Shown: positions 1 to 64,000 of the stretch, one piece after another
How the letters are laid out: each line of letters opens with the position of its first letter
Position numbering within the stretch: the first letter of the stretch is position 1
Assembly (NCBI RefSeq): GCF_963676685.1
Contig: NC_092352.1
Location: 24,924,001 to 24,988,000 of the forward strand
DNA length: 64,000 bases
DNA from: Mytilus edulis
Taxonomy: Eukaryota
Direction: 5' to 3'
Made by a program: the position numbers and the translations under genes
Notes under the pieces: generated by a model
The model's database searches: none
Told to the model about the DNA's origin: nothing
Seen by the model: the letters and a program-made list of their open reading frames with translations, nothing else

Positions 1-256
1 GATTAAAAGATTATATCTTCATCATATGAATATCAGGCACAACCCCTCCTGTTTGGGGTTTAGTATTATACCATCATAAAAGATATGAGAAGAACATAAC
101 CCGTGTCATGCCAACAACTGGGTTTTAGAATAAATGTGTTTAATTGAGATGCGAAGATCCTATAAGTGAATCAATATTAAAGCCAAAATATGCAATCTTT
201 AAAGACCTTACAACAGTCTCGTAACTATATTCCTTCTAAATAAGTCTATTTAAAAT
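1..256 (-). mobile_element. 3' end fragment of a Naiad-type Penelope-like element (RT C-terminus plus 3' UTR with SECIS-like hairpin at ~12-98)
   Basis: Reverse complement closely matches ~40450-40705: LNRLI*KGYSYETVVRSLKIAYFGFNIDSLIGS.. followed by ATGAT-GGTATAATACT-AAA-CCCC..GGGGTTGTGCC-TGAT. Confidence 0.85.
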
Positions 257-972
257 ACCCTATATAAGTAGACAAGTACTTCAACAGACAATTATTTTCT
301 TAATCATACACTTGTAGAAAATTACTAAAGAAACATTGATTGTCGAAATGCGCATCTTGTGCAGAATAAATGGCACTGTTCATGTTATTGCATCATTTGC
401 TACTTTCTTTTTAAACCGTATAAAACATTAAAGGCTGTTTTTTTTATACACTCTAACGTAAGGGTACCTAAAGTGCACCTATCTGTGAAAAAAGAGCTGG
501 AAATCGTGTTATCTCTAAAGAACGTGCAACGACTGAATTTTCGTCATTTCCGTCTTTTTTAGCGTCTCTGGAAGTAGTCGGGATGGTTTCAGCGTCCACG
601 AAGCGGACAAAATATACACAATACAAAGAGTAAGTCCTTACGAAAATGATGCTGCACTGATACATCCTTCGTGTGACGATTGTAAAAGTACAACTTTTAT
701 TCATTAAATTGCTTTAATGTTAGTCTAAACCTACTCAATTTTAAAGTATGAAATGTTTCGTCACTAAAAAAATCGTCAGTAGATAAACCCTTAAGATATA
801 GAAAAAACACCTTGGCGTGTCCCCAAACCCGTCAGTTCCGCCATTATCGATAACAACACACAGGTGCCCTAGGACGAGAAGCATGAAAAAAGTGGTTTCA
901 ACCGGGAACCATTTTTATACACTGAACACAATTAAAACTACAACAATGAAAATCAATGAATAAATTTGTAAA

Positions 973-1593
973 AGGAGTAGGTCCAGTAAGACCCCTTTTT
1001 GCACCCAAAATATAGCAGTTTTGCAAAATTGTTAAAATGTAAATTTTTAGTTATTTATTGGAAAGTAGAATGCTTCTGCTACATAAATATGCGCTGGTTT
1101 TTTTTTTTTGACAATACAATGCACATATATCGGGTACTAGCATCATTAAGTCATGCTAAATTACTGAAATCTTCACAATTTTTACATTTAGTTGGTTTCG
1201 GTCTTGAATGAAAGTGGCCGCATTTGTGATGATAGTACATAACATATTTATAGGTTGAGGGTGAACACGGAAAAGTGACATTTTTGGGATTTAAAAAAAA
1301 ATCATATTTAAGCTTTAATCGGAGCGTATTTAATGAGTAAATCAGTTAAAATCTTTCCCATAAACTAATTGAATCAACTGAAATAGACACTCACGTGTGG
1401 GGTTCGTGTTGTTTATTCTTTAGTTTTCTATGTTGTGTCATGTGTACTATTGTTTTTCATTTTTAGCCATGGCGTTGTCAGTTTGTTTTAGATTTATGAG
1501 TTTGACTGTCCCTCTTTTAAAAAGCGTCCAAAATCTTTCGGCAGATGAGCCTAAAATTTGAGGCCAAAATCAGCCCTTACCGGACCTTCTCCT
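973..1593. mobile_element. Non-autonomous TIR element (MITE, Kolobok-like AGG...CCT ends)
   Basis: Inverted termini AGGAGTAGGTCCAGTAAG / CTTACCGGACCTTCTCCT followed by TTAA; contains an inserted dispersed-repeat fragment at ~1397-1517. Confidence 0.6.
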
Positions 1594-2189
1594 TTAAAAG
1601 AAACTGTCAGATTTAATTTGTATTCCTATTAAACTTTGTTTTTGACATGATACATAGAATCAGAAATAACATACCAAAAAAAAAAATGAAATATAAACTT
1701 TTAAAGAAAAAATCCCTTGGGAAATTCCCTGCAAGTAAGCTGGGAATAATGAACTTTAATTCCAGAAAATAGTAAGAAAATAAATTTCACTTATAGTTGG
1801 AAAAATAAATATTAAATAGCAATCAAACATGAGCTATGCGGATTAGTTTGCTTAAATATTATATGAAAAAATAGTCCATAAAAAGCCCTACAGCATCAAG
1901 AAAATTACAAATAAATAAATGCAATAGAATGCATATATAATTTAAATCAATTTGCCTTTTTTCTGACAACCTACTATAATTTATGGTCTGTTTGTCTCTT
2001 TAAAAAGTTTCCATATTTGTTTGGTGTTTTTAATTTAACAAATATGAAATATATTTCTCTTCTACATGTATCTTCAAAATAAAATAGTTGTTCTTAAATA
2101 AAGAATAAAATCTAAGAATACCATGAAATAGCATATACATGTTTTATTTAATTATAAAAAAGAAAATATGCCATTGATTGATTTCAGAA

Positions 2190-2620
2190 AATTACACAGT
2201 ATAGTCCAGAGAGATTGAAAAGGGCGATAAATGCTGTAAAAAATGGAAATTCTTTCTATAAGGCTGCAAAAGAATTTAACATACACACTTCTATTAAAGA
2301 AGAAATTTAAGGAAGGGAAACACCAACTTTCCAACACGAGTCTTGAATAATGAAGAAGAGCAAAGCCTAGTCACATACATAGAATACTGCTATCAGAGAA
2401 ACTTTCCCTTAACAAGGAAAATGATAAATTGTTTGTACGACAAATAATGAAAAAGATGGCAAGAGAGATACCTAACCAAAAAAGGACATCCAATCCAATA
2501 AATTGTATATATGAGCTTTTTAAAAAGACATCAAGACCTGTCAATGAAGAAGCCACACATAATAGATGGAGGGCGCCAGAGAATGGCAAATCTAACTGTA
2601 GTGAATCTTCTTAAAGAAAC
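2190..2620 (+). pseudogene. Degenerate pogo/Tigger (HTH_psq + CENP-B/Tc5 HTH) transposase N-terminus
   Basis: Broken frames read YSPERLKRAINAVKNGNSFYKAAKEFNI and VLNNEEEQSLVTYIEYCYQRNFPLTRKMI, typical of pipsqueak/CENP-B HTHs; stops and frameshifts present. Confidence 0.65.
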
Positions 2621-3654
2621 TTTAAAAAAGCTCTAAAGTCATACACCTAATCAATAATTAATGGTTGCATATACCATATAAAAAGTAATTACTGAGGCCC
2701 TCATGTTGTGGTCTTAGTATTCTCATAATTACAAATGCTTTGGCAATGCAATCACATAATCCCTAATTACTTTTTCAATTTGGTACTGTTGTAACATTTA
2801 TTAAATTAGGAAATGGTGTAACTTTAATTTTTTTACATGATTTCATTTGTATTTTGGGAATATATATTTTTCTTTTTATCTTCTGCCAATGCTTATATGT
2901 ATATATAGCAATTATGGTATACATTTTGTATGATTACATGTTTAAAAGAAAGTAACTAATAAAAAGAGCCAAACTATAATTAGGTCACTTTAACCTACAT
3001 AATACACATTCAAGATTGTTTCTATTAAAACTTTAACTTTGTGCATCTTTAGGTATCTTTGACAAACTTGAGGACAATTCATTTTCAACATGGTCGAAAC
3101 AGGATTTTGGAAATCCACTGTGTTAGACAAAGTTTGCACACCAAAATCATCACAATCTTATACAAAAATGGTCACAACAGCTGTTGTATGTCATTGTGTT
3201 ACTATGGTCCCAATTAAAACAAAAAATCAGTATCAGCCTCTTTTTTAAGACGTTTTCTTTTTTCAATATCCTGTAACGTCTTTCAGATTTCCATGGATGA
3301 ACACTTTTTAAGAAAGTGACCATGACAATATTTTATGTGATGTCAATAATTTTTACTAACAATGTTACCAAATACACAATCCCCCTTTGCAATTTTTTTT
3401 TCTTCCCCCATTGGAAAATAAAATAAAAATAGTTGAAGTCTAATGTGTGTTTCTTACTTCATAGTAAAATAAATAAATTTACTTGTAAACAATCTTTAAA
3501 AAAAATTAATCATAGTATTAATCTTCCTTTTCAAATCAGACTTTTTTTTTAAATTTCATACTACCGTTACGATAGTTTAAATATTCATGCGATGAAGAAA
3601 TCAACAGTATAAAATATTATTTCTCCATCTGTTATATCCAAAATAACACTTTAC

Positions 3655-4036
3655 CTAAATTTTCTTGGTTAAGCTCCCCTTCTATATTGGAAATAGAGGT
3701 GTAATACTTCAAAATCAAGAAAACGACAGCACCGGAAATCAAGCTTCCAATGAAAAGTCCAACTAAAACTCCAATAACCATTCTTTTGTTACGACGAATC
3801 AAACGCGTATGTTGTACATCCCCATTATTATCATTAGCATGTTTGGTGTTCATAACATCATTTTCATAATGATGCTCCTTGTTTGCAAGTGAAATTCTGC
3901 TCATGACTTGGTCAAGATCTTCATAATGATTATTCAGACCATCTCCATTTGTGTTTGTAATATGGCAATGTTGCGTTCCTTTCTTGTGTTTTCCTTGATC
4001 ATATGGTTCACCGTAAATAAAAGTATTAGCAGCCAT
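3655..4036 (-). CDS. Probable first coding exon of a host single-pass (type II) membrane protein
   Basis: ATG-initiated ORF with Tyr motifs (HYEDL, HYEND), a basic RRNKR patch, then hydrophobic MVIGVLVGLFIGSLISGAVVFLIL; splice donor TTAG|GTAAAG at 3655/3654; downstream exons not identified. Confidence 0.5.
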
Positions 4037-6423
4037 CGTTTATTAACGTGACAAGAACTAATGCTAAAAAATGGGAGTGATATCTGAATGTTTTAATATC
4101 TACTATTGTTGATTACAAACTTGAAATAAATAAACAATGTAGATATATTTAGAAACTCTTAACTTTAGACTATGGTGTGAGATCATTCGAATTTGAACTT
4201 TTCATTGTATTTAATTTGGGTTTTCCCGACTGAAACAATTAACTAAAAGCAGTTCTACAGGAAATGCATTTGTGTGTGCTGAACAACAAGACTTGCTTAA
4301 TTGAGGAAATATAAAGTCGGTCACTTTTAATTTTTGGTAACAAAAAAGAAAATAATAAGATGAAACTTTGAATTGAAATGGTGTTTCTCGGATACTCGAG
4401 CTGCTTGGATATTCACCACAAAAACATGTTTTGCTGATTGCAGAATGAATGTAAAAAAAAACCTGAACATCAAGATATATACAAGGAGGGATAAATTAAT
4501 AAAACTGACAAAATTAAAAGTTCGACTATATCAACCTAAGGCACGACTGAAAAAAATCTGTCATATTCCTATCTATGATCATGCATTTCCAAAGAAAACT
4601 TTGCGTCAATTTTACCTCGTTTCATAGCTAGCTTAACCTCTAACTAGATTGCTTATTGTATATAGTTCTGTTACATAATAACAAAATGTGATCAACCAAA
4701 AACAGGACACAAAAGCTTAATGTAACAATAACTCTCATACGATTTACATATCTACAAATACTTGAATTGGATTGGTCCGTTTGCATTTTTTCCTTGATAC
4801 CGAAACTATTTTCTTAATTATCATTATGATCTTTGCATGGGCGATGCAGATCCAATGGATTATGACAAAGGGTTTATGCAAATTGAAATGGAAAAACAAA
4901 TCCATAGTATTTCTATTCTAATGAATAATAAAAAGAAAAAATACATTAAAGCTTGGAAAATGTATCAATTTATAACAAAATGAAATTCCGCGAAATTTCT
5001 TGAATAAGCTTGTCACGTGAAAGCTTGAGACATACGAATGAAAACTCTAAAGAATAAGATTATTCTGTTTCTTTTCGATTCAAATTTTACGGGTCTTGCT
5101 AAACGTTGGAAACGGAAAACGGAACGGAATACGGAAGAACGTCTTCACATAACGAAATCGTTATCTAAATTACATATGATCACAAATATCGCAATCTAAT
5201 TTAAATTCAATCTCCGCATTCGCTCATTGTTTATGCTTGGTCGCTGCGAGAGATTTATTTAATAAGATTGCAAATATCGTCACTAAATAGCGACGTCGAA
5301 TATACTGTTACGTAATTACCGCACTAAGATATTTACCAATTATAAAAATGTCTTTTATAAAACAAAAAATTACAACATTGTTTGGGGCCTCAAAAATAGT
5401 TTACGGTTCATATTTCAGGAGGGACTAGTTTAACAATCGGCCGTGTAGTAATATTAAAGTCCATTTGATATACGAATCTTTGCAACACGAACAGGTCCAT
5501 CTAGTCCTGTAATCACATCTTCAGAAACAACGTATTTCCTCAATGTTCTTTCCTGTCACACGATGATACTCTCTCATTCCGGTATGGTATTCAATTCTCC
5601 ACAGTTTACAAAAATGTTCGTTTTCATTGTAGTTTATTAGCTTCTGATGATGATATCATATTGTCCACTGTGTTTATAACAGTCTCTATCGATATTCTCC
5701 TCCCTTGTTATAAATGTGAGGCTGTCAATTGCTCTAGATATCAGATATTCCGCGAAATGTACGTTATTGAGCAATAATTAAAAACGCTTTCAATTTCCGT
5801 AAGATCTGTAAGATCTGTTCGTAACACATCTGCATTAACGGTGGGTGGTATGTAGTGAATACGGCTAGTATAGCTTTCCGATGACTTAATCTTTGGACTA
5901 AAATTAACACAGAAATATTTCAAGTTACCCACCTGAAAATGTAAATGTAGCTGACCGAGCCCCTGTTCATCCTACTTCTGTACCTTACCTTATTTTCCTG
6001 TTCCGTCTATAAATGTCCCACTCTCACACCGGCCGCAGATCTCCAACCTCAAAACTTAAGCGTGTACATGTGTTACAAAAAAAATCAACGATCAATGATT
6101 AGAGAATGTCACAGTGTGTGACTTAAAGGACAAGCCATACATTTTTGTCTCATACTGGACAGTGTTCTGTTACTTTATTTTACTGTTGAAATTAGTCGAT
6201 ATATTGTTATAAATAAAAAATTCAGTTTGAGCGATGTATTATTGTTGTTCATGTAAATTATTTTCGGCGTACCATTGTGTGATTTAATTTATATTACTAC
6301 GAGGGGCCATAAACAGGTGAAAAAAAACCAACTTATGCATTTTAAATGGAAAATAAATGCAATAAATGTAAGTTTCTTTTGTCTTTGAAAACATACAAAT
6401 GTACAAAGTTATTTACAGGATAA

Positions 6424-6532
6424 AGACAATAACTGTTTAGCGTCTTTAAACATCATTAATCACCAATTAGACCTGTTTCTTAGCCTCGTACACATATTGA
6501 TGATATTTAAAGACACTAAACAGTTATTGTCT
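6424..6532. repeat. Palindromic mini-element with ~30-bp arms
   Basis: AGACAATAACTGTTTAGCGTCTTTAAACATCAT ... ATGATATTTAAAGACACTAAACAGTTATTGTCT. Confidence 0.75.
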
Positions 6533-7595
6533 ATATATTAGACCGCACATTGTTAAATAGTGCTGTGAGGGTTAGTGTTGAAAAGTAAACTGTCCTGTAC
6601 AGCTTCTCCCTGTCAGATTCCTGGATAACTCGATAGCGTTCAACGTTTCCTTATCCAAATCGTTTTAGTTCGGCGTTGCAACATCATGTTTGGATATCTA
6701 AATGCTGCATCTCTAATAATGTTTAGGTCCTTATTGTTTGAAGGTTCTTTAAGATGGCATTTCAACCCAGGTGTTTAATTGATTCAAAGAAAGAGGTTTC
6801 ATTCATGGAATCATCTGTTTCTCTAGCATCAAGATGACATGTAATAACGCTTCGCCAAAACGTTGTATGTAATATTATAATAGGTTAGCTTCGTGATTTT
6901 TACTTGCTAGATATTCCCTAAACAGTTTTGTACACCCCTGAGTAAATGTTCCGATTTTTATCGTTAATGTCTTGACGTGTTGACGTCCAGAATCTCTCAA
7001 TTATGTTGCAGACGAAAATATATACTGATCAACAGGGAACAACTCCCAAATAATAATATTGTGAGAGACATATCGATGAGGTATTGCGTTTACAATACCG
7101 TTCTAAACTTTTCAAGCGGTATATCAATCAACTCACCTCGCCGCCATCGGGGGTCACCACGTGACGGCATTAAAACCAATCATAATGTAACTATTTATTC
7201 GAGGTGCGATATAGTCAGTTTAAGTGTCATTCCTACTGAAATACTAGGTTTCTAAGAAATAGTTCTCGACTCGACAATGTCCAGTCATCCATATAAAACG
7301 GAAATAAAGCAAAATAAACCTGAAAATATTACTAGTATGCATGATATGAGGACCATATTTGTAAAAGCTCCTTTAGAATTAATGCCTGCTAGCATGCGTC
7401 ATTAACACGATTTATTACCGATTTCTCATTTCACTGAGCTATATCTCCTGATGAGTTTATTTCCTAGGGTCAATAGGTTTCATAGACTATACCACTAAGT
7501 TGGTGGAAATTTTCCCCTTTAAAGAGCAAACTGGTGCTGTTTATTGGAAGTCAAGAGCAAAACAGACTACCTACAAGAGGTTTGACATACAGTAG

Positions 7596-7620
7596 AGAGG
7601 TTGAGATTGGAAACTTTTAC
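7596..7620 (+). repeat. Left TIR of a Harbinger-like element (inverted match at ~32123-32147)
   Basis: AGAGGTTGAGATTGGAAACTTTTAC vs reverse complement AGAGGTTGAGATTGAAAACTTGTAC; lies ~250 bp upstream of the transposase relic. Confidence 0.55.
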
Positions 7621-7841
7621 TTGTACGGGTACTTGTAGCCACACATTTTACACGTACACCAAGAAACGTCTAGATTTTTAGTTGAGATTTTGCTGTCGCA
7701 CGTGCACTTGTACGTGTACCTAGATGTACACGGAAGAAATTTCTAGTGCTTGCTTGAATATTTTTTACGTGTACGGATTCTTGTATGACTGAATTGCGGT
7801 TTTGAAAACAACAATTTTATTGGCTGGCTAATTCGCGCAAT

Positions 7842-9478
7842 ATGTTTTATGCCGAGATTCTCTTGTTGTCTGCTATTGAAGATGACGACGAGTTGGTCCT
7901 TACTTCAACTGAAATGAACCAGTCTCACGGCAATGTATACGGTGGAAAAAATAATTTTGAGGTTCTCACTAAAGAACAATGCAGGTTTATGTTTTGATTT
8001 GAGAAACAGGACATAGATAGACTGCGTGTTTCTTTGGGAATCCCACCAAAAGGTGTATGTTAGAATGGAACAGTGGCAAAGAAGGGCTTTGTATTGTTTT
8101 GAGAAGACTTTTCATATCCTAATAGACTTGAAGATATATTTTTCAAAGGCCGTTGTATGAATTATCTTACATTCTTTACAAGACGCAAGACATACTTTAT
8201 GAGAATACCAGTCAAAAACTAACTTCACTTGATCAAGATTGGCTGTCTGAAGAGTACCTTCGTACATTTGCAGAGGTCATTTTTTTTTGGGGGGGGGGGG
8301 GTTAGAATGCAGGAGACATGACTCGGGTATGTTGCGGAGAGCGGTCTCATGAATCAGCTGATTGGCACAATGAACAGGGTAGATGGAATGCCATATTCCC
8401 TTTATGGTGACCCAGCGTATCCTCTGAGGCCCCATTTTATTGCACAATACAGAGGGGCAGTATTTACTGCCGAAGAACAAGACGAAGTTTCGTCCCCGAG
8501 GGTATCACCAGCCCAGTAGTCAACACTTCGGTGTTGACATGAATATCAATAATGTGGTCATGTTTATAAATATACTGTTTGCATATCTTTGAATTTTCCG
8601 AAAAACTAAGGAATTTCTTATCCCAGACATAGATTACCTTAGCCGTATTTGGCACAACTTTTTGGAATTAAAAGCATTGCATATCTTTGAATTTTCCGAA
8701 AAACTAAGGAATTTCTTATCCCAGACATAGATTACCTTAGCCGTATTTGGCACAACTTTTTGGAATTGTGGATCTTCAATGCTTTTCAACTTTGTACTTG
8801 TTTGGCTTTAGAAATATTTTTATATGAGCGTCACTGATCGAGTCTTATGTAGACGAAACGCGCGTCTGGCGTACTAAATTATAATCCTGGTGCCTGTGAT
8901 AACTATTTAAACCACTGGGTCGATGTTTCATCCCCGAGGGTATCATTAGCCCAGTAGTCAACACGTCAGTGTTGACATGAATATCAATAATATGGTCATT
9001 TTTATAAATATACTGTTTGCAAAACTTTGAATTTTTCAAAAAACTAAGGATTTTCTTATCCCAGGCATAGATTACCGTAGCAGTATTTGGTACATTTTTT
9101 TTTTAATTTTGTATCCTCAATGCTCTTCAACTTTGTACTTGTTTGGCTTTAGAAATATTTTGATATGAGCGTCACTGATGAGTTTCATGCAGACGAAACG
9201 CGCGTCTAGCTAACTAAATTATAATCCTGGTACCTTTGATAACTAATAATAAACTCATGTCAGCAGTCGTGTTTCTGTTGATATTTGACCAAATGCTTTC
9301 CTTATTTGCATTTCTTGATTTCAAGAAAAATCTCAAGTTGTACTTGCAGCCAATTGGCAAATATTACTTTATAGCAACTATATTCACCAGCTGTCATACT
9401 TGTTTATATGGCAGCGATATAGAAACATTCTTTTGGTTAAATCCACCGACCCTAGAAGAGTACCTCCAAAAGGCATAA
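7842..9478 (+). pseudogene. PIF/Harbinger transposase (DDE_Tnp_4, HARBI1-like) relic interrupted by a retrozyme-type repeat
   Basis: Fragments FEKQDIDRLRVSLGIP, GLCIVLRRL..YPNRLEDIF, LYGDPAYPLRPH and FAFLDFKKNLKLYLQPIGKYYFIATIFTSCHTCLYG..PPTLEEYL; multiple stops and frameshifts. Confidence 0.8.
8485..9245 (+). mobile_element. Tandem ~340-nt hammerhead-containing repeat (non-LTR retrozyme / Penelope pLTR type), ~2 units
   Basis: Hammerhead-like motifs at 8828-8872 (core has a C insertion, CTGATCGA) and 9169-9212 (core intact, stem I damaged), 341 nt apart; internal ~100-bp duplication at ~8570-8770. Confidence 0.8.
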
Positions 9479-10169
9479 ATGTATATCGATATTTGCGTTT
9501 TTTCAATGATTATTTACATAAATAGCTTTTGTCTCATTGAAAGTTATTTGTTTTATCTTAAGTAATATAAGTTCAGAATGATATTTCTTATTATGTTGAT
9601 GGTCATCTGGTCCCATTACTCTCAATAATTATTGACTTTTTAGAATTTACTAATTTTTCCAAAAAAAATAGAAAAACTTAAATAAATATCACCCCCTTCC
9701 ACCCTCCGACGAGAATTTAGAAATTGTTGTTTCGTGGTAAAATTATGAGGAGGTTTAAATTCTCACAAGCAAATTAAAACCTTTATGTGCCTTGTTGTTT
9801 CGTGGTCAAATAAGGAGGCGGGTTAAATTCTCACAAGCAAATAAAACCTTTTATGTGCCTATTCCAAGATGTGACTGCCTGCCTTACATGATTGTATATG
9901 TTTTTTTTCTGTTGCAGTTTTTAAATTAAATCAGGCTGTTAGTTTTCTCTTTTGAATTGTTTCATATTTTGTCATGGCTGGGCCTTTGATATATGATATG
10001 TTTTGGGTTTTTTTTATTGTTGAAGGCAGAGTATTACCATATAGTTGTTTGCATCCTCGTCCTCTGGTGGATAATTTTCTCATTGGCAATCCTGCAACTT
10101 ATTATTTTAATAAAAATATTTTAAGCGACTGTGGCCATCTTGGTTTTTTAAAAATAATTATACCAGACG

Positions 10170-10350
10170 TAAACTGATGACTGTCTGTGCTTTAAATATG
10201 CTGCCCAAGTAACTGTGTTCTTTCTTTCACTCTCATAGATGGTATATTAAAGACTTGTCAATACTTTCCTTCACGTTTTTGGCAACAGCTTCTCATTTTC
10301 CTTACCGTGTATGGATTTCAGTCAACACCTCCTCTAGAAGGTTCATCTCA
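10170..10350 (-). pseudogene. Possible Myb/SANT-like partner gene relic of the Harbinger element
   Basis: Minus strand reads EMNLLEEVLTE..*EAVAKNVKE..MRVKERTQLL..FKAQ and converges on the transposase, as expected for Harbinger ORF2. Confidence 0.4.
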
Positions 10351-10605
10351 CCTGTGTTTTCCGAAAAAAAATTGGGTAATGCCATGCCTTTGCTACAATA
10401 AAAACATGTATGCAAAATTAATAATGTTAAGATTTGATTAAAAAAAAATAAACAGGTTCACAACTTGAACTTTTACTACATTTTGACATTTCAGTTTAAA
10501 CTTAGCACATAGTTAACAATCATCAAGACACAATCCTCTGTTTTGTGTAATAATTTATTTTCTTATCCTGAAATTGCCCTATATGTCATGAAATATTATA
10601 TAATA

Positions 10606-11180
10606 TAAAAAAGAAGATGTGGTATGATTGCCAATGAGACAACTGTCCACAAGAGACCAAAATGACACAGACATTAACAACTATAGGTCACCGCACGATC
10701 TTCAACAATGAGCAAAGCCCATACCGCATAGTCAGCTATAAAAGGCCCCGATAAGACAATGTAAAACAATTCAAACGAGTAAACTAACGGCCTTATTTAC
10801 AAAAAAAAATGAACGAAAAACAAACGACAACCACTGAATTACAGGGTCCTGACTTCGGACAGGCACAAACTTAAATAATGTGGCGGGGTTTAACATGTTA
10901 GCGGGATCCCGACCCTCCCCCTAACCTGGGACAGTGGTATAACAGTACAACATAAGAACGAACTATAAAAAGCAGTTGAAAAAAGCTTAACTCATCAGAT
11001 GGACAAAAATACAAGTGGACGTGGCCGGGTACTTGTACTTCCCGACAAACAAAAAGACAGTAGGAACAGATGTGAGAGATCTCGCAGTTATCTGACTGCT
11101 AGCTAGTTCAAAGCCACTAAAAACTAATAAAATAAATCATGCATATAAGACTAAACTATCAATCCGTGCACATCCAATAG
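10606..11180 (-). repeat. Dispersed repeat resembling a Penelope-like 3' end
   Basis: Shares blocks (reverse complement) with 40910-40970 and with the repeat split at 38690-38723/41204-41260; further fragments near 9930-10090 and 29440-29540. Confidence 0.5.
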
Positions 11181-11464
11181 AAAATGGCAAATAATGAAGG
11201 AAAACAACGTCCGGGGAAAGGACTTGGAGAAAAGTGATAAACAGTACAGAAAGGTGTGGATGTAAAGCACAATGTCAATGGTAAAAAAACCAATCAAATG
11301 AAGATGGTTAACAATTTTTTTGCCAATTTATAAGAGCACTGCAACACCCTACAAAAAAGTATCATGTTATGTAGGCACTATTATTAAAATGTTCAGTATA
11401 CTTGAAAAGGTCAATTCCATATATAAAAGCAACCAGTGTTTTAAAGTTTGATAGAAAAAAACAT

Positions 11465-11740
11465 GATTGATTGTTGGTTGCTAAACGTCCAGTGACAAGT
11501 ATTTCATGCATGTTCAGGACGAGAACAAATTTACAATATGTACAATAGGAATGACCTGTAAGTGTAATAGAGGCCGTTCGGGGAAATTTAGACTGCCACT
11601 GTAAAATGAGAAAAAAAATGGATAGGGACAGACATTTTGCCTCGCAACAGATCGACTACGGACCCCTCCAAGAGTTGGTGTAACAACTCTTACGAGCAGA
11701 GAGCGTGGCACTCTCTTTTCACGAGGCATCGGATTAAAAG
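11465..11740 (-). mobile_element. SINE copy (same family as 38132-38575)
   Basis: Reverse complement matches 38295-38575, including AGAGTGCCACGCTCT and the ..ACGTTTAGCAACCAACAATCAATCA tail. Confidence 0.75.
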
Positions 11741-11934
11741 TAAATTGGTTACACGGTTTTCAAAATTTTGTGGTTGTACGTCTTCGAGCACCTGTTTACT
11801 ATTAGAGATTTATGACTGTTGACACCGACTCTGACAGGTAAAATGAAAGGGGGTCATCTGAAAATAGAAAAAAAAAGTACTAAATGATTAATTTTGCAAG
11901 TAACAATATAACAAAATTTTACACAATTATTCAA

Positions 11935-12240
11935 ATAAGGTTTGTCTCCTGTTAACAAATCCTGCACAAGTCTCCACAATCAGTCTGAGTTTTTGTCTTG
12001 GGTGCCTTCACAAAGTACCCATCACTTCACATAATTTTTAAGTTCACCTATGGCATGTTCAATAAGAAATCTATATTCTATAACTCTGTTAAATTTTCTA
12101 TTCTTGCGTTTCTGGAGATCTGGTTTTCTAGTAATTTGTTGTCGCGTAAATGGCCTAGTTACGGGATGCCGATTAGGATTGATTTTATCTCCCAACAGCA
12201 CACATTCTTCTGGAAAATTTAGCGGTGCATTGGCTTATAA
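11935..12240 (-). pseudogene. Second DDE_Tnp_4 (Harbinger/ISL2EU-like) nuclease fragment
   Basis: Minus strand PLNFPEECVLLGDKINPNRHP..PF..RKFNRVIEYRFLIEHAIGELKNY / VMGTL*RHPRQKLRLIVETCAGFVNRR contains the D and E catalytic-motif contexts. Confidence 0.7.
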
Positions 12241-13329
12241 TTTGTCTCATCATCCTATACTGCTGTGCATCATTTTGGTGGCCTAAAAATCCGCTTTCAA
12301 CATAGCAAAAGCTTTCAGTACAAAAACTGCTGACATCTGTGAAACGGTGATGCATGACTGTCAGATTCAGCGGAAGAGTTAGAAGTAGCCCGAGTTGAAG
12401 CAGAAGTAGAAGCGCCTAGCCTAATGTTGACAAAGAACCTGGAAATGAAGCTGAATCTTAACAAACACCAGAGAAACACAAACGAAAGGCCAAATTCGAG
12501 CGTCGATGAACATCATCCGCGAAAACCAGATTGCATATAACAGATTTATTACAAAAATAAATCCAAAAATAATGAACGTTATCGGAGTTTAATAGTTCTT
12601 CTTAAAACGAATCCGATTGATTGTAGATTAAGAAAAAAAATAAAATGTTATTTCCTTCATTTTTTTTAAAATTTATATATATTATAGTTAGAACATTCAC
12701 AAATCTTATTCACTGGTTCTTAGCTCAAAGGTTTCTGTGAGTTATAGTCCTGATCACTTGACATCTGTAGTTTTTTTCCGTCATCTTTTGCGATTGGAAA
12801 ACATAACGGTTGTTAGCTTTACATTTCAACAGGTATCTGTCCACTGCGCAGTAAAACATATGTCAACCATCTGTAACGCAATATTGTGTCTCAGGCCGAA
12901 TCACAGTTTTACCTGTATATAACACGTTCTCATCTAAAATTAGAAATTCTCATATGCCACTTAACTTATTTTTGTGTGAAAAGGCTACAACATTTGTGAT
13001 TATTGATATATTACGCGTTAAAAACTCACTGTATAGCATAAATGATATTTGTTTGTCATCTTTTGGCAAGATTTGTGATCTTTCTTTGTAAATGCGAACC
13101 AAAATTTCATTTTTTTTTATCATAAACCTTTTTCATAGGATGCTAGAATGAACTTTTTTAACACCAAGGAAATAGTTCACGTAAATAAACCCTAAAAAGA
13201 TACTCATTCTGCATTTTTGTTATACTTTTATGTCATTTTTGAAATATATACATTACATAGCATTTACCCATCTTTATTTCAGATGTTTCAATGAAAAGAA
13301 TGCTAAATTAAGTCTTTTTTCTCTTACTT

Positions 13330-14150
13330 GTATTTGTCAGGTCTGTATGCCTGCATACCACCCTGGTGTATGCTAAAACCTCACTGTATGCATATACAAG
13401 TATCTTTCAGGTATGTATACTAGCATACCGACCTGGTTAATGCTAAACTCTCACTCTATGCATATACAAGCATTTTTCAGGTCTGTATGCTAGCATACCG
13501 ACCTGGTTAATGCTAAACTCTCACTCTATGCACATCCTAGTATTTGTCAGGTCTGTATGCTAGCATACCGACCTGGTGTATGTTAAACTCTCACTCTATG
13601 CATATATACTAGTATTTGTCAGGTCTGTATGCTAGCATACTGAACTGGTGTATGTTTAACTCTCACTCTATGCATATACTAGTATTTTTCAGGTTTGTAT
13701 GCTAGCATACCGACCTGGTTAATGCTTATTTTTCACTCTATGCATATACTAGCATTTTTCAGGTCTGTATGCTAGCATACTGACCTGGTTAATGCTAAAC
13801 TCTCACTCTATGCATATCCTAGTATTTGTCAGGTCTGTATGCTAGCATACCGACCTGGTGTATGTTAAACTCTCACTCTATGCATATATACTAGTATTTG
13901 TCAGGTCTGTATGCTAGCATACCGACCTGGTGTATGTTAAACTCTCACTCTATGCATATATTCTAGTATTTGTCAGGTCTGTATGCTAGCATACCGACCT
14001 GGTGTATGTTAAACTCTCACTTTCTGCGTATATAAGTATGTGTCAGGTCTGTATTCCTGCATACAAATCTGGTGTATTTAGAACCTTATATATATATTTG
14101 TTTTGGTATAGTTAAGGTCTGTATGCCTGTATACGAACCTGGGATATGTA
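13330..14150. repeat. ~60-62-bp minisatellite, about 13 units, each with palindrome CAGGTCTGTATGCTAGCATACCGACCTG
   Basis: Directly visible tandem array. Confidence 0.95.
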
Positions 14151-14937
14151 AACCGATTTTTTTTTATAATTTTGGCTTTTTTTTCTGCTAGGTACTTGTT
14201 TGCCTGCATGGATTCTAAAAAAAAAATTCTGGATTGTATTGGCAAGTCTGTATGCCTGAATGCTAAGTATTTTCTGAGAAGTAACATTTCTTATTACTTA
14301 TGTTTGCATACCTCCCTTAGAAAATAAGGAGATGTGTATGATTGTGAAATGAAAAGGTCGAATTCCATCGATGTAAGGAATTACTTATGTATAGCCTTCA
14401 ACTTCATTTGAATTTGAATTTGAAAGAAAGCTCTTAATTCTTTTAACTGCAACACTCAGGGGTTTATTCTCGTATACCAACCCGCTTTTCAATAAACCCT
14501 TGTAAAACAATGGAATTCATGAGTTTAATTGTCGGCATAACAACATATAATTCTATACCCATTGGAACATAAAAGTTTGCATATTTGTTTGACATTTTCA
14601 GTTCACGTTATTCTTGCATACAACACTGGTGTACGGTGAAAACTTATTTTATTTTCCTTGCATGGATACATACAAGCTTTAATTGCTTGTATACCAATCT
14701 ATGTTTTATTGAATTGCAGTTTTACATACATTCTAGTATTGTCAAACCAAGCTGGTGTTCAGTAAGCTTGTGTTATTGTGTATGGTTTGCCCCCAGTCTT
14801 AAATGTCTGCATATTTGGTGGCACTTATTAGATATTAAGCAAGCTGAATGGTTTGCATTCTAACCAGCCTTATATTGTATTCATATTTTGAATTGCAAAA
14901 CTATCATTTTTCATCATTCTCAAAGTTATAGACTGCA

Positions 14938-15290
14938 TGAGGGGCGAAAGATACCAGAGGAACAGTCAAACTCATAAATCGAAAATAAACTGACAACACC
15001 ATGACATGAAATATACAAATTAAAGTACACAAAAAATAGCATAGAAAAACAAACAAAGTCTGAGCAAAACGAACCCTAACCAAAAACTCAGGTGCTCTAG
15101 AAGGGTAAGCAGATACTGCTCCACATGTCCAACAGTGGCACCGTCGGGTTGCTCATGTTTTTACAAACCCGATAACTAGCTTTATACAGTTAGTCAAATT
15201 CATGAAAAGGGAAGGGGATTGTAGTTATGACGTGAGAAACATATCCGATATCATCTGTGAAACGGTTATTCCATAACGGTCAACCAACTA
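14938..15290 (-). mobile_element. 3' end of another Penelope-like family (RT C-terminus plus 3' UTR); source of an abundant dispersed repeat
   Basis: Minus strand reads LVDRYGITVSQMISDM (cf. DLVDKYSVSTSEMIHD near 45830); UTR copies recur at ~1397-1517, 30972-31150, 41585-41708, 42350-42505, 54370-54585 and 56255-56450. Confidence 0.65.
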
Positions 15291-17059
15291 TATACTATGG
15301 TAACAATTGTGTATACACTGGAGTTGTAAAAACAAATCCTTAACCAGGAAAGCCAAAGAATTGATGCCTTTTCTAGTAAAGCCATGCATACATTATTAGC
15401 AGGAACAGCAAAAAGACTGGTGTTGTTCATTGGTGTCATAGTTTTCTAGGAAGGCATTGGTTTAACCTATCCAGTCACTAAGAAGTGTTACAATTAAATT
15501 CATAAGCAACACATAAATAGTTACATGAAAGGTATAGCCAATGTTTGAAAAATGCTGAAACGAGAAATGGAAACTACATATCATATACATATATATGTGC
15601 GAGTAAATATTTTACACTTCACAAATTTAACATTGATGTAGCGTGGTCAACTACATCAAAGATGTGATGGTCAATTATACTTAATTTGTTGAATGATCTT
15701 GCATCTTGATTATTAAATGTGACAGTTTGTACGGTACATGAGTTGCACAGTAGAAATGTAATAACATTTGGACGTTTATCAAAGCAAGGTTTAATTTAAT
15801 TTAAGGACAGCGGTTCATAGCACGATTTTGTAAGAAACTTTTTGTATTGATCACTTATATTGGTGTAGTAGCTTAAAGTAACAATTAAGTTGCGATATAG
15901 ATTGTAATGAAGTAACATGTTGTTTTATAGAGTTGGAACTAAGTAACGTTTTGTATTGGAATTTATAACTGTGAACCTGGGTTGTGAACCTTTTGAATAT
16001 ATCATATATACCTGTACTTTTATATGATTAAACATGTGAACATTAAACAGACTTCGTTACTCATATATAGACTGAAGTGAGCCTATATATATATATATAT
16101 ATATGGTGAAATATTTAATAGCTATTTCCTTATGTAAACGGGCAAGAAGGATTAGATCCCAGATACATATATCCAAAGTAATGACTGTCAAAAATACACA
16201 GAACAAAGACCCGTTTAGCGTTACATTTATATCACAATTACTGATTTTAAAGTTTATATGAACTAAGGGTTCTTTATAGTGGTTGAATTGAACTCGTTCC
16301 CTTGAAAAACAAATTGTCGCCATGCATGTGATTGATTGAAGATCAATGAAATATGTCATTTCCTTAGTAACATTCATATTTCCAATTTGAACACTCTTGA
16401 AATGTGCTGTTCTAATCCTTTTGCAATAAATTTATGAATAATTTGTTTGAATTACATCTTTTCTAAAAAAACTAAAAAGCTAAACAAAAGACGGCCAAAG
16501 CTACGTTTTCTTTTTCATTGTATTGTGACAAGTAACCCCCAGGGCATATATTTTTTTATTTTTATATTATGCTGTAAATATGTTATTTCAAATGGATAGA
16601 ACATGAGAATTATTGTGATATTTAGATTTTTGAGACTTGTTGTTATTTTGAGAAAGTTCCCGTACTTTTTCATCTGTAACTTTTTCGGGATCGACCCCAC
16701 TTTAGACATACTTTCTGTCAATTTTGGACAATGACAGCCAAACTTACTTATATACACTCTTTTCTAAAGTCGAATTGAGTTTGAGAATTTACTTTTCCCC
16801 ACTGAAGGTTATGCATTTTGCTTAAACTTGTCGATCTTCGTTTCTGTTACAGACAGCATGTATCGCTATCCGCCATTACTTCAGATGAACGGCTAGCGAT
16901 TTCATTGGTTGATTAAAAGAATAAAGTATTTTACCTTAATTTTTGTAGAAATTGTTATAGAAATGTTTTATTTTACGATTAATGTTAGAAAATGTAAAAG
17001 TTTATATTTTAATAACTTTGTATTCTTTGTCGATTCAACTTGTTAAAGAATGGAGCTTT

Positions 17060-17205
17060 TTGATTGGCTATTGGTTACTGTGCAAGATGGGGCACTTAAG
17101 GGTATCGTGCATGCCCCTGTGCGGTACATTTGCACTGCCGTGCAGTGGCGGGTATTATATAACCTTTCGAAAACGCTGCACTGACGTCACTTTCACGCCA
17201 TTTTA
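17060..17205 (+). promoter_or_regulatory. Putative LTR Pol II promoter
   Basis: ATTGG (CCAAT) boxes at ~17063-17075, TATATAA 17156-17162, CRE palindrome TGACGTCA 17182-17189 overlapping Inr-like TCACTT, YY1-like CGCCATTTT; mirrored in the 3' LTR. Confidence 0.5.
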
Positions 17206-17576
17206 TTAGGGATTGAACCGCTGCCAAAATTTTATTAGAAAGTAAGGCCAATTTTTACGTTTAGAAACTTATTTAACTAAATTTTCTTATTGGAAAAACG
17301 TAATTTTACAGAGATTTTAATGATAATTTCTAGAAGTTTATTTTCATTTCAAAAGTAACTTTTAAAGGCTGTTTTACGAATTTATGGTTCAAAATTTCAT
17401 TGTTTTGGAATTGTAAAGTTTTGTTTAAGTACATTTTACCGGAAAGTTAGATTTTTCTATTTAAGAGTCCAAAGCCAATCAAACTATTTTTGCGTTTAAA
17501 TTATAGACTGTGTTATAGGATTTTAAAGGTATATCTGAGAGTTCTTTGTTACACTTTTATTGTCCTCTATTTTACA

Positions 17577-18618
17577 AGACATACGCTACTAGTAAAGTCT
17601 CTAGTACACTTGTCTACATTTACGCAAATTAAATATTATATTAGATAAGGTAATAGGGACACAAAACATACGCTACTAGTAAAGTCTCTAGTACACTTGT
17701 TTTGTTTAAATAACTATAAATAGGGAGATTAGTTAAAAGACATACTCTACTAGTAAAGTCTCTAGTATTTTGTCCTGATTAAAATAATTGGAATAAGGAT
17801 AAAGGGCTTACGCTACTAGTAAAGTTTCTAGTACATTTGTCCTGTTTAAATAACAGTTACTGTATAAATAGGGAGATTAGTCAAAAGACATACACTACTA
17901 GTAAAGTCTCTAGTATATTTGTCCTGTTAAAGTAATTAAGATAAGGATAAGGGTCTCAGGACTACACTGCTAGTAAAGTCTCTAGCAATTGTCTTGAAGT
18001 AAATAAGAAAACCAAGTTACAGATAAACACTATTTTGAGTAAACTTTGAGATAAATTAGATGGCATATGCTGCTAGTAAGGTCTCTAGCACAATTGCCAT
18101 AATAGCTTAAATTTGTATAAACTGAGATTAATTGATTTTCTCTTCATAAATCTATTTGTACATTCATTTACAAGTAAATACTAAAAAAACCTTTAGATCT
18201 AAGGCATACGCTCTAGCACAGGGTCAGCTAGCGCACTTGCCTCTAAATTTTGTACACCTGATAACGCTCTAGCACAGGGTCAGCTAGCACACTTTCTTGT
18301 GTACTAAAGTTATAACGTTTATAATAAAGAATTTAATACATTAAAAACCTTTTAGAACTTAGGCATACGCTCTAGCACAGGGTCAGCTAGCACACTTGCC
18401 TCTAAATTTTGTACACTTGATAACGCTCTAGCACAGGGTCAGCTAGCACACTTTCTTGTGTATTAAACTGTTGAATATTCTATTGTCTATGTAACGTTAC
18501 CAATTTAAACTCAGAAGTTAGGTACTCAGTTAAACCTTTAAGTGATATATATATACCTCAGATATACCTTGTTAATATTAGACATACGTTACTAGTAAAG
18601 TCTCTAGTACACTTGTCT
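17577..18618 (+). repeat. Array of 12 interspaced ~38-50-nt stem-loops inside the 5' LTR
   Basis: Class A (GACATACGC-TACTAG-TAAAGTCT-CTAGTA-CACTTGTC) at ~17577, 17661, 17738, 17804, 17886, 17956, 18060, 18580; class B (ACGCT-CTAGC-ACAGGGTCA-GCTAG-CACACTT) at ~18202, 18252, 18361, 18411; compensatory changes in the stems. Confidence 0.9.
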
Positions 18619-19021
18619 CTTTGTTATATGTAATATTTGCTACTGGTCTCATTGTTACATACCAGTGTCAGTGTATCTGAAGAGCGAAACCCTAGTCAAA
18701 TAATAAACACACTATTGTTATTCATATTTTTATTGGTTAACTGTAGTCCTTTAATAGTCCATTATATATATTGAAAGTGACCATAACATCATGCCAATAA
18801 TAAAGTATTGAACTTGAAAACGTATTTCCCTTTACTTTAGATTTTAACAAATCTAGCGAGACATAGAGTTTGCTTTTCCAGTCATTATATCTGGTTTATT
18901 GTGTCACCTCAGTTGGTTCTGATTTTGAGATTTAGTCTTGGGTCAAGGTCTTGTGTACGTTCATTGTTTGGGAGTTTGCTGACAACCTTATTTGCCATAT
19001 AGCTCTTGCGCGCTACATTTT

Positions 19022-19039
19022 TGGCATCCTCGGTGGGAT
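19022..19039 (+). other. Primer-binding site
   Basis: TGGCATCCTCGGTGGGAT, separated from the LTR end by 4 T; priming tRNA not identifiable with confidence (partial resemblance to Leu/Asn 3' ends). Confidence 0.75.
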
Positions 19040-19083
19040 CTGCTTGTCATTTGCGGATCCAGTGGTACGAATATCTTTTAATT

Positions 19084-20765
19084 ATGGTAAAAAGGAAGAA
19101 TCCAGCACTACCCAAACCAGGTGAAAGGAGCGAAATAGACAGAGACGGATGCCATCGAGACTGACACAGATTGTAATATGTACACAGACTTTTCAGAGCC
19201 AGAAACTGACGACAGAGATGTTACAGTAATACCAAAAGTAAGCGTGATAAACTTGCCCAGCACTAGCTCTATACCAATTAGTTCAGATATCAGACCAAGA
19301 AGAAGTTTGAGACTGTCCAGGAAGAGAGAAGTCCATACAGAGAGTGAGAGAGAAGAACCTGAAATGCAAAGTCATGGTGACACAGCTGGTGTTTATGGTA
19401 TAATTAAAGGGGCATTTCAAGAAATGACCGGTCAATTGGTGACAGCAATCCAATCAGCATTCAAGGGTTTCCACAGTGATACCAAGTTAACTGAAAAGGG
19501 GGAGACTAGAAAAGCAAAGAAAAGACCAACAAAGTCCAAAAGTGACCCAGGCAGATTACATCCTGTGATGTCCAACTTTGCCATCCAGTCAGACAGTGAT
19601 GATAGTTCAGATGAAAGCAGCTATGAAGATTCTATAGAAGGCAGTATAGATACATGTTACATAACAGAACCCAAAAGAAAACCTGCTATGTCTAATAATG
19701 TTAAATTACCAGCTTATACAGGCAAAAAAAAAATGGGAGGTGTACTACAATAGATTTGAAGCTGTTTCTAAACTGAGTCATTGGGACGACTACACCAAAC
19801 TAGCAGAGCTACTTCCTCGTCTACAAGGAGAAGCAGGTGACTTTGCCTTTGATCAACTTGCCCAAAGAACATTATCAAGCTATACTAGATTAACCAAAGA
19901 GATACACAACAGATTTGGAACTTTCGAGACCAAGAAAAACTACAAAACATTGTTTAATAGACGAAACCAGAAATCTGACGAGAAACCAGAGGCTTATGCA
20001 GCAGAGCTGAAACGGATTTATGACAAAGCTTACAAAAACAGAGATGTGAAAATTAGGCAAGAGGACCTGTTACAAAGATTTCTGATGGGACTTTCTGACC
20101 ATGACAGTAGGGTCCATGTGGAGCTATATAAAGAACCAAACACCATTGAAGAAGCAGTGCAAGAAGTTATCACTTTTACTGAAGCTATAAGTCCACAAGA
20201 AGACCATACAGTAAGCAAATTTAAGAAGCAAGTTAGGCAGGTTAAGGGAAAACAGAAAACTTACAGTAAAAAGGGCAAAGACAAAGGAAAGAAACAAGAT
20301 GACCAATCACTTAGTGAAGACAGTGACCAACCTAACCCTCCTAAACCAGGATTCACCACTGTAGATATTGAACAAATTAAAGATATAATAAAGCGAGTAA
20401 ACTAGGAGCAAAGGAGAGATGAAAACATACAGAAACCAAATGGGTACCAGGGGAACTCCCATTTTAGCTCTTCACCAAATTATGTACCAGATTCTAACAG
20501 TTACAATAGAAGAGAAAACATAAATACTGCAAATCCACCAAGTCAACAGGGGTATGGTAGTCAAGATACAAAGAAAAATTTTGCTTGTTATTATTGTGGC
20601 CAGCCAGGACATTTTGCCAGGAACTGCTTTAGTAACCCAAATCGACAACCCGACTTTAAAAGAAGCCAACCATGGAATGAAGGAAGAACAAGGGAGGTTA
20701 CTCCACCAACTCTAGATTTTAGGTCAGGGAAAACTGAGTCTTTCCCTGAAATAGCTTTAAACTAG
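19084..20765 (+). pseudogene. gag: gag (capsid-like domain plus CCHC zinc knuckle), disrupted
   Basis: VKLPAYTG/KKWEVYYNRFEAVS..W..KLAELL..LQGEA and RRNQKSDEKPEAYAAELKR capsid motifs; CYYCGQPGHFARNC at ~20586-20627; frameshift in the A10 run at 19724-19733 and TAG at 20403; start position uncertain. Confidence 0.9.
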
Positions 20766-20798
20766 AGAGGGTCAACTCCAATGACCAGGAGCTGACCC
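20756..20798 (+). other. Programmed -1 ribosomal frameshift signal (gag to pol)
   Basis: T TTA AAC slippery heptamer immediately before the gag TAG, 6-nt spacer, hairpin GGGTCAACTCC-AATGACCA-GGAGCTGACCC; the -1 frame is open into the protease ORF. Confidence 0.85.
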
Positions 20799-23700
20799 AG
20801 GGTTTTCAGGAGAAAGGTCAAATTTTGAGAGAGGAGAATAAAGAAGTGTCACATAGCAGCAGTAGTTCAGTAGAGGTTTTGAGTAGAAATAAAAGTAGTT
20901 TTAATGAGGTTATTGATTTCTCACAGGGTGAGAATGAAAATTTATGTTCAAGCTGTGACGACAGCAGTGAACAAAACTTGATTAGTCCACAATTTATTGG
21001 ACGTCAAGTACTCCGCAGCGAAGGAGTTTATATTGAGGGTCATGTGCAAGGCACTGAAGTGAATTTTACAGTTGATACAGTGGCCTCTCGAACAGTGTTA
21101 TCGAGAAGGGCTTTTCAACAAATACCATTTGCTAAAAGACCCCTCTTAAAGAAGTCAAATATGCTGGCTAGTGCCGATGGCAAACCACTACATGAGTTAG
21201 GGAAAGCCATTTTTGACATCAAATTAGGAGATTTACCTTTTGAAATTGAAGTTGTAGTTGCAGAGATTGAGGACGAAGCCTTGTTGGGTCTTGATGTACT
21301 TATGAAGGCAGATTGTGGACCAGCTAATTTAAGATTAAGCGACGGGATTATGCTGCTAGGTGATACTTCCATTCCCTGTCAACAAATTGGCTTACCTGAA
21401 AGAGTAAGAAAAATTAGAGTAGCTGATAATTTTTCTATACCGCCCAGAAGTGAAATGCTTATAGATGTTTTTATAGATAGATATGAAGATGACCAAATTT
21501 TAGGATCCTTTGATTTTGTTTTAGACCCCACGGAAGATATATTACAGAGATACCCAGTTGTTATGGCCCCTACTATAGTTAACATTGAAAAAGATGTAAC
21601 CAGTTTAGTTAGAATATTAAACCCTTTTGATACAGAGTTTACTTTATATCAAGATACAGTTATTGGAGAAGCTGAAAGCTTGATAAAGGAACCAGAAATT
21701 TTAGTTTCATGCGAAGATAAAGCTGAAGTCAGTAATTTTTCAGTAGTTAGACGTATTAAATTAAGTGACCATAAACCAGTTCAGTGGGAAACCAACACGG
21801 GAATTATTAGGAACATTTCAAAAAAGGGACTGCAGATGGTGGGAAAAGTGGTATTGTTCCTGATCACTTACAGGATTTATTTTTAGAATCTACTAAAGAA
21901 CGTTCAGCAGAAGAATGTGATATTATTTGTAATTTATTAAATAAATTTTCAAATGCTTTTTCTAAAAATGACATGGATTGGTTTAACTAATTTAACAGAA
22001 CACTGTATAGAGACAGGGGATGCCAGACCAGTGAAGCAGCCACCAAGAAGAGTACCTTTGGCCTATGCTAATGAGGAAAAGAAGTTGGTAGACCAGATGT
22101 TACAACAAGGGATTATCCAGAAATCGCACAGTCCATGGGCATCTCCACTGGTTTTGGTTGTGAAGAAGTCTGGTAAGCTGAGACCATGCTGCGATTTTCG
22201 CAGGCTAAACAAGCTAAGTCGGCTCGATAGTTTTCCTATTCCACGCATACAGGACTGCCTGGATACTTTGAGTGGTTCTACCATTTTCAGTACTTTTGAT
22301 TTGATCAGTGGTTTCAATCAGATCCCTGTAAAGAAAGAAGACATCCCTAAGACTGCATTCGTGACTAAGTATGGTCTATTTGAATACAAAACTCTCCCGT
22401 TTGGTCTTTGTAATGGGCCGTCCACCTGTCAAAGACTAATGGAATTAGTTTTAAACGGTTTACAGTGGCAAACTTGCCTAATTTACCTGGACGACATTAT
22501 AGTCTTCTCCCCTAGTTTTGACCAGCATATTGAAAGACTAGAAGAGGTGCTCCTTAGAATTTTGGAGGCAGGGTTAAAGCTGAAACCAGAAAAATGCACT
22601 ATGTTAAAGTCAGAAGTTGCATTTCTTGGTCATGTTGTATCAGGAAAAGGGGTTCAACCAAATCCAGATAACATTGCCAAAATTTTAGCTTGGTCAGTGC
22701 CAACAAATGTAACTTAAGTCCGTCAATTAATTGGGATGGGTAGCTATTATCGTCGTTTTATTAAAGATTTTTCTTCTCTTGTGAAGCCTCTAACAGAGCT
22801 CACTAAGAAGTCAAATGCATTTATCTGGTCGAATGAGTGCCAAAAATCTTTTGAACAACTTAAAGAAGTATTTATGAGTCCAGAAATAATGGGATATCCT
22901 TTAGACAAGGGAGATTTTATATTAGATACGGATGCAAGTGATTTTGCCATTGGAGCAGTTTTGAGCCAAATTCAAGATGGAAGACCCAGAGTGATCGCTT
23001 ATGGCAGTCGTACCTTAAATAAAGCTGAGTGCAATTATTGCATTACAGACAAAGAATTGCTGGCAGTCCGGTATTTTATAGAATATTATAGGCAGTATTT
23101 ATTGGGTAGAAGTTTTATGGTCAGGACTGACCACCAGGCCTTGATATGGTTATTTAGCCTTAAAGAGCCTAAGGGTAGGATTGCCCGGTGGATTGAAATA
23201 CTATCCGCTTTTGATTTTACTGTAGAATATAGACCAGGCCCCAAACATGGAAATGCAGATGCTATGTCACGATGCATAAACCCCCGTGAGTGTGATTGTC
23301 CCCAAACAGACCATATGGAATATTTGAAATGTGGTCCTTGTGCGAAATGCACAAGAAGAGCTCGTGACATGGTGACTTCCATGATTTTCCCCCCTTTTAT
23401 AGAAGAAAAGAAAGTTTTTAAAAGTCTTAATGTAGTAAAGACAAGGAAACAGACAGAGGAAGCTAATACTTGGACCATTTAGAAAACAGGACATACTATA
23501 CCAGAGCTAAAGAAATTACAAGAGGAAGATGAAGCCATTGGCCATATTTTTAAATGGAAAACAGATGGGAAGAGACCGCCATGGAGAGATGTGGAAAGTT
23601 TGAGTCCAGCTACCCGACATTATTGGCACCTTTGGGAATCCTTATTTTTTAAAGAGAATTTACTCTTTAAAGAATTCTCTAAGCGAGATGAAACTGCTGA

Positions 23701-24838
23701 CCAAATACAGTTTTTAACCCCACAGAAATTGAAACCTGAAATCTTAGCTCAAATGCATAATTCCATTACATCTGGGCATTTGGGAAGGAAAAAGACAAAG
23801 GCAAAGCTTTCCCAGAGATTTTATTGGTATGAGATGAGAGAGGAAATCACCATATGGTTAGCAAAGTGTGATATTTGCCAGGCAAATAAACCTCCAGTAA
23901 AAGGATACAGGGCCCCTTTAGGAAGTATGCCTACTGGTGGACCATGGGATAGATTGGCTACTGATATTTTAGGCCCTCTTCCTGTCACACCAAGACATAA
24001 TAAATATGTTTTAACGGTAACAGACCATTTTACAAAGTGGGTCGAGGTTTTTCCTGTACCGGACTCCACTGCTGTTACCTGTGCTTACTTGATTTTAAAT
24101 GATGTTATATGTCGTTATGGTTGTCCACTTGCCTTACACTCTGATCAAGGTCGCAACTATGAAAGTGATATTTTTCAAGAGCTGTGTTCTATGTTAGACA
24201 TTAGAAAAACAAGAACCAGTGTAAGAAATCCAAATGGTAATGGTCAAACAGAGCGATTTAATCGTAGTTTACTGTTTATGATTAAATCTTATTTACAAGG
24301 TGAACAGACAGACTGGGATTTAAATCTTGGTTGTCTTGCAGGTGCTTACCGGTCTACTCCGAATGAATCTACAAGTCTTACTCCTAACTTGTTGATGTTA
24401 GGAAGGGAAATCAGGTTTCCAGTTGAGGTGACACAAGCAAAAGTTTTGGTTCAAGGTGAAGTCCAAGTAAATCCAGGCGATTTTGTCTGTGAATTAAGAG
24501 AGAGGTTGCAAAAGGCTCATAGTGTTGCCAGAAAACATTTATCAGCAAATGCTAAAAGGCGTAAAGATTACTATGACCAGAAAGTAAACTTTGTCATTTA
24601 TAATATTTTTGATAAGGTTTGGTACTTAAACGAGACAAGGAAGGAAGGCATAAGTCCAAAACTTCAACCCTTATACTTGGGACCTTGCCTTATTACCAAA
24701 AAGTTGAATGAAATTAATTTTGAAATACAACTAGATGCTAAGGGAACCAGAAAGGTTATTAATCATAACAAGTTGAAACCTTACATTGGTGAAAACATAC
24801 CCAAGTGGATGAAAATAGTTGAAAAACAAATTTCTTAA
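20756..24838 (+). pseudogene. pol: pol: protease, RT, RNase H, integrase (HHCC, DDE, GPY/F), disrupted
   Basis: VDTVAS (DTG degenerate), LPFGLCNGP..YLDD, LDTDASDFAIGAVL..TDHQAL, H..GH..C..C, TDILGP..HSDQG..TERFN, LYLGP; frameshifts at ~21825 and ~21977, stops at 22715 and 23480. Confidence 0.96.
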
Positions 24839-25261
24839 CTGTTGTTAATGGCCGGTTAAACTCCATTATCCTTTGTCTGTACTATACTTGAGTGATAAAC
24901 TGAAAATATAAAAATAAATTTTTGTAAATATCAGTAGAGATATCAAATATGAATTCATTATTTTTATGAATTCTTCCAAAGAAATCTAACTTGACAAGTT
25001 AGGGATCAAATCTATATTTTGCTTACCAATATGAAAATTGTTAAGTATTTAATTTAATTTTAAATAATATAAACTTGGTGTATGAAATTTTTATATACCG
25101 TTTAATAAGTATGTAATATAAACGTACCTTCTTTTGGCTTAAGGGTATAATTATCTCCCCTGTATAAAGCTAAAATAAACTTCAGATACACTGCCAGGTT
25201 ATTTCTGGGACCAGACCTATTAAACTGGACAAGAGTTTTAAAGGTCCTATACTCTTTTTAG

Positions 25262-26506
25262 ATGAGTTTCCAGTATGATGCCGCCAAGGCCAAGAGAATG
25301 GCAACCATCTGTCTTCTCTGTACTGATTCTCCTGCTTATATGGGCCAGAAGCATAGAGTTGTAACACACATTTTGGTGAACCATGTGTCAGTTTCGAGAA
25401 CACCTTACTTCTGCACACTTTGCCAGTTTAGATGCACCAACATGGATACTCTGAAACAGCATGTGAAATTTCATAGGCCTCATCAGACATTGAAGGATAG
25501 CTTTTCAGCCTTGCCAGACAAGGACTACTTTCTTATCTCAGATTCACCTTACTTCCCGTAGGCAGGAAGAGATTTTAAACTGTTGCCTAGGCAGAGACCC
25601 GGTTTGGGCACTACAATAGACCCAGTAGAATTGAGTTCAGGAAGCAGTACTGGTGGAGTATCGCCTCCCACTGTACCAACATGTGTGATACCAGAACGGC
25701 CAGTAGGAAGGGCCACTGTTTACATACCATGTTTTATGCCACCACCAGAATCAGAACCAGTCCAGTTTGTAAATTACACTTCTCCATCTGATATTTCCTC
25801 ATATCTACCTCCACCTCCTTTCGACTTCAACCCAGGACACTGGTCATCACCCTCCATCCAAGCTTCACCACCCTTGCCAACAGAAACCAACATTGTTCAG
25901 GAAATAATACAGGAGAACCAGGCTGCCCTTGGGATTGACCTCCAGTACACAAACACCATAGATTTTTTTGATTTACCAGAATCGCCATTGGTATCCACAC
26001 CAGAACTGGCCTCTACAGTGAGGAACATCATTATGAGAGACAGAGAAATAGGGGAAGAGGAAAATTTGTTGCCCCAGCTGTTAGGTGATAGCAACCCACC
26101 TGTATCACCCTCAACAAACCATCCAGCCACGGAATGGAATGGTGTTCCTCTTAGCCAAGGTCCAGAACTTCATTCATCCTCATCCTCCTCTTCATCTGAT
26201 TGCTCTGCTCTGGGAGAGGTGAAACAGTCAATATCCACTTTACTAGAGAACACTGCGGCAGAGCATTCAAAGACCAGAGAAAGTATTGGCCAGTTGGGCA
26301 CGGTTATTGAAAGTCTGGTGTCGCAGGTACAGGGTTTGAGATCAGTGGTAAGGGAGCAAGGGGATGAAATCAGGAGATTAAAGAACGATCGACCGAACAC
26401 AACTACCATCGTAAACAGATCCAGAATTCAGCAAAGGCGCCGGACGCCGACACCCAGCAGACAGAGATTTGGCCATCCACTTCCACCTGCAAAAAGAAGA
26501 AGATAA
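25262..26506 (+). CDS. Accessory ORF3 in the env position: 2 C2H2-like zinc fingers, Pro/Ser-rich region, coiled coil, Arg-rich tail/NLS; one in-frame TAG at 25559
   Basis: ORFs 25262-25561 and 25583-26506 share a frame; C-x2-C-x15-H-x4-H and C-x2-C-x12-H-x3-H; heptads LGTVIESLVSQVQGLRSVVREQGDEIRRLK; ends RSRIQQRRRTPTPSRQR..PPAKRRR; ATG directly preceded by CTCTTTTTAG. Confidence 0.75.
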
Positions 26507-26724
26507 ACTTGTTATATTTAGGGTATTATAAATTTTGGGTAAATATTTAGGGTAAAATGGTAGAAAATCATGAAATCAATTTGAAATTATGTAAGGGAGA
26601 GTAAATTAAATTTTTTTAAAATGTTATCCAGCTAAATAATGGTTTTATTCAAGAGATTTTATAAGTATTGAAAAATTTTCAGAAATCAAGTTTATAATTG
26701 TTTAATTCAAATTGTTACACTTTT

Positions 26725-27021
26725 AACAAGAATGTGTCCTCAGTACACGAATGCCCCACTCGCACTATCATTTTCCATGTTCAGTGGACCGTGAAATTGG
26801 GGTAAAAACTCTAATTTGGCATTAAAATTAGAAAGATCATATCATAGGGGACATGTGTACTAAGTTTGAAGTCGATTGGACTTAAACTTCATCAAAAACT
26901 ACCTTGACCAAAAACTTTAACCTGAAGCGGGACAGACGGACGGACGAACGAACGGACAGACGGACGGACGCACAGACCAGAAAACATAATGCCCCTCTAC
27001 TATTGTAGGTGGGGCATAAAA
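26725..27021 (-). mobile_element. Non-autonomous Helentron-associated (HINE / pearl-CvA-like) element nested in the Gypsy 3' UTR
   Basis: AACAAG end with subterminal ATGCCCC, internal (GACG/GAAC)n microsatellite, terminal hairpin ATGCCCCTCTAC-TATT-GTAGGTGGGGCAT, A/T-rich insertion site. Confidence 0.75.
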
Positions 27022-27552
27022 ATAAAACATACCTTTCTGTTCAATCATTTTCTTTTAAATTCATTAGATCAATAGCATTTCCTGTCATACTGAAAAATAT
27101 AATTTTAGATTTAGCTATGTGTTACTTATAGCATGGTAAAGGGTCGATCATTTATTGTTGTGTATTTTAAACTGTATGTATTTAAGTAAAGTAATATGAT
27201 ATAGTTAATATTGTATTGGATAATGGTTGTGGATGTACCTAGTTAAATGGTGATACATTATTAGAAAAGAAATTTTTGAAATTATTTTTACTGTTAAATT
27301 ACTATAGTAAAGTAAAGAAATTATTACTTAACTCATGAGTTTCTTAAAGATACGTACCTTTACTTTGGAAAACGTCTCTGCTTTAATTTATTTATGACTA
27401 AACACTAGTCATAATTTGTTGAAGAAATATTTTGGTGACAATAAATATAAATTTTTGATATTTGCAAAATGTGGAAAGCTTTTCAAAGGTGACACGATAC
27501 AGGGAGAAGATGTTTTCTAGTCCGTCCAATTTGTGGGGACACAAATTTTAAC

Positions 27553-27564
27553 AGGGGGGTAAAA
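27553..27564 (+). other. Polypurine tract
   Basis: AGGGGGGTAAAA immediately before the 3' LTR TG. Confidence 0.8.
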
Positions 27565-28958
27565 TGTGACAAGTAACCCCCAGGGCATATATTTTTTTAT
27601 TTTTATATTATGCTGTAAATATGTTATTTCCTTGTTATAGATAAGATATATGTTTTGAATTGTTAATAATGTTATTTATTCTATATGAGTGCTAAGTTCC
27701 TATGATAATAGAACTAAAATGTTTGTTTATTGTTCATTGAAGAGATATTTTCATAAAATAATCCAAGTCAGGAATGTTTTCATTTTTGCATAAATTGTAA
27801 ACATCAAGATTTTTGTTAAAATGACTTTCCATATATTTTTATGTTTACCTAGTCATGGTAAATGCTTTAATAATTGTGTTGTGTATTGACTTGTATCAAC
27901 AAATGGATAGAACATGAGAAATATTGTGATATTTAGATTTTTGAGACTTGTTGTTATTTTGAGAAAGTTCCCGTACTTTTTCATCTGTAACTTTTTCGGG
28001 ATCGACCCCACTTTAGACATACTTTCTGTCAATTTTGGACAATGACAGCCAAACTTACTTATATACACTCTTTTCTAAAGTCGAATTGAGTTTGAGAATT
28101 TTCTTTTCCCCACTGAAGGTTATGCATTTTGCTTAAACTTGTCGATCTTCGTTTCTGTTACAGACAGCATGTATCGCTATCCGCCATTACTTCAGATGAA
28201 CGGCTAGCGATTTCATTGGTTGATTAAAAGAATAAAGTATTTTACCTTAATTTTTGTAGAAATTGTTATAGAAATGTTTTATTTTACGATTAATGTTAGA
28301 AAATGTAAAAGTTTATATTTTAATAACTTTGTATTCTTTGTCGATTCAACTTGTTAAAGAATGGAGCTTTTTGATTGGCTATTGGTTACTGTGCAAGATG
28401 GGGCACTTAAGGGTATCGTGCATGCCCCTGTGCGGTACATTTGCACTGTCGTGCAGTGGCGGGTATTATATAACCTTTCGAAAACGCTGCACTGACGTCA
28501 CTTTCACGCCATTTTATTAGGGATTGAACCGCTGCCAAAATTTTATTAGAAAGTAAGGCCAATTTTTACGTTTAGAAACTTATTTATTTAACTAAATTTT
28601 CTTATTGGAAAAACGTAATTTTACAGAGATTTTAATGATAATTTCTAGAAGTTTATTTTCATTTCAAAAGTAACTTTTAAAGGCTGTTTTACGAATTTAT
28701 GTACATTTTACCGGAAAGTTAGATTTTTCTATTTAAGAGTCCAAAGCCAATCAAACTATTTTTGCGTTTAAATTATAGACTGTGTTATAGGATTTTAAAG
28801 GTATTTAGTATCCAGTATCCAGTCATTATATCTGGTTTATTGTGTCACCTCAGTTGGTTCTGATTTTGAGATTTAGTCTTGGGTCAAGGTCTTGTGTACG
28901 TTCATTGTTTGGGAGTTTGCTGACAACCTTATTTGCCATATAGCTCTTGCGCGCTACA
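27565..28958 (+). repeat. 3' LTR (1394 bp)
   Basis: Near-identical to the 5' LTR but carries an extra 270 bp (27631-27900) and lacks the ~1.35-kb hairpin block and a ~42-bp segment. Confidence 0.95.
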
Positions 28959-30479
28959 GTATACATGCTAGTAGTCAGCTATTAAAATTGTAACTAACAC
29001 GTAATAATATGTAGATTTATAAAAAGTTTGCCAATGAAATCTCCTTGTTTTATTGGTCATTAACAATACAGGGATGAATCTTAGTGCTATTGTTGTAACA
29101 TTAAGGGGCTTTATCACAACTATTAGTGAAATAAAGTAACTGTATCTGAAGTATCTTAAAAAAAGATGCTCATAAATTACCCTGTTACAGTATTGATTTA
29201 AACAGTCTAGTGGCGGATTAAGATATTTTCATAAAGGGGGAGGGGGTTCCAGCCAAGGTTCAGTGATTCCTATATAATCAACCAAATGTTTCCCACAAAA
29301 GCGGGGGCGGGGGGGGGGGGGGCAGGTACCCTTTGTATCTGCCTATGGGACCCAACATGAAAAATAAGAAATGATAATGTATAGCAAAACAATTCACGAA
29401 AAAAACCGGAAAAAATTGGAACCAATGAAAACTTCAATAGTCAGGCTCCTGACTTGGGACAGGCATATAAAGACTATATAGTGTGGCCGGTTTTAACATG
29501 TGAGCGCTCGTCTTCCCTTTTTTTTTTTTACCTGGGACAGTTGTTTCCCTAAAAGTTGTAAGAATAAGACATGAATATCCAGAAGTTTCAAAAGGGGGAT
29601 GAGATAGGGAGGGCACTGCATGACTTCTTTAGAGATGGACGCTTCAGTACTGTTTCCCTCAATAAATCAACTAAAGTTTTTCCACAAAGCACTGGCATAG
29701 CACCCCCTCAAATTCTACCTCTTGTATGTGTACGTACTACATGTTCAAGCCGACCTCCAAAAAAGAGGGTGTTAAATGAAATCGTGAAAAATGTACAAAA
29801 ACAGCTAGGTTTACGTACCATAAATACATCCGACATTCTGTTTTGCTTCTGGTTTATTCAAATCAAGATAATAGAGCGTATTTTTGTCCATTTTCTTCTC
29901 CGTGAGGGGAACTCCTTCATTGATCATTCAAATTGTTTACATTTATAAATGACGTCATCTAGATGGAGTGCGTGACTCCGCAGATAAATAGTCCTTTTTC
30001 TTTGACTTTTTAATAATTACCAATACCAAGCTTAAGTATAAACAAAACAGGTTGTTTTGTAATCAATTGCTATTATTTTAATTAAGTGTACTGGTAAAGT
30101 AACTTGTGTAAGTCAAGGCTATCCATCTATATCCCTCCGCCTTACGTCAGAATGTCCCTGACGTCATATAAATTTTGGTCAACAACTTCGAACCTTGTAC
30201 AAATTATGATCGCCTCATTTTTCCGTAATTTTAATTTGCAAACAAAACAGATAACTGTCAGGTCAATAAAGCGATCATAGTCATGGAACTTGAGAATTGG
30301 TTTTCATTTATAGATTTACAACAGTGAACGCTTTACCGGTTTGCCTTGCAAATTAACTCTTTTCTGTTTACCAACGGGAGAAAATAAAGAGGTCAGTGGT
30401 AGGCTTTTAGTTTTTTAAAAAAACTCGAAATCGGCAATAAAGTAAAACCACAACTATACTGACGCAAAGGATTTTTTGG

Positions 30480-30700
30480 AACACCCAGGTTCGTATGCTA
30501 TCATACAGACCTGTGAAATACAACATCTGATTCAATATTTGCTGTTCTGCATACACCAGGTGCGTATGCTAGCATACATACCTGGGAATGCAATGTATTA
30601 ATTAAATGTAGACATTAGCATAAACCAGGTACGTATGCTAGCATACAGGCCTGAGAAATGCAAGTTAATTTATTACAATTCAGTTCAGCATACACCAGGT
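30480..30700. repeat. Inverted, more dispersed copies (3-4) of the 13.3-kb palindromic unit
   Basis: CCAGGT(T/G/A)CGTATGCTAGCATACAGACCTG-like units. Confidence 0.85.
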
Positions 30701-32499
30701 GTTAAATATGCCAGATTCACGATTTCCAAGTGCTTGATAAAATAAAAATGTGTTTTTTCCTTTATTTTTCTCGTTTTTGCACAAGTTTGTCTTATGGGCA
30801 ATAATTCGACCTTTTTGAGTACGAATTATGACAAATTACCGTTAGTGAGAATTTCTAATTTTAGATGAGAACGTGTTATATAAGGTTTTTAAACTTGAGC
30901 ACCATACCACACTGTAAATATCTGTACATATTTTAAACCATATATCCCCAAGTGGGACTGTCCGTATTATAAAAGAGGGACGAAAGATACCGAAGGGACA
31001 GTCAAACTCATAAATCTAAAACAAACTGACAACGCCATGGCTAAAAATGAAAAAGACAAACAGAAAAACAATAGTACACATGACACAACATAGAAAACTA
31101 AAGAATAAACAGCACGAACCCAACCAAAAGCTAGGGGTGATCTCAGGTGTTATTATTACGGAGGAAACTACCTGAACAGAACAGAACATGCTACGTGCTC
31201 TAACAAAAAAGGGGGAATCAAAATATTCCGTTATTATAATAATATTTATCCATATATGTTGTCTAGAACAAAACTTGGTAGGACCCCCCCCCCCCCCCCC
31301 CCCCAAAAAAAGCAACACAAACACCGACATCTATCCTAAAGATTAATCCCTAAAATTGATGTTCCATTTATTTTTGTATCTGTGAAACAAGAACATGTTT
31401 ACACCAGACTGCAGGATATGTTTGTCTTTTTGTAAATCTGTTTTGAGACGACCCCTGTAATTTTTGCTGTCAGAGTCGGAGTCAACAGTCGGATCCCAGA
31501 CTTTCCGTAAATCTTTAATAGTATTATCACGGCATTTCCACATGTAATAGTTTAAAGGGCAACACCATTTAAATCAAGAACTTGTTTAAAAAGACTGTTT
31601 TTAAAATCCAAGTCTCCGTTTAATTGGTGTGAAAATAAATCTGAATGATATTTTATGTTAAAATGCAAATGGCGCCGCCTAATTCATTGACCCCAAAAAG
31701 ACGTAATGCATGCAGTCTATTTTTCTGAATTAATAAGATTTTGAAGAAATGTGATACAATATATGCTTAAAATTTTAAGATTGATAGTTTTGGTCCTATG
31801 CACAGTCGGATGTCATTGTAAACCAAAACAGGTAACACAATACTTGTAGCAGCTTCTGCAAACGTCATGCCCAGGTTCAATCCACCAATTTACACATTTG
31901 AAAATGCCTGTACGAGTCAGGAATATGACAATTGTTGTCCATTCGTTTGATGTGTTTTGTCATTTGATTTTGCCATGCGATTTAGGGACTTTCCGATTGA
32001 ATTTTCCTCGGAGTTCAGTGATTTTGTGATTTTACTTTTTGATCAACTTGTTACGTTGGCGAAAATCACGTGACACTCCATTTCTAGTGAGGTAATACGA
32101 AAAAATACAAGTTGTACGTACGGTACAAGTTTTCAATCTCAACCTCTCATTTGCCTTAGATGCCCTCCAATTGTATCTGTCTTCATAGATAAAGCATTCG
32201 GCTCTAAATGTGGCCATTAATTTATTGTTAATTGTGACTGTAAATGTGTTAAATCTTGAAAATGGTTTTGGACATGCGGAGACCTTCATACCACATCTAT
32301 AAAATTAAAATAACGAGTTTTGTTTAAAGCCGTCATGCCTCAAACACGACAAATCAAAGAAATCAACTTTATAGTGTTTGATTAAAAATTACACCATTGC
32401 AGGACCTTTTGTTTTTAAGAGCCCCTGACACCTTCATAACTGCTGTACTAAAGGAAAACAACACCTACCTCGTTTCCACACACAGACATTCAAGATACA

Positions 32500-32700
32500 A
32501 TTAAATGCAGTGGAAAATTAGAGGTCCTGAAAAAACACAACTACAGAGAAACATACTGGACAATTTTTGGAGCCGTTGGATAAGGAAATATATCACGTCA
32601 TTAATAGAATACCATCGGACTACAGGAAACAACACTGATGACAACGTACATATTTATGAAGACATGCTACCAAGAAGGAAATGGAATAGCTATCGTCGAA
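32500..32700 (+). pseudogene. BEL/Pao integrase C-terminal (DUF5641-like) remnant
   Basis: LDNFWSRWIRKYITSLIEYHRTTG..VHIYEDMLPRRKW matches the FW.RW..EYL..L / V.I.D...PR..W motif. Confidence 0.75.
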
Positions 32701-33118
32701 CAACTGGTGACCGTAAAGCGATTGACGCTTCAGATCTGCCGTAGTAAGAATGAATGAAAAAACTTATTTTGAACGAACTAACGAAAAAATCGATCACGTT
32801 AAATCTGACGAGTACATATCTCGTACTTTATCAAAACGAGAAGCATCAGTGCGAGCGAATGAAAAAATTACTATTATAATCCTGGTACCTTTGATAACTA
32901 TATTACCAAGTGATACGTTAGACAATAACTTGTGAAAGTTAAAGTAAAATTCAATAAATATAATATTGAGTAATCAGTTTTAATTTAAAGTAAATTTCAC
33001 TTTCTATAGTAACTAACCATGAATAATATTAGAAATATTTGATTTAAAGTAATTATTTGGTAGCTTGGAATGAACTTTCTATTTAATTATATTTATTTTA
33101 TTTTCTGCGCCCGGAGAA

Positions 33119-33971
33119 TTTCGTAAAAGCGCAAACTAAGTTCCTTAATAATTGTATGATTGTTTATTCTACGTCAATACATCAATTACGTCGGCGGAAA
33201 TAAAATCTACATGTTATCAAACGGTTGAGTTTTTGTATGTCTGTTATCGACACTACATTGAGCCCTCACCCACACCAAAAGAGGCAGCTAGAAGATCCAG
33301 CGAACAGTGTATATCGTGTACCATCAATAAATCCATCTTGGCATCTGATGTTGATGATTAAGAGGTTTGAGACCAACTCAACATATGATTTGGCCCCCGC
33401 AAGAGACACTTGACAAAGCCAGTACTCCTCTGCGTCTCATTAGGGTTGAGGAACCAGCACCACAGCTAATATATGCTATCTACAGGACAACACATGGTAG
33501 AGCAAAGGCTACTGAGCCTGTCCGCCGTGTGGTCTGGTATTCATCGCCTGACTAGCTAGAGTGACTGATGTGAAGTTGCAGCTTAGACAGATGTGCAAGC
33601 TGGTAGAGTTGTGTTAAATAAAGGTGGCACTAGATTTGTGACAAGCAAGACTTTACTTGGGATGGAACCAAGCTCTATGCTGGCGGAGATGGCTTTGCTA
33701 AAGGGCCTCAAGAAAGGGAGAGTACGGGAGACCTATGTACTTCCTGGACCGAAACCCGACACATTTTCGCCATATCTTGAACTACCTGAGATCGGGAATT
33801 CAATGGCCATCTAAATATTTGTTACGTGTGGTCATGTACTTGTATCACTGTAGAGGTATGGTTGATTTTGTTATGATGTGCATACGGGAAAAGGAAAGGG
33901 GGGAGGTCCAGGATTTATATAAATTTATATCCCGACATCTCGAAATTCAATAAAAGAATTTAATATACGAT
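33119..33971 (+). repeat. Probable degenerate BEL/Pao 3' LTR
   Basis: Follows CGCCCGGAGAA (PPT-like); ends T(G)TCGTA ... AATAAAAG..AATATACGA resemble TGTCGTA...TACGACA termini. Confidence 0.45.
33605..33791 (+). pseudogene. KCTD/T1-type BTB (BTB_2) domain, frameshifted
   Basis: VVLNKGGTRFVTSKTLL..EPSSMLAEM and YFLDRNPTHFRHILNYLR match the V.LNVGG..F.T...TL / YF.DRDP..F..ILNYLR signature. Confidence 0.85.
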
Positions 33972-34269
33972 GCGGTTGAAGTATTGATTCTAGGTGTGTG
34001 CGTATCGTCTTAATAAGGCATTACTTTTACTGTTTACTCTATTTTAGGCGATATCCATTTGACGTTGCACGGTACTTATACATCCAGTCATTGTGTTATA
34101 GTTAATTTTGTATTCTCGTCTTTCATTTATGCTAATGTGCTTTATCTATATGCTTTTTGTGTTTCTTTGTTGACGTAATTGTGTTTTTCTTTTCCAGTTA
34201 TTAAGATTATAACACAATGTTGACTGCTGAACACCTACATGTGTATCTTAGACATTTTTACCTATGATG

Positions 34270-34625
34270 AGTTTATTTGCAACCACTGGGTCGATACCAC
34301 TGCTGGTGGAGATTTATTTCCCCGAGGGTATCACCAGCCCAGGAGTCAACACTGTGTTGACTGGAGTTATTATTGATATGTTCATATTTATAAATTAACT
34401 GTTAACAAAACTTTGAATTTTTGAAATAAAAAAGGCTGCTCTACCTCAGGAATAGATTACCTAAGCTGTATTTGTCAAAACTTTTATGAATTTTTGGTCC
34501 TCAATGCTCTTCAACTTCGTACTTTATTTTGTCTTTTATAACATTTTTGATTCGTCACTGATGAGTCTTTTTCAGACAAAACGCGCGTCTGGCGTAAATA
34601 TTAAATTTTATTCCTGGTATCTATG
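34270..34625 (+). mobile_element. Single retrozyme-type repeat unit with a damaged hammerhead
   Basis: Colinear with 8900-9245; CTGATGA..GACAAAAC (G of GAAA mutated); another copy is split at 42300-42340/42520-42630. Confidence 0.75.
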
Positions 34626-37600
34626 AGTTTACTATTATATCAACAAAATAATAAAATTGTATGCCACGGTCATATAAGTGAGAGGTTAAGCTAGCTATAA
34701 AACTAGGTTTAATCTAGCATTTTCTAAATTAGAAACTGCCTATACCAAAACCAGGAGTAGGACAACTATTCATTCGTTTGATGCGAAATGAGAGCTTTTG
34801 ATTTTGACATTTGATTATGGACTTTCCATTGTGAATTTCCCCCGGATTGCAGTATTTTTGGTTTTTTTTTGGCGTTAATAAGTGCGTGGTGTCGTGTGCT
34901 ATTGTTAATGGAAGATGTCCGTTGTTATTTTACGGTTTACATGTTATAATGGAGTGTTACATTACGTATCTATGCATTTCTCTGTGCTGATTGCTCTTAC
35001 GTTTGTTTGTTCTGTATTCGTGTTACGTAGTGTTGTCATTAAGCTATAGCTTTTAACATCGACATATATGCAGGAGGTTTGGTGACCCGAAAAACCAGGG
35101 TCCGACCAAATTTACAAAATTTTCAAGAGAGGAATATGGCAGATCGTATCAAAAAGTCTGTTTCTGTGTATTTTGACGTTTTTTCTTGTTTCCGTTGTTC
35201 CGTTGTTTTCCACTGTTAGTTGATGTGTTTCCCCAGATCTAGTTTGTAACCTGAATTTGTTTTCAGTAGAAAATCGATTGACTTTTTGAAAGCGGTAAAC
35301 TGTAGTTGCCTTGATTTGTGATTGTTTTTCTTTGTATAAAAGAAAAACTGGCAATTCTAAAGCAAAACACATTTTGAGCAAAAATCTTCAAACAGTTGAT
35401 ATTTGAATCGGAAACAGCCAAAAAAGCATGTTTGCTAACATAACGAATGAACTGTCAACTAATGATGGGTACCAGTAATAACACACTGTAAGCAAGCCAG
35501 CAAAAACCACTTACAGGTTCTATCCACCATTTTCTACATTGGAAAATGTCTGTAACAAGTCAGAAATGATAAATTCACCAAGTTCTGTTGTTTCCCTCAA
35601 TCGTTTTATGACTTTTGCTAATCAGCGGTTAACTACTGCTGCCTTTATTTCTTTAAAAGTAACAGTTTTATGAACATTTGAACATTTCATTTACTTTAAT
35701 ACTAGTAAAACAAATGCAACGTGAATTAGCATTATTGATTATATATTGTTTTCTTTTTATTGATTTAAATAGAATGTTATAACTATAGGTTCACTTGTTC
35801 TCTGTTGAGATACTGTGACAGAGACATACAAAAGTGAAATGCCTCCTAAGCACTGTTTTGTCACAACCATATTTCAGATGAACCCAATGACCACAATTTT
35901 CGAGTGTACACTTACTCCAATTGACAAACACTTTGAAACAACAGTTCTTTAGTTCTTGAGTAGGCCAGTAAGTTTGCATACACAGCCGCTGTCCGGATAG
36001 GAATGCCTTGTTCTTAAACTAGCTGATATGCATTATTGAATTGTGTTGGTGAATATTGTCTGTGCTCTTAAGTAAATTTCTGAAATTAATAAATGAAAAA
36101 TAAACTCATTTGAATTGTAATCTATATTTTTATTCAAATTTAATATGTAATTGTTCAATTTTATGAAAGGGATATAATAAATTTTAATATGTTTTGAAAA
36201 ATAAAAACAATGTTGGCAATAAAACATGTATCACTGTATACTTCATTCTTCGGATGAAAATCAAGCGATAAAACATTTAAAATTATATAATGGAAGATAT
36301 TTGTTTTTTAAAAAGTGATTCCCGCTTAAAAGTAAAAACGTGTCACAACACAGTCACGTGACTTGAAAAAAAAATAAAAAGAGGAAGCAGACGGCTACAT
36401 ACTTACTCTAAAAATTTGTAGACACATTTTCAAAATTGACTAATATATTTATAAGTTCAGTTCACACCTATTATTTATTCTAATATAAACAACCATTCTT
36501 TCTGTGTTTAGCTTGCATCTTATTGAAATATTCAGTCAATATGTATTGTAGTATGTTGACAAGTTTTTAAATAAATTGTGTTTTTTTTAACAAGCGTCTC
36601 GTTTCGATGGCGGGTCATTTTTATTTTATTCCACTAGTCCAAATCGATATAATAGATATAATCGATAGAGAATGACATATTCATTATTTGAAAAGTGAAA
36701 AAAATAGGAGAAATAGTGCAAATACTTTATTGACCCAATAGGCGGTATGATTTCAAAGCGACTTTATACACAATGTATCAATCATCTTCTAGAATTGGCC
36801 TAACTACACTAGTACTATAATGAGCCTGCTCGATATAAGAAGTGACTTTATTTGAATTACAAAATCACATCGTTGTTATTTACAAAATCCTCTCCTCTCC
36901 CATCTGTTGTATTTGAGCATACTCGGATGTTGATTCCCTCAGCACAAGCAATTATATCACTTTAATAGATTATTTTCTTTTTTATTTTGGTTCATTTGTT
37001 TAAGAGTTTAGTGCGGCATCAGTTTTTGCCGAGGGGTCAGCTGAGCCCTGATAAAGACCCACTGGTGGTCATCGGCTGATTTGTGCTTTTTTGTCGGGTG
37101 GGGCTCTCTTTGGCACATTCCCCATTTCCATTCTTAATTTCATGTAGTTTTAGAATTTTGATAAGATTTTTTGAATTCCTCTCCAAAAATCAAGCTACAT
37201 AATAATATCATAAAGGGAGGCAGGCTATCATGACTTTGAATTATAGTCCATACTTTCCAATACAAAACTTATGTGCTTGCTATAGTTAATTAAAGTTGTG
37301 CTGTCTTGACCTCATATAGATATTTCTGTAAACAAAAATGCTAAACTGAATTGCACATGGAGGAACCTGCTAGTCTGTCCCTCCTATACCCAAGCCTTGC
37401 ATCATTAGATGTATTTGATGGCCCTATATTTTTATTCAACTTTTGTAGTGATATTTGAAATGTTCATTGTTAATGCTAGTAAATCTATTTAATAATCTGT
37501 ACGCAATGAAAAAGATAGAACAGCGGTTCAATATTGCGTCTGGCGTATATACAAAATTTAGTCCTGGTATCTATCACGAGTTTATATACAGCTGTAATTT

Positions 37601-38131
37601 CAGCCTTTGATTCACCGGAAGTTAAGGAATTTGTATAATGGGAGAGTCAGTGCCAGAAAACAATTTGTTCATGTTATTTTCAATATGTTCAAAATTACTG
37701 TCTGGGTTATAGTTCTTAGAACATGGTTTGAATTTCACTTCTCCTGAAGTGCTTCCGTCTTGTATCAATTATATCTATCTTCATTGGGGCAGATATATTT
37801 TTGTTTCCTCTAATCCCGGTCCCTTATACATTTAACTGCACAATTGTTTTATTTAGAATGCATCAGAAGTCCTTCAGCACATTCCTATAAAAGATAACCT
37901 GATCAATTTGGTCTTATTTCTATAGTGCAATATCCTTTTTAAATACCAATTGCCCGACTATTATTCTGACAATCCTAACTGTGACATTGCCGTTTCAAAA
38001 TAATTTAATTTTCTATTTCGAGACAAATACCGTTTACTATTTCCATTGGTTAAATGACAGTTTATTGGGCCAGAAAATCATCTTACTTGTATTTTACTAG
38101 TGACTAGCCAATACTTTATTTAATATAAAGC

Positions 38132-38575
38132 ATGCATATTTTTGAACACCCCAAGGGTCACGGACTGGGGTATAGAAATATGGTCACTTGGTCTTCTCCC
38201 GACCGGCAGTAAAACGCTTGCCGAAGTGGGGCGTCCGTTTGGCTGTGCGGGATGTATCAAGTTCGCAGTCACGTCCGGTCAGAAAGGGGACGTTAAATCC
38301 GACGCCTCGTGTAAAGAGAGTGCCACGCTCTTTGCACGTTAAGAACCCTTGCAACAACTCTTTGGGGGTCCGTAGGTGGCCTGTTGCAAGGCAACATTAC
38401 TGTCCCTATCCAATATCCCCTCATTTTCCAGTGGCAATCCAAATTTCCCCGACCATCATCCCAGATGGCCCCTATTGTATCAACCTACCTATTGTATTTA
38501 TTGTGAACTTGTTCTCGTCCTGAATACGCATGAAATATTTGCCACTGGACGTTAAGCAACCAACAATCAATCAAT
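38132..38575 (+). mobile_element. SINE with structured GC-rich head, TTGCACGTTAAGAACCC core and (CAAT)n tail
   Basis: Homologous copies at 11465-11740 (minus) and 56810-56915 (head); tail fragments at ~50345-50410 and 52705-52765. Confidence 0.75.
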
Positions 38576-38722
38576 TAATTTTTTGAAAAAAGCATAGTAA
38601 AATCTTCATTTTGGCCACTTATAAGAAAATTCTGTCTCAAAAAATATATACTTATTATCTACCTTAAATTGTTTTACATTGTCATTTCTGGACCTTTTAT
38701 AGCTGACTATGCGGTATAGGCT

Positions 38723-40564
38723 TTCAGATACACCTATGGACCAATTTCCCATGTTATAACAGGAGACCTTAACATCGTTCGCGACCGAGAGTTAAAATCA
38801 TTCCTCAGTAAAGGACCTAAATATCGTCCCCCGTCAACTATTAACTGGAATGAGTGTCGTAATATCATCAACGACTCACTCCGCGCCTACTGTTTGAAAT
38901 GGGTAAAACGGGAAAAAGCTGACAACAAATCTTTGGACTCTTTTTTTAATTCAGTAATGAAGATAGTTGATATTCGAATACAACATTTTAAAGAACATTT
39001 TACCCTCAACAAAAACTATAAAAACCCTATTTCGCGTATCAAAAATAAACTAACAGAACTAGCCAAGGAATTTGTTTTTGTCCCGGCTGATAAAGCTGCT
39101 AATAATATCCTTATTGTTTGACGTAAATTTTATATAGAGGTTCTGCAAAAGGAAATCACGAATTCACCAACATTCCAACTGACTTCATTTTCAGAAAACG
39201 ACATCTGTAACAAACATAAACTTTTGGCTACTTCTTTACAAGCAGAACCAAACACAATGAAAGTCCCAACTATGTACTGGCTTCCGAAGCTGCACAAAAA
39301 ACCCTACAAATATAGATTTATTTCATCTTCTAGCCATTGTTCAACTACTAAATTGTCTGTTTTACTTACTAGTACACTTGGTACAATAAAAAACCTGATA
39401 ATAAATTGTTCAAATAAGGCCTTTGAAAATAGTGGAATTAATTACTTTTGGAGTGTCAAAAACTCGTTGGAAGTACTTGATAAATTGCATGCATATATTG
39501 GTGATTTTGAATCTGTTCAAAGTTTTGATTTTTCTACCCTATATACCACTTTGCCTCATATTCTTATTAAGAAAAAATTCACATCCCTAATTAACTGGGC
39601 ATTTAAAAAGTCGGAATGCGAGTACATATGTTCAAACTCTTTTAGATCATTTTTTAGTAGCAATAAGCAAAAGAACTATGTCAATTGGACATGCTTTGAT
39701 ACTATTTATGCACTTGAATTTTTACTTGATAACATTTTTGTTCGCTTTGGAGATTCCGTATATCGTCAAGTTATTGAAATTCCAATGGGGACTAACTGTG
39801 CACCACTTATTGCGGACCTGTTTTTGTATTGTTATGAGTTACAATTTATGACTAAAATTAGCAAAGACCCATCAAAACAACATTTGATACAAAAATTTGA
39901 CAATACTTTTAGATATTTGGATGATATATTGGCTCTAAATAATGACGACTTCAGTATGTATACTAAAGAAATTTATCCTGTAGAACTTACTTTAAATAAA
40001 GCTAATGATAACAATGACCACTGCCCTTTCCTCGATCTTGATATCTATATCATAAACGGGAAGCTTAATACAAAAATTTATGATAAAAGAGATGATTTTT
40101 CATTTCCTATTGTTAATTATCCATTTTTAGATGGTGACGTTCCCTTGTCACCATCTTATGGTGTTTATATATCTCAACTTGTACGATTCGCTCGTGTATG
40201 TAACAATGTATTAGATTTTAGCGAGAGAAATTTATGTATTACTGAAAAATTATTACACCAGGGTTTTCGATATCACAAACTGGTCAAAACATTTACTAAA
40301 TTTTATCACCGGTATAAGGAAATAATTCGTAAATATAACTCAACATGCAGACATCTTATACGTTCAGGTATTTCACATCCAAAATTTTATGGAAATATTC
40401 TTTATAAAGCACAAAAGTGTCAGTATTCACCTCAGAAACTAACAAAACCTTTAAATAGACTTATTAAAAGGGGATATAGTTACGATACTGTTGTCAGGTC
40501 ATTAAAGATTGCATATTTTGGCTTTAACATTGATTCACTGATAGGGTCTTTGCATCGGAACTAA
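38723..40564 (+). CDS. Penelope-like reverse transcriptase, probable selenoprotein (in-frame TGA 39119-39121)
   Basis: Single open frame HVITGDL..LSKGPKYR..DKAANNILIV*RKFY..YWLPKLHK..FDFSTLYT..IPMGTNCAP..RYLDD; only one internal stop; no C-terminal GIY-YIG. Confidence 0.88.
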
Positions 40565-40607
40565 ACACATTTATTTCTAAAAAAACAGTTATTGGCATGA
40601 CACGGGT

Positions 40608-40694
40608 TATGTTCTTCTCATATATTTTATGATAGTATGATACTAAACCCCTAACGGGAGGGATTGTACCTGATATTCATATGATGAAGACATA
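40608..40694 (+). ncRNA. Type II SECIS element in the retroelement 3' UTR
   Basis: Stem I TATGTTCTTCTCATAT/ATATGATGAAGACATA; ATGA(40629)-T; 11-bp stem II with two mismatches; AAA 40645-40647; mini-stem CCC/GGG; TGAT 40671-40674. Confidence 0.8.
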
Positions 40695-43600
40695 ATCTTT
40701 CAATCAGTTTAATTGAGGTCTGGAGCTGGCATGTCAGTTAACTGCTAGTAGTCTGTTGTTATTTGTGTATTATTGTCATTTTATTTATTTTCTTTTGTTA
40801 CATCTTTTGACATCAGACTCGGACTTCTCTTGAACTGAATTTTAATGTGCGTATTGTTATTCTTTTACTTTTCTACATTGGCTAGAGGTATAGAGGGAGG
40901 GTTGAGATCTCATAAACATGTTTAACCCCGCCGCAATTTTGCGCCTGTCCCAAGTCAGGAGCCTCTGGCCTTTGTTAGTCTTGTATGATTTTAAATTTTA
41001 GTTTCTTGTGTATAATTCGGAGTTTAGTATGACGTCCATTATCACTGTACTATTATGCATATTTTAGGGGCCAGCTGAAGGACACCTACGGGTGCGGGAA
41101 TTCTCGCTACATTGAAGACCCATTGGTTGCCTTCGGCTGTTATTTGCTCTATGGTCGGGTGGTTGTCGCTTTGACATATTCACCATTTCCTTTCTCAATT
41201 TTATTTGCTCATTGTTAAAGGCCGTACGGTGACCTATGGTTGTTAATTTCAGTGTCATTTTGGTCTCATTGGCAATCTTTCCACATCTTCTTTTTTTTAT
41301 ATATATTGTATGACTATTAAACACCAGTATACTACTGTTGCCTTTATTTATGCGTATTCTAGACTCGAATAAAATAATACTCACAACAATAGTTAGGTTT
41401 TGTATACAATTATAAAGGACATGATCACCAAGTTTTAGGTTGGGTCTTCTTGCTCAGTCTTTTGTGTTTAAATATAAAAAAGAAGATGGGGTATAGTCAT
41501 AGAGTTAACTTGTCACGGATGTCTTAAGCCGTGCAGATGTTTTATTATTATTTATGCGATGCGACTGTCATACAAGTGAGAGGTTCTATGTTGTGTCATG
41601 TGTACTATTTTTTGTCTGTTTGTCCTTTTCATTTTAAGCCATGGCGTTGTCAGTTTATTTTCGATTTATGAGTTTGACTGTCCCTCAGGTATCTTTCGTC
41701 CCTCTTTTAGCGCTATAAAAGCCAGGTTCAATCCACCATTTTCTACATTTGAAAATGCCTATACCAAGTCAGGAATATGACAGTTGTCCATTTGTTTAAT
41801 GTGTTTTGTCATTTGATTTTGCCATTTGATTAGGGACTTTCCGATTGCATTTTCCTCGGAGGTCAGTAATTTGTGATTTTACTTTTTATATATTTTATAA
41901 TTATATGATTTAGACAACTGCTTTACACCCGTATAAGTATGACCATATCAGTAATTTATGTCAACACAGAAGTGCTGACTACTGGAGAAAATAACTGTAT
42001 CATGCTAACAAATGGTTTTAGAATAAGTAAATAGAATCCTGACATCTAGATTTCTTTTGGAATTTGTTATCTATACTATTAATCGAGGAGACCTTATTTT
42101 GTGTGTCGCCCCTCTTCCTTCCGCAATAAATTAATCATCATGCCTCTGTGTCCTATAGATACCATGCATAGTCGCATTTTTCATCCATTCTTATGATTAT
42201 TCAGTTTGGGTTATTTTGGGAGAAACACGAAAAAAGACGTCCGGATATTGTTTCCGTCATCATACCGACTTTTAAGTCCTCTACAAGACTTCCGGTTATT
42301 TTTAAAATACTAAAGCTTTTCTACCTCAGAATTAGATAACCTCCAGTATTTGGTGGGGTTAGTGTTGCTCAGTCTTTAGCATGTTTAGTTTTCTATCTTG
42401 TTTCTTTTGTACTTTTGTTTGTCTTAGTTATTTTAAGCCATGGCGTTGTCAGTTTATCACCGATTTATGAGTTTGACTGTTCCTCTGGTACCTTTCGCAT
42501 CTCTTTTGAATTTAAATATTTTTTAGGAATTTTTAGTCTTTAATGCTCTTCAACTTCGAATTTTATTTGGCCTTTTTAACTTTTTTTGATTTGAGCGTCA
42601 CTGATGAGTCTTTTGTAGTCTGGCGCACATGTTAAATTTCAAGCTATATATTTGTTTATTATAATACTAACATCTAACAGATGTACGTGTTGAACAAACT
42701 AATATTTAACTATCTGTTGAATATACATGTGTGTGTATTCTTTATTGTCTCCTTGTCTTAGAAGTGCAGCTCCATATGTATTAAACTGAGGATGAAAATC
42801 TCTCAATTCTTTTGTATTTGAATTTACATTTCATAACTATTTGAATGTTCAAAATACTAATTTCAAATTGGTTTAATTGGAAAATTTCCAAAGATTAAAT
42901 CATCATTTTATTAAGATCAACATGAATAAAAAGCTAATTACCTCACAGTTACAATTGCAATACTTTTGATAAATCAACAGAAATAATTGCAGATGTAATT
43001 TATCGTGACGCATTTAGTAGATGATTGATGTATTATAGTAATCAAGCCATGTTTCATAAACTGTAAAAATGCTAATTTAAAGAATTTATTGAATTAAGCG
43101 CTATTTCATAAGCGATTCGGTATATGAAATATGAAATTAAAGTTTACTTCAACCTCTGGGGCAGTAACTTGTTTTTGTAATTTTCATATAAAATCTTCAA
43201 GCCTAATCAATTATGAAGGCTACAATCCTTCATGAAACATATATGCACTATCCCACGACTAGAAAGTTTTTGTTGTTTCTGGTGTTCTTTTATTTTCATC
43301 TAATAATGACACGTTTCCCTCAATCTTGGTTTTTAACCCCGATTTGTTTTCTTTTAATCGATTTTAAGACTTTTGGGACAGCGGTTGACTAGTGTTGCCT
43401 TTATTATGTACAAGCATAATATATATATATATATAGTAAATAAGAATGCAGACTAATGCCATAGACTTCTGTTACAGTTCTTCGAGTATCAGCATCGTTG
43501 ACTGCCATGTCTGAAAATTTATTAGCTTTGAAAAAATCCAAATAAACTTATTTGTTTTGAAGGAATATAATAAACTTTTCTGATACTTAGCTTCTATAGA

Positions 43601-44477
43601 AGCAATGCTCAATGCAAAGGGGAAACAAATCACTGCTCATTAGTTACCACATTTCAAACCCATACCTCACGTTTGTTTCAAACACTCAGATGACTTTGTT
43701 TGAAGAATGAGGTAATGATATATAAATAACAAAGGTATTTTCCATTCAATTTCTATGATAAGGCCTCAATGACTATGGTAAAAATGCAAACTGCAGTTAT
43801 CTGTTAATGATTTCTTCACTTTCGGTTTTCCGATTCATAGAAAATACAGCAATTTTACAGTATTCAGAAAATTAGTAGATCGTAATGAATATTGATGATA
43901 AATAGTTTTTTCAGTCATCTAATGATTTCAGATAAGTCCAATAGACGACTGGGTTGCAAGGTACATAAAAAATGGGGGACAAAAATAGACGAATGCTAGA
44001 CAAATTAGGCTGTATACAAAAAAGACAACTCAGACTGCTTATAAAGTCAACTGCCAATCAATAAATCATCATCGACTCAGTCAAAGTATAAAATTTAAAA
44101 TTTTCACTATAAATATTATTTAATGAAAAAGACTGAGTCAGATGAGAAATTATATTTAATATAAAAGACTGTCTCGGAACAACAAAAGTCATTATCGTCT
44201 CTGATAAAATTCGAATCCCATTTATAGTATACAAAAAAAAAAAAAAAAAGACTACTTGAATCGTCTATGAAGATATACATGTATGTATAGACAATTCAAG
44301 TTCACAACTTGTAAATTAATTGTTGTTCTTATAGAATAATATATAAATAACAAATAAATTCAACGTATAGAATAATATATAAATAACAAATAAATTCAAC
44401 CTTAACTTTTTTCTCAATAAAGTATGTAAAAAATAGATTCAGATAGTAAGTAAATATTTGAATTCACATTTTTTATT

Positions 44478-44635
44478 TAAGAATTGAATGCTTCTTTTAG
44501 TAAATTTATTGGGGTGTAAAAGCGTTGACCGAAGTACATTTTGTATGAAGCGCGGAAGCGCTTCATTATAAAAATGTGCGCACGGTCAACGCTTTTACAA
44601 CCCTATAAAGTTACAAAAAGAAGCATTCAATACTT
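44478..44635. repeat. Long imperfect palindrome (~75-bp arms), probable palindromic MITE
   Basis: ATTGAATGCTTCTTT..AAAAGCGTTGACCG..ATGAAGCGC-GGAA-GCGCTTCAT..CGGTCAACGCTTTT..AAAGAAGCATTCAAT. Confidence 0.8.
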
Positions 44636-45359
44636 ATAATTACATTTTTTAGTTATGATTATGAAAACACGAATTTTATATATTTTTTTATTTAATTCAC
44701 CTGTGCACTTTATTGTTGGACCACGTGTTACCATGAATGAAAAGTTATTGAGCAATGCACAGTGCTTACGGAATAACACGTGATGTGCAGTTACCCAATC
44801 AGAATAAAGTTTTATAATGAAACATACATCTAACTGTAATTATTGTGTCTTTAAACATCTAACATATCAAAACACATTAAAGATGTCAAGCAACAATTTT
44901 GGTTCGCTTTTAGTTTTGCTTCTAACTAAAACCCATCAAATTAAGACATTTGGAAGGACTTTTGACAGGATGTCGGAACTGACTAATTACAACCATAGAA
45001 TTTCTAGATTGAGACTTCTTTACAGAATCAAGATGATGAAGCCCTCAGAATGGACTAGTAATAAAGAAATTAAAACAAGAGCAGCATTATTGGAATTGGT
45101 AAAAACAAACAAGAAGGAAGGAGCAGATCAATTCAATAAAGTATGGGAAGAGGCAATGGGCCATTTCGTTGCTATTGAGCAGCATACCAGCTCTGGGAAG
45201 CGGAAACACGGTACGTCTAGGCCAGAATAGACTTGTCATCCAGAGGGAAAATTGCACATCTTCGAATTAAAGAAACATCAGAAGAGATATGGTTCACAGT
45301 AAAACTGGTTCATTGAGTCGTGAAAGACTCAAAGTCAAAGGACAACCTGTTACCTTCAG

Positions 45360-45890
45360 ACATAGGACAACTGTCAAAAACAAGAATATCAAAAGAAGTC
45401 AGATTGTTTCATTTCACTTTCTGATATATTGATGATGTTCTTTCCATTAACAATCCAAACTTTTCTGATTGGGTTCCATTAATATATCTACCAGAACTAG
45501 AAATTAAAGAAACGACAGACACGGCTTCATCTGCCTCATTTGACATGAATTTGACACACACAGTCATCTCAGTATCAGATTCTATGAAAAACGAGACGAT
45601 TTTAATTTTGAAATTACAAATTTCCCTCACCTTAGTAGCAATATACCAACTTCACCTGAATATGGGATATACATTTCCCAACTTGACTTATTCGATATTC
45701 AAGAGCTTGCTGCTCTTACTCATTTTTTGTAAAACATCATCAGTGTCCTAGTAGAAATTTTATGAACCAGGTTTATGTCAAAGAACGTATCGTCCTTTTT
45801 CTAAAATCAAGTTCATCAGAAGGTACCAAGACCTTGTTGATAAATATTCCGTATCAACTTCAGAAATGATACACGATGATTCTGTGTACT
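45360..45890 (+). pseudogene. Degenerate Penelope-like RT remnant (second family)
   Basis: FTF*YIDDVLSINNPNFSDWVPLIYLPELEIKETTDT..YEKRDDFNFEITNFPHLSSNIPTSPEYGIYISQL. Confidence 0.8.
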
Positions 45891-46779
45891 AACATTGTTT
45901 ATCATCTTAACAACGTGTTATTATGTTCTTTTGTTTGTCTTTGTTCTATTATTAATATAACTTTTACTGTTTGGTTTGTTTTCTGTGATATCCATTTGAC
46001 GTGGCTCGGTACTAATACATTCCGTCAATGTGTTTGTATTATTTTTCATTTTTGCTGGTGCGTTTTGTATATGCGACTTTTTCTGTTTCTTTGGTTCTTT
46101 TAACGTGACTCGGTACTTTAGAAGATCCCTTCATTATGTTATTGTTCTATTATATGTCATTATGTCATTGTTATATTATGAAAATACTTTGAACGAAAAA
46201 ATTATGTTACTCGCGTAGTGATATTAACCATATGTGGATTCTTAAAAAATCTGAAGAACTTTTGGACAATTTTAAATTTCGGTCTGTTTCTGAAATTAAT
46301 TCTACAATAACTTTTATTTTGTTAACCCTATATACCACCATTCCCCATGTGAAATTATAATTTTTTGGAATAAACTTTAAACGACAAAATTTCTTCCTAC
46401 GTGACGCTTACATTTTCTGACGTCAGATACGCGAAGCAATGAATGTGTTTTTTAACTTGATAGATGCTTTTGTACTTTTTTGTAAATAATTGTTTGTTTT
46501 GAGTTTGTAACACAGGGATGCCTGCTGTACCCATATTTGGACTATTTTACCTATAATGTCTGTTTTGTTCACGCATCGTTGTGCATATAATGGAATTTGA
46601 TGCGACTGTCATACAAGTGAGAAGGTTTTGCGCTATGAAACCAGGGGTGCTTTTCATTATGCGGTACGTACCAGCTTGAACCCCTCGAACCTGAAATGGA
46701 ACGCACCGTACCATACGGTTCGTCTGATTCGTCGATTTCCCCAATCCAATACAGATCTAAGTTGGCGGAAAATACAGTT

Positions 46780-48446
46780 TAAGGAAAATGTAAACAATTT
46801 TCAATTAGAGATTACAGAAAAGGAAAGATATATGATGATGTTTCAACGGCGCAGAACACTTGCGATTTTAAAGAAAACATATGATTACACGATCACTAAC
46901 AGACAATGCAACCAGAGGACGTATTGAACTTTAAATTTAAAGATTACAAGTTTCAATCCACATGGAATATGATGAATTTTTACCATGAAAGTAAGTATTA
47001 ATAAGGAAAATCATGTTTATATAAATGATTTATCTTAATATTGACACTTTTTTTAACCATGAGCAATAAGTAAATTATATGCTGTCTCCCAAAAATTATT
47101 TGTAACCAACTGTTTGTCCAATAACATATGATATTGTCAGATCATACATTGTCATAAACATGATAAGCAAATGATAAGTTTTTGTAAAAAAAAAATAAAA
47201 CCTGAAAGTTTGAATTAAATTAAACCAGTCTGCAGAATCGGGCTAATTGTGTAGCCTGTATGTAACTTGTTGGTTTATCTTTTCAATTTTTTTTAATTTC
47301 AAACCCATACACAGCTATATTAAACGAACCCTTATTAGGGCTTCACCGAAAAGTAAATTAAACCCTAGCCGGGGCTGCCATAGGGATAGGGCCAAACTCC
47401 TCATTCAAGTCACAATTTGTAAAAATAAATATAGATTAAAGTATGGTCTTCAACACAGTCTTGGCTCACACTAAACACAAAGCTATTAAAATCCCTAAAA
47501 TTGAATTCGCCAAACAACAATGAGCAATCCAAAACCAACGGCCTAGATCCTGTCTATATAACAAACAAGAAACCCTTAAAAACCCATCAACAAATGACAA
47601 CCACTGAACGTCAGTATCATGACTTAGGACGGGAAAAAAACAAATATACATATACATGTATGCACCATATTCAATTCTTATAATAACATTTCTTTGATAG
47701 AGTCATGAAAACACGATTCCTATAGAGTTTTTATTTTATTTAATTACATGTACTGTATGCACTTTACTGTGGTACATTGTAGCTCAATGTATATTCGTCA
47801 TTATTGTTACATTTCTGATTGGAAATTAAATGAAGGTTGATTTTAAAATGACATGATGTTCTTGTAAATGTAAGCCAATCACAATAACATTGTTATATTT
47901 ATGTTCGTTTCTGTGTGTGTTACATTTTAACGTTGCGTCGTTTGTTTTCTCTTATTTTTGAGTGTAATTTCACATTCAGATAAGACGTGTCACGGTACTT
48001 GTCTCGTGGATTGTGTCTGATGCTTGGTCCATTTCTCTGTGTGTTACATTTTAGTGCTGTGTCGTTGTTCTCTTATATTTAATGCGTTTCCCTCGGTTTT
48101 AGTTTGTTACCCCAATTTTGTCCATGGATTTATGAGTTTTGAACAGCGGTATACTACTGTTGCCTTTATTATGCCATAATGTAATGTAATTATTCGCATG
48201 TAAGAAAAAATAAACATTTTCTGACATATTTAAATTCCATTTTTTATTGTTATAATGAACTATATTTTTTAATGTGTCTCACCTAAACCACCACATTTAT
48301 AAATATGCATCATTACATTGTAGATCCAGAGCATCTACAAAAATTACTTGAAGAGCAGGGGCATCTTTTGGATAAAGATGGAGTCAATATCTTAACAGAA
48401 CAAGAAAGTACAGAAGAAGAAAATATTATAGTTATTGAACCAAGAC
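46780..48446 (+). pseudogene. Possible two-exon relic (Myb/MADF-like plus acidic exon), perhaps the partner of the convergent HARBI1-like gene
   Basis: ILKKTYDYTITNRQCNQR and donor AAA|GTAAGT at ~46991; exon TTGTAG|ATCC...AAGAC|GTATGT at 48324-48446 encoding PEHLQKLLEEQ..TEEENIIVIEPR. Confidence 0.3.
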
Positions 48447-49029
48447 GTATGTATAATATTGATGGAGAGAGCTATTTGAGATTCTTAATTCTATTTATCT
48501 GTCATTCTTGTACTTGTTACAATTTCTGTGAAACCTAAAACAAAATTTCATAATAAGAAAATATTAAGCAGATGTGCATATCAACTTAATTTATAGGAGT
48601 AGCGCCCCTTTTACCCTTTATTTTTTTAATATTACAACAGTATATCATATTCATTCATAGCAACTCCCCTGAAACTTAAAAACGAAACCTTGTAAATGAC
48701 AAATAAGATCTATGAAGATGTGCTTATCTTTAATCATTATGATATAATATAATTATATTCAAAAGCACTTTTAAATACTATATATGAGCTGATTAACACA
48801 TTGGCATACATTCATATTATTCACATGTGATTCTTATTACCATGATCGGACTGGTAATGACTTAAATATACCATAAGTATCACAAGCATGGTCTTCTTAT
48901 TCCTACTAAAACATATTAATAGTATTGGTGGTGGCATACTTGCAAATCAGGTACATTAGGTCTGATATATCAAAACATCTGTAAACACTGTAATAATAGT
49001 TATCAAAGGTACCAGGATTATAATTTAGT

Positions 49030-49073
49030 ACGCCAGACGCGCGTTTCGTCTACATAAGACTCATCAGTGACGC
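49030..49073 (-). ncRNA. Intact minimal type I hammerhead ribozyme
   Basis: GCGTCA-CTGATGA-GTC TTATGTA GAC-GAAAC GCGC GTC^TGGCGT: all core residues present, stems I and II paired, palindromic stem III. Confidence 0.88.
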
Positions 49074-50689
49074 TCATATCAAAATAGTTATAAACCAAAC
49101 AAATAATAAACTATTCCATCACTCAGAAACACATTGATATATTTGTAATCTATTTATACATAAAAATGCTTACAATACATGTACATTTTGTCTAAACTGA
49201 CAATAATAACATTACAATATAATGGTAAAATAAAAGTAGTTGGTTTGATGCCTGCATGTTGTTTGCTATCCATTTTCACATATATATATATATATTTGTA
49301 CATTTATATGCTATATACCTTGTGTAATGTATTATCCTTGTAGATATGCTTTAAAACAAGTTTTATCACAGTCCTTCATTCATTGAAAATTGATGAATAT
49401 TCAGCAAATATATAACTCTTTTAAAATAAAACTACTATATACCTTTTATAATTTATTATCATTGTAGAATTAATAAAAAAAAAAAAAGAAGGTTTTATCA
49501 CAGTCTTTCTTCATTCATTCAAAAATGATGAATATTGCGCAACTGTATTTGTAACTGTTTAAATTTATACTACTAGGTACATTCATCCATACCTTAGTAA
49601 TCTAAGAACAACAAAAAGTATGTAAATATAACAAGGAAACAATATGTATATACAACAAACATGTAAATATAGCAAGGAAACAATATATATATACATGTAC
49701 AACAAATATGTAGACATAACAAGGAAACAATATGTATATACAACTAATATGTATCAGGAAACAATATGTATATACAACTAATATGTATCAAGGAAACAAT
49801 ATCATTCTTTTCAAACTGAAGTTCTATAGGTAAAAAAGTAAATAAGTTAGAAATTGTATTCATTATTCAAATGATAACTGAAAGTTAACACGAAATAAAT
49901 CCTTTTTACAAAGTCATTGGTTTAATCTGAATCCTTTATTACAATAGGAAAAAAGACAGATTTCATGCAAGAAATCTATTTGTTAAAGAAAGAAATAAAG
50001 ATAAGAGAGAAAAATATTTCTCTATTAAATATGAGTGATTTCAGTGAATTGTTATGTAATTTAATGAAGAAAAAAATTAAATATATTTTCAACATCTTAT
50101 TATACGAAACGTTTTAAGAAATGGTAAATTAAGTAAATTTGCCTACATTAAAGTCAACTAAAATGAAACCTGTATGACTATTCATGAAATAAATGATACT
50201 TATTTTCAAATGTATAGGAATTAACTAACTCAAGTACAAACTAGAACTTAACAAAGATAGTGTATTAAGTCAGAAGAGCATATTTAAGTTAAGAAACGCA
50301 TTTAGCTAAAGATATTGATATGTTATGCAGTTCCTTTTTTTTTTAAATCGTCCTGAACATGCATGAAAATTTTGCCACTGAACGTAAATCAACCAACAAT
50401 CATTCAATCCTTTTTTGAATATTTTTTTTCTAAAGGGTGGAAAACTTTTAATTGTTATTTGCATTGGTTTAAGTCTCAAATCAAAAGGAGAGTAATCTAT
50501 AATCTGCTTTATCTTTGGTAAATAATCGTCTATAAGTTACCGAAGTCTGTCATTTCAAGGATGTAAAAAAATATAAGGAGCTGTATAACCTATGGTGATT
50601 TTTAAAAATAATATTAAAACCTTGGGACAAGATACTATTTACTGTATGGACATCTTTAACATATCCCTCTTTTGAAATGCCAAACGTGT

Positions 50690-53600
50690 TGGCACATCCA
50701 AATTGGGAGGTTGAAGATTGAGTACCTTCTCTTTGAATAACAAAATTGTGTATAACCGTACAACTAAAAATTAATCCCACCATGCATGGTATGTCTGGCA
50801 TATCTAAATATTTGAGACGTCTCCATTTGCCTTTCAACATGCCGAATGTGCACTCTATTTTATTTCATGTTGCGGATTGTACTTTGTTAAATTTCAATTC
50901 CTCATTTGCAAGTCTGCCTGTGTCTCTGTATGATGTGATTAGCCCACTGAACCACTAGAATAATAAAAGAAATGGACTGAAATTTTAAGATCATGTCCTA
51001 CATTTTTTTTTTAACACAATTGAAGTGTTCAAAAAGGAAATAGTTACATGTGAAAGTTGAAGTTGAAGTTTTGGCATGGTAACCCACATATTTAGTCCTA
51101 TACAAGAAAAGATGAAATTTAAGTAGCCCACACCAAGGATTGGGGGCCATTGGCGTAATAGTATAATCATTTAGTCTTAACGGTACTTAGATTAAAAAAA
51201 TGATGTTGCAGGCAAAGCCTGCATTGTTTAAGTTTTGTGGTTACTCTTGTTAGAAAAGTGATATTCTGAATCATTAGATATGACTTACATCAGCTCTATA
51301 CCTTTGTAATTTGTTTTGTGAATAAAAGAACTACATATATAGTAGTTACTACTAACCTGTACTAACCACTTGCAATAAACTAAATTAATCATTTGTGTTT
51401 AACTATACTAATCGCTGGCAATGAGGTGTACTAATCAGTTGTGTTTAACTGTAATATTCATTTCTGTTTAACTGTACTAATAATTTGTGTTTAACTATAC
51501 TCTCATTTGTGTTTAATTGTACTACTCATTTGTGATGATATGTACTAATCAATTGTGATGACATGAAATTAACATTTGTGATACACTGTACTTATCTATT
51601 CAAAACCTTAGTGTGAGTTATGCAAAGTTGTATCCGATTTACTCTCCTTCATCAACAGTTGTTATTACCACTGAATCAGTATTTTGGGCAAATAATCCTT
51701 GTCAGCATAATACAGTTGTTTGAATTCACTAAATATTTCTTTGTATTCATCTGATAGAAAAGTGTAAAGGTATTGAAATTACGTTTTTTAGGCATGGTAT
51801 TACCAATAGGCACATATAATTCCTTATTGACAAAGTCGTCGACGGGAAAATAAAACCTCAATATATAGAAAATTGAGAAAAATTTCATTTCTCTCATCAA
51901 ATCATATCATATAATGAAATTTTTCAGGAGCATTAACTGAAGCCTATCAAGATATTTTAAAGATTTATTCTTAGTCAGTGGGTAGGCACCATCTCCCAAT
52001 GAATGGCTTTCAATTGGCAGATGGGAAACTTTTTCTTGCAGCGGTGAAATCCTATATACTCTCGCATCATGAACTGACCCAGGCCAACTAACAAAAACAT
52101 CAATGAAAGTCATGTCTGCATCACAAACACCCTTTAAAATGTAAAATAAGTCAATAGGATATATGTCTTAATCATATCATATTTTTCGTCACCTAAATGA
52201 GTAGATTTTTTAATTTCAACTGCTAATACCTGTCTATTTGTCCATTTATTAACACCAAATGAGCATTAAAAACTGACTTTTCTTCATCAGACAAAAATGT
52301 ATAAAAAGTTCAAAAGCTAAGAATTTAATTTTAGATGTAACATGTTTTCTGATTGGCTGATGTTGTTTTGTTTTTCAGCTTAAAGGCATAATTTTGTCAT
52401 GTGACCGTGACTGACGTCTTCAACTTTTTTTCATGGTTTACTCTGGTTTACATGGAATTAAGAATTAAATTACTTATATTTTTTCTGTCTATCGATATAA
52501 CATAAACAATGTGGTGCACGTTATTCATTGTGCACCACATTTTTTATGTTATTTCTTCATAGACAGAACAAATATTAAAGTCATTCCTTGAATAAAAATT
52601 ATTTTTGAAAGTAAAATGTCTGCATAGAAAAACTTAACTGGCTTTATTTCATCTCAGAATTTGTAATGCTGATTACAGGGCTGTAACTGTTATCTTTTAT
52701 CTCTCATCCTGAACATGCATAAAATATTTGCTAGTTGACATTAAGCAACCAACAATCAATCAATCTTATATCCAAATTTTATTACCTAGAGAATAATGGA
52801 ATAATCTTTTTTCCTGTTCAGGTAGCTCTGTGGATGGTCTGTTGGTTTCCTTATACTGATATGTGTCCTATTCACAGCTCCCATCACTCCTGGAAGACCT
52901 TTGATGGCTTTGAATTTATTTTTTATTTCTGCTTCTTTAGCTTAAACAAAATTCAATTATTCATATAACATGTGTTATGTCAGTCATAAATTGGATTATT
53001 TACATATATACACACCTTTTGAAACAATTTAAATTTAACAATGACTCCCCTCATCGTTTTTTCCGTGCTGGGGAAAATATTTTAAGAGACAATTGCTTGT
53101 GGATTGAACCTGGCAGAGTTAGAGTCACGTACAAGATCTGAAATTTAAAAATATATATAATTAGTAACATTTAGTAGCTGACTTCCCTCCTCTTTATTCC
53201 GGGCTTGGGACCGGCAGGTAAATAAAGGCAACAGTAGTATACCGCTGTTCAAAACTCATAAATCCATGGACAAAAAACAAAATCGGGATAACAAACTAAA
53301 ACCGAGAGAAACGCATTAAATATAAGAGGAGAACAACGACATAACACTAAAATGTAACACACATAGACAAAATCCCACGAGAATAACAAATATAACATAT
53401 AGGTAAAACCTAGCAGAGTTAATGTCAATTTTCAGCTGCAATGATGAAGATAATGGTTTATATGTAATCAAAATTACAATTAGAGTTATAAACATTTTAT
53501 AAACTTTAACAATATTAATTCAACATGTTTATGATCTGCATTATACATGCCCTTATGTAAAAGCAATATATTTCATTTTGTCAGAACAGTGATCATAGTT

Positions 53601-53905
53601 GGTATCAATCATTCAACCAGTTATAATTTTAGTAAAATTAAATTGTATATATTTAGAATATTTATATTTATACTTATGCTTCAGCTGTCGAAAATAATTA
53701 AAGGTCTATGATAGGAAAGATCCTATAACAATGTATTGGGTTTTTTTTCTATGCCCCAAATGCCTTCATCTGGCCAACAAATGTACTGGTCTGCAATTTG
53801 TACTACAGCAGTTGTACATCTTCTCACTGCACGATGAGTCGAGGACATTGTAACACCAAAGCGATTATTGATTGATCTGTAGGTTTCAGATGTAGCAATA
53901 TACCT
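50690..53905 (-). pseudogene. Intron-containing HARBI1/Harbinger nuclease gene, decayed (at least 4 exons)
   Basis: Exons ~53770-53905 (YIATSETYRS..RFGVTMSSTHRAVRRC..YICWP), ~52786-52945 (GLPGV..THISIRKP..YLNRKK), ~51968-52131 (GVCDADMTFIDVFVSWPGSVHDARV..LGDGAYPL) and ~50690-50955 (FNKVQSAT*NKIECTFGMLKGKWRRL..IHNF). Confidence 0.85.
52478..52580. repeat. Palindromic mini-element in an intron
   Basis: TTCTGTCTAT..ATAACATAAACAATGTGGTGCAC ... GTGCACCACATTTTTTATGTTAT..ATAGACAGAA. Confidence 0.65.
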
Positions 53906-54789
53906 AGAATATGAACTGATTTTTTTAAAATACTAGTAACACATGACTATGTAAAACATATATAACTACATTAATCTGCTGCAACAAAATATTCCTTTAT
54001 TAATATTAAATTTGATCTTGTATCATAGTTATATAATAAGGTAAAACAAAGAAAACTACGAAACATACATTGGGATTTTCAATCTTTAATTTGTAGAGCC
54101 TGCGACTTTTGAAGGCGGAAGACCGAGATGCTTCTTAATTTATATATAGATGCCTCATGTTACAAACTTTCTATCAGTAACATGTCCAATGTTCTTGACC
54201 TCATTTTCGTGGTTTAGTAGATATAGGAAGATGTGGTATGAGTGCCAATAAGACAACTCTCCATCCAAATAACAATTTATAAAAGTAAACCATTATCTGA
54301 TTATAGGTCAATATACTAAACGTGTTAAACCATTCAAGCGGGAAAACCAACCAATCACATAAGCAACACGACAGGTGCCACAGGTGGAGCAGGATCTCCT
54401 TACCATTCTGGAGCACCTGAGATCACCCCTAGTTTTTGGTGGGGTTTGTGTTGTTTATTCTTTAGTTTTCTATGTTGTGTCATTTGTACTATTGTTTGTC
54501 TGTTTGTCTTTTTCATTTTCATGGTCTTGTCAGTTTATTTTCGATTTATGAGTTTGACTCTCTCTCCAGTATCTTTTGTCCTTCTATATAAAAAAAAACG
54601 AGAAACAGGTATTAATAACATAAACAAACAAAAACTTCAGTACATCAGTGACTACTTGAAAAAAAGATTTTTTTGTAATGTTAAATTCTCTTATCATAAG
54701 TAATAGGATAACTATATTTGGTATGTGTGCACCTCATTGTTGGTCAAAACCATATCTCAGATACAATAAGCAATAGGTCAAGTATATTC

Positions 54790-55275
54790 GGTGTATGGAA
54801 GGACTATAAGGTGTACGTTCAACAATGATAGTAAAAAAAACTGATAAAAAACGTTGAATGTAAACGATATCAACCTCCAAAGTCATATATTGTAGGACTA
54901 TTCCAACTGGCAGGTGTCATCTGAACTTGACCTCATTTTCATGATTCAGTGGTTATAGTTAAGTGTTTGTGTTTTTGTCTGTTTTTTCTTATACTGTATG
55001 CAACAGTTTTACTCTATTTGGTGTATATTAGGTGTATGGAAGGACTATAAGGTGTACGTTCAACAATGATAGTAAAAAAAAAAAACTGATAAAAAACGTT
55101 GAATGTAAACGATATCAACCTCCAAAGTCATATATTGTAGGACTAGCCCAACTTGCAGGTGTTATCTGAACTTGACCTCATTTTCATGCTTCAGTGGTTA
55201 ATATAGGTAAGTGTTTGTGTTTTGGTCTGTTTTTTCTAAGACTGTATGCAACAGTTTTACTCTATTTGGTGTATG
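54790..55275. repeat. ~240-bp tandem duplication containing a satellite-like TGAACTTGACCTCATTTTCATG core
   Basis: Two near-identical units starting GGTGTATGGAAGGACTATAAGG at ~54791 and ~55031. Confidence 0.85.
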
Positions 55276-57481
55276 GAATTATTGTAAGGTGTACATGTCT
55301 AGCTGCAGGTTTATGTTTATTTTCCATATACTACATGTATATAAGTCATACTAGTAATGTCAACTGAAATATACCATATTTATCATGTTTGTTTACTTAA
55401 AGCTGAATATACCATAAATTCATTTTCTCATTATTAAAGACAGTACAGTTGCTTGTAAATCCTGACATTTTATTCAAATGAACAATTATTATATCCTACA
55501 CATCTTTTTGGCAGGTTGTTTGGTGCCACCTGTGGAGCAGAAACATTTGCATACCATTTTAGAGCACTTGGGTTCAATCAATGATATGATGGTTTTTGTG
55601 TTGTTCATACTTTTGGGCTTCTGTGAAACATGTGTAATGGCTACTAATGTTCGTTTTTGTTTCTTTTTACTACTATTAGCATGATTAGTATTAAACTTAA
55701 GTTTTACCATATGAACATCAGGAGCTGTTTTTCTGTCTCTATTGGGGACCTGCCGTGTTCATGGATGGTGGGTATTTCCCCAGTAAGTGATAACTGAGAA
55801 TAAAGTTGTTCAACAGTGGACCTACTCATACGAAAATGAGACCTTAATTCATCTATGGTGTAAATCGGAATAACCGTTTCATAATAGTTTTGAATACGGT
55901 TAATATTATATCTTAAAGGTGTAAAAAAAAAAAAAGATTATTAACTGAATCTTCAAATTGAATAAAATAATCAAAAAGTGTAGATGTATCTAAAAAATCG
56001 TCTAAAAAGGATACCATCTTGGATCGAATCGTCTGCCCTTGGATGTTCTATAATCCTGAACCGGTTCCGTCGATACGAACCGGATAATGGAAAGCACGCC
56101 AGGTTCAATTCACTATTTTCTACATTTGAAAATACATGTACTAAGTCAGTTGTTGTCCATTCGTTTGATGTGTTTTGGGTTCTGTCCGATTTGAATTTCC
56201 TCTGAGTTCAGTATTTTTGTGATTTTACTTGTCATTTGATGTTGTCATTTGCAGGATCTGCTTACCCATCCGGAGCACCTGAGATCACCCCTAGTTTTTG
56301 GTGGGGTTCGTGTTGTTTATTCTTTAGTTTTCTATGTTGTGTCATGTGTACTATTGTTTTTCTGTTTGTCTTTTTCATTTTAGCTATGGCGTTGTCAGTT
56401 TGTTTTTGATTTATGAGTTTGACTGTCCCTTTGATATCTTTCGTCCCTCTTTGATTAGGGACTTTCCGCTTGAATTTTCCTCGGAGTTCAGTATTTTTAT
56501 GCACATAACACTGAAGAAGTCATCAATCTTTAACATGTGCAAATAGTGAAATAAATCAAGCAAAAAAAGAACATCAGTCGAAGAACCTCAAATCATCCTC
56601 AAATAAGGAGACGCACCATCTGAAGGAGCCTGAAAATCATGATTCCACTAACTATCTACCTATGCCAAGTGACGAAGACTCAGAAAAGGAGAAGAAATCA
56701 GGACCGTCAGACAAAAGGATCATACATTTAAGCCAAAAAGAAAGAGGATTCCTTAACAGAGAGGACTAAAACATTACTTAAGGTGGGAGGTATGCCCTTT
56801 TCCCACAAGGTAGTCCCCCAAAGGGTGACTTGGGAAATGAAATATGGTCACCGGCAGGAAAACGCATGTCGACGTGGGGCGTCCGTTTGGCTGTGCGCGA
56901 TGTGTCAAGTTTCGGATATATCTTTCGGAATGTTGAACCAAACCCCAACTCAAAGACTTTAAGGACCTAAATACTGTTTTACAAATATTCCTGATAATGC
57001 AGGTCTTCAACAGGAAGTGGCTCCAAATTAGACGAGATGCGGAACCAGTTAAATGTTTACAAATAATAATAGTAGTTTTGGCAAATTATAACAATTATTA
57101 AAGATGTACTAGTAAAACCATATCCTACCACGTTGACAATATATCCGTAATTTGATGAAATAGGTATGTTTCATCTTCTCATTATTAAACTAGTATGATT
57201 GATTGCAAATCTATATATTAAGTCATATATGGGGTTCAGATTGCCAGCATATTACTCCTCTAATTTATTCTGTGTTATTGCTGTTATATGAGTTATTCAT
57301 TGAGATATATACATACTGGACAAGAATAAAAGTCATTCTTTTACGCTGTATTCATTTATATATGATTATGCTGGAGTCAGCCAACTACAATTAAAACATG
57401 ACTATATAGAGGAACACTATCGATAATAAATAAGTTATTAAAAGTACACACTACCCCTACTTGCGCGCCTGTAACAAATTT

Positions 57482-57760
57482 GGTCAGGATCTCAATTTTC
57501 GGCTCTCCCTTGACACCATTTGCGAGTATGGTCTTGAGGAAACGATGATAGTCCGTCGGAAGGGGACGATAAATGGCTGACCCGTGTTAAGAGAGAGCCA
57601 TGATATCTCTTGCACGTTAAAGACACCCTTGTAGATTTCGAAAAAGAGTAGGCTAATGCCGCTACAAGGCAGCACTCGCACCCGCAAAGTGGAAAGGGAT
57701 TGATATAAGTTGCAAAACTTGTTTCCCAATCCACTATAAATAAATATGTTTAAACTAAAC
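57482..57760 (+). mobile_element. SINE of a related family sharing the GGGGACG.TAAAT / CTTGCACGTTAAAGA.ACCC core
   Basis: GC-rich island with the same central core as 38132-38575 but different flanks. Confidence 0.6.
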
Positions 57761-60449
57761 AAATTTGGTTCGCCAGTCGTGCGTTTCTTCTTTCTTAAAC
57801 CCATCGTATCGTTAAAATTAAGACAGTTGGAAATCAATTTGAAGTGCATTACTAACAGAAAATGCCGACAATACGACTTTGCAATCTACATGGGAAAGAA
57901 AACCTAGAAACCTAGTGTGTAGTGTTTTTGATCATTTCATAAACAATAAATTTACCAAAAAATAACACATCACTTCGAATTCGGAAGTGACACGTCCAGC
58001 AACGGTGGCATCGACCAAGTGGTTGTAAAGTTAATTAAATAACACCGGCTTACCACGAAAACGAGACCCACATATACAGAATTACCCTGTAGGGTAGAAG
58101 CCTGCTGAGTGTGGTTAGGTGACTATACTTTTATATCGTAGGTAACCTTTGGGTTTCATGTATAATACCATCCTTAACTTTTTTATTATTGTTTTATCAA
58201 TTCTAGAACTTTAGATAACGAGAGAACCCTTAAGATTACTTAAATTATTGTTACGCTACAGGTGCATAATAAATTCAAGTTAAAGTAAGAAATGAAGACA
58301 TAACAGTACCAAATGTTATCTAATTGATTCTATATAAACTAAAAACCATACCACGTCAATTTCCGAGCCGTATAATTAGCCCAAAAATAAACCTCTCGAT
58401 AGATTTCCTTGCAACTTGAATATATTGACTAGCTATATAGCTTGGACTAATGACCTGGTTTATGTACAGAACTTCTACTTGATATATAATACATTAACAA
58501 ATCACATGGATGCTTCTAGATATGTCTGGCAGAAATAATCTGTTTAAGAAGATTACATGTACTCTATTTTCAACACACTTCTACAATACCTTATGAACCA
58601 AGTTGGTCTAAGAAGCGGAAGTGATAAGGCAAATTTCTGTAAAAGTTCACTTTAATGAAAAATGTAAGAATATTGACCTCAAAAGTAATATGGGTCCATT
58701 CTGAAGGTTCAGATTTCCCTTTTTTTTTAATTATCCATAATCTCATAATGGGATTGCAATGATTCTTTTGTGTAAAGTTCACATGACCCTCCAACATGGG
58801 ACACTACATTAAATGCAGACGAAAGCTCCGGACCTACGCATAATATTTCATTGTTTTGCCCAGCCGCGCACAAGATTATTTTAACTCTTGTGCGCGATTG
58901 ATTACTGTAATTCGTTTAGCAGAATATTCCTTTTCATCCTATCATTTTATTGAATATATATATTTTAAATATCTTATATTATACTCTTAGTGTGCTCTTT
59001 TATAAACTATCTTTGATTCAAAATTGCCTAATTTTATTATATTTCAGTAGTTGAAGCAAAATAGGGCAAACATAATATATCTGTACCATTTCAACGACAT
59101 ATGGTTGTTTTTGAAGCTTTTCATTTAAAATCAGAACGCTTTTCTGTGTAAAGCACAACAGATGATGCATATGACTTAATGAAATTTGTATCATTGGCAT
59201 TTCAAATATTGCCGTAGGTTGTTGACATTACCATAAATGTTCATCAACATCTTATTATATGTTTGAGAAATAGGCTTGACTTTATTAATTATCAATTTAT
59301 ATAGCATTGTAAAAATTGTTACTTAAGGTGCTTAGAACTTTCCAATACAATCTAAGTAGCATCTGATTGCAATTATTTTGCATATGATGTACTCTTCTAA
59401 GTTTCTAAAACGAAGTAAATATTTCAAGGCCACGCAATTATATATAGTGCATTGACATAATACCTATAATGCAATCAGTATCCTTTTAGTCTGGCATATC
59501 GTTAACTTTCGGGTTTGTTCAATGTCCCTGGGAGGAGATTTGCGTTTTTATAAGGTATACACACAAAGCAATATGAGCTATGCTATACGATTTTTTATTA
59601 GGGGGATTTTGAAAAGGAGATATTTAAAAAAAAAACATAAGACTCAACTTAAAATAGCACCGAATTTTGCAAAACGAAAATACAATCAAACACTAAATAG
59701 AAACTATCTGGTGGTTACCCTTGATACACCGGAAGGGTAAGCAGATTATCCTGTTATACATGTGACATTCGTTGTTGCACAATTTAACACCAGTTCTCCC
59801 TAAGGATCAAACTCATGAAGACAGGAGTTTTCACAGATTTTCATTTGGCAATAGTTATTCAAAAATGTATTCAGATCTGATAGAGTTGCTGTGGTTGCTA
59901 TGGATACAGCATGTCATATTTCTGATAATATAATTTAGACTAAAAAATGAGTTTCTTGATAAAAGATACAAATTGCAGAGACTTTGTTTAATTAAATGAA
60001 TATGCACTGCATGAATTAATAATATTGAAATGGCCAAATGAAAATTTACCTTGGAGCTCTGATTGATTGTATGAGAGCTCAATGTATAGCATTGAGCTAT
60101 GCATTGTTTTTCTTGAATTTTCACAGTAAAAATATATTAAATGTGCCAAACATCATTAAATTTAGTATAGATATTTTAAAATAAGCTACCAAAGACAATC
60201 AATAAAGAAAAAAATATTAGTGGGGTAAACACTTTATTTTTACAATAACCATTGAAAGTTTTCAAATAAGCATCATTTTTGTCAGAGAGTTACTTCCCTT
60301 TTATTGCCTCATTTATTTAGAAGCAAAAAACAATCCATTGTCCATAACAACATAACAGACGACAAAAGATGGTAATATGTGTGCACCTAGTTGAGAAATA
60401 ATCAGAAAACAGTGAGATAAATTGTAGTTTAAGTTGTTTTGACACATCT

Positions 60450-60747
60450 GTGTGTTGTAGTAGTTCTTTTGAAAGCCTCTGTGACATAGATAAGGAAACA
60501 TCAGACAAAGTATTATCAGAAGTTGGTTTGTTTTTCTGTCAGAGAACCAAAAACTTTTCAGTTTGTAATGTTCATTTGGAGGAAATCTTGGTTAAAAACC
60601 GGTCTAAAAATAAATCTGTTCGTTGTGCTATTCCTACACTACTTTCACGCCATAAGAAGACAGCTCCTCGGGCGGAGAGAAACATAACAAAGGATGCAAT
60701 GATGAAGATTCACAGTAGTACTGGCATTGTATTGGCTATTGGAATCC
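60450..60747 (+). other. Unassigned Cys/His-rich exon-like ORF (possibly transposon-derived)
   Basis: VCNVH..RCAIPTLLSRHKK..RNIT..IHSSTGIVLAIG ends at donor CC|GTAAGT; no family recognised with confidence. Confidence 0.3.
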
Positions 60748-60815
60748 GTAAGTATTATAAAAATTCATTGCCAATCATTTTTTGGCTGATCAAATGCCTT
60801 ATAATTGAATATTAA

Positions 60816-61266
60816 TATAGAACGAAATTCAAAACAGTGTGGCTGTGGCCATTGATTGACACATTAAATTCATCCATTGACTGGGACAATTTAGGTGAAC
60901 GTTTGTATGTAACGACCACTTCTCACTATGTACTTTATAAAGACACTTAAACTATGGGGTCACCAAAGGTTCTCAACACCTTAATAAAGTCATTCGAAAA
61001 ATTAATCAGAAATAACGCGATGTTTTGATTTATATCAATTATATAAATCAAAACATAAAGGTTATTCCTGATTAATTTTTCGAATTATTTTATAATTAAA
61101 GGCGTTAAGAAACCTTTGGTGACCCCACAGTTTAAATGTCTATCGTAGGTACGTCGTGAACAGTGGTCGTTACAGACAAACGTTCACGTAAATTGTCCCA
61201 GTCAATGGATGAATTTAATGTGTCAATCAATGGCCACCGCCACACTGTTTTGAATTTCATTCTATA
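60816..61266. mobile_element. ~450-bp foldback (near-perfect palindromic) MITE
   Basis: Arms ATATAGAACGAAATTCAAAACAGTGTGG..CATTGACTGGGACAATTTA..GGGGTCACCAAAGGTT mirrored across a centre at ~61037. Confidence 0.9.
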
Positions 61267-61784
61267 TGGATGATCTGTATTTTAATAAAATATTTCTGAT
61301 CCCATTTCATCTTGACAGGTTGAATCACCAAAAATATTTTCGAAATTATGAATGAATTCACAGTGATACATTTTTTTAGAACAAATTACCTCCCTTTACA
61401 AACTGTAAGACTAACAGAAGTTGCTGCTAACGCCCTAAAAAATAAAAGGCAAAATCTATAAAACTTGTAAGGTAAAACAAAAATGAACATGTTTATTAAA
61501 ATGTTGGAGAAATAATATATTTTGTTTTGAAAATTGAAAAAAAACACACTTTTTTACATAAAATATGATGCAAAATGTCCATGAATGGGTACTTTTAATT
61601 ATTTTATCCGTCTAGTTTAAGTTTTGCAGCATTTACAAAGCTATCTAGAACAATCAGTTTAAGCAAGTGCAGTTGCATTTATGCTTTATGTCTTTTAAAA
61701 ATTCATATAGTTGATTTAAAAATATTTACCGTATAATAAAGTAAAATATAATATTAACAGTCTTAATTTATAACAGCAGCACTG

Positions 61785-62098
61785 GATTTGTCAGTGAGTC
61801 TTCTTCTTGGTAAGTCATTAGAAACATAGATAGCTGGAAGTCTCCTGGGTTTGTCAGTGAGTCTTCTTCTTGGTAAGTCATTAGAAACAGAGATAGCTGG
61901 AAGTCTCCTGGGTTTGTCAGTGAGTCTTCTTCTTGGTAAGTCATTAGACACAGAGATAGCTGGAAGTCTCATGGGCCTGTCAGTGAGTCTTCTTCTTGGT
62001 AAGTCATTAGAAACAGAGATAGCTGGAAGTCTTCTGGGTTTGTCAGTGAGTCTTCTTCTTGGTAAGTCTTTAGAAACAGCGATAGCTGGAAGTCTCCT
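61785..62098. repeat. 60-bp minisatellite, ~5.2 copies
   Basis: GTCAGTGAGTCTTCTTCTTGGTAAGTCATTAGAAACAGAGATAGCTGGAAGTCTCCTGGGTTT repeated with period 60. Confidence 0.95.
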
Positions 62099-63151
62099 GC
62101 ACAGCTATCATGGACCGTATGACTTTATGCCCGTTTGGTGCTTTGAAGTGTCATTTTTCCCAGACAGATACCAGACCGGATGTAACATCTAGCGAATGCA
62201 TACTGTGTTCAGAAGATTGTCATCGGTCGGGCAGTCCGTAGCTAATGGAAGTCAGATGACGCAGCGTTGGTAGTATGTCCCACTAGGGTGACAGCTGTTG
62301 TTGATGAGCAGATACTAAGAATCGAATACTTGTAGACTGTAGTACCTGTGTAAGAGGAGTCCCTGCCCATGCACATCCGGATAATGTATCTGACAGAGTA
62401 AAATACTAACACTTCAATGATCGCCCTGTATATCAATTTTGACTGCTGCCGTTTCCTATGCGTTGGCTGATGTGTTCAGTGTGTGGACCTGCACCGTTCC
62501 CCGTTAGTCCTCCGTGATGAATTGTCGGTTGTTCCGCCTGGACCATAATGTCTGGTTTGTTTATGTCTACCGTTCCGTCTGTATCCTGTTCAGTTCCAAT
62601 CATTTCTACCGTTTCGCCTATAAACGAGCAAAAAGCCATAAATAGGACGACAAATGATTTGGAGATTCAAGTTCTGACTTTTCTTTGAAATACTTACGTT
62701 AATTCCATTACCACGTGCAGTCTCAGAGACATCAGACATATTGCTCGTGGTACCACCAGTTCGTACTCGAAGGGTCTGCTTGTATAAAAATTTAGATAGG
62801 GCAACCCTACCGGACCGCATTGTGCAGAAATCAATTTCAACATGTGTGTCTCCGATCCGTCCTACAAGGACATCAAGACCACTGACACTCAGACCCCCAC
62901 TCCAGAAAATCTGAGAATGGTAGTGATTGCAGTTCAATCTTGCGGTAGAGTGAATCATAAAATTAAGTTAGTCTTTTTACGTCATATTTCATTTTTTTTT
63001 TTTTTTTCATTGTATTTTGGAAATACAAAAGTTTAAAATTCTAGCCTGGTATTCAAATAATTTTCCTGCAAGTATATCTCATATGATAGTTATTTTATGG
63101 GTTACATGATTAACTTTTGGTTAAAATAAGAATAGAACTACTAGTATATAT

Positions 63152-64000
63152 ACGGGACGGCTGCAGTGCAGGCGATTTGGTGTCACAATATCACAGTAGC
63201 ATGGGTTCGAATCCCGGCGAGGGAAGAACCAAAAATTTGCGAAAGCAAATTTACAGATCTAACATTGTTGGGTTGATGTTTAGACGAGTTGTATATACAT
63301 TATGTACACAGCCATGTATCACCATCATTGATGGCGATCCGATGGAAACACCTGTTGTAGAGTTGTCACTGACTCAGACGTACTTATAAATATAATTATT
63401 TTCTGTGACTGTATATTACATTAATTTGTAGGATCCTTTACTATAGATAATTTAGCTGATCTGTAACAATAACATCTTCATGCCTTATATATCATGTACT
63501 GTAGTACGCCGCTAGATAAAAACTGACGAGGAAAGGTAACACACGGCCAGCGAAAGCTCTTTTTTTTTTAGAGCCCAGATGGTCGTGTGGTCTAGCGGGA
63601 CGGCTGCAGTGCAGGCGATTTGGTGTCACGATATCACAGTAGCATGGGTTCGAATCCCGGCGAGGGAAGAACCAAAAATTTGAGACAGCAAATTTACAGA
63701 TCTAACATTGTTGGGTTGATGTTTAGACGAGTTGTATAGACATTATGTACACAGCCATGTATCACCATCATTGATGGCGATCCGATGGATACACCTGTTG
63801 TAGAGTTGTCACTGACTCAGACGTACTTGTAAATATAATTATTTTCTGTGACTGTATATTACATTAATTTGTAGGATCCTTTACTATAGATAATTTAGCT
63901 GATCTGTAACAATAACATCTTCATGCCTTATATATCATGTACTGTAGTACGCCGCTAGATTAAAACTGACGAGGAAAGGTAACACACGGCCAGCGAAAGC
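63152..64000 (+). mobile_element. Head-to-tail dimer of a tRNA-derived SINE-like unit (period ~444 bp)
   Basis: A box TGGTCGTGTGG (~63580) and B box GGTTCGAATCC (63204 and 63647); units near-identical and separated by a T11 run; first copy 5'-truncated. Confidence 0.85.

Follow-up and report, generated by a model that had tools for sequence, protein, structure and literature searches.

Complex retroviruses are the textbook case of an element whose own protein controls its unspliced RNA. In the HIV Rev/RRE, HTLV Rex/RexRE and HIV Tat/TAR pairs, a spliced accessory gene encodes a protein with oligomer-forming and Arg-rich parts, and its partner is a structured RNA in an intron or in R. Both viral export elements, as with Rev, and host-bound ones, such as the constitutive transport element (CTE), have been described (PMC5035971). 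Among LTR retrotransposons, the Ty3/Gypsy element Cer1 of C. elegans encodes an extra nuclear protein, CERV, translated from a spliced mRNA and required for unspliced transcripts to leave the nucleus (PMC10309623). Like the protein reported here, CERV has a zipper and a Cys-rich part; judged by its description only, it differs in that its domains are designated H, M and G and it has a C4 loop, in place of a C2H2 pair encoded after integrase, and neither 'stem-loop' nor 'response element' is used in the main text of that paper (PMC10309623). Plant Retand/TRP28 elements, a Gypsy lineage, are described as carrying an extra ORF after pol, a proposed regulator, in nearly all active members, about half of them with tandem arrays (PMC11963269). 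Errantiviruses place a third ORF after integrase, in the env slot, and the main text of the paper describing them does not use the term 'zinc finger' (PMC13524379). In the foamy virus LTR, a splice donor lies upstream of the poly(A) signal, and U1 snRNP together with RNA structure is described as choosing the polyadenylation site (PMC3694450).

The stretch of DNA analysed here, 64,000 nucleotides in full and referred to as the window, contains a Gypsy LTR retrotransposon at 16524-28958 with two TG...CA LTRs and a flanking 4-bp target duplication, GTAT (Table 1). A tRNA primer site, a polypurine tract and the pol domain order PR-RT-RH-IN, downstream of gag, identify it as Ty3/Gypsy. An earlier note on this DNA had proposed a new system in which the element pairs a non-Env protein bearing fingers, a coil and an Arg-rich motif with repeated hairpins in a probably transcribed part of the LTR. 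The hairpins were borne out, with 12 CTAG-N8-11-CTAG units in the 5' LTR against 2 matches across the remainder of the 64 kb; in this copy they are confined to that LTR, and the word 'transcribed' depends on promoter motifs. The description of the protein holds for open sister copies, whereas the window copy is defective: a stop at codon 100 interrupts its ORF3, and the array is gone from its 3' LTR. In sister copies ORF3 is open and both LTRs carry the array. The novelty claimed for the concept has to be given up, because CERV is a precedent for a Rev-like protein in an LTR retrotransposon (PMC10309623).

Table 1. Features of the element and its flanks, in window coordinates.
Feature	Position	Strand	Remarks
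Left target-site duplication GTAT	16520..16523		right copy 28959-28962
5' LTR, 2494 bp	16524..19017	+	269-bp piece present in sister copies missing here
Inferred core promoter (TATA, AAAACGC, ACGTCA in order)	17156..17187	+	sequence motifs
Splice-donor motif AAA/GTAAG (cut at the slash)	17239..17247	+	sequence motif
12 stem-loop units	17577..18618	+	each a CUAG inner stem closing a purine-rich loop, separated by an internal loop from a variable outer stem
Candidate poly(A) signal AATAAA	18799..18804	+	sequence context AATAAAGTATT
Primer-binding site	19022..19039	+	complementary to 3' end of host tRNA-Arg(TCT)
gag, single CCHC knuckle	19084..20765	+	frameshift near 19730; stop at 20403-20405
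pol: protease, RT, RNase H, integrase	20750..24838	+	frameshift before RT; stops at 22715-22717 and 23480-23482
Pyrimidine tract + TAG splice-acceptor motif	25248..25261	+	adjoins ORF3 ATG
ORF3, 414 codons	25262..26506	+	stop at codon 100; finger pair, Pro/Ser/acidic middle, zipper, Arg-rich tail
High-copy repeat, unrelated to element	26725..27022		3' UTR insertion, this copy only
Polypurine tract	27550..27560	+	
3' LTR, 1394 bp	27565..28958	+	5'-LTR positions 1010-2353 missing (whole array and conserved poly(A) signal)

ORF3 has two C2H2-like fingers, with every Pfam match under the cut-off. An I/V-L heptad pattern marks the zipper (26198-26389), from which we infer that the protein oligomerises, and 15 of the final 45 residues of the open sister-copy ORF3 are K or R. 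The acidic middle contains an LxxLL-like motif in families A, B and H and in 11 of 47 homologues. Although ORF3 occupies the same slot as errantiviral env, Pfam scans found no Env family in it, and inspection by eye revealed no signal or membrane stretch; the product reads as a soluble, nuclear, non-Env protein. Fingers that read DNA in the Kruppel manner have a TGEKP-like linker and an H-x3-5-H closing. In ORF3 and its relatives the TGEKP linker was found in 0/47 sequences, and finger 2 closes as H-x6-H in 45/47. The finger pair was modelled as a single compact unit (pLDDT 77.5, pTM 0.62), and the finger-2 helix positions vary among families A, B, C and G. By sequence and by fold, the fingers came closest to DNA-binding C2H2 proteins (CTCF, E 6e-9); Foldseek gave nothing under E 0.001, and matches in the ESM Atlas were limited to unnamed clusters and generic C2H2 families.

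For ORF3, dN/dS was mostly 0.03-0.2. For the finger domain it was 0.05-0.09 against five diverged finger-bearing family-A copies and 0-0.26 in 14 of 15 within-family comparisons (B, C, D, E, F, I); among young A copies it reached 0.36-0.48, and in one family-E comparison 1.01, both on few differences. In the sample of Gypsy elements taken from this genome, a finger-led third ORF was the usual state. Scans of viral and prokaryote contigs found no ORF3-type loci; seven metagenome loci were found, none with whole LTRs, so the array comparisons cover this genome. By these comparisons, ORF3 is an old, selected gene of mollusc Gypsy elements. Its synonymous distance between two copies (about 0.6-1.6, vs 0.14-0.19 for integrase) indicates that it has been swapped between subfamilies, the loop sequence of the array meanwhile being unchanged.

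The earlier note had given the array unit as TACTAG-N8-CTAGTA, a form that is exact in only 6 of the 12 units; two others read TGCTAG/CTAGCA and four follow a CTAGC/GCTAG variant. The loops are AAAGU, AAGGU, AAAGUU and AGGGU, and one loop 5-mer is common to 7 of the 8 perfect hairpins of the LTR (0/300 shuffles). When the outer arms of the 12 units were compared, each paired best with its own partner (0/5000 permutations), and 7 of 10 pairs showed two-sided changes across 18 units from three families. In family G, five perfect hairpins present the loop AAGGU on five different stems (0/300 shuffles, with no motif set beforehand), and these hairpins are kept in eight G copies at 2-6 units per copy. 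The loop motif favours the sense strand (15 vs 3 in A, 7 vs 1 in G). Since this pairing of outer arms is unit-specific and the family G loop is kept on unrelated stems, the hairpins were read as RNA, and the array is supported as a structured RNA element rather than a set of DNA palindromes. Genome-wide, the unit pattern gave 83 matches vs 2 for the reversed control. Rfam gave no family at threshold and two chance matches below it.

If ORF3 and the array were obligate partners, then neither should be common without the other. All four array families (A, B, C and G) encode ORF3, and their hairpins lie at an equivalent site although their integrases are only 66-76% identical. The loop core AA(N)G(U/A) is constant across them, while their ORF3 fingers are 31-39% identical. 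The converse does not hold: 6 of the 10 families whose ORF3 combines fingers and coil (D, E, F, H, I and L116) show no array in LTR or interior, by tests to which the small B and C arrays are invisible and with a search model, R1, that misses the family G hairpins, so these six may carry a different motif. The unbiased loop test in its final form detects the A and G arrays and misses those of B and C; with 5-bp stems, noise had hidden even family A. For family D, whose LTR ends are not established, the upstream region was used in place of the LTR. Family I has two dissimilar loop matches near its LTR start (0/200 shuffles), which were not counted as an array. The co-occurrence anticipated by the earlier note is therefore one-sided, and protein and array do not appear to be obligate partners. 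Because the four array families form one clade (support 0.994), the array, judged from the tree, is a single gain, and the co-occurrence counts as one data point. ORF3 predates the array. ORF3 and the array are each real; their pairing is a proposal. The arrangement also differs from that of Retand, whose extra ORF is antisense and whose arrays are described as internal and family-specific; ORF3 is in sense orientation with an acceptor motif, and the hairpins here belong to the LTR and present a loop that several families have in common (PMC11963269).

The promoter motifs AAAACGC and ACGTCA recur in families B and C, and in family G the order is TGACGT, AAAACGC. Families A, B and C all have the donor motif 67-73 nt 3' of AAAACGC; no match was found at the corresponding LTR place in G. 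The poly(A) context AATAAAGTATT, 150-230 nt upstream of the LTR end, is also present in B, C and F. In 23/28 third ORFs vs 46/879 control ATGs, an acceptor motif is found no more than 12 nt from the start, and the ORF3 message is likely to be made by splicing. On the basis of the promoter motifs, the array region would be transcribed, and the array would form part of the unspliced leader, 3' of the conserved donor motif. Its first unit lies about 390 nt downstream of the inferred start, and the array spans about 390-1430 nt. The foamy-virus-like order of a donor inside the LTR before the poly(A) signal is recognised here by sequence motifs, at a separation of about 1.55 kb and with the array in between (PMC3694450). 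Four raw RNA-read runs, covered at 6-18% of each and of uncertain tissue and species match, placed nearly all reads on the inserted repeat, with almost no depth on array, donor or ORF3 and no junction, and are not informative on expression. Depletion of upstream ATGs in the leader was dropped as a signal, being found in A (7 in 1553 nt) and not in B, C or H. Acceptor-like sites lie 3' of the poly(A) signal in 5/5 LTRs examined; they may be merely a U-rich downstream element.

The reading we prefer, at a probability of roughly 0.35, is that this Gypsy third gene, expressed from a spliced message, encodes a protein that binds the purine-rich leader loops and thereby switches output from spliced to full-length RNA. 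Transcription would start near 17190; joining of the 17242 donor to the 25261 acceptor would excise the 5' array and give the ORF3 message. ORF3 would dimerise through its zipper, be brought into the nucleus by its basic tail and load onto several hairpin loops; once loaded, it would favour intron retention, export, or read-through of the 5'-LTR poly(A) signal, in the way that unspliced RNA is served by Rev and CERV. Were polyadenylation to occur at the conserved signal, a 3' copy of the array would also be present on the spliced message, which counts against this reading. ORF3 came first, so the array would be a lineage-specific landing pad that arose afterwards and was amplified. We counted in favour of this mechanism the selection on ORF3, the acceptor and donor motifs, the outer-arm covariation, the G loops, the sense bias, the presence of ORF3 in every array family, the missing TGEKP linker, the compact finger model and the precedent of CERV (PMC10309623). 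Against it we counted the array-free ORF3 families, the single gain, the exchange of ORF3, the variable finger-2 helix, the DNA-binder matches, the lack of a donor match in G, and the higher finger dN/dS values of the young A copies and the one E pair. The distance of the array from the inferred start also counts against it, TAR being a hairpin at the 5' end of its transcript. The element further differs from the Rev, Rex and Tat systems in lacking Env and any sequence relation to them, in combining fingers with a zipper, in having a row of separate small hairpins, and in that the protein often occurs without hairpins.

Retroviral nucleocapsid knuckles bind exposed G-rich loops, and Gag here carries one CCHC knuckle. 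It is conceivable, if rather doubtful, that the array is a packaging signal for this knuckle and that ORF3 is a separate nuclear regulator, such as an activator of the LTR promoter. The position of the 5' array in the leader of unspliced RNA, 3' of the donor motif, would suit such a role, as would the many array-free ORF3 families and a protein combining an acidic middle, an LxxLL-like motif, a zipper and DNA-binder-like fingers. However, the fingers lack the canonical linker, and base-contact positions of finger 2 are not conserved. The array also precedes the primer site and is probably in R, so that the spliced message would end in the array too, which makes it weaker as a genome-only tag. 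An unlikely alternative dispenses with ORF3 and makes the array a platform for a host RNA-binding protein acting in export, splicing or poly(A)-site choice, comparable to the constitutive transport element of simple retroviruses. A loop core held constant while the fingers diverged is what a slowly evolving host partner would be expected to leave, host-bound export elements have precedent (PMC5035971), and the donor upstream of the poly(A) signal is reminiscent of foamy viruses (PMC3694450). This explanation leaves the strong selection on ORF3 unaccounted for, and no Rfam family reached threshold.

We consider two further explanations very improbable. The earlier note had allowed that TACTAG-N8-CTAGTA might serve as inverted sites on double-stranded DNA for a dimer of ORF3; a protein with both zipper and fingers could well work as a dimeric DNA binder, and the exact inverted pair occurs in half of the units here and in 1-2 units of families B and C. 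This proposal is weakened by family G, which keeps the loop and drops the TACTAG stem. Moreover, the spacer is conserved and strand-specific, the outer arms co-vary unit by unit, and families A, B and C, which have the stem in common, disagree at the contact positions of finger 2. Neutral tandem expansion in a long LTR would account for a unit number ranging from 2 to 12 or more, for the recent block duplications that produced some A and G units, and for the loss of the array from one LTR of the window copy. It would not be expected to maintain pairing while spacers differ, to place hairpins at an equivalent site in four diverged families, or to give so large an excess of genome matches over the reversed control.

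We found no account of this ORF3 or array in the mainly open-access literature that we searched. If the preferred RNA-switch reading is true, the element would be a retrotransposon whose trans-regulator has its own identifiable response element. The CERV precedent comes without a described RNA target in that paper, whereas here ORF3 and the loop, as candidate protein and candidate RNA element, occur in the same young, multi-copy elements, which makes the pairing directly testable (PMC10309623). A link to Penelope elements was considered for one finger copy with no integrase nearby and was dropped, as four adjacent frames had no Pfam match. In some families the finger-led third ORF carries TatD or BTB domains. 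A tentative extension is that a large clade of mollusc Gypsy elements consists of complex retrotransposons in which a spliced finger gene in the env slot encodes an RNA adaptor joined in different families to a TatD nuclease, a BTB domain, or a zipper with a basic tail, with one subclade reading an AAGG-loop array. The prevalence of the finger-led third ORF and its TatD and BTB domains matter regardless of the pairing.

The Gypsy element in the window encodes a gag bearing a single CCHC knuckle, and its pol comprises protease, RT, RNase H and integrase domains. The earlier note had described one element carrying both a candidate trans-regulator, ORF3 (the third ORF, after integrase), and a cis hairpin array. 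ORF3 and the 5' array were both found, but the window copy is defective: gag and pol contain frameshifts and stops, codon 100 of ORF3 is a stop, and the 3' LTR is missing 1344 bp, all of its hairpins among them. In three sister copies with 96-97% identity to the window element, ORF3 is open over 418-420 codons; the array is present in each LTR of the two that are full-length and in the sole LTR of the third, a 3' fragment. At the 3' LTR deletion junction, two points were joined via a short filler of local sequence, near donor-like and acceptor-like sites but not at them. The ORF3 3' UTR is interrupted by an inserted high-copy repeat, which contains a GGAC microsatellite and has a 3' palindrome; thousands of RNA reads map to it, and it may resemble the Helentron-associated repeats of bivalves. 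Since a tandem array lies to the left of the element, inverted partial copies to its right and a perfect inverted pair of 37 nt outside both, the element seems to sit within another, foldback-like repeat. Mytilus supplies the nearest named proteins, which makes a mussel the probable host. The primer site of the element matches the host tRNA-Arg(TCT). Genes for this tRNA, the primer source for the family, alternate with tRNA-Lys(TTT) genes in a long tandem array (locus L180, G000:C4 near 50.72-50.79 Mb).

Positions of the element, its parts and neighbouring repeats in the window
Feature	Position	Strand	Basis or remark
70-bp tandem array	12916-14150		left flank
Ty3/Gypsy LTR retrotransposon	16524-28958		TG...CA ends, GTAT on both flanks, polypurine tract
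5' LTR	16524-19017
Hairpin array	17577-18618		12 units
ORF3	25262-26506	+
Inserted repeat	26725-27022		298 bp
3' LTR	27565-28958
Deletion junction	28804-28818		in 3' LTR
Inverted partial copies	30474-30882		right flank

In each array unit, a purine-rich loop sits on a CUAG inner stem, and an internal loop separates this from an outer stem that varies between units; only two loose matches occur elsewhere in the window, and an Rfam search of the array found no family that fits. Nine of the ten units folded had z-scores of -1.9 to -3.3, and the remaining one was worse than its own shuffles. The mean pairing energy of the outer arms was -6.3 kcal/mol with the partner in the same unit and -3.6 with an arm from a different one, a difference that 0 of 5000 permutations equalled; because the units are related, this count is no strict probability. 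Across 18 units from three families, two-sided changes were observed at 7 of 10 pairs, and the paired fraction dropped from 84% to 29-48% in slid controls. A short unit pattern matched the genome 83 times, compared with 2 matches for its reversed control.

Elements fetched around finger and integrase matches were named as families A (that of the window element) to I and L116, all ten with a finger-plus-coil ORF3. The hairpin-unit model R1 found units at the same LTR place in B and C: two per LTR in B (three in one copy), and in C three with a further, weak one. R1, which misses the hairpins of G, gave none above noise in D to I, in L116 or among 20 distant elements. Read by eye, the G LTR carries the loop AAGGU on hairpins with unrelated stems. 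A shared-loop test with no preset motif, run on 21 LTRs with 300 shuffles, misses B and C; it found AAAGU common to 7 of 8 perfect hairpins in A and AAGGU common to 5 of 8, on five stems, in G (0/300 shuffles in both cases), and two hairpins with a common loop in the L120 LTR (3-4/300 shuffles). Each of eight G copies retains 2-6 AAGGU-type hairpins, among which inspection by eye showed one two-sided stem change, and AAGGA lies within C-family loops. Judged by sequence, the constant feature across families is the loop, on the sense strand (the motif for this test was set after A and G had been seen). A constant sense-strand loop on differing stems argues for RNA recognition and against the inverted DNA sites, TACTAG-N8-CTAGTA, that the earlier note had offered as a possible target; with the unrelated stems of G, we regard DNA sites as very improbable.

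The LTRs of A, B and C have AAAACGC and ACGTCA in common, followed 67-73 nt later by the donor motif AAA|GTAAG, next by the hairpins, and then, 170-220 nt before the LTR end, by AATAAAGTATT. The promoter words and an AATAAA late in the LTR also occur in G, but a donor match does not. If these motifs are used, then the leader of the full-length RNA would contain the 5' array, splicing of the ORF3 message would remove that array with the intron, and R would be about 1.6 kb. Since each LTR also has earlier AATAAA matches, the predicted 3' end is uncertain. Raw reads covered these features too thinly to be of use.

Substitution patterns indicate that ORF3 is a real gene. Finger dN/dS was 0.05-0.09 against five diverged A copies and 0.36-0.48, on few differences, among young ones; over all A comparisons dN/dS was 0.07-0.22 in the middle and 0-0.12 in the coil and tail. 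In six other families, 14 of 15 finger comparisons gave 0-0.26; the other, with 2 synonymous differences, gave 1.01. Of 28 third ORFs (three start codons picked by eye; G, with its frameshifted 5' end, omitted), 23 have an acceptor motif no more than 12 nt from the start, compared with 46 of 879 control ATGs. The zinc fingers and coil noted earlier in ORF3 belong to a plan that its homologues share: two fingers, of which the first closes H-x4-H and the second H-x6-H, are followed by an acidic middle, a coil and a basic end; the TGEKP linker occurs in 0 of 47. The predicted structure of 110 residues comprises two fingers and a C-terminal extension, and a fold search with this model returned nothing under E 0.001. 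The best 150 profile matches include many single-domain relatives; named relatives come from Mytilus, the freshwater mussel Potamilus and the snail Gigantopelta, and an ORF3-type gene follows integrase in 5 of 6 metagenome loci examined. Two homologues filed under symbiont bacterial genomes (P0177 and P0167; Sedimenticola, Thiodiazotropha) are probably mis-binned host contigs.

Do gene and array go together? Four of the ten families have both, six have ORF3 only and none has the array alone. In a pol tree of 28 copies (FastTree, midpoint root), the four array families A, B, C and G fall into a single clade (0.994), itself surrounded by array-less finger-coil families; the four thus represent a single gain, from which co-evolution cannot be demonstrated. 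Where an array-bearing LTR lacks ORF3, it is a solo LTR or belongs to a deleted copy: 7 of 7 additional LTRs showed no coding match across 6 kb of flanking sequence, and in two other copies most or all of ORF3 is gone, along with an intact pol. Finger-2 helix positions vary among the four array families, and finger 1 retains a basic pair found family-wide. ORF3 has moved between subfamilies with the loops unchanged. In the mosaic A copies L017/L018 and L027/L028, gag, RT and integrase are 91-93% identical to the window and ORF3 80-83%, with a synonymous distance near 1; this excess divergence points to exchange of the ORF3 module. Two identical C elements (L069-L071) stand in tandem with a common middle LTR.

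A trans-cis pair of ORF3 and array is a plausible candidate, and the pairing is cheap to test. We tentatively favor, at a probability of about 0.35, a Rev-like reading: default splicing would yield the ORF3 message and protein, which would load on the hairpin loops of unspliced RNA and there favor retention, read-through of the 5' poly(A) signal, or export. Nucleocapsid binding of RNA loops is known, and packaging by Gag is a close rival, itself doubtful. The array as a platform for a host protein is also close, if slightly less probable. Together these two outweigh the Rev-like reading. Neutral expansion of the array we consider highly unlikely.

Tat/TAR and Rex/RexRE are known protein/RNA-element pairs. 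Here an accessory gene family under selection, undescribed in the literature searched, is accompanied in one subclade by a putative loop-defined RNA array. The literature contains partial parallels. In the retrotransposon Cer1, unspliced RNA depends for its export on CERV, a nuclear protein made from a spliced message (PMC10309623). An extra ORF occurs alongside tandem arrays in Retand elements (PMC11963269), the LTR of foamy viruses has a donor ahead of its poly(A) signal (PMC3694450), and host-bound export elements and Rev are summarized in PMC5035971; PMC10886601 is unrelated. Zinc fingers go unmentioned in the main text, searched by passage, of two mollusc surveys (PMC6238403, PMC10294476) and an Env survey (PMC13524379), whose supplements may list such elements.

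Among 20 distant Gypsy copies (L101-L120), hand-picked from 133 scored integrase matches in the same genome, 14 have a third ORF that is separate and begins with C2H2-like fingers, called mostly by eye (Pfam finger matches in 3 of 14). Three others have a finger at the pol tail, one an acidic ORF and two none. One finger-led ORF ends in a BTB domain and five (L104, L105, L107, L111, L115) in a TatD nuclease domain (E 1e-38 or better); TatD together with Gypsy terms was not found in the literature searched. The finger-TatD copies have very short LTRs (207-284 bp, four measured), and in the pol tree the clade of their families is sister to some of the finger-coil ones.

Follow-up and report, generated by a model that had tools for sequence, protein, structure and literature searches.

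Covarying hairpins within a mussel Gypsy retrotransposon's long terminal repeat form a candidate RNA platform, probably for one of the element's own proteins

Why does a mussel retrotransposon carry a dozen similar hairpins in its long terminal repeat (LTR), and what would recognise them? We addressed this question in a 64,000-nucleotide stretch of the Mytilus edulis genome (NC_092352.1, positions 24,924,001 to 24,988,000), called the window below, and give all positions in window coordinates. The array-bearing element is a Ty3/gypsy LTR retrotransposon that runs from 16524 to 28958 on the forward strand and is flanked by a 4-bp target-site duplication, GTAT (16520..16523, partner 28959-28962). 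Its 5′ LTR (16524..19017, 2494 bp), bounded by TG and CA, lacks about 270 bp of U3 compared with the 3′ LTR. Downstream are a primer-binding site (PBS, 19022..19039) that matches tRNA-Arg(TCT) genes of the same genome, gag and pol (19084..24838) with Pfam domains in the gypsy order of protease, reverse transcriptase (RT), RNase H and integrase, a third open reading frame (ORF3) and a polypurine tract (PPT, 27553..27564). The 3′ LTR (27565..28958), from which the equivalent of 17533-18876 is deleted, has neither array nor AATAAA, and a 13-nt filler (28805-28817) marks the deletion junction. The window copy is decayed, with gag, pol (split with gag into several frames) and ORF3 all interrupted. 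By RT, close relatives are found in records from Pinctada, Mya and Mytilus. Unlike the env of Errantivirus-like elements, which encodes a glycoprotein with signal peptide and TM anchor, ORF3 has no Env family match at E<=1 and carries fingers at its start and an Arg-rich end.

Some neighbouring features were recorded separately. A GATCC-N-GTGATACG-like motif just 3′ of the PBS (19055-19072) is kept in six families, with a similar motif in two distant ones, and is possibly a second tRNA contact or a dimerisation or packaging signal. Tandem tRNA-Arg(TCT)-type genes, at least 88 of them listed, are spaced by about 600 bp at one genomic locus (L062; G000:C4, ~50.72-50.78 Mb), where ARAGORN calls the alternate gene tRNA-Lys(TTT) though its 3′ end is shared with the Arg gene. 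The 3′ UTR of the element contains a very high-copy 300-bp insert with a GGAC microsatellite (26725-27023; read depth >26,000). A 70-bp tandem repeat with a palindromic GTATGCTAGCATAC core (13325-14077 and 30478-30657) is unrelated to the LTR array and is probably a satellite carried by a MITE or Helitron. A stop-to-stop frame of 480 aa (39122-40564, forward strand) has no Pfam match.

The twelve covarying stem-loops described in the initial annotation were all located and folded. They are two-stem hairpins with a CTAG-loop-CTAG core, lie on the forward strand and span 17574-18622 of the 5′ LTR, the cores starting at 17589, 17676, 17750, 17816, 17898, 17970, 18073, 18213, 18269, 18372, 18428 and 18592. 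Eight units have an 8-nt loop (type A): u1 (17574..17619), u2 (17661..17706), u3 (17735..17779), u4 (17801..17846), u5 (17883..17928), u6 (17955..17999), u7 (18058..18103) and u12 (18577..18622). The other four have a 9-nt loop (type B): u8 (18198..18246, loop ACAGGGTCA), u9 (18250..18306, with a long outer stem) and their duplicates u10 (18357..18405) and u11 (18409..18465). The division into eight and four agrees with the initial annotation, but its single fixed short loop does not hold, for six units have TAAAGTCT, u4 has TAAAGTTT and u7 has TAAGGTCT. From the outside in, a type A unit has an outer stem of 5-8 bp, then a small internal loop, a single pair (changed from G-C to A-U in u5), a C bulge, a stem of 6 bp and finally the loop. 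The inner switch from TACTAG/CTAGTA to TGCTAG/CTAGCA, found in u6 and u7, and the outer stems were as first described, and G-U pairs occur in the outer stems of u4 and u6. All 12 units fold as hairpins (z -1.0 to -3.8 against dinucleotide shuffles). In the centroid of the whole-array folding about 9 of the 12 are kept, and u1, u3 and u12 pair otherwise. The units are not independent, since u3-u5 are related by duplication; u8-9 and u10-11 form a 159-bp duplication, 93% identical over 133 bp. Among u1, u2, u6, u7 and u12, cores match while the spacers are unrelated.

Rfam gave no match to the array above gathering score, SNORA66 (E=1.1, 21.7 vs 45 bits) being the only hit and outside the array, and the loci of eight relatives gave 0 matches. 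Likeness to a ribozyme, IRE or SECIS motif was rejected because Rfam supports none of them. An H-type pseudoknot between loop AAGU and a downstream ACUU was also rejected for its 1-nt linker geometry, and type B lacks it. The small-RNA precursor role proposed at first is unlikely, as the stems are just 5-8 bp and flank an internal loop.

The array is a family trait and not a private insertion. LTRs among the loci listed have 11-22 units each, with 6 in one partial locus, and both LTRs of four other elements contain the array. An exact 22-mer pattern had 37 matches in the 1.37-Gb genome, 37/37 inside LTR copies of the family, and 0 for the reversed control, which speaks against an unrelated MITE or satellite. 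A looser unit pattern (46 matches vs 94 in the control) was uninformative. A loose structural descriptor, requiring A[AG]G[GT] in the loop and a stem no shorter than 5, occurred 16 times in the window against 4.05 expected (0/60 shuffles), was borderline in two sister families (2/60 shuffles each) and was non-significant in five others. Between copies, shared variant sites amount to 2.0% in inner stems and 12.3% in spacers (p=5.5e-5), whereas the two do not differ in private changes (p=0.31). Misalignment of paralogues may account for the spacer figure, and the unit cores (2-6%) are no better conserved than unique LTR parts (1.8-4.5%).

Pairing is kept through double changes across units and sister families, as the initial annotation would predict. 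Of the cells in the window's eight units of type A, 94.8% are paired, and 7/12 pairs are double-changed, including all five of the outer stem; 0-1 of 500 shuffles matched this, and slid controls pair at 28-49%. The 76 distinct rows from 13 loci are 94.9% paired, with cell count and score above shuffles and a double-changed pair count no higher than shuffles (158/500). These shuffle counts are not probabilities, because the units are related by duplication. As a hold-out, which is the stronger test, a model built from the window units only was searched against 547 kb of other Gypsy elements (65 loci) at E<=10. It gave 30 matches. Two sister families, with 79% and 74% RT identity to the window family, account for 25 of them, among which are ranks 1-21; all 25 lie between Inr and AATAAA in the sense orientation. 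These 25 matches represent six distinct unit types, and just six rows have E<0.05. Two of the remaining five lie by their coordinates in another relative's leader and three elsewhere, and none of the 30 is in U3. The sister LTRs have either no blastn match to the window LTR or one of 67 bp. When the three families are compared, 95.6% of the inner helix is paired, and 4/7 of its pairs are double-changed (0-2/500 shuffles), for example from CTAG/CTAG to CTGG/CCAG. One sister LTR also has an extra 425-bp segment (L071:4340-4780) containing a unit with the exact window-family loop TAAAGTCT, in which U-G replaces U-A; perhaps this reflects recombination between families.

These data bear on a neutral origin, in which a minisatellite would have grown from a palindromic seed by template switching, its stems being mended by hairpin-templated mutation. 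Such a process would account for unit numbers that vary by visible duplications, for cores conserved no better than unique LTR sequence and for the loss of the array from the 3′ LTR in the window. However, the motif persists in sister families with otherwise unalignable LTRs, matching cores are embedded in unrelated spacers, and palindrome repair would erase the internal loop, which is kept. We consider the neutral origin very unlikely. The selected, base-paired, multivalent element of the initial annotation agrees better with an array that is family-wide, covaries and recurs in sister LTRs dissimilar by blastn. It is quite probable that the array is a selected hairpin platform on the RNA of the element.

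Would the array be transcribed? A TATA box at 17156 with an Inr-like ACGTCACTT (17156..17195), whose spacing is kept in the sister families, would place the start of R near 17188. A candidate splice donor, AA/GTAAG (17242..17247), follows about 55 nt past this putative start, and the AATAAA poly(A) signal is at 18799..18804. Three families share the TATA box, the Inr-like motif ACGTCA and, 50-56 nt further on, the donor-like motif AAGTAAG, and in the same number of families the AATAAA lies in a AATAAAGTATT context 170-220 nt before the LTR end. The earlier placement of the array between TATA/Inr and AATAAA is thus borne out by motifs that are present at conserved positions. R would be about 1.6 kb long, compared with 15-250 nt in retroviruses (PMC12789967, available text). 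Because the array precedes the poly(A) signal, it would be in the 3′ end of full-length RNA from any array-retaining LTR, whatever the start site. The leader is depleted in ATG (7 vs 21 expected), clearly so in the window family and two relatives but not in five others. A leader intron that ends at an AG in U5 is no more than conceivable.

Public reads did not refine this frame. Three putative RNA runs, as contigs, cover the LTR end to end including U3, two of them past U5, at a depth of 6-170 against 0-4 in the interior. One large run, probably DNA, has an LTR depth of 28-81 vs 9-20 in the interior. Such coverage resembles that of an LTR within some host transcript, or of DNA, and is uninformative on start, strand and splicing. 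A donor-to-ORF3 joint was not among the 15 joints listed, which are dominated by the high-copy insert in the 3′ UTR, and no retro-copied splice junction was found, as 11/11 genomic matches to pre-donor sequence run on unspliced.

Upstream of the TATA box is a cluster of six GCAC/GTGC motifs (16996..17155), candidate DNA sites for a transcription factor, possibly ORF3. In four related LTRs this motif (TGTGCGG-like) occurs 4-10 times per 160 nt before TATA, against 0.2-0.7 elsewhere in them. One such cluster lies at L093:3630-3790, one of the four LTRs is from another organism, and two other families have GTGTGTC repeats at the same pre-TATA place.

Which strand acts is less clear. The initial annotation stated that G-U pairs in two units work only on the sense strand. 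Both pairs exist, but the strand argument is weaker overall, as the antisense strand is more stable in 8/12 window units. The antisense strand folds better in the window family because C.A and A.C opposites in the internal loop become G-U on the other strand. Interior G-U exceeds A-C by 33 to 5 among 62 distinct type A rows, with events that are not independent, and by 34 to 14 when terminal and isolated pairs are counted. In 12 other families 65/79 units favour sense against a 60% background, the units being dependent and the patterns picked by eye. A sense-strand RNA hairpin is the best reading of evidence that is mixed, and weak for the window family.

The alternative at the DNA level is an enhancer or insulator array of inverted half-sites for a dimeric zinc-finger protein, either ORF3 or a host protein. 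The Su(Hw) sites of Drosophila gypsy are a DNA array of this type. The inner arms indeed make up an inverted repeat that hardly varies, its spacing is fixed and the spacers are AT-rich, ORF3 combines fingers with a coiled coil, antisense folds as well as sense, and one relative (L063) has fixed arms and variable 4-nt loops. Nevertheless, we regard a DNA array as quite unlikely. The outer stems change sequence between units without losing their pairing, the loop is asymmetric and conserved, relatives have free stems and fixed loops, interior G-U prevails over A-C, and the hold-out model does not match U3.

Hairpin arrays extend well beyond the sister families. Among 21 families with a definable leader (two more families have none), 15 show repeated hairpins by eye, and those of distant relatives are family-specific and lie in R or between PBS and gag. 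A family with 67% RT identity has 6-7 hairpins with AAGG loops and unrelated stems, so that the loop is fixed and the stem free. Short-LTR relatives have tandem two-stem hairpins from PBS to gag. One has 16 units and its sister 6-7, where U-A has become G-C in compensatory fashion; two more such relatives have 5-7 and 8 hairpins there. With these PBS-to-gag arrays included, a donor-like GT lies upstream of the array in every case. Non-autonomous elements of about 6 kb (L088 and L105-L106 of the L066 family; L089 and L104 of the L063 family), which encode Gag and protease only, have hairpins in the R region of their 1.8-1.9 kb LTRs, and the two LTRs of one copy are identical by blastn. A uniform scan was stricter than the eye and placed 8/21 leaders above the maximum of 3 in 20 pol controls (one-sided Fisher ~0.002). 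This count includes one leader whose 48-nt repeat is of another kind and omits the free-stem family, and the coding controls set a lenient baseline. In one LTR (L026/L025, C12 family), R contains three related units and, near the poly(A) signal, a 48-nt repeat (TGAGGTCAGATGTAC core) in four copies.

The relatives pair similar arrays with an extra zinc-finger gene, and therefore the array is probably where a protein of the element docks, possibly as HIV Rev does on its response element. ORF3 and Gag are the two candidates. ORF3 (25262..26506) is interrupted by an in-frame stop in the window copy and directly preceded by a pyrimidine tract and AG resembling a splice acceptor (25240..25261). It is 420 aa long in the window family and comprises two fingers of C2H2 type, a middle rich in Pro and Ser that includes an LLxxLL-like motif, a coiled coil and an Arg-rich tail. 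The last 45 residues contain 13 Arg in the window family and 10-13 across it and its two closest sisters. ORF3 is found 3′ of pol in 18/21 families with a definable leader, and a pyrimidine tract with AG precedes its start in all but one of the loci listed. Homologues come from Mytilus species and from metagenome and read assemblies, and a partial match with 97% identity is named Mytilus galloprovincialis. Ten metagenome loci contain ORF3; of two inspected, one has the order acceptor-ORF3-PPT-LTR-TATA and ends about 300 nt past TATA. In two other Gypsy families the third ORF joins a TatD DNase domain to a Cys/His finger-like N-terminus (L119:3092-4615, reverse strand, Pfam E=2e-39; the G000:C1 element of L124/L125, by motif only), and these ORFs also sit behind an acceptor-like site.

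ORF3 has the predicted anatomy of a nuclear nucleic-acid-binding regulator. Sequence and Foldseek matches are to classical DNA-binding C2H2 proteins. Finger 2 has a sub-threshold likeness to RNA-binding matrin/JAZ fingers (zf-met 10/26, zf-jaz 6/26), and the finger-domain model (pLDDT 74.6) has a weak fold likeness to the RNA-binding matrin/JAZ/TUT1 types (Z 3.2-3.8). The ORF3 fold search gave no Foldseek match at E<=0.001, a best VIA Z of 4.3 and ESM Atlas matches below 0.9. As the weak matches include both DNA- and RNA-binding fingers, the model does not decide the ligand. Loose patterns of a leucine-rich export signal match at scattered positions, none of them common to the compared ORF3s.

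The reading that we place first, tentatively and by a narrow margin, takes the hairpins for a multivalent RNA response element through which ORF3 would license unspliced RNA. Transcription would start near 17188, and the donor at about +55 would be spliced to the acceptor before ORF3. The spliced mRNA would encode the nuclear zinc-finger, coiled-coil and Arg-rich protein, which would multimerise on the hairpins of the full-length transcript. RNA bound by ORF3 would then avoid being spliced and be exported from the nucleus, to be translated into Gag-Pol and packaged. This action would resemble that of Rex on an element located in R, or of Rev on an intronic one.

Much of the above is consistent with an ORF3 target: the covariation, the sense-strand hold-out matches between Inr and AATAAA, the 67%-RT family that keeps the loop and frees the stem, and arrays downstream of a donor-like site, whose positions in R and in an intronic leader parallel RexRE and RRE. 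The prevalence of ORF3, its conserved acceptor-like site, its Arg-rich tail in the nearest families and the weak likeness of finger 2 to RNA-binding fingers point the same way. However, arrays are seen by eye in 13/18 ORF3-bearing families, some with 2-3 or weakly folding units, and in five there are none, while two families with Gag and protease only retain arrays without ORF3. The low yield of the uniform scan, the DNA-type C2H2 matches with the U3 cluster as an alternative DNA target, and the scattered export-like motifs also count against an ORF3 target, as do the better folding of antisense units and the ordinary conservation of unit cores.

The array could instead be a multivalent packaging signal read by Gag or nucleocapsid, a possible reading that we place a close second. 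ORF3 would then be a separate DNA-binding transactivator, Tas- or Tax-like, acting on the U3 motifs, for which the pre-TATA clusters in four related LTRs and the DNA-type finger matches would be natural counterparts. Arrays of short-LTR elements occupy the PBS-to-gag position of the retroviral packaging signal Psi (PMC12789967, available text). The non-autonomous Gag and protease families keep their arrays, five ORF3-bearing families show none, and the exposed loops are purine-rich. Some families have merely about 45-100 nt between PBS and gag, and there the array may have moved into R. Against Gag, spliced RNA too would contain an array located in R, at its 3′ end, so that the selection of genomic RNA is blurred, and the Gag zinc knuckles are alike across families whereas the loops vary widely, some having no G. 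The sole autonomous ORF3-less family examined has 0 arrays in the uniform scan, and the CCHC knuckle pattern is absent from this family and from its array-bearing non-autonomous relative. The ORF3 and Gag readings can both be true.

Host proteins could also be the partner, through constitutive export as by a CTE, localisation, or control of 5′ poly(A) across the long R. The structure, multivalency and transcribed-side position would suit such a role, and where R contains a poly(A) signal, the copy in the 5′ LTR has to be suppressed (PMC12789967, available text). A host partner is nonetheless unlikely. The motifs are family-specific within one genome, unlike what selection by a fixed host protein would give, and Rfam has no match.

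Returning to the two element proteins, either reading, if true, would be informative, as a new accessory-protein and response-element system or as a modular packaging signal in a far longer R. To our knowledge, export and selection of unspliced RNA by env-less LTR retrotransposons is known for few elements. The literature searched gave no account of the array or of a C2H2 ORF3 in mollusc Gypsy elements, and no description of the ORF3 family (zinc fingers, one branch with a TatD domain); subscription journals, Repbase/Dfam and supplements were outside its scope and may hold one. The mollusc Gypsy clades (C-clade, MolGy1-16) are bivalve Ty3/gypsy like the window element, but their survey is based on RT and RNaseH, and 'ORF' does not occur at a word start in its available text (PMC6238403). 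LTR elements of bdelloid rotifers also have a third ORF after pol, typically expressed from spliced messages, of Env, GDSL esterase, DEDDy exonuclease, coiled-coil or TM type; 'zinc finger' and 'hairpin' do not occur in the available part of that paper (PMC5408684).

Parts of the system resemble known retroviral devices. Rex, Rev and Tat carry an Arg-rich motif like the ORF3 tail, and their systems multimerise as in our ORF3 model. Their elements are single branched structures, whereas the window family has 11-22 modular hairpins among the loci listed, and mussel ORF3 differs in having zinc fingers, with export-like motifs that the compared ORF3s do not share. Psi is confined to unspliced RNA, between donor and gag, and by position this is true of the arrays in short-LTR relatives. 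The array also differs from Psi in its modular tandem units and, in the window family, in its location inside R, which would put a second copy at the 3′ end of the RNA. In HIV Rev/RRE and Tat/TAR, a structured element in R or an intron is combined with an accessory protein from spliced RNA (PMC12789967, PMC10309623, available texts), and the HTLV-1 RexRE lies in R (PMC2664473, available text), as the mussel array would by its predicted position. CERV of Cer1 from C. elegans demonstrates that an LTR retrotransposon can use an accessory protein for export. The exons of CERV are partly those of gag, and the protein contains a G-like domain and a candidate C4 finger; the available text reports no homologs outside nematodes, names no RNA target and contains neither 'stem-loop' nor 'response element' (PMC10309623). 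Mussel ORF3, by comparison, has two C2H2-type fingers and a candidate hairpin target. The cis-element of such systems has its counterpart in covarying hairpins downstream of the putative start, with weakly supported sense-strand action. Their spliced mRNA has its counterpart in the conserved acceptor-like site and the donor-like GT in R, with no junction among the joints listed. From this sequence-level comparison, we tentatively propose that a widespread bivalve Gypsy lineage possibly works like complex retroviruses, with a spliced zinc-finger accessory protein and a co-diverging, family-specific hairpin array, in R or the 5′ UTR, whose recognition by that protein would switch the output from spliced to genomic RNA. 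It would be an independent Rev/RRE- or Rex/RexRE-like pair, modular and with a kilobase-scale R, and the lineage would represent many natural pairs of protein and hairpin that diverged family by family inside one genome.

Follow-up and report, generated by a model that had tools for sequence, protein, structure and literature searches.

A double zinc-finger gene behind pol in a mussel Gypsy element and its possible role in the element's own expression

The 64,000-nucleotide stretch of Mytilus edulis DNA analysed here (the window; positions 24,924,001 to 24,988,000 of contig NC_092352.1, assembly GCF_963676685.1) contains a Gypsy element with an additional reading frame, ORF3, behind pol, in the place where env would be expected. 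The locus raises the question of whether ORF3 is a gene of the element and, if so, what its product does. The element is bounded by TG...CA LTRs at 16524–19017 and 27565–28958, with the 4-bp target duplication GTAT outside both, and has the PBS and PPT of a Gypsy LTR retrotransposon as well as, according to Pfam, gag followed by PR-RT-RH-IN in the Ty3/Gypsy order (coordinates are those of the window, plus strand throughout). The 5' LTR carries a 270-bp deletion at 16588; the primer binding site behind it (19022–19039) is complementary to the 3' end common to host tRNA-Arg(TCT) and tRNA-Lys(TTT) genes. Gag (19084–20765), in which Pfam recognises a CCHC knuckle, is broken by two frameshifts and one stop, and pol (PR, RT, RNase H and IN; 20750–24838), in the -1 frame, by four stops. 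The 3' LTR is preceded by a purine run and lacks approximately 1.37 kb of internal LTR through three deletions. A high-copy repeat of about 295 bp with a GACG microsatellite and a terminal hairpin (26725–27020, no strand assigned), which we take to be Helentron-like, is inserted in the 3' UTR and is foreign to the element, being missing from three sibling copies. With six mismatches over 1117 aligned bases between its 5' and 3' LTRs the window copy is young; given its broken gag and pol, the deletions in both LTRs and the repeat insertion, it is also dead.

ORF3 starts 423 nt past the pol stop (24838). The original prediction of one frame of about 414 codons with a single TAG was correct: the frame spans 25262–26506, ends in PPAKRRR-TAA and is interrupted at codon 100 (25559–25561). 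A DNA search of the 1.37-Gb genome with ORF3 returned 15 matches, among them the intact copies that had been sought in related Gypsy elements: three siblings are open throughout (418–420 codons, 95–96% protein identity), and the remaining matches (74–85% DNA identity) are decayed. Since the three siblings are uninterrupted, the TAG is a private lesion of the window copy and not a readthrough signal; programmed readthrough was rejected on the same ground, four older copies being open across this codon as well. Open frames of 414–420 codons in a genome of 34% GC, together with a third-position bias, are beyond chance, and the closest named proteins to that of the window are from Mytilus. It is virtually certain that ORF3 is a real gene encoded by the element.

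Selection on ORF3 was estimated as dN/dS from Nei–Gojobori counts. Pairs with dS above 0.04 gave values of 0.08–0.19, comprising 0.11, 0.18 and 0.19 for three pairs of the window's family (F1; dS approximately 0.07), 0.08 for a pair of family F3 (p = 2e-5) and 0.18 for a pair of family F2 (p = 0.02); the comparison of L047 with L051 (0.11) rests on 21.5 synonymous and 7.5 non-synonymous differences (Fisher p = 6e-8). The three closest pairs, with five to six synonymous differences, lie at 0.45–0.64, the one tested being non-significant; the window copy against its nearest sibling gave 0.45 (non-significant). No positive selection on ORF3 was seen, dN/dS being well below 1. Between families, synonymous sites are saturated and identity is 63–73% for Pol, 44–52% for Gag and 35–41% for ORF3. 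All nine older copies tested have a strong excess of third-position mismatches (29/25/142 at positions 1/2/3 in L005). Together, these values show that ORF3 is under purifying selection, and its predicted conservation in sibling elements withstood both the dN/dS and the third-position test.

ORF3 also travels with pol. The Gypsy elements of families F2 and F3 are complete and laid out like F1, with a Gypsy pol upstream of ORF3 in all three families. Searching the genome at the protein level with residues 1–108 of ORF3 gave 58 matches. Across 38 further genome stretches, the finger domain was found in 36, with an integrase upstream on the same strand in 25 of these; in the other 11, which have no pol in the stretch examined, no frame exceeds 152 codons, and hence no host parent gene of ORF3 was seen among them. 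In public records, Gypsy pol precedes the homologue in five of seven loci, as a whole pol in L066, L067 and L071 and as an integrase end in L070 and L072, the upstream DNA of L068 and L069 being too short to judge. Gypsy pol thus stands before ORF3 across lineages at 33–71% integrase identity. Integrase and finger distances are correlated over 12 elements (Spearman 0.64, Mantel p = 0.0006, inflated by two near-identical pairs), and the pairs F1/F2, L067/L071 and L092/L089 recur in both trees, whose supported pairs agree. Pol linkage and co-divergence with integrase show that ORF3 has been inherited with pol, and they exclude the recent host capture or separate insertion that the original prediction had named as its own refutation. 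The family is large: phmmer at E ≤ 0.001 found 186 representatives, 150 of which were listed, corresponding to at least 186 clusters at less than 50% identity. Its smallest natural protein forms (225–254 aa) occur in compact elements at 33–40% integrase identity (L090, L092 and L097; L088, L089 and L111), where ORF3 begins 80–110 nt after integrase, the LTRs measure 0.5–0.9 kb and the PBS is that of another tRNA. Elsewhere (G000:C12:1097500-1125400; L056–L058), two F3 elements lie in tandem about 10.8 kb apart, apparently with a common LTR.

The N-terminal part of the protein is a double zinc-finger domain with a conserved C-terminal extension to approximately residue 108 (25310–25585). Two C2H2-like fingers had been predicted and are indeed present, with the ligands C17, C20, H36 and H41 in the first and C51, C54, H67 and H74 in the second, each at least 90% conserved in 122 aligned rows; finger 2 reads C51-x2-C54-x12-H67-x6-H74 and thus closes at H74 rather than at H71, a position that is Tyr in 72% of the 122 rows. 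Both fingers have the C-x2-C...H...H zinc ligands of the classical C2H2 type, whereas the H-x6-H of finger 2, found in 87 of 122 rows, falls outside the classical H-x3-5-H spacing. There is no TGEKP-type linker, and the finger matches of the window protein are all below curated Pfam cut-offs. In finger 1, helix position 1 is K/R in 92% and position 3 is R in 82% of 91 rows; in finger 2, the recognition-helix residues are variable, unlike those of a classical DNA-reading finger. The AlphaFold model (pLDDT 82, with 83–94 over residues 10–110) shows two fingers, with a long kinked helix in the second, and a short extension. The best sequence matches in the PDB are the C2H2 transcription factors Ikaros, Aiolos and CTCF (E 1e-5 to 1e-3). 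Foldseek gave no match in the PDB at E ≤ 0.001, which says nothing on fold novelty, and for residues 1–118 of the homologue P0011 the nearest ESM Atlas clusters, at 0.95–0.97, are unnamed. A structural search with finger 2 (VIA) placed U1/matrin-type RNA-binding fingers first, all at background level with Z of at most 4.0 (3.2–4.0 for residues 40–85), SF3A2 being matched at Z 3.9 (rmsd 1.6, 37 aligned residues) and TUT1, JAZ and U1C-like chains being among the top. Five of the 122 rows match zf-C2H2_jaz weakly, and zf-met reaches 17 bits, below its cut-off of 21.2. The fingers may bind LTR DNA or nascent LTR RNA.

Behind the finger domain follow a P/S/T-rich and acidic region, a heptad region and a basic tail. 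The original prediction that ORF3 is not Env was borne out: the best 19-residue Kyte–Doolittle mean is 0.95 in the window protein and exceeds 1.6 in none of 43 full-length homologues, and no env or fusion family appears among the Pfam matches up to E = 1, nor among the 25 of 36 families shown for the 122 rows. The predicted coiled coil (residues 317–376 approximately, 26210–26389) has counterparts in the homologues, 31 of 43 full-length proteins having a heptad score of at least 4.5, compared with 2.3 in shuffles, at 70–90% of the length in most of these 31. As for the tail (26420–26503), which contains S/T-P sites and the NLS-like end PPAKRRR, its basic character is conserved, the final 40 residues of 57 proteins having a median K+R content of 0.275, compared with 0.11 for the post-finger region, but the exact PPAKRRR ending singled out by the original prediction is family-specific.

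Short motifs were counted in the disordered part of 57 homologues and compared with local shuffles, which ignore kinship. The patterns for NES, CtBP, KEN, NLS and others were standard ones, that for NES being a crude test. A CtBP motif (PxDL[ST] or P[LIVM]DL[ST]) occurs in 10 of the 57, twice in three of these, against a shuffle mean of 0.3 and maximum of 2. In a tree of poor resolution its carriers are scattered over several branches, with none in the window's branch; the canonical PxDL[ST] is missing from the window family and its neighbours F2 and F3 (none in P0002, P0011 and P0014), and it recurs in four of six further proteins found with a carrier-rich alignment. The window protein has an acidic LxxLL-type helix, ENLLPQLL (26060–26083), whose pattern [ED][ND][IL][LM]x[QE][LI][LM] is found in 14 of 57 homologues (shuffles 0.0). 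Acidic LxxLL-type helices are also found in activation domains. Enriched as well are a D-LL-xx-A helix (11/57, shuffle 1.6), KEN (15/57, shuffle 3.2), NLS-like K[KR]x[KR] (29/57, shuffle 17.2) and loose QT[DE] (10/57, shuffle 3.2, maximum 8). Strict leucine-rich export signals (2/57 against 6.8 in shuffles), Arg clusters (4/57 against 11.6) and RS repeats (4 against 3.4) are not enriched, nor are LC8 (TQT), PxVxL, SIM, EAR and SUMO patterns in the same 57 proteins. Further C-terminal motifs recur among the homologues P0031–P0150, namely [LVIM][KR]S[VTI][VLI] (16/57, shuffle 1.0), [RK]A[IV]Rx[LMQ] in the coiled coil (11/57, shuffle 0.1) and TP[VLI]xDE (9/57, shuffle 0.1). Of these motifs, PxDL[ST] is the one whose partner is known, and it points to the co-repressor CtBP. 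A nucleic-acid-binding head, co-regulator motifs, a coiled coil and an NLS-like tail make up the layout of a transcription regulator, and the predicted nuclear, oligomerising, nucleic-acid-binding regulator fits this conserved architecture.

How the gene might be expressed is suggested by conserved splice sites. The polypyrimidine-AG expected directly before the ATG is there, TACTCTTTTTAG (25250–25261) forming a polypyrimidine-TAG acceptor that abuts the ORF3 ATG. In ten of ten lineages a pyrimidine-rich YAG lies 0–13 nt before this ATG (distances 0, 0, 1, 8, 13, 0, 8, 3, 3 and 4; where two or three ATGs were present, as in L067 and L070, we scored the one that follows the acceptor), compared with 119 of 1708 (7.0%) and 200 of 2573 (7.8%) background ATGs under the same rule. 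As these varying distances keep no frame, the first exon of the ORF3 mRNA is likely non-coding. Among 28 further loci that retain a Met before the finger, the acceptor is present in 22 and missing in six; many of the 22 are copies from within the same families.

At the other end of the putative intron, the LTRs of F1, F2 and F3 align poorly except for a block consisting of TATA, AAAACG and a single ACGTCA, which in the window (17156–17201; TATA at 17156, the ACGTCA/CRE-like site at 17182–17189, CGCCAT at 17196) is likely the core promoter. GTAAG is scarce, at two to three occurrences per LTR of 2.0–2.7 kb, and lies 58, 59 and 53 nt past the single ACGTCA in F1, F2 and F3. By this positional conservation, AAA/GTAAGG (17239–17247, intron start 17242) is the candidate major splice donor. 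Both LTR donors put forward in the original prediction exist as 9-mers, and the one at 17242 is conserved in the three families; that at 17529 is not, lies outside the seven best-scoring donor-like LTR sites and was rejected. No clear donor was seen behind the TATA in the 522-bp LTR of L128. The poly(A) signal, AATAAA(GTAT) at 18799–18804 and roughly 200 nt short of the LTR end in all three families, lies downstream of the 17242 donor within the LTR. Between donor and poly(A) signal, the window LTR has 12 short palindromic repeats, CTAG-N8/N10-CTAG (17589–18609), which are candidate binding sites; they are family-specific (12 in F1, none in F2, one in F3), and no repeated cis-element common to the F1–F3 LTRs was found. 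A second promoter at a TA-rich stretch before the poly(A) signal, giving a short R region, was considered less likely, the stretch being present in F1 and F3 and unaligned in F2. Near the LTR end (18860–18881) is a second acceptor-like site, TTGCTTTTCCAG, which is not conserved in the F2/F3 alignment and could excise a long LTR leader from gag RNA.

Four RNA runs under one species label, of each of which 6–18% was read, covered ORF3 at a mean depth of 0–1.2, mostly with the first mate on the plus strand, and gag-pol mostly at 0. The 15 of 122 joints shown all lie in the inserted repeat and include no LTR-to-ORF3 junction; none of the 15 DNA matches begins at the acceptor, as a processed (intron-less) copy would. 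The inserted repeat itself is very abundant in the RNA reads (depth 1300–3200), which come from many loci. The predicted spliced ORF3 RNA is therefore supported by conserved splice sites but not by a junction read in the four RNA sets, and we consider ORF3 likely to be expressed by a splice from 17241 to 25262.

Based on this layout, we propose the following hypothetical scenario, to which we give about an even chance of being right, in which the ORF3 product is a nuclear self-regulator of LTR transcription: (i) splicing would join the donor close to the LTR cap site with the acceptor before the ORF3 ATG; (ii) the basic tail would import the protein into the nucleus, where the coiled coil would oligomerise it; (iii) the fingers would bind the element's own LTR DNA or nascent LTR RNA; (iv) co-regulators would be recruited via the acidic LxxLL-type helix in the window family and others, and CtBP via PxDL[ST] in other branches; and (v) LTR transcription would be controlled, probably as by a brake. 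Since spliced and genomic RNA would come from one promoter and the repressor from the spliced RNA, such control would amount to negative feedback on the element's output. The relevant part of PMC12992792 identifies PLDLS as a CtBP motif and describes the recruitment of CtBP in the fly piRNA pathway via short motifs, CtBP being thought to suppress transposon promoters. Against the self-regulator stand the borrowing of the CtBP argument from other branches, 47 of 57 homologues being without the motif, and the structural search, which puts RNA-binding fingers first for finger 2, with Z of at most 4.0. The variable recognition helix and H-x6-H spacing of finger 2, the lack of a repeated cis-element common to the LTR families, the read sets with their low ORF3 depth and no LTR-to-ORF3 joint among those shown, the six loci with a Met but no acceptor and the L128 LTR with no clear donor also count against it. 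A broader statement, that an old and widespread invertebrate Gypsy lineage is 'complex' in having a foamy-like LTR and its own zinc-finger regulator, with a CtBP throttle in several branches, is offered tentatively.

The LTR layout and finger 2 also suit the main rival, a Rev/CERV-like factor that binds nascent element RNA and lets unspliced RNA escape splicing, premature 5' polyadenylation or nuclear retention, a reading we regard as possible and somewhat doubtful. Because the donor precedes the poly(A) signal, a full-length transcript has to avoid 5' polyadenylation as well as splicing; according to PMC3694450, a donor before the LTR poly(A) signal is special to foamy viruses, and U1 at the donor suppresses 5' polyadenylation. 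The resemblance of finger 2 to U1/matrin-type RNA fingers, U1C-like and JAZ chains included, and the weak zf-C2H2_jaz matches point the same way, as do the 12 small hairpin-capable repeats in the transcribed F1 LTR. The Arg-rich tail, coiled coil and S/T-P sites resemble what CERV is described as needing (PMC10309623, in part). However, the structural Z-scores are at background level, leucine-rich export signals, Arg clusters and RS repeats are not enriched, and the CtBP motifs would have no role in this model. An RNA-fate factor and a self-regulator could be combined in one protein, by analogy with foamy Tas, for which the pertinent passages of PMC13220597 describe both DNA binding and splicing.

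It is unlikely that ORF3 acts against host silencing, either by titrating CtBP or other silencing co-factors or as a Tas-like LTR activator, thereby raising output. The fast evolution of the disordered middle would suit such a factor, as would the acidic LxxLL-type and D-LL-xx-A helices, through their link with activation domains. The suppression of transposon promoters by motif-recruited CtBP (PMC12992792, as above) and the precedent of Tas, a 3'-encoded DNA-binding LTR activator in the account of PMC13220597, also speak for it. Yet a decoy would have no need of a double finger conserved for nucleic-acid binding, there is no sign of positive selection, and the activator form differs from the self-regulator only in sign and is inseparable from it here. 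Very improbable, in our view, is a cofactor that travels with Gag or the intasome and serves as a chromatin tether or in nuclear entry: basic tail, coiled coil and zinc fingers could tether in the nucleus, and the target duplications observed are AT-rich 4-mers, but ORF3 is a separate, probably spliced gene rather than an integrase extension, and its co-repressor and KEN motifs point to a regulated nuclear factor. Finally, a neutral passenger, whether an exon recently captured from the host or a separate insertion, that plays no part in the element could claim the broken window copy with its non-significant dN/dS of 0.45 and the 11 of 36 finger loci without pol, and it is refuted by strong purifying selection, third-position bias, pol linkage across 33–71% integrase identity, integrase co-divergence, conserved splice sites and pol-less frames of at most 152 codons with no host parent gene seen among them.

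Among the nearest known systems is CERV of Cer1, a C. elegans Ty3/Gypsy element: in the parts of PMC10309623 that describe it, it is a non-env ORF in the env position whose spliced, nuclear product acts on the element's own expression, in gRNA export, and which has a Cys finger, a leucine-zipper/multimer region and a site of Pro-directed phosphorylation. It differs, in the same account, in its H, M and G-protein-like domains, its single C4-type loop and exons common to gag, whereas ORF3 starts from an ATG of its own and combines two CCHH fingers with a long disordered middle and, in some branches, CtBP motifs. The gRNA-export function of CERV has been demonstrated (PMC10309623, same parts), while ORF3 is likened to it by features and its function is inferred. 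As in foamy viruses (PMC3694450), the candidate major donor precedes the LTR poly(A) signal, and ORF3, as proposed here, would resemble Tas, outlined in PMC13220597 as a 3'-encoded nuclear LTR regulator that couples DNA binding to splicing. By description, Tas differs in being made mainly from an internal promoter, in activating, and in belonging to an env-bearing retrovirus. Ikaros-family C2H2 repressors share with ORF3 the tandem CCHH fingers, a CtBP motif (in some ORF3 branches) and an oligomerisation region (predicted in ORF3), and the Ikaros family binds CtBP; ORF3 differs in having only two fingers, no TGEKP-type linker, H-x6-H spacing and a C-terminal extension, and in being encoded by a transposon. 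Plant LTR elements reportedly carry additional ORFs in the interval from pol to the 3' LTR. An extra non-env gene in this position is also known from the ORF3s of bdelloid rotifer LTR elements; these rotifer and plant ORFs encode GDSL esterases, DEDDy exonucleases and small TM proteins, with no double zinc-finger/coiled-coil protein reported in the portion of PMC5408684 concerned.

The surveys of mollusc and annelid retrotransposons classify clades by RT/RH and do not discuss ORFs, the word 'ORF' being absent from the accessible text of PMC6238403 and PMC8556966, and the corresponding text of an env survey does not mention zinc (PMC13524379). We found no description of the ORF3 family in the literature, with subscription journals, Repbase and the supplements of PMC6238403 and PMC8556966 outside its scope. 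Extra non-env ORFs in LTR elements are thus known, and the double-finger/coiled-coil family, apparently unrelated to CERV, seems to be a new form of them. Complex retroviruses are marked by regulatory accessory genes, CERV is the one worked-out Gypsy case that we found, and ORF3 represents a second, apparently unrelated family, with young copies in the genome of a mussel. Two questions thereby become accessible to testing: does an LTR retrotransposon hold down its own activity by encoding a repressor, and how does an element with a donor ahead of its 5' poly(A) site set the balance of spliced, prematurely ended and full-length RNA? Should the CtBP-throttle reading be true, it would be a transposon-encoded feedback circuit, which is undescribed for LTR retrotransposons.

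The family also accounts for a group of genes that are mis-filed in databases: its copies are labelled there either as 'C2H2-type domain-containing proteins' of the host (Mytilus) or, in symbiont MAGs, as hypothetical proteins. The contig L066 (JBEVXV010000511.1), recorded under a Sedimenticola MAG, carries gag, pol and ORF3 and is a eukaryotic Gypsy element, and the similar proteins P0109 and P0127 are filed under Candidatus Thiodiazotropha MAGs; the ORF3 records in symbiont bins are likely host DNA. Outside the element, the window contains a tandem repeat array of 70–72-bp units (13250–14150 and 30478–30660), with related units 16 kb apart. A long tandem array in which tRNA-Arg(TCT) genes alternate with genes called as tRNA-Lys(TTT) lies in G000:C4:50724000-50787000 (L077, 1445–2732). 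The two kinds are identical at 64 of 74 positions, the entire 3' end included, so that the array looks like an anticodon switch between amino-acid families; the 17-mer common to the tRNA-Arg/Lys genes has 252 matches in the genome, some of which are PBS sites.
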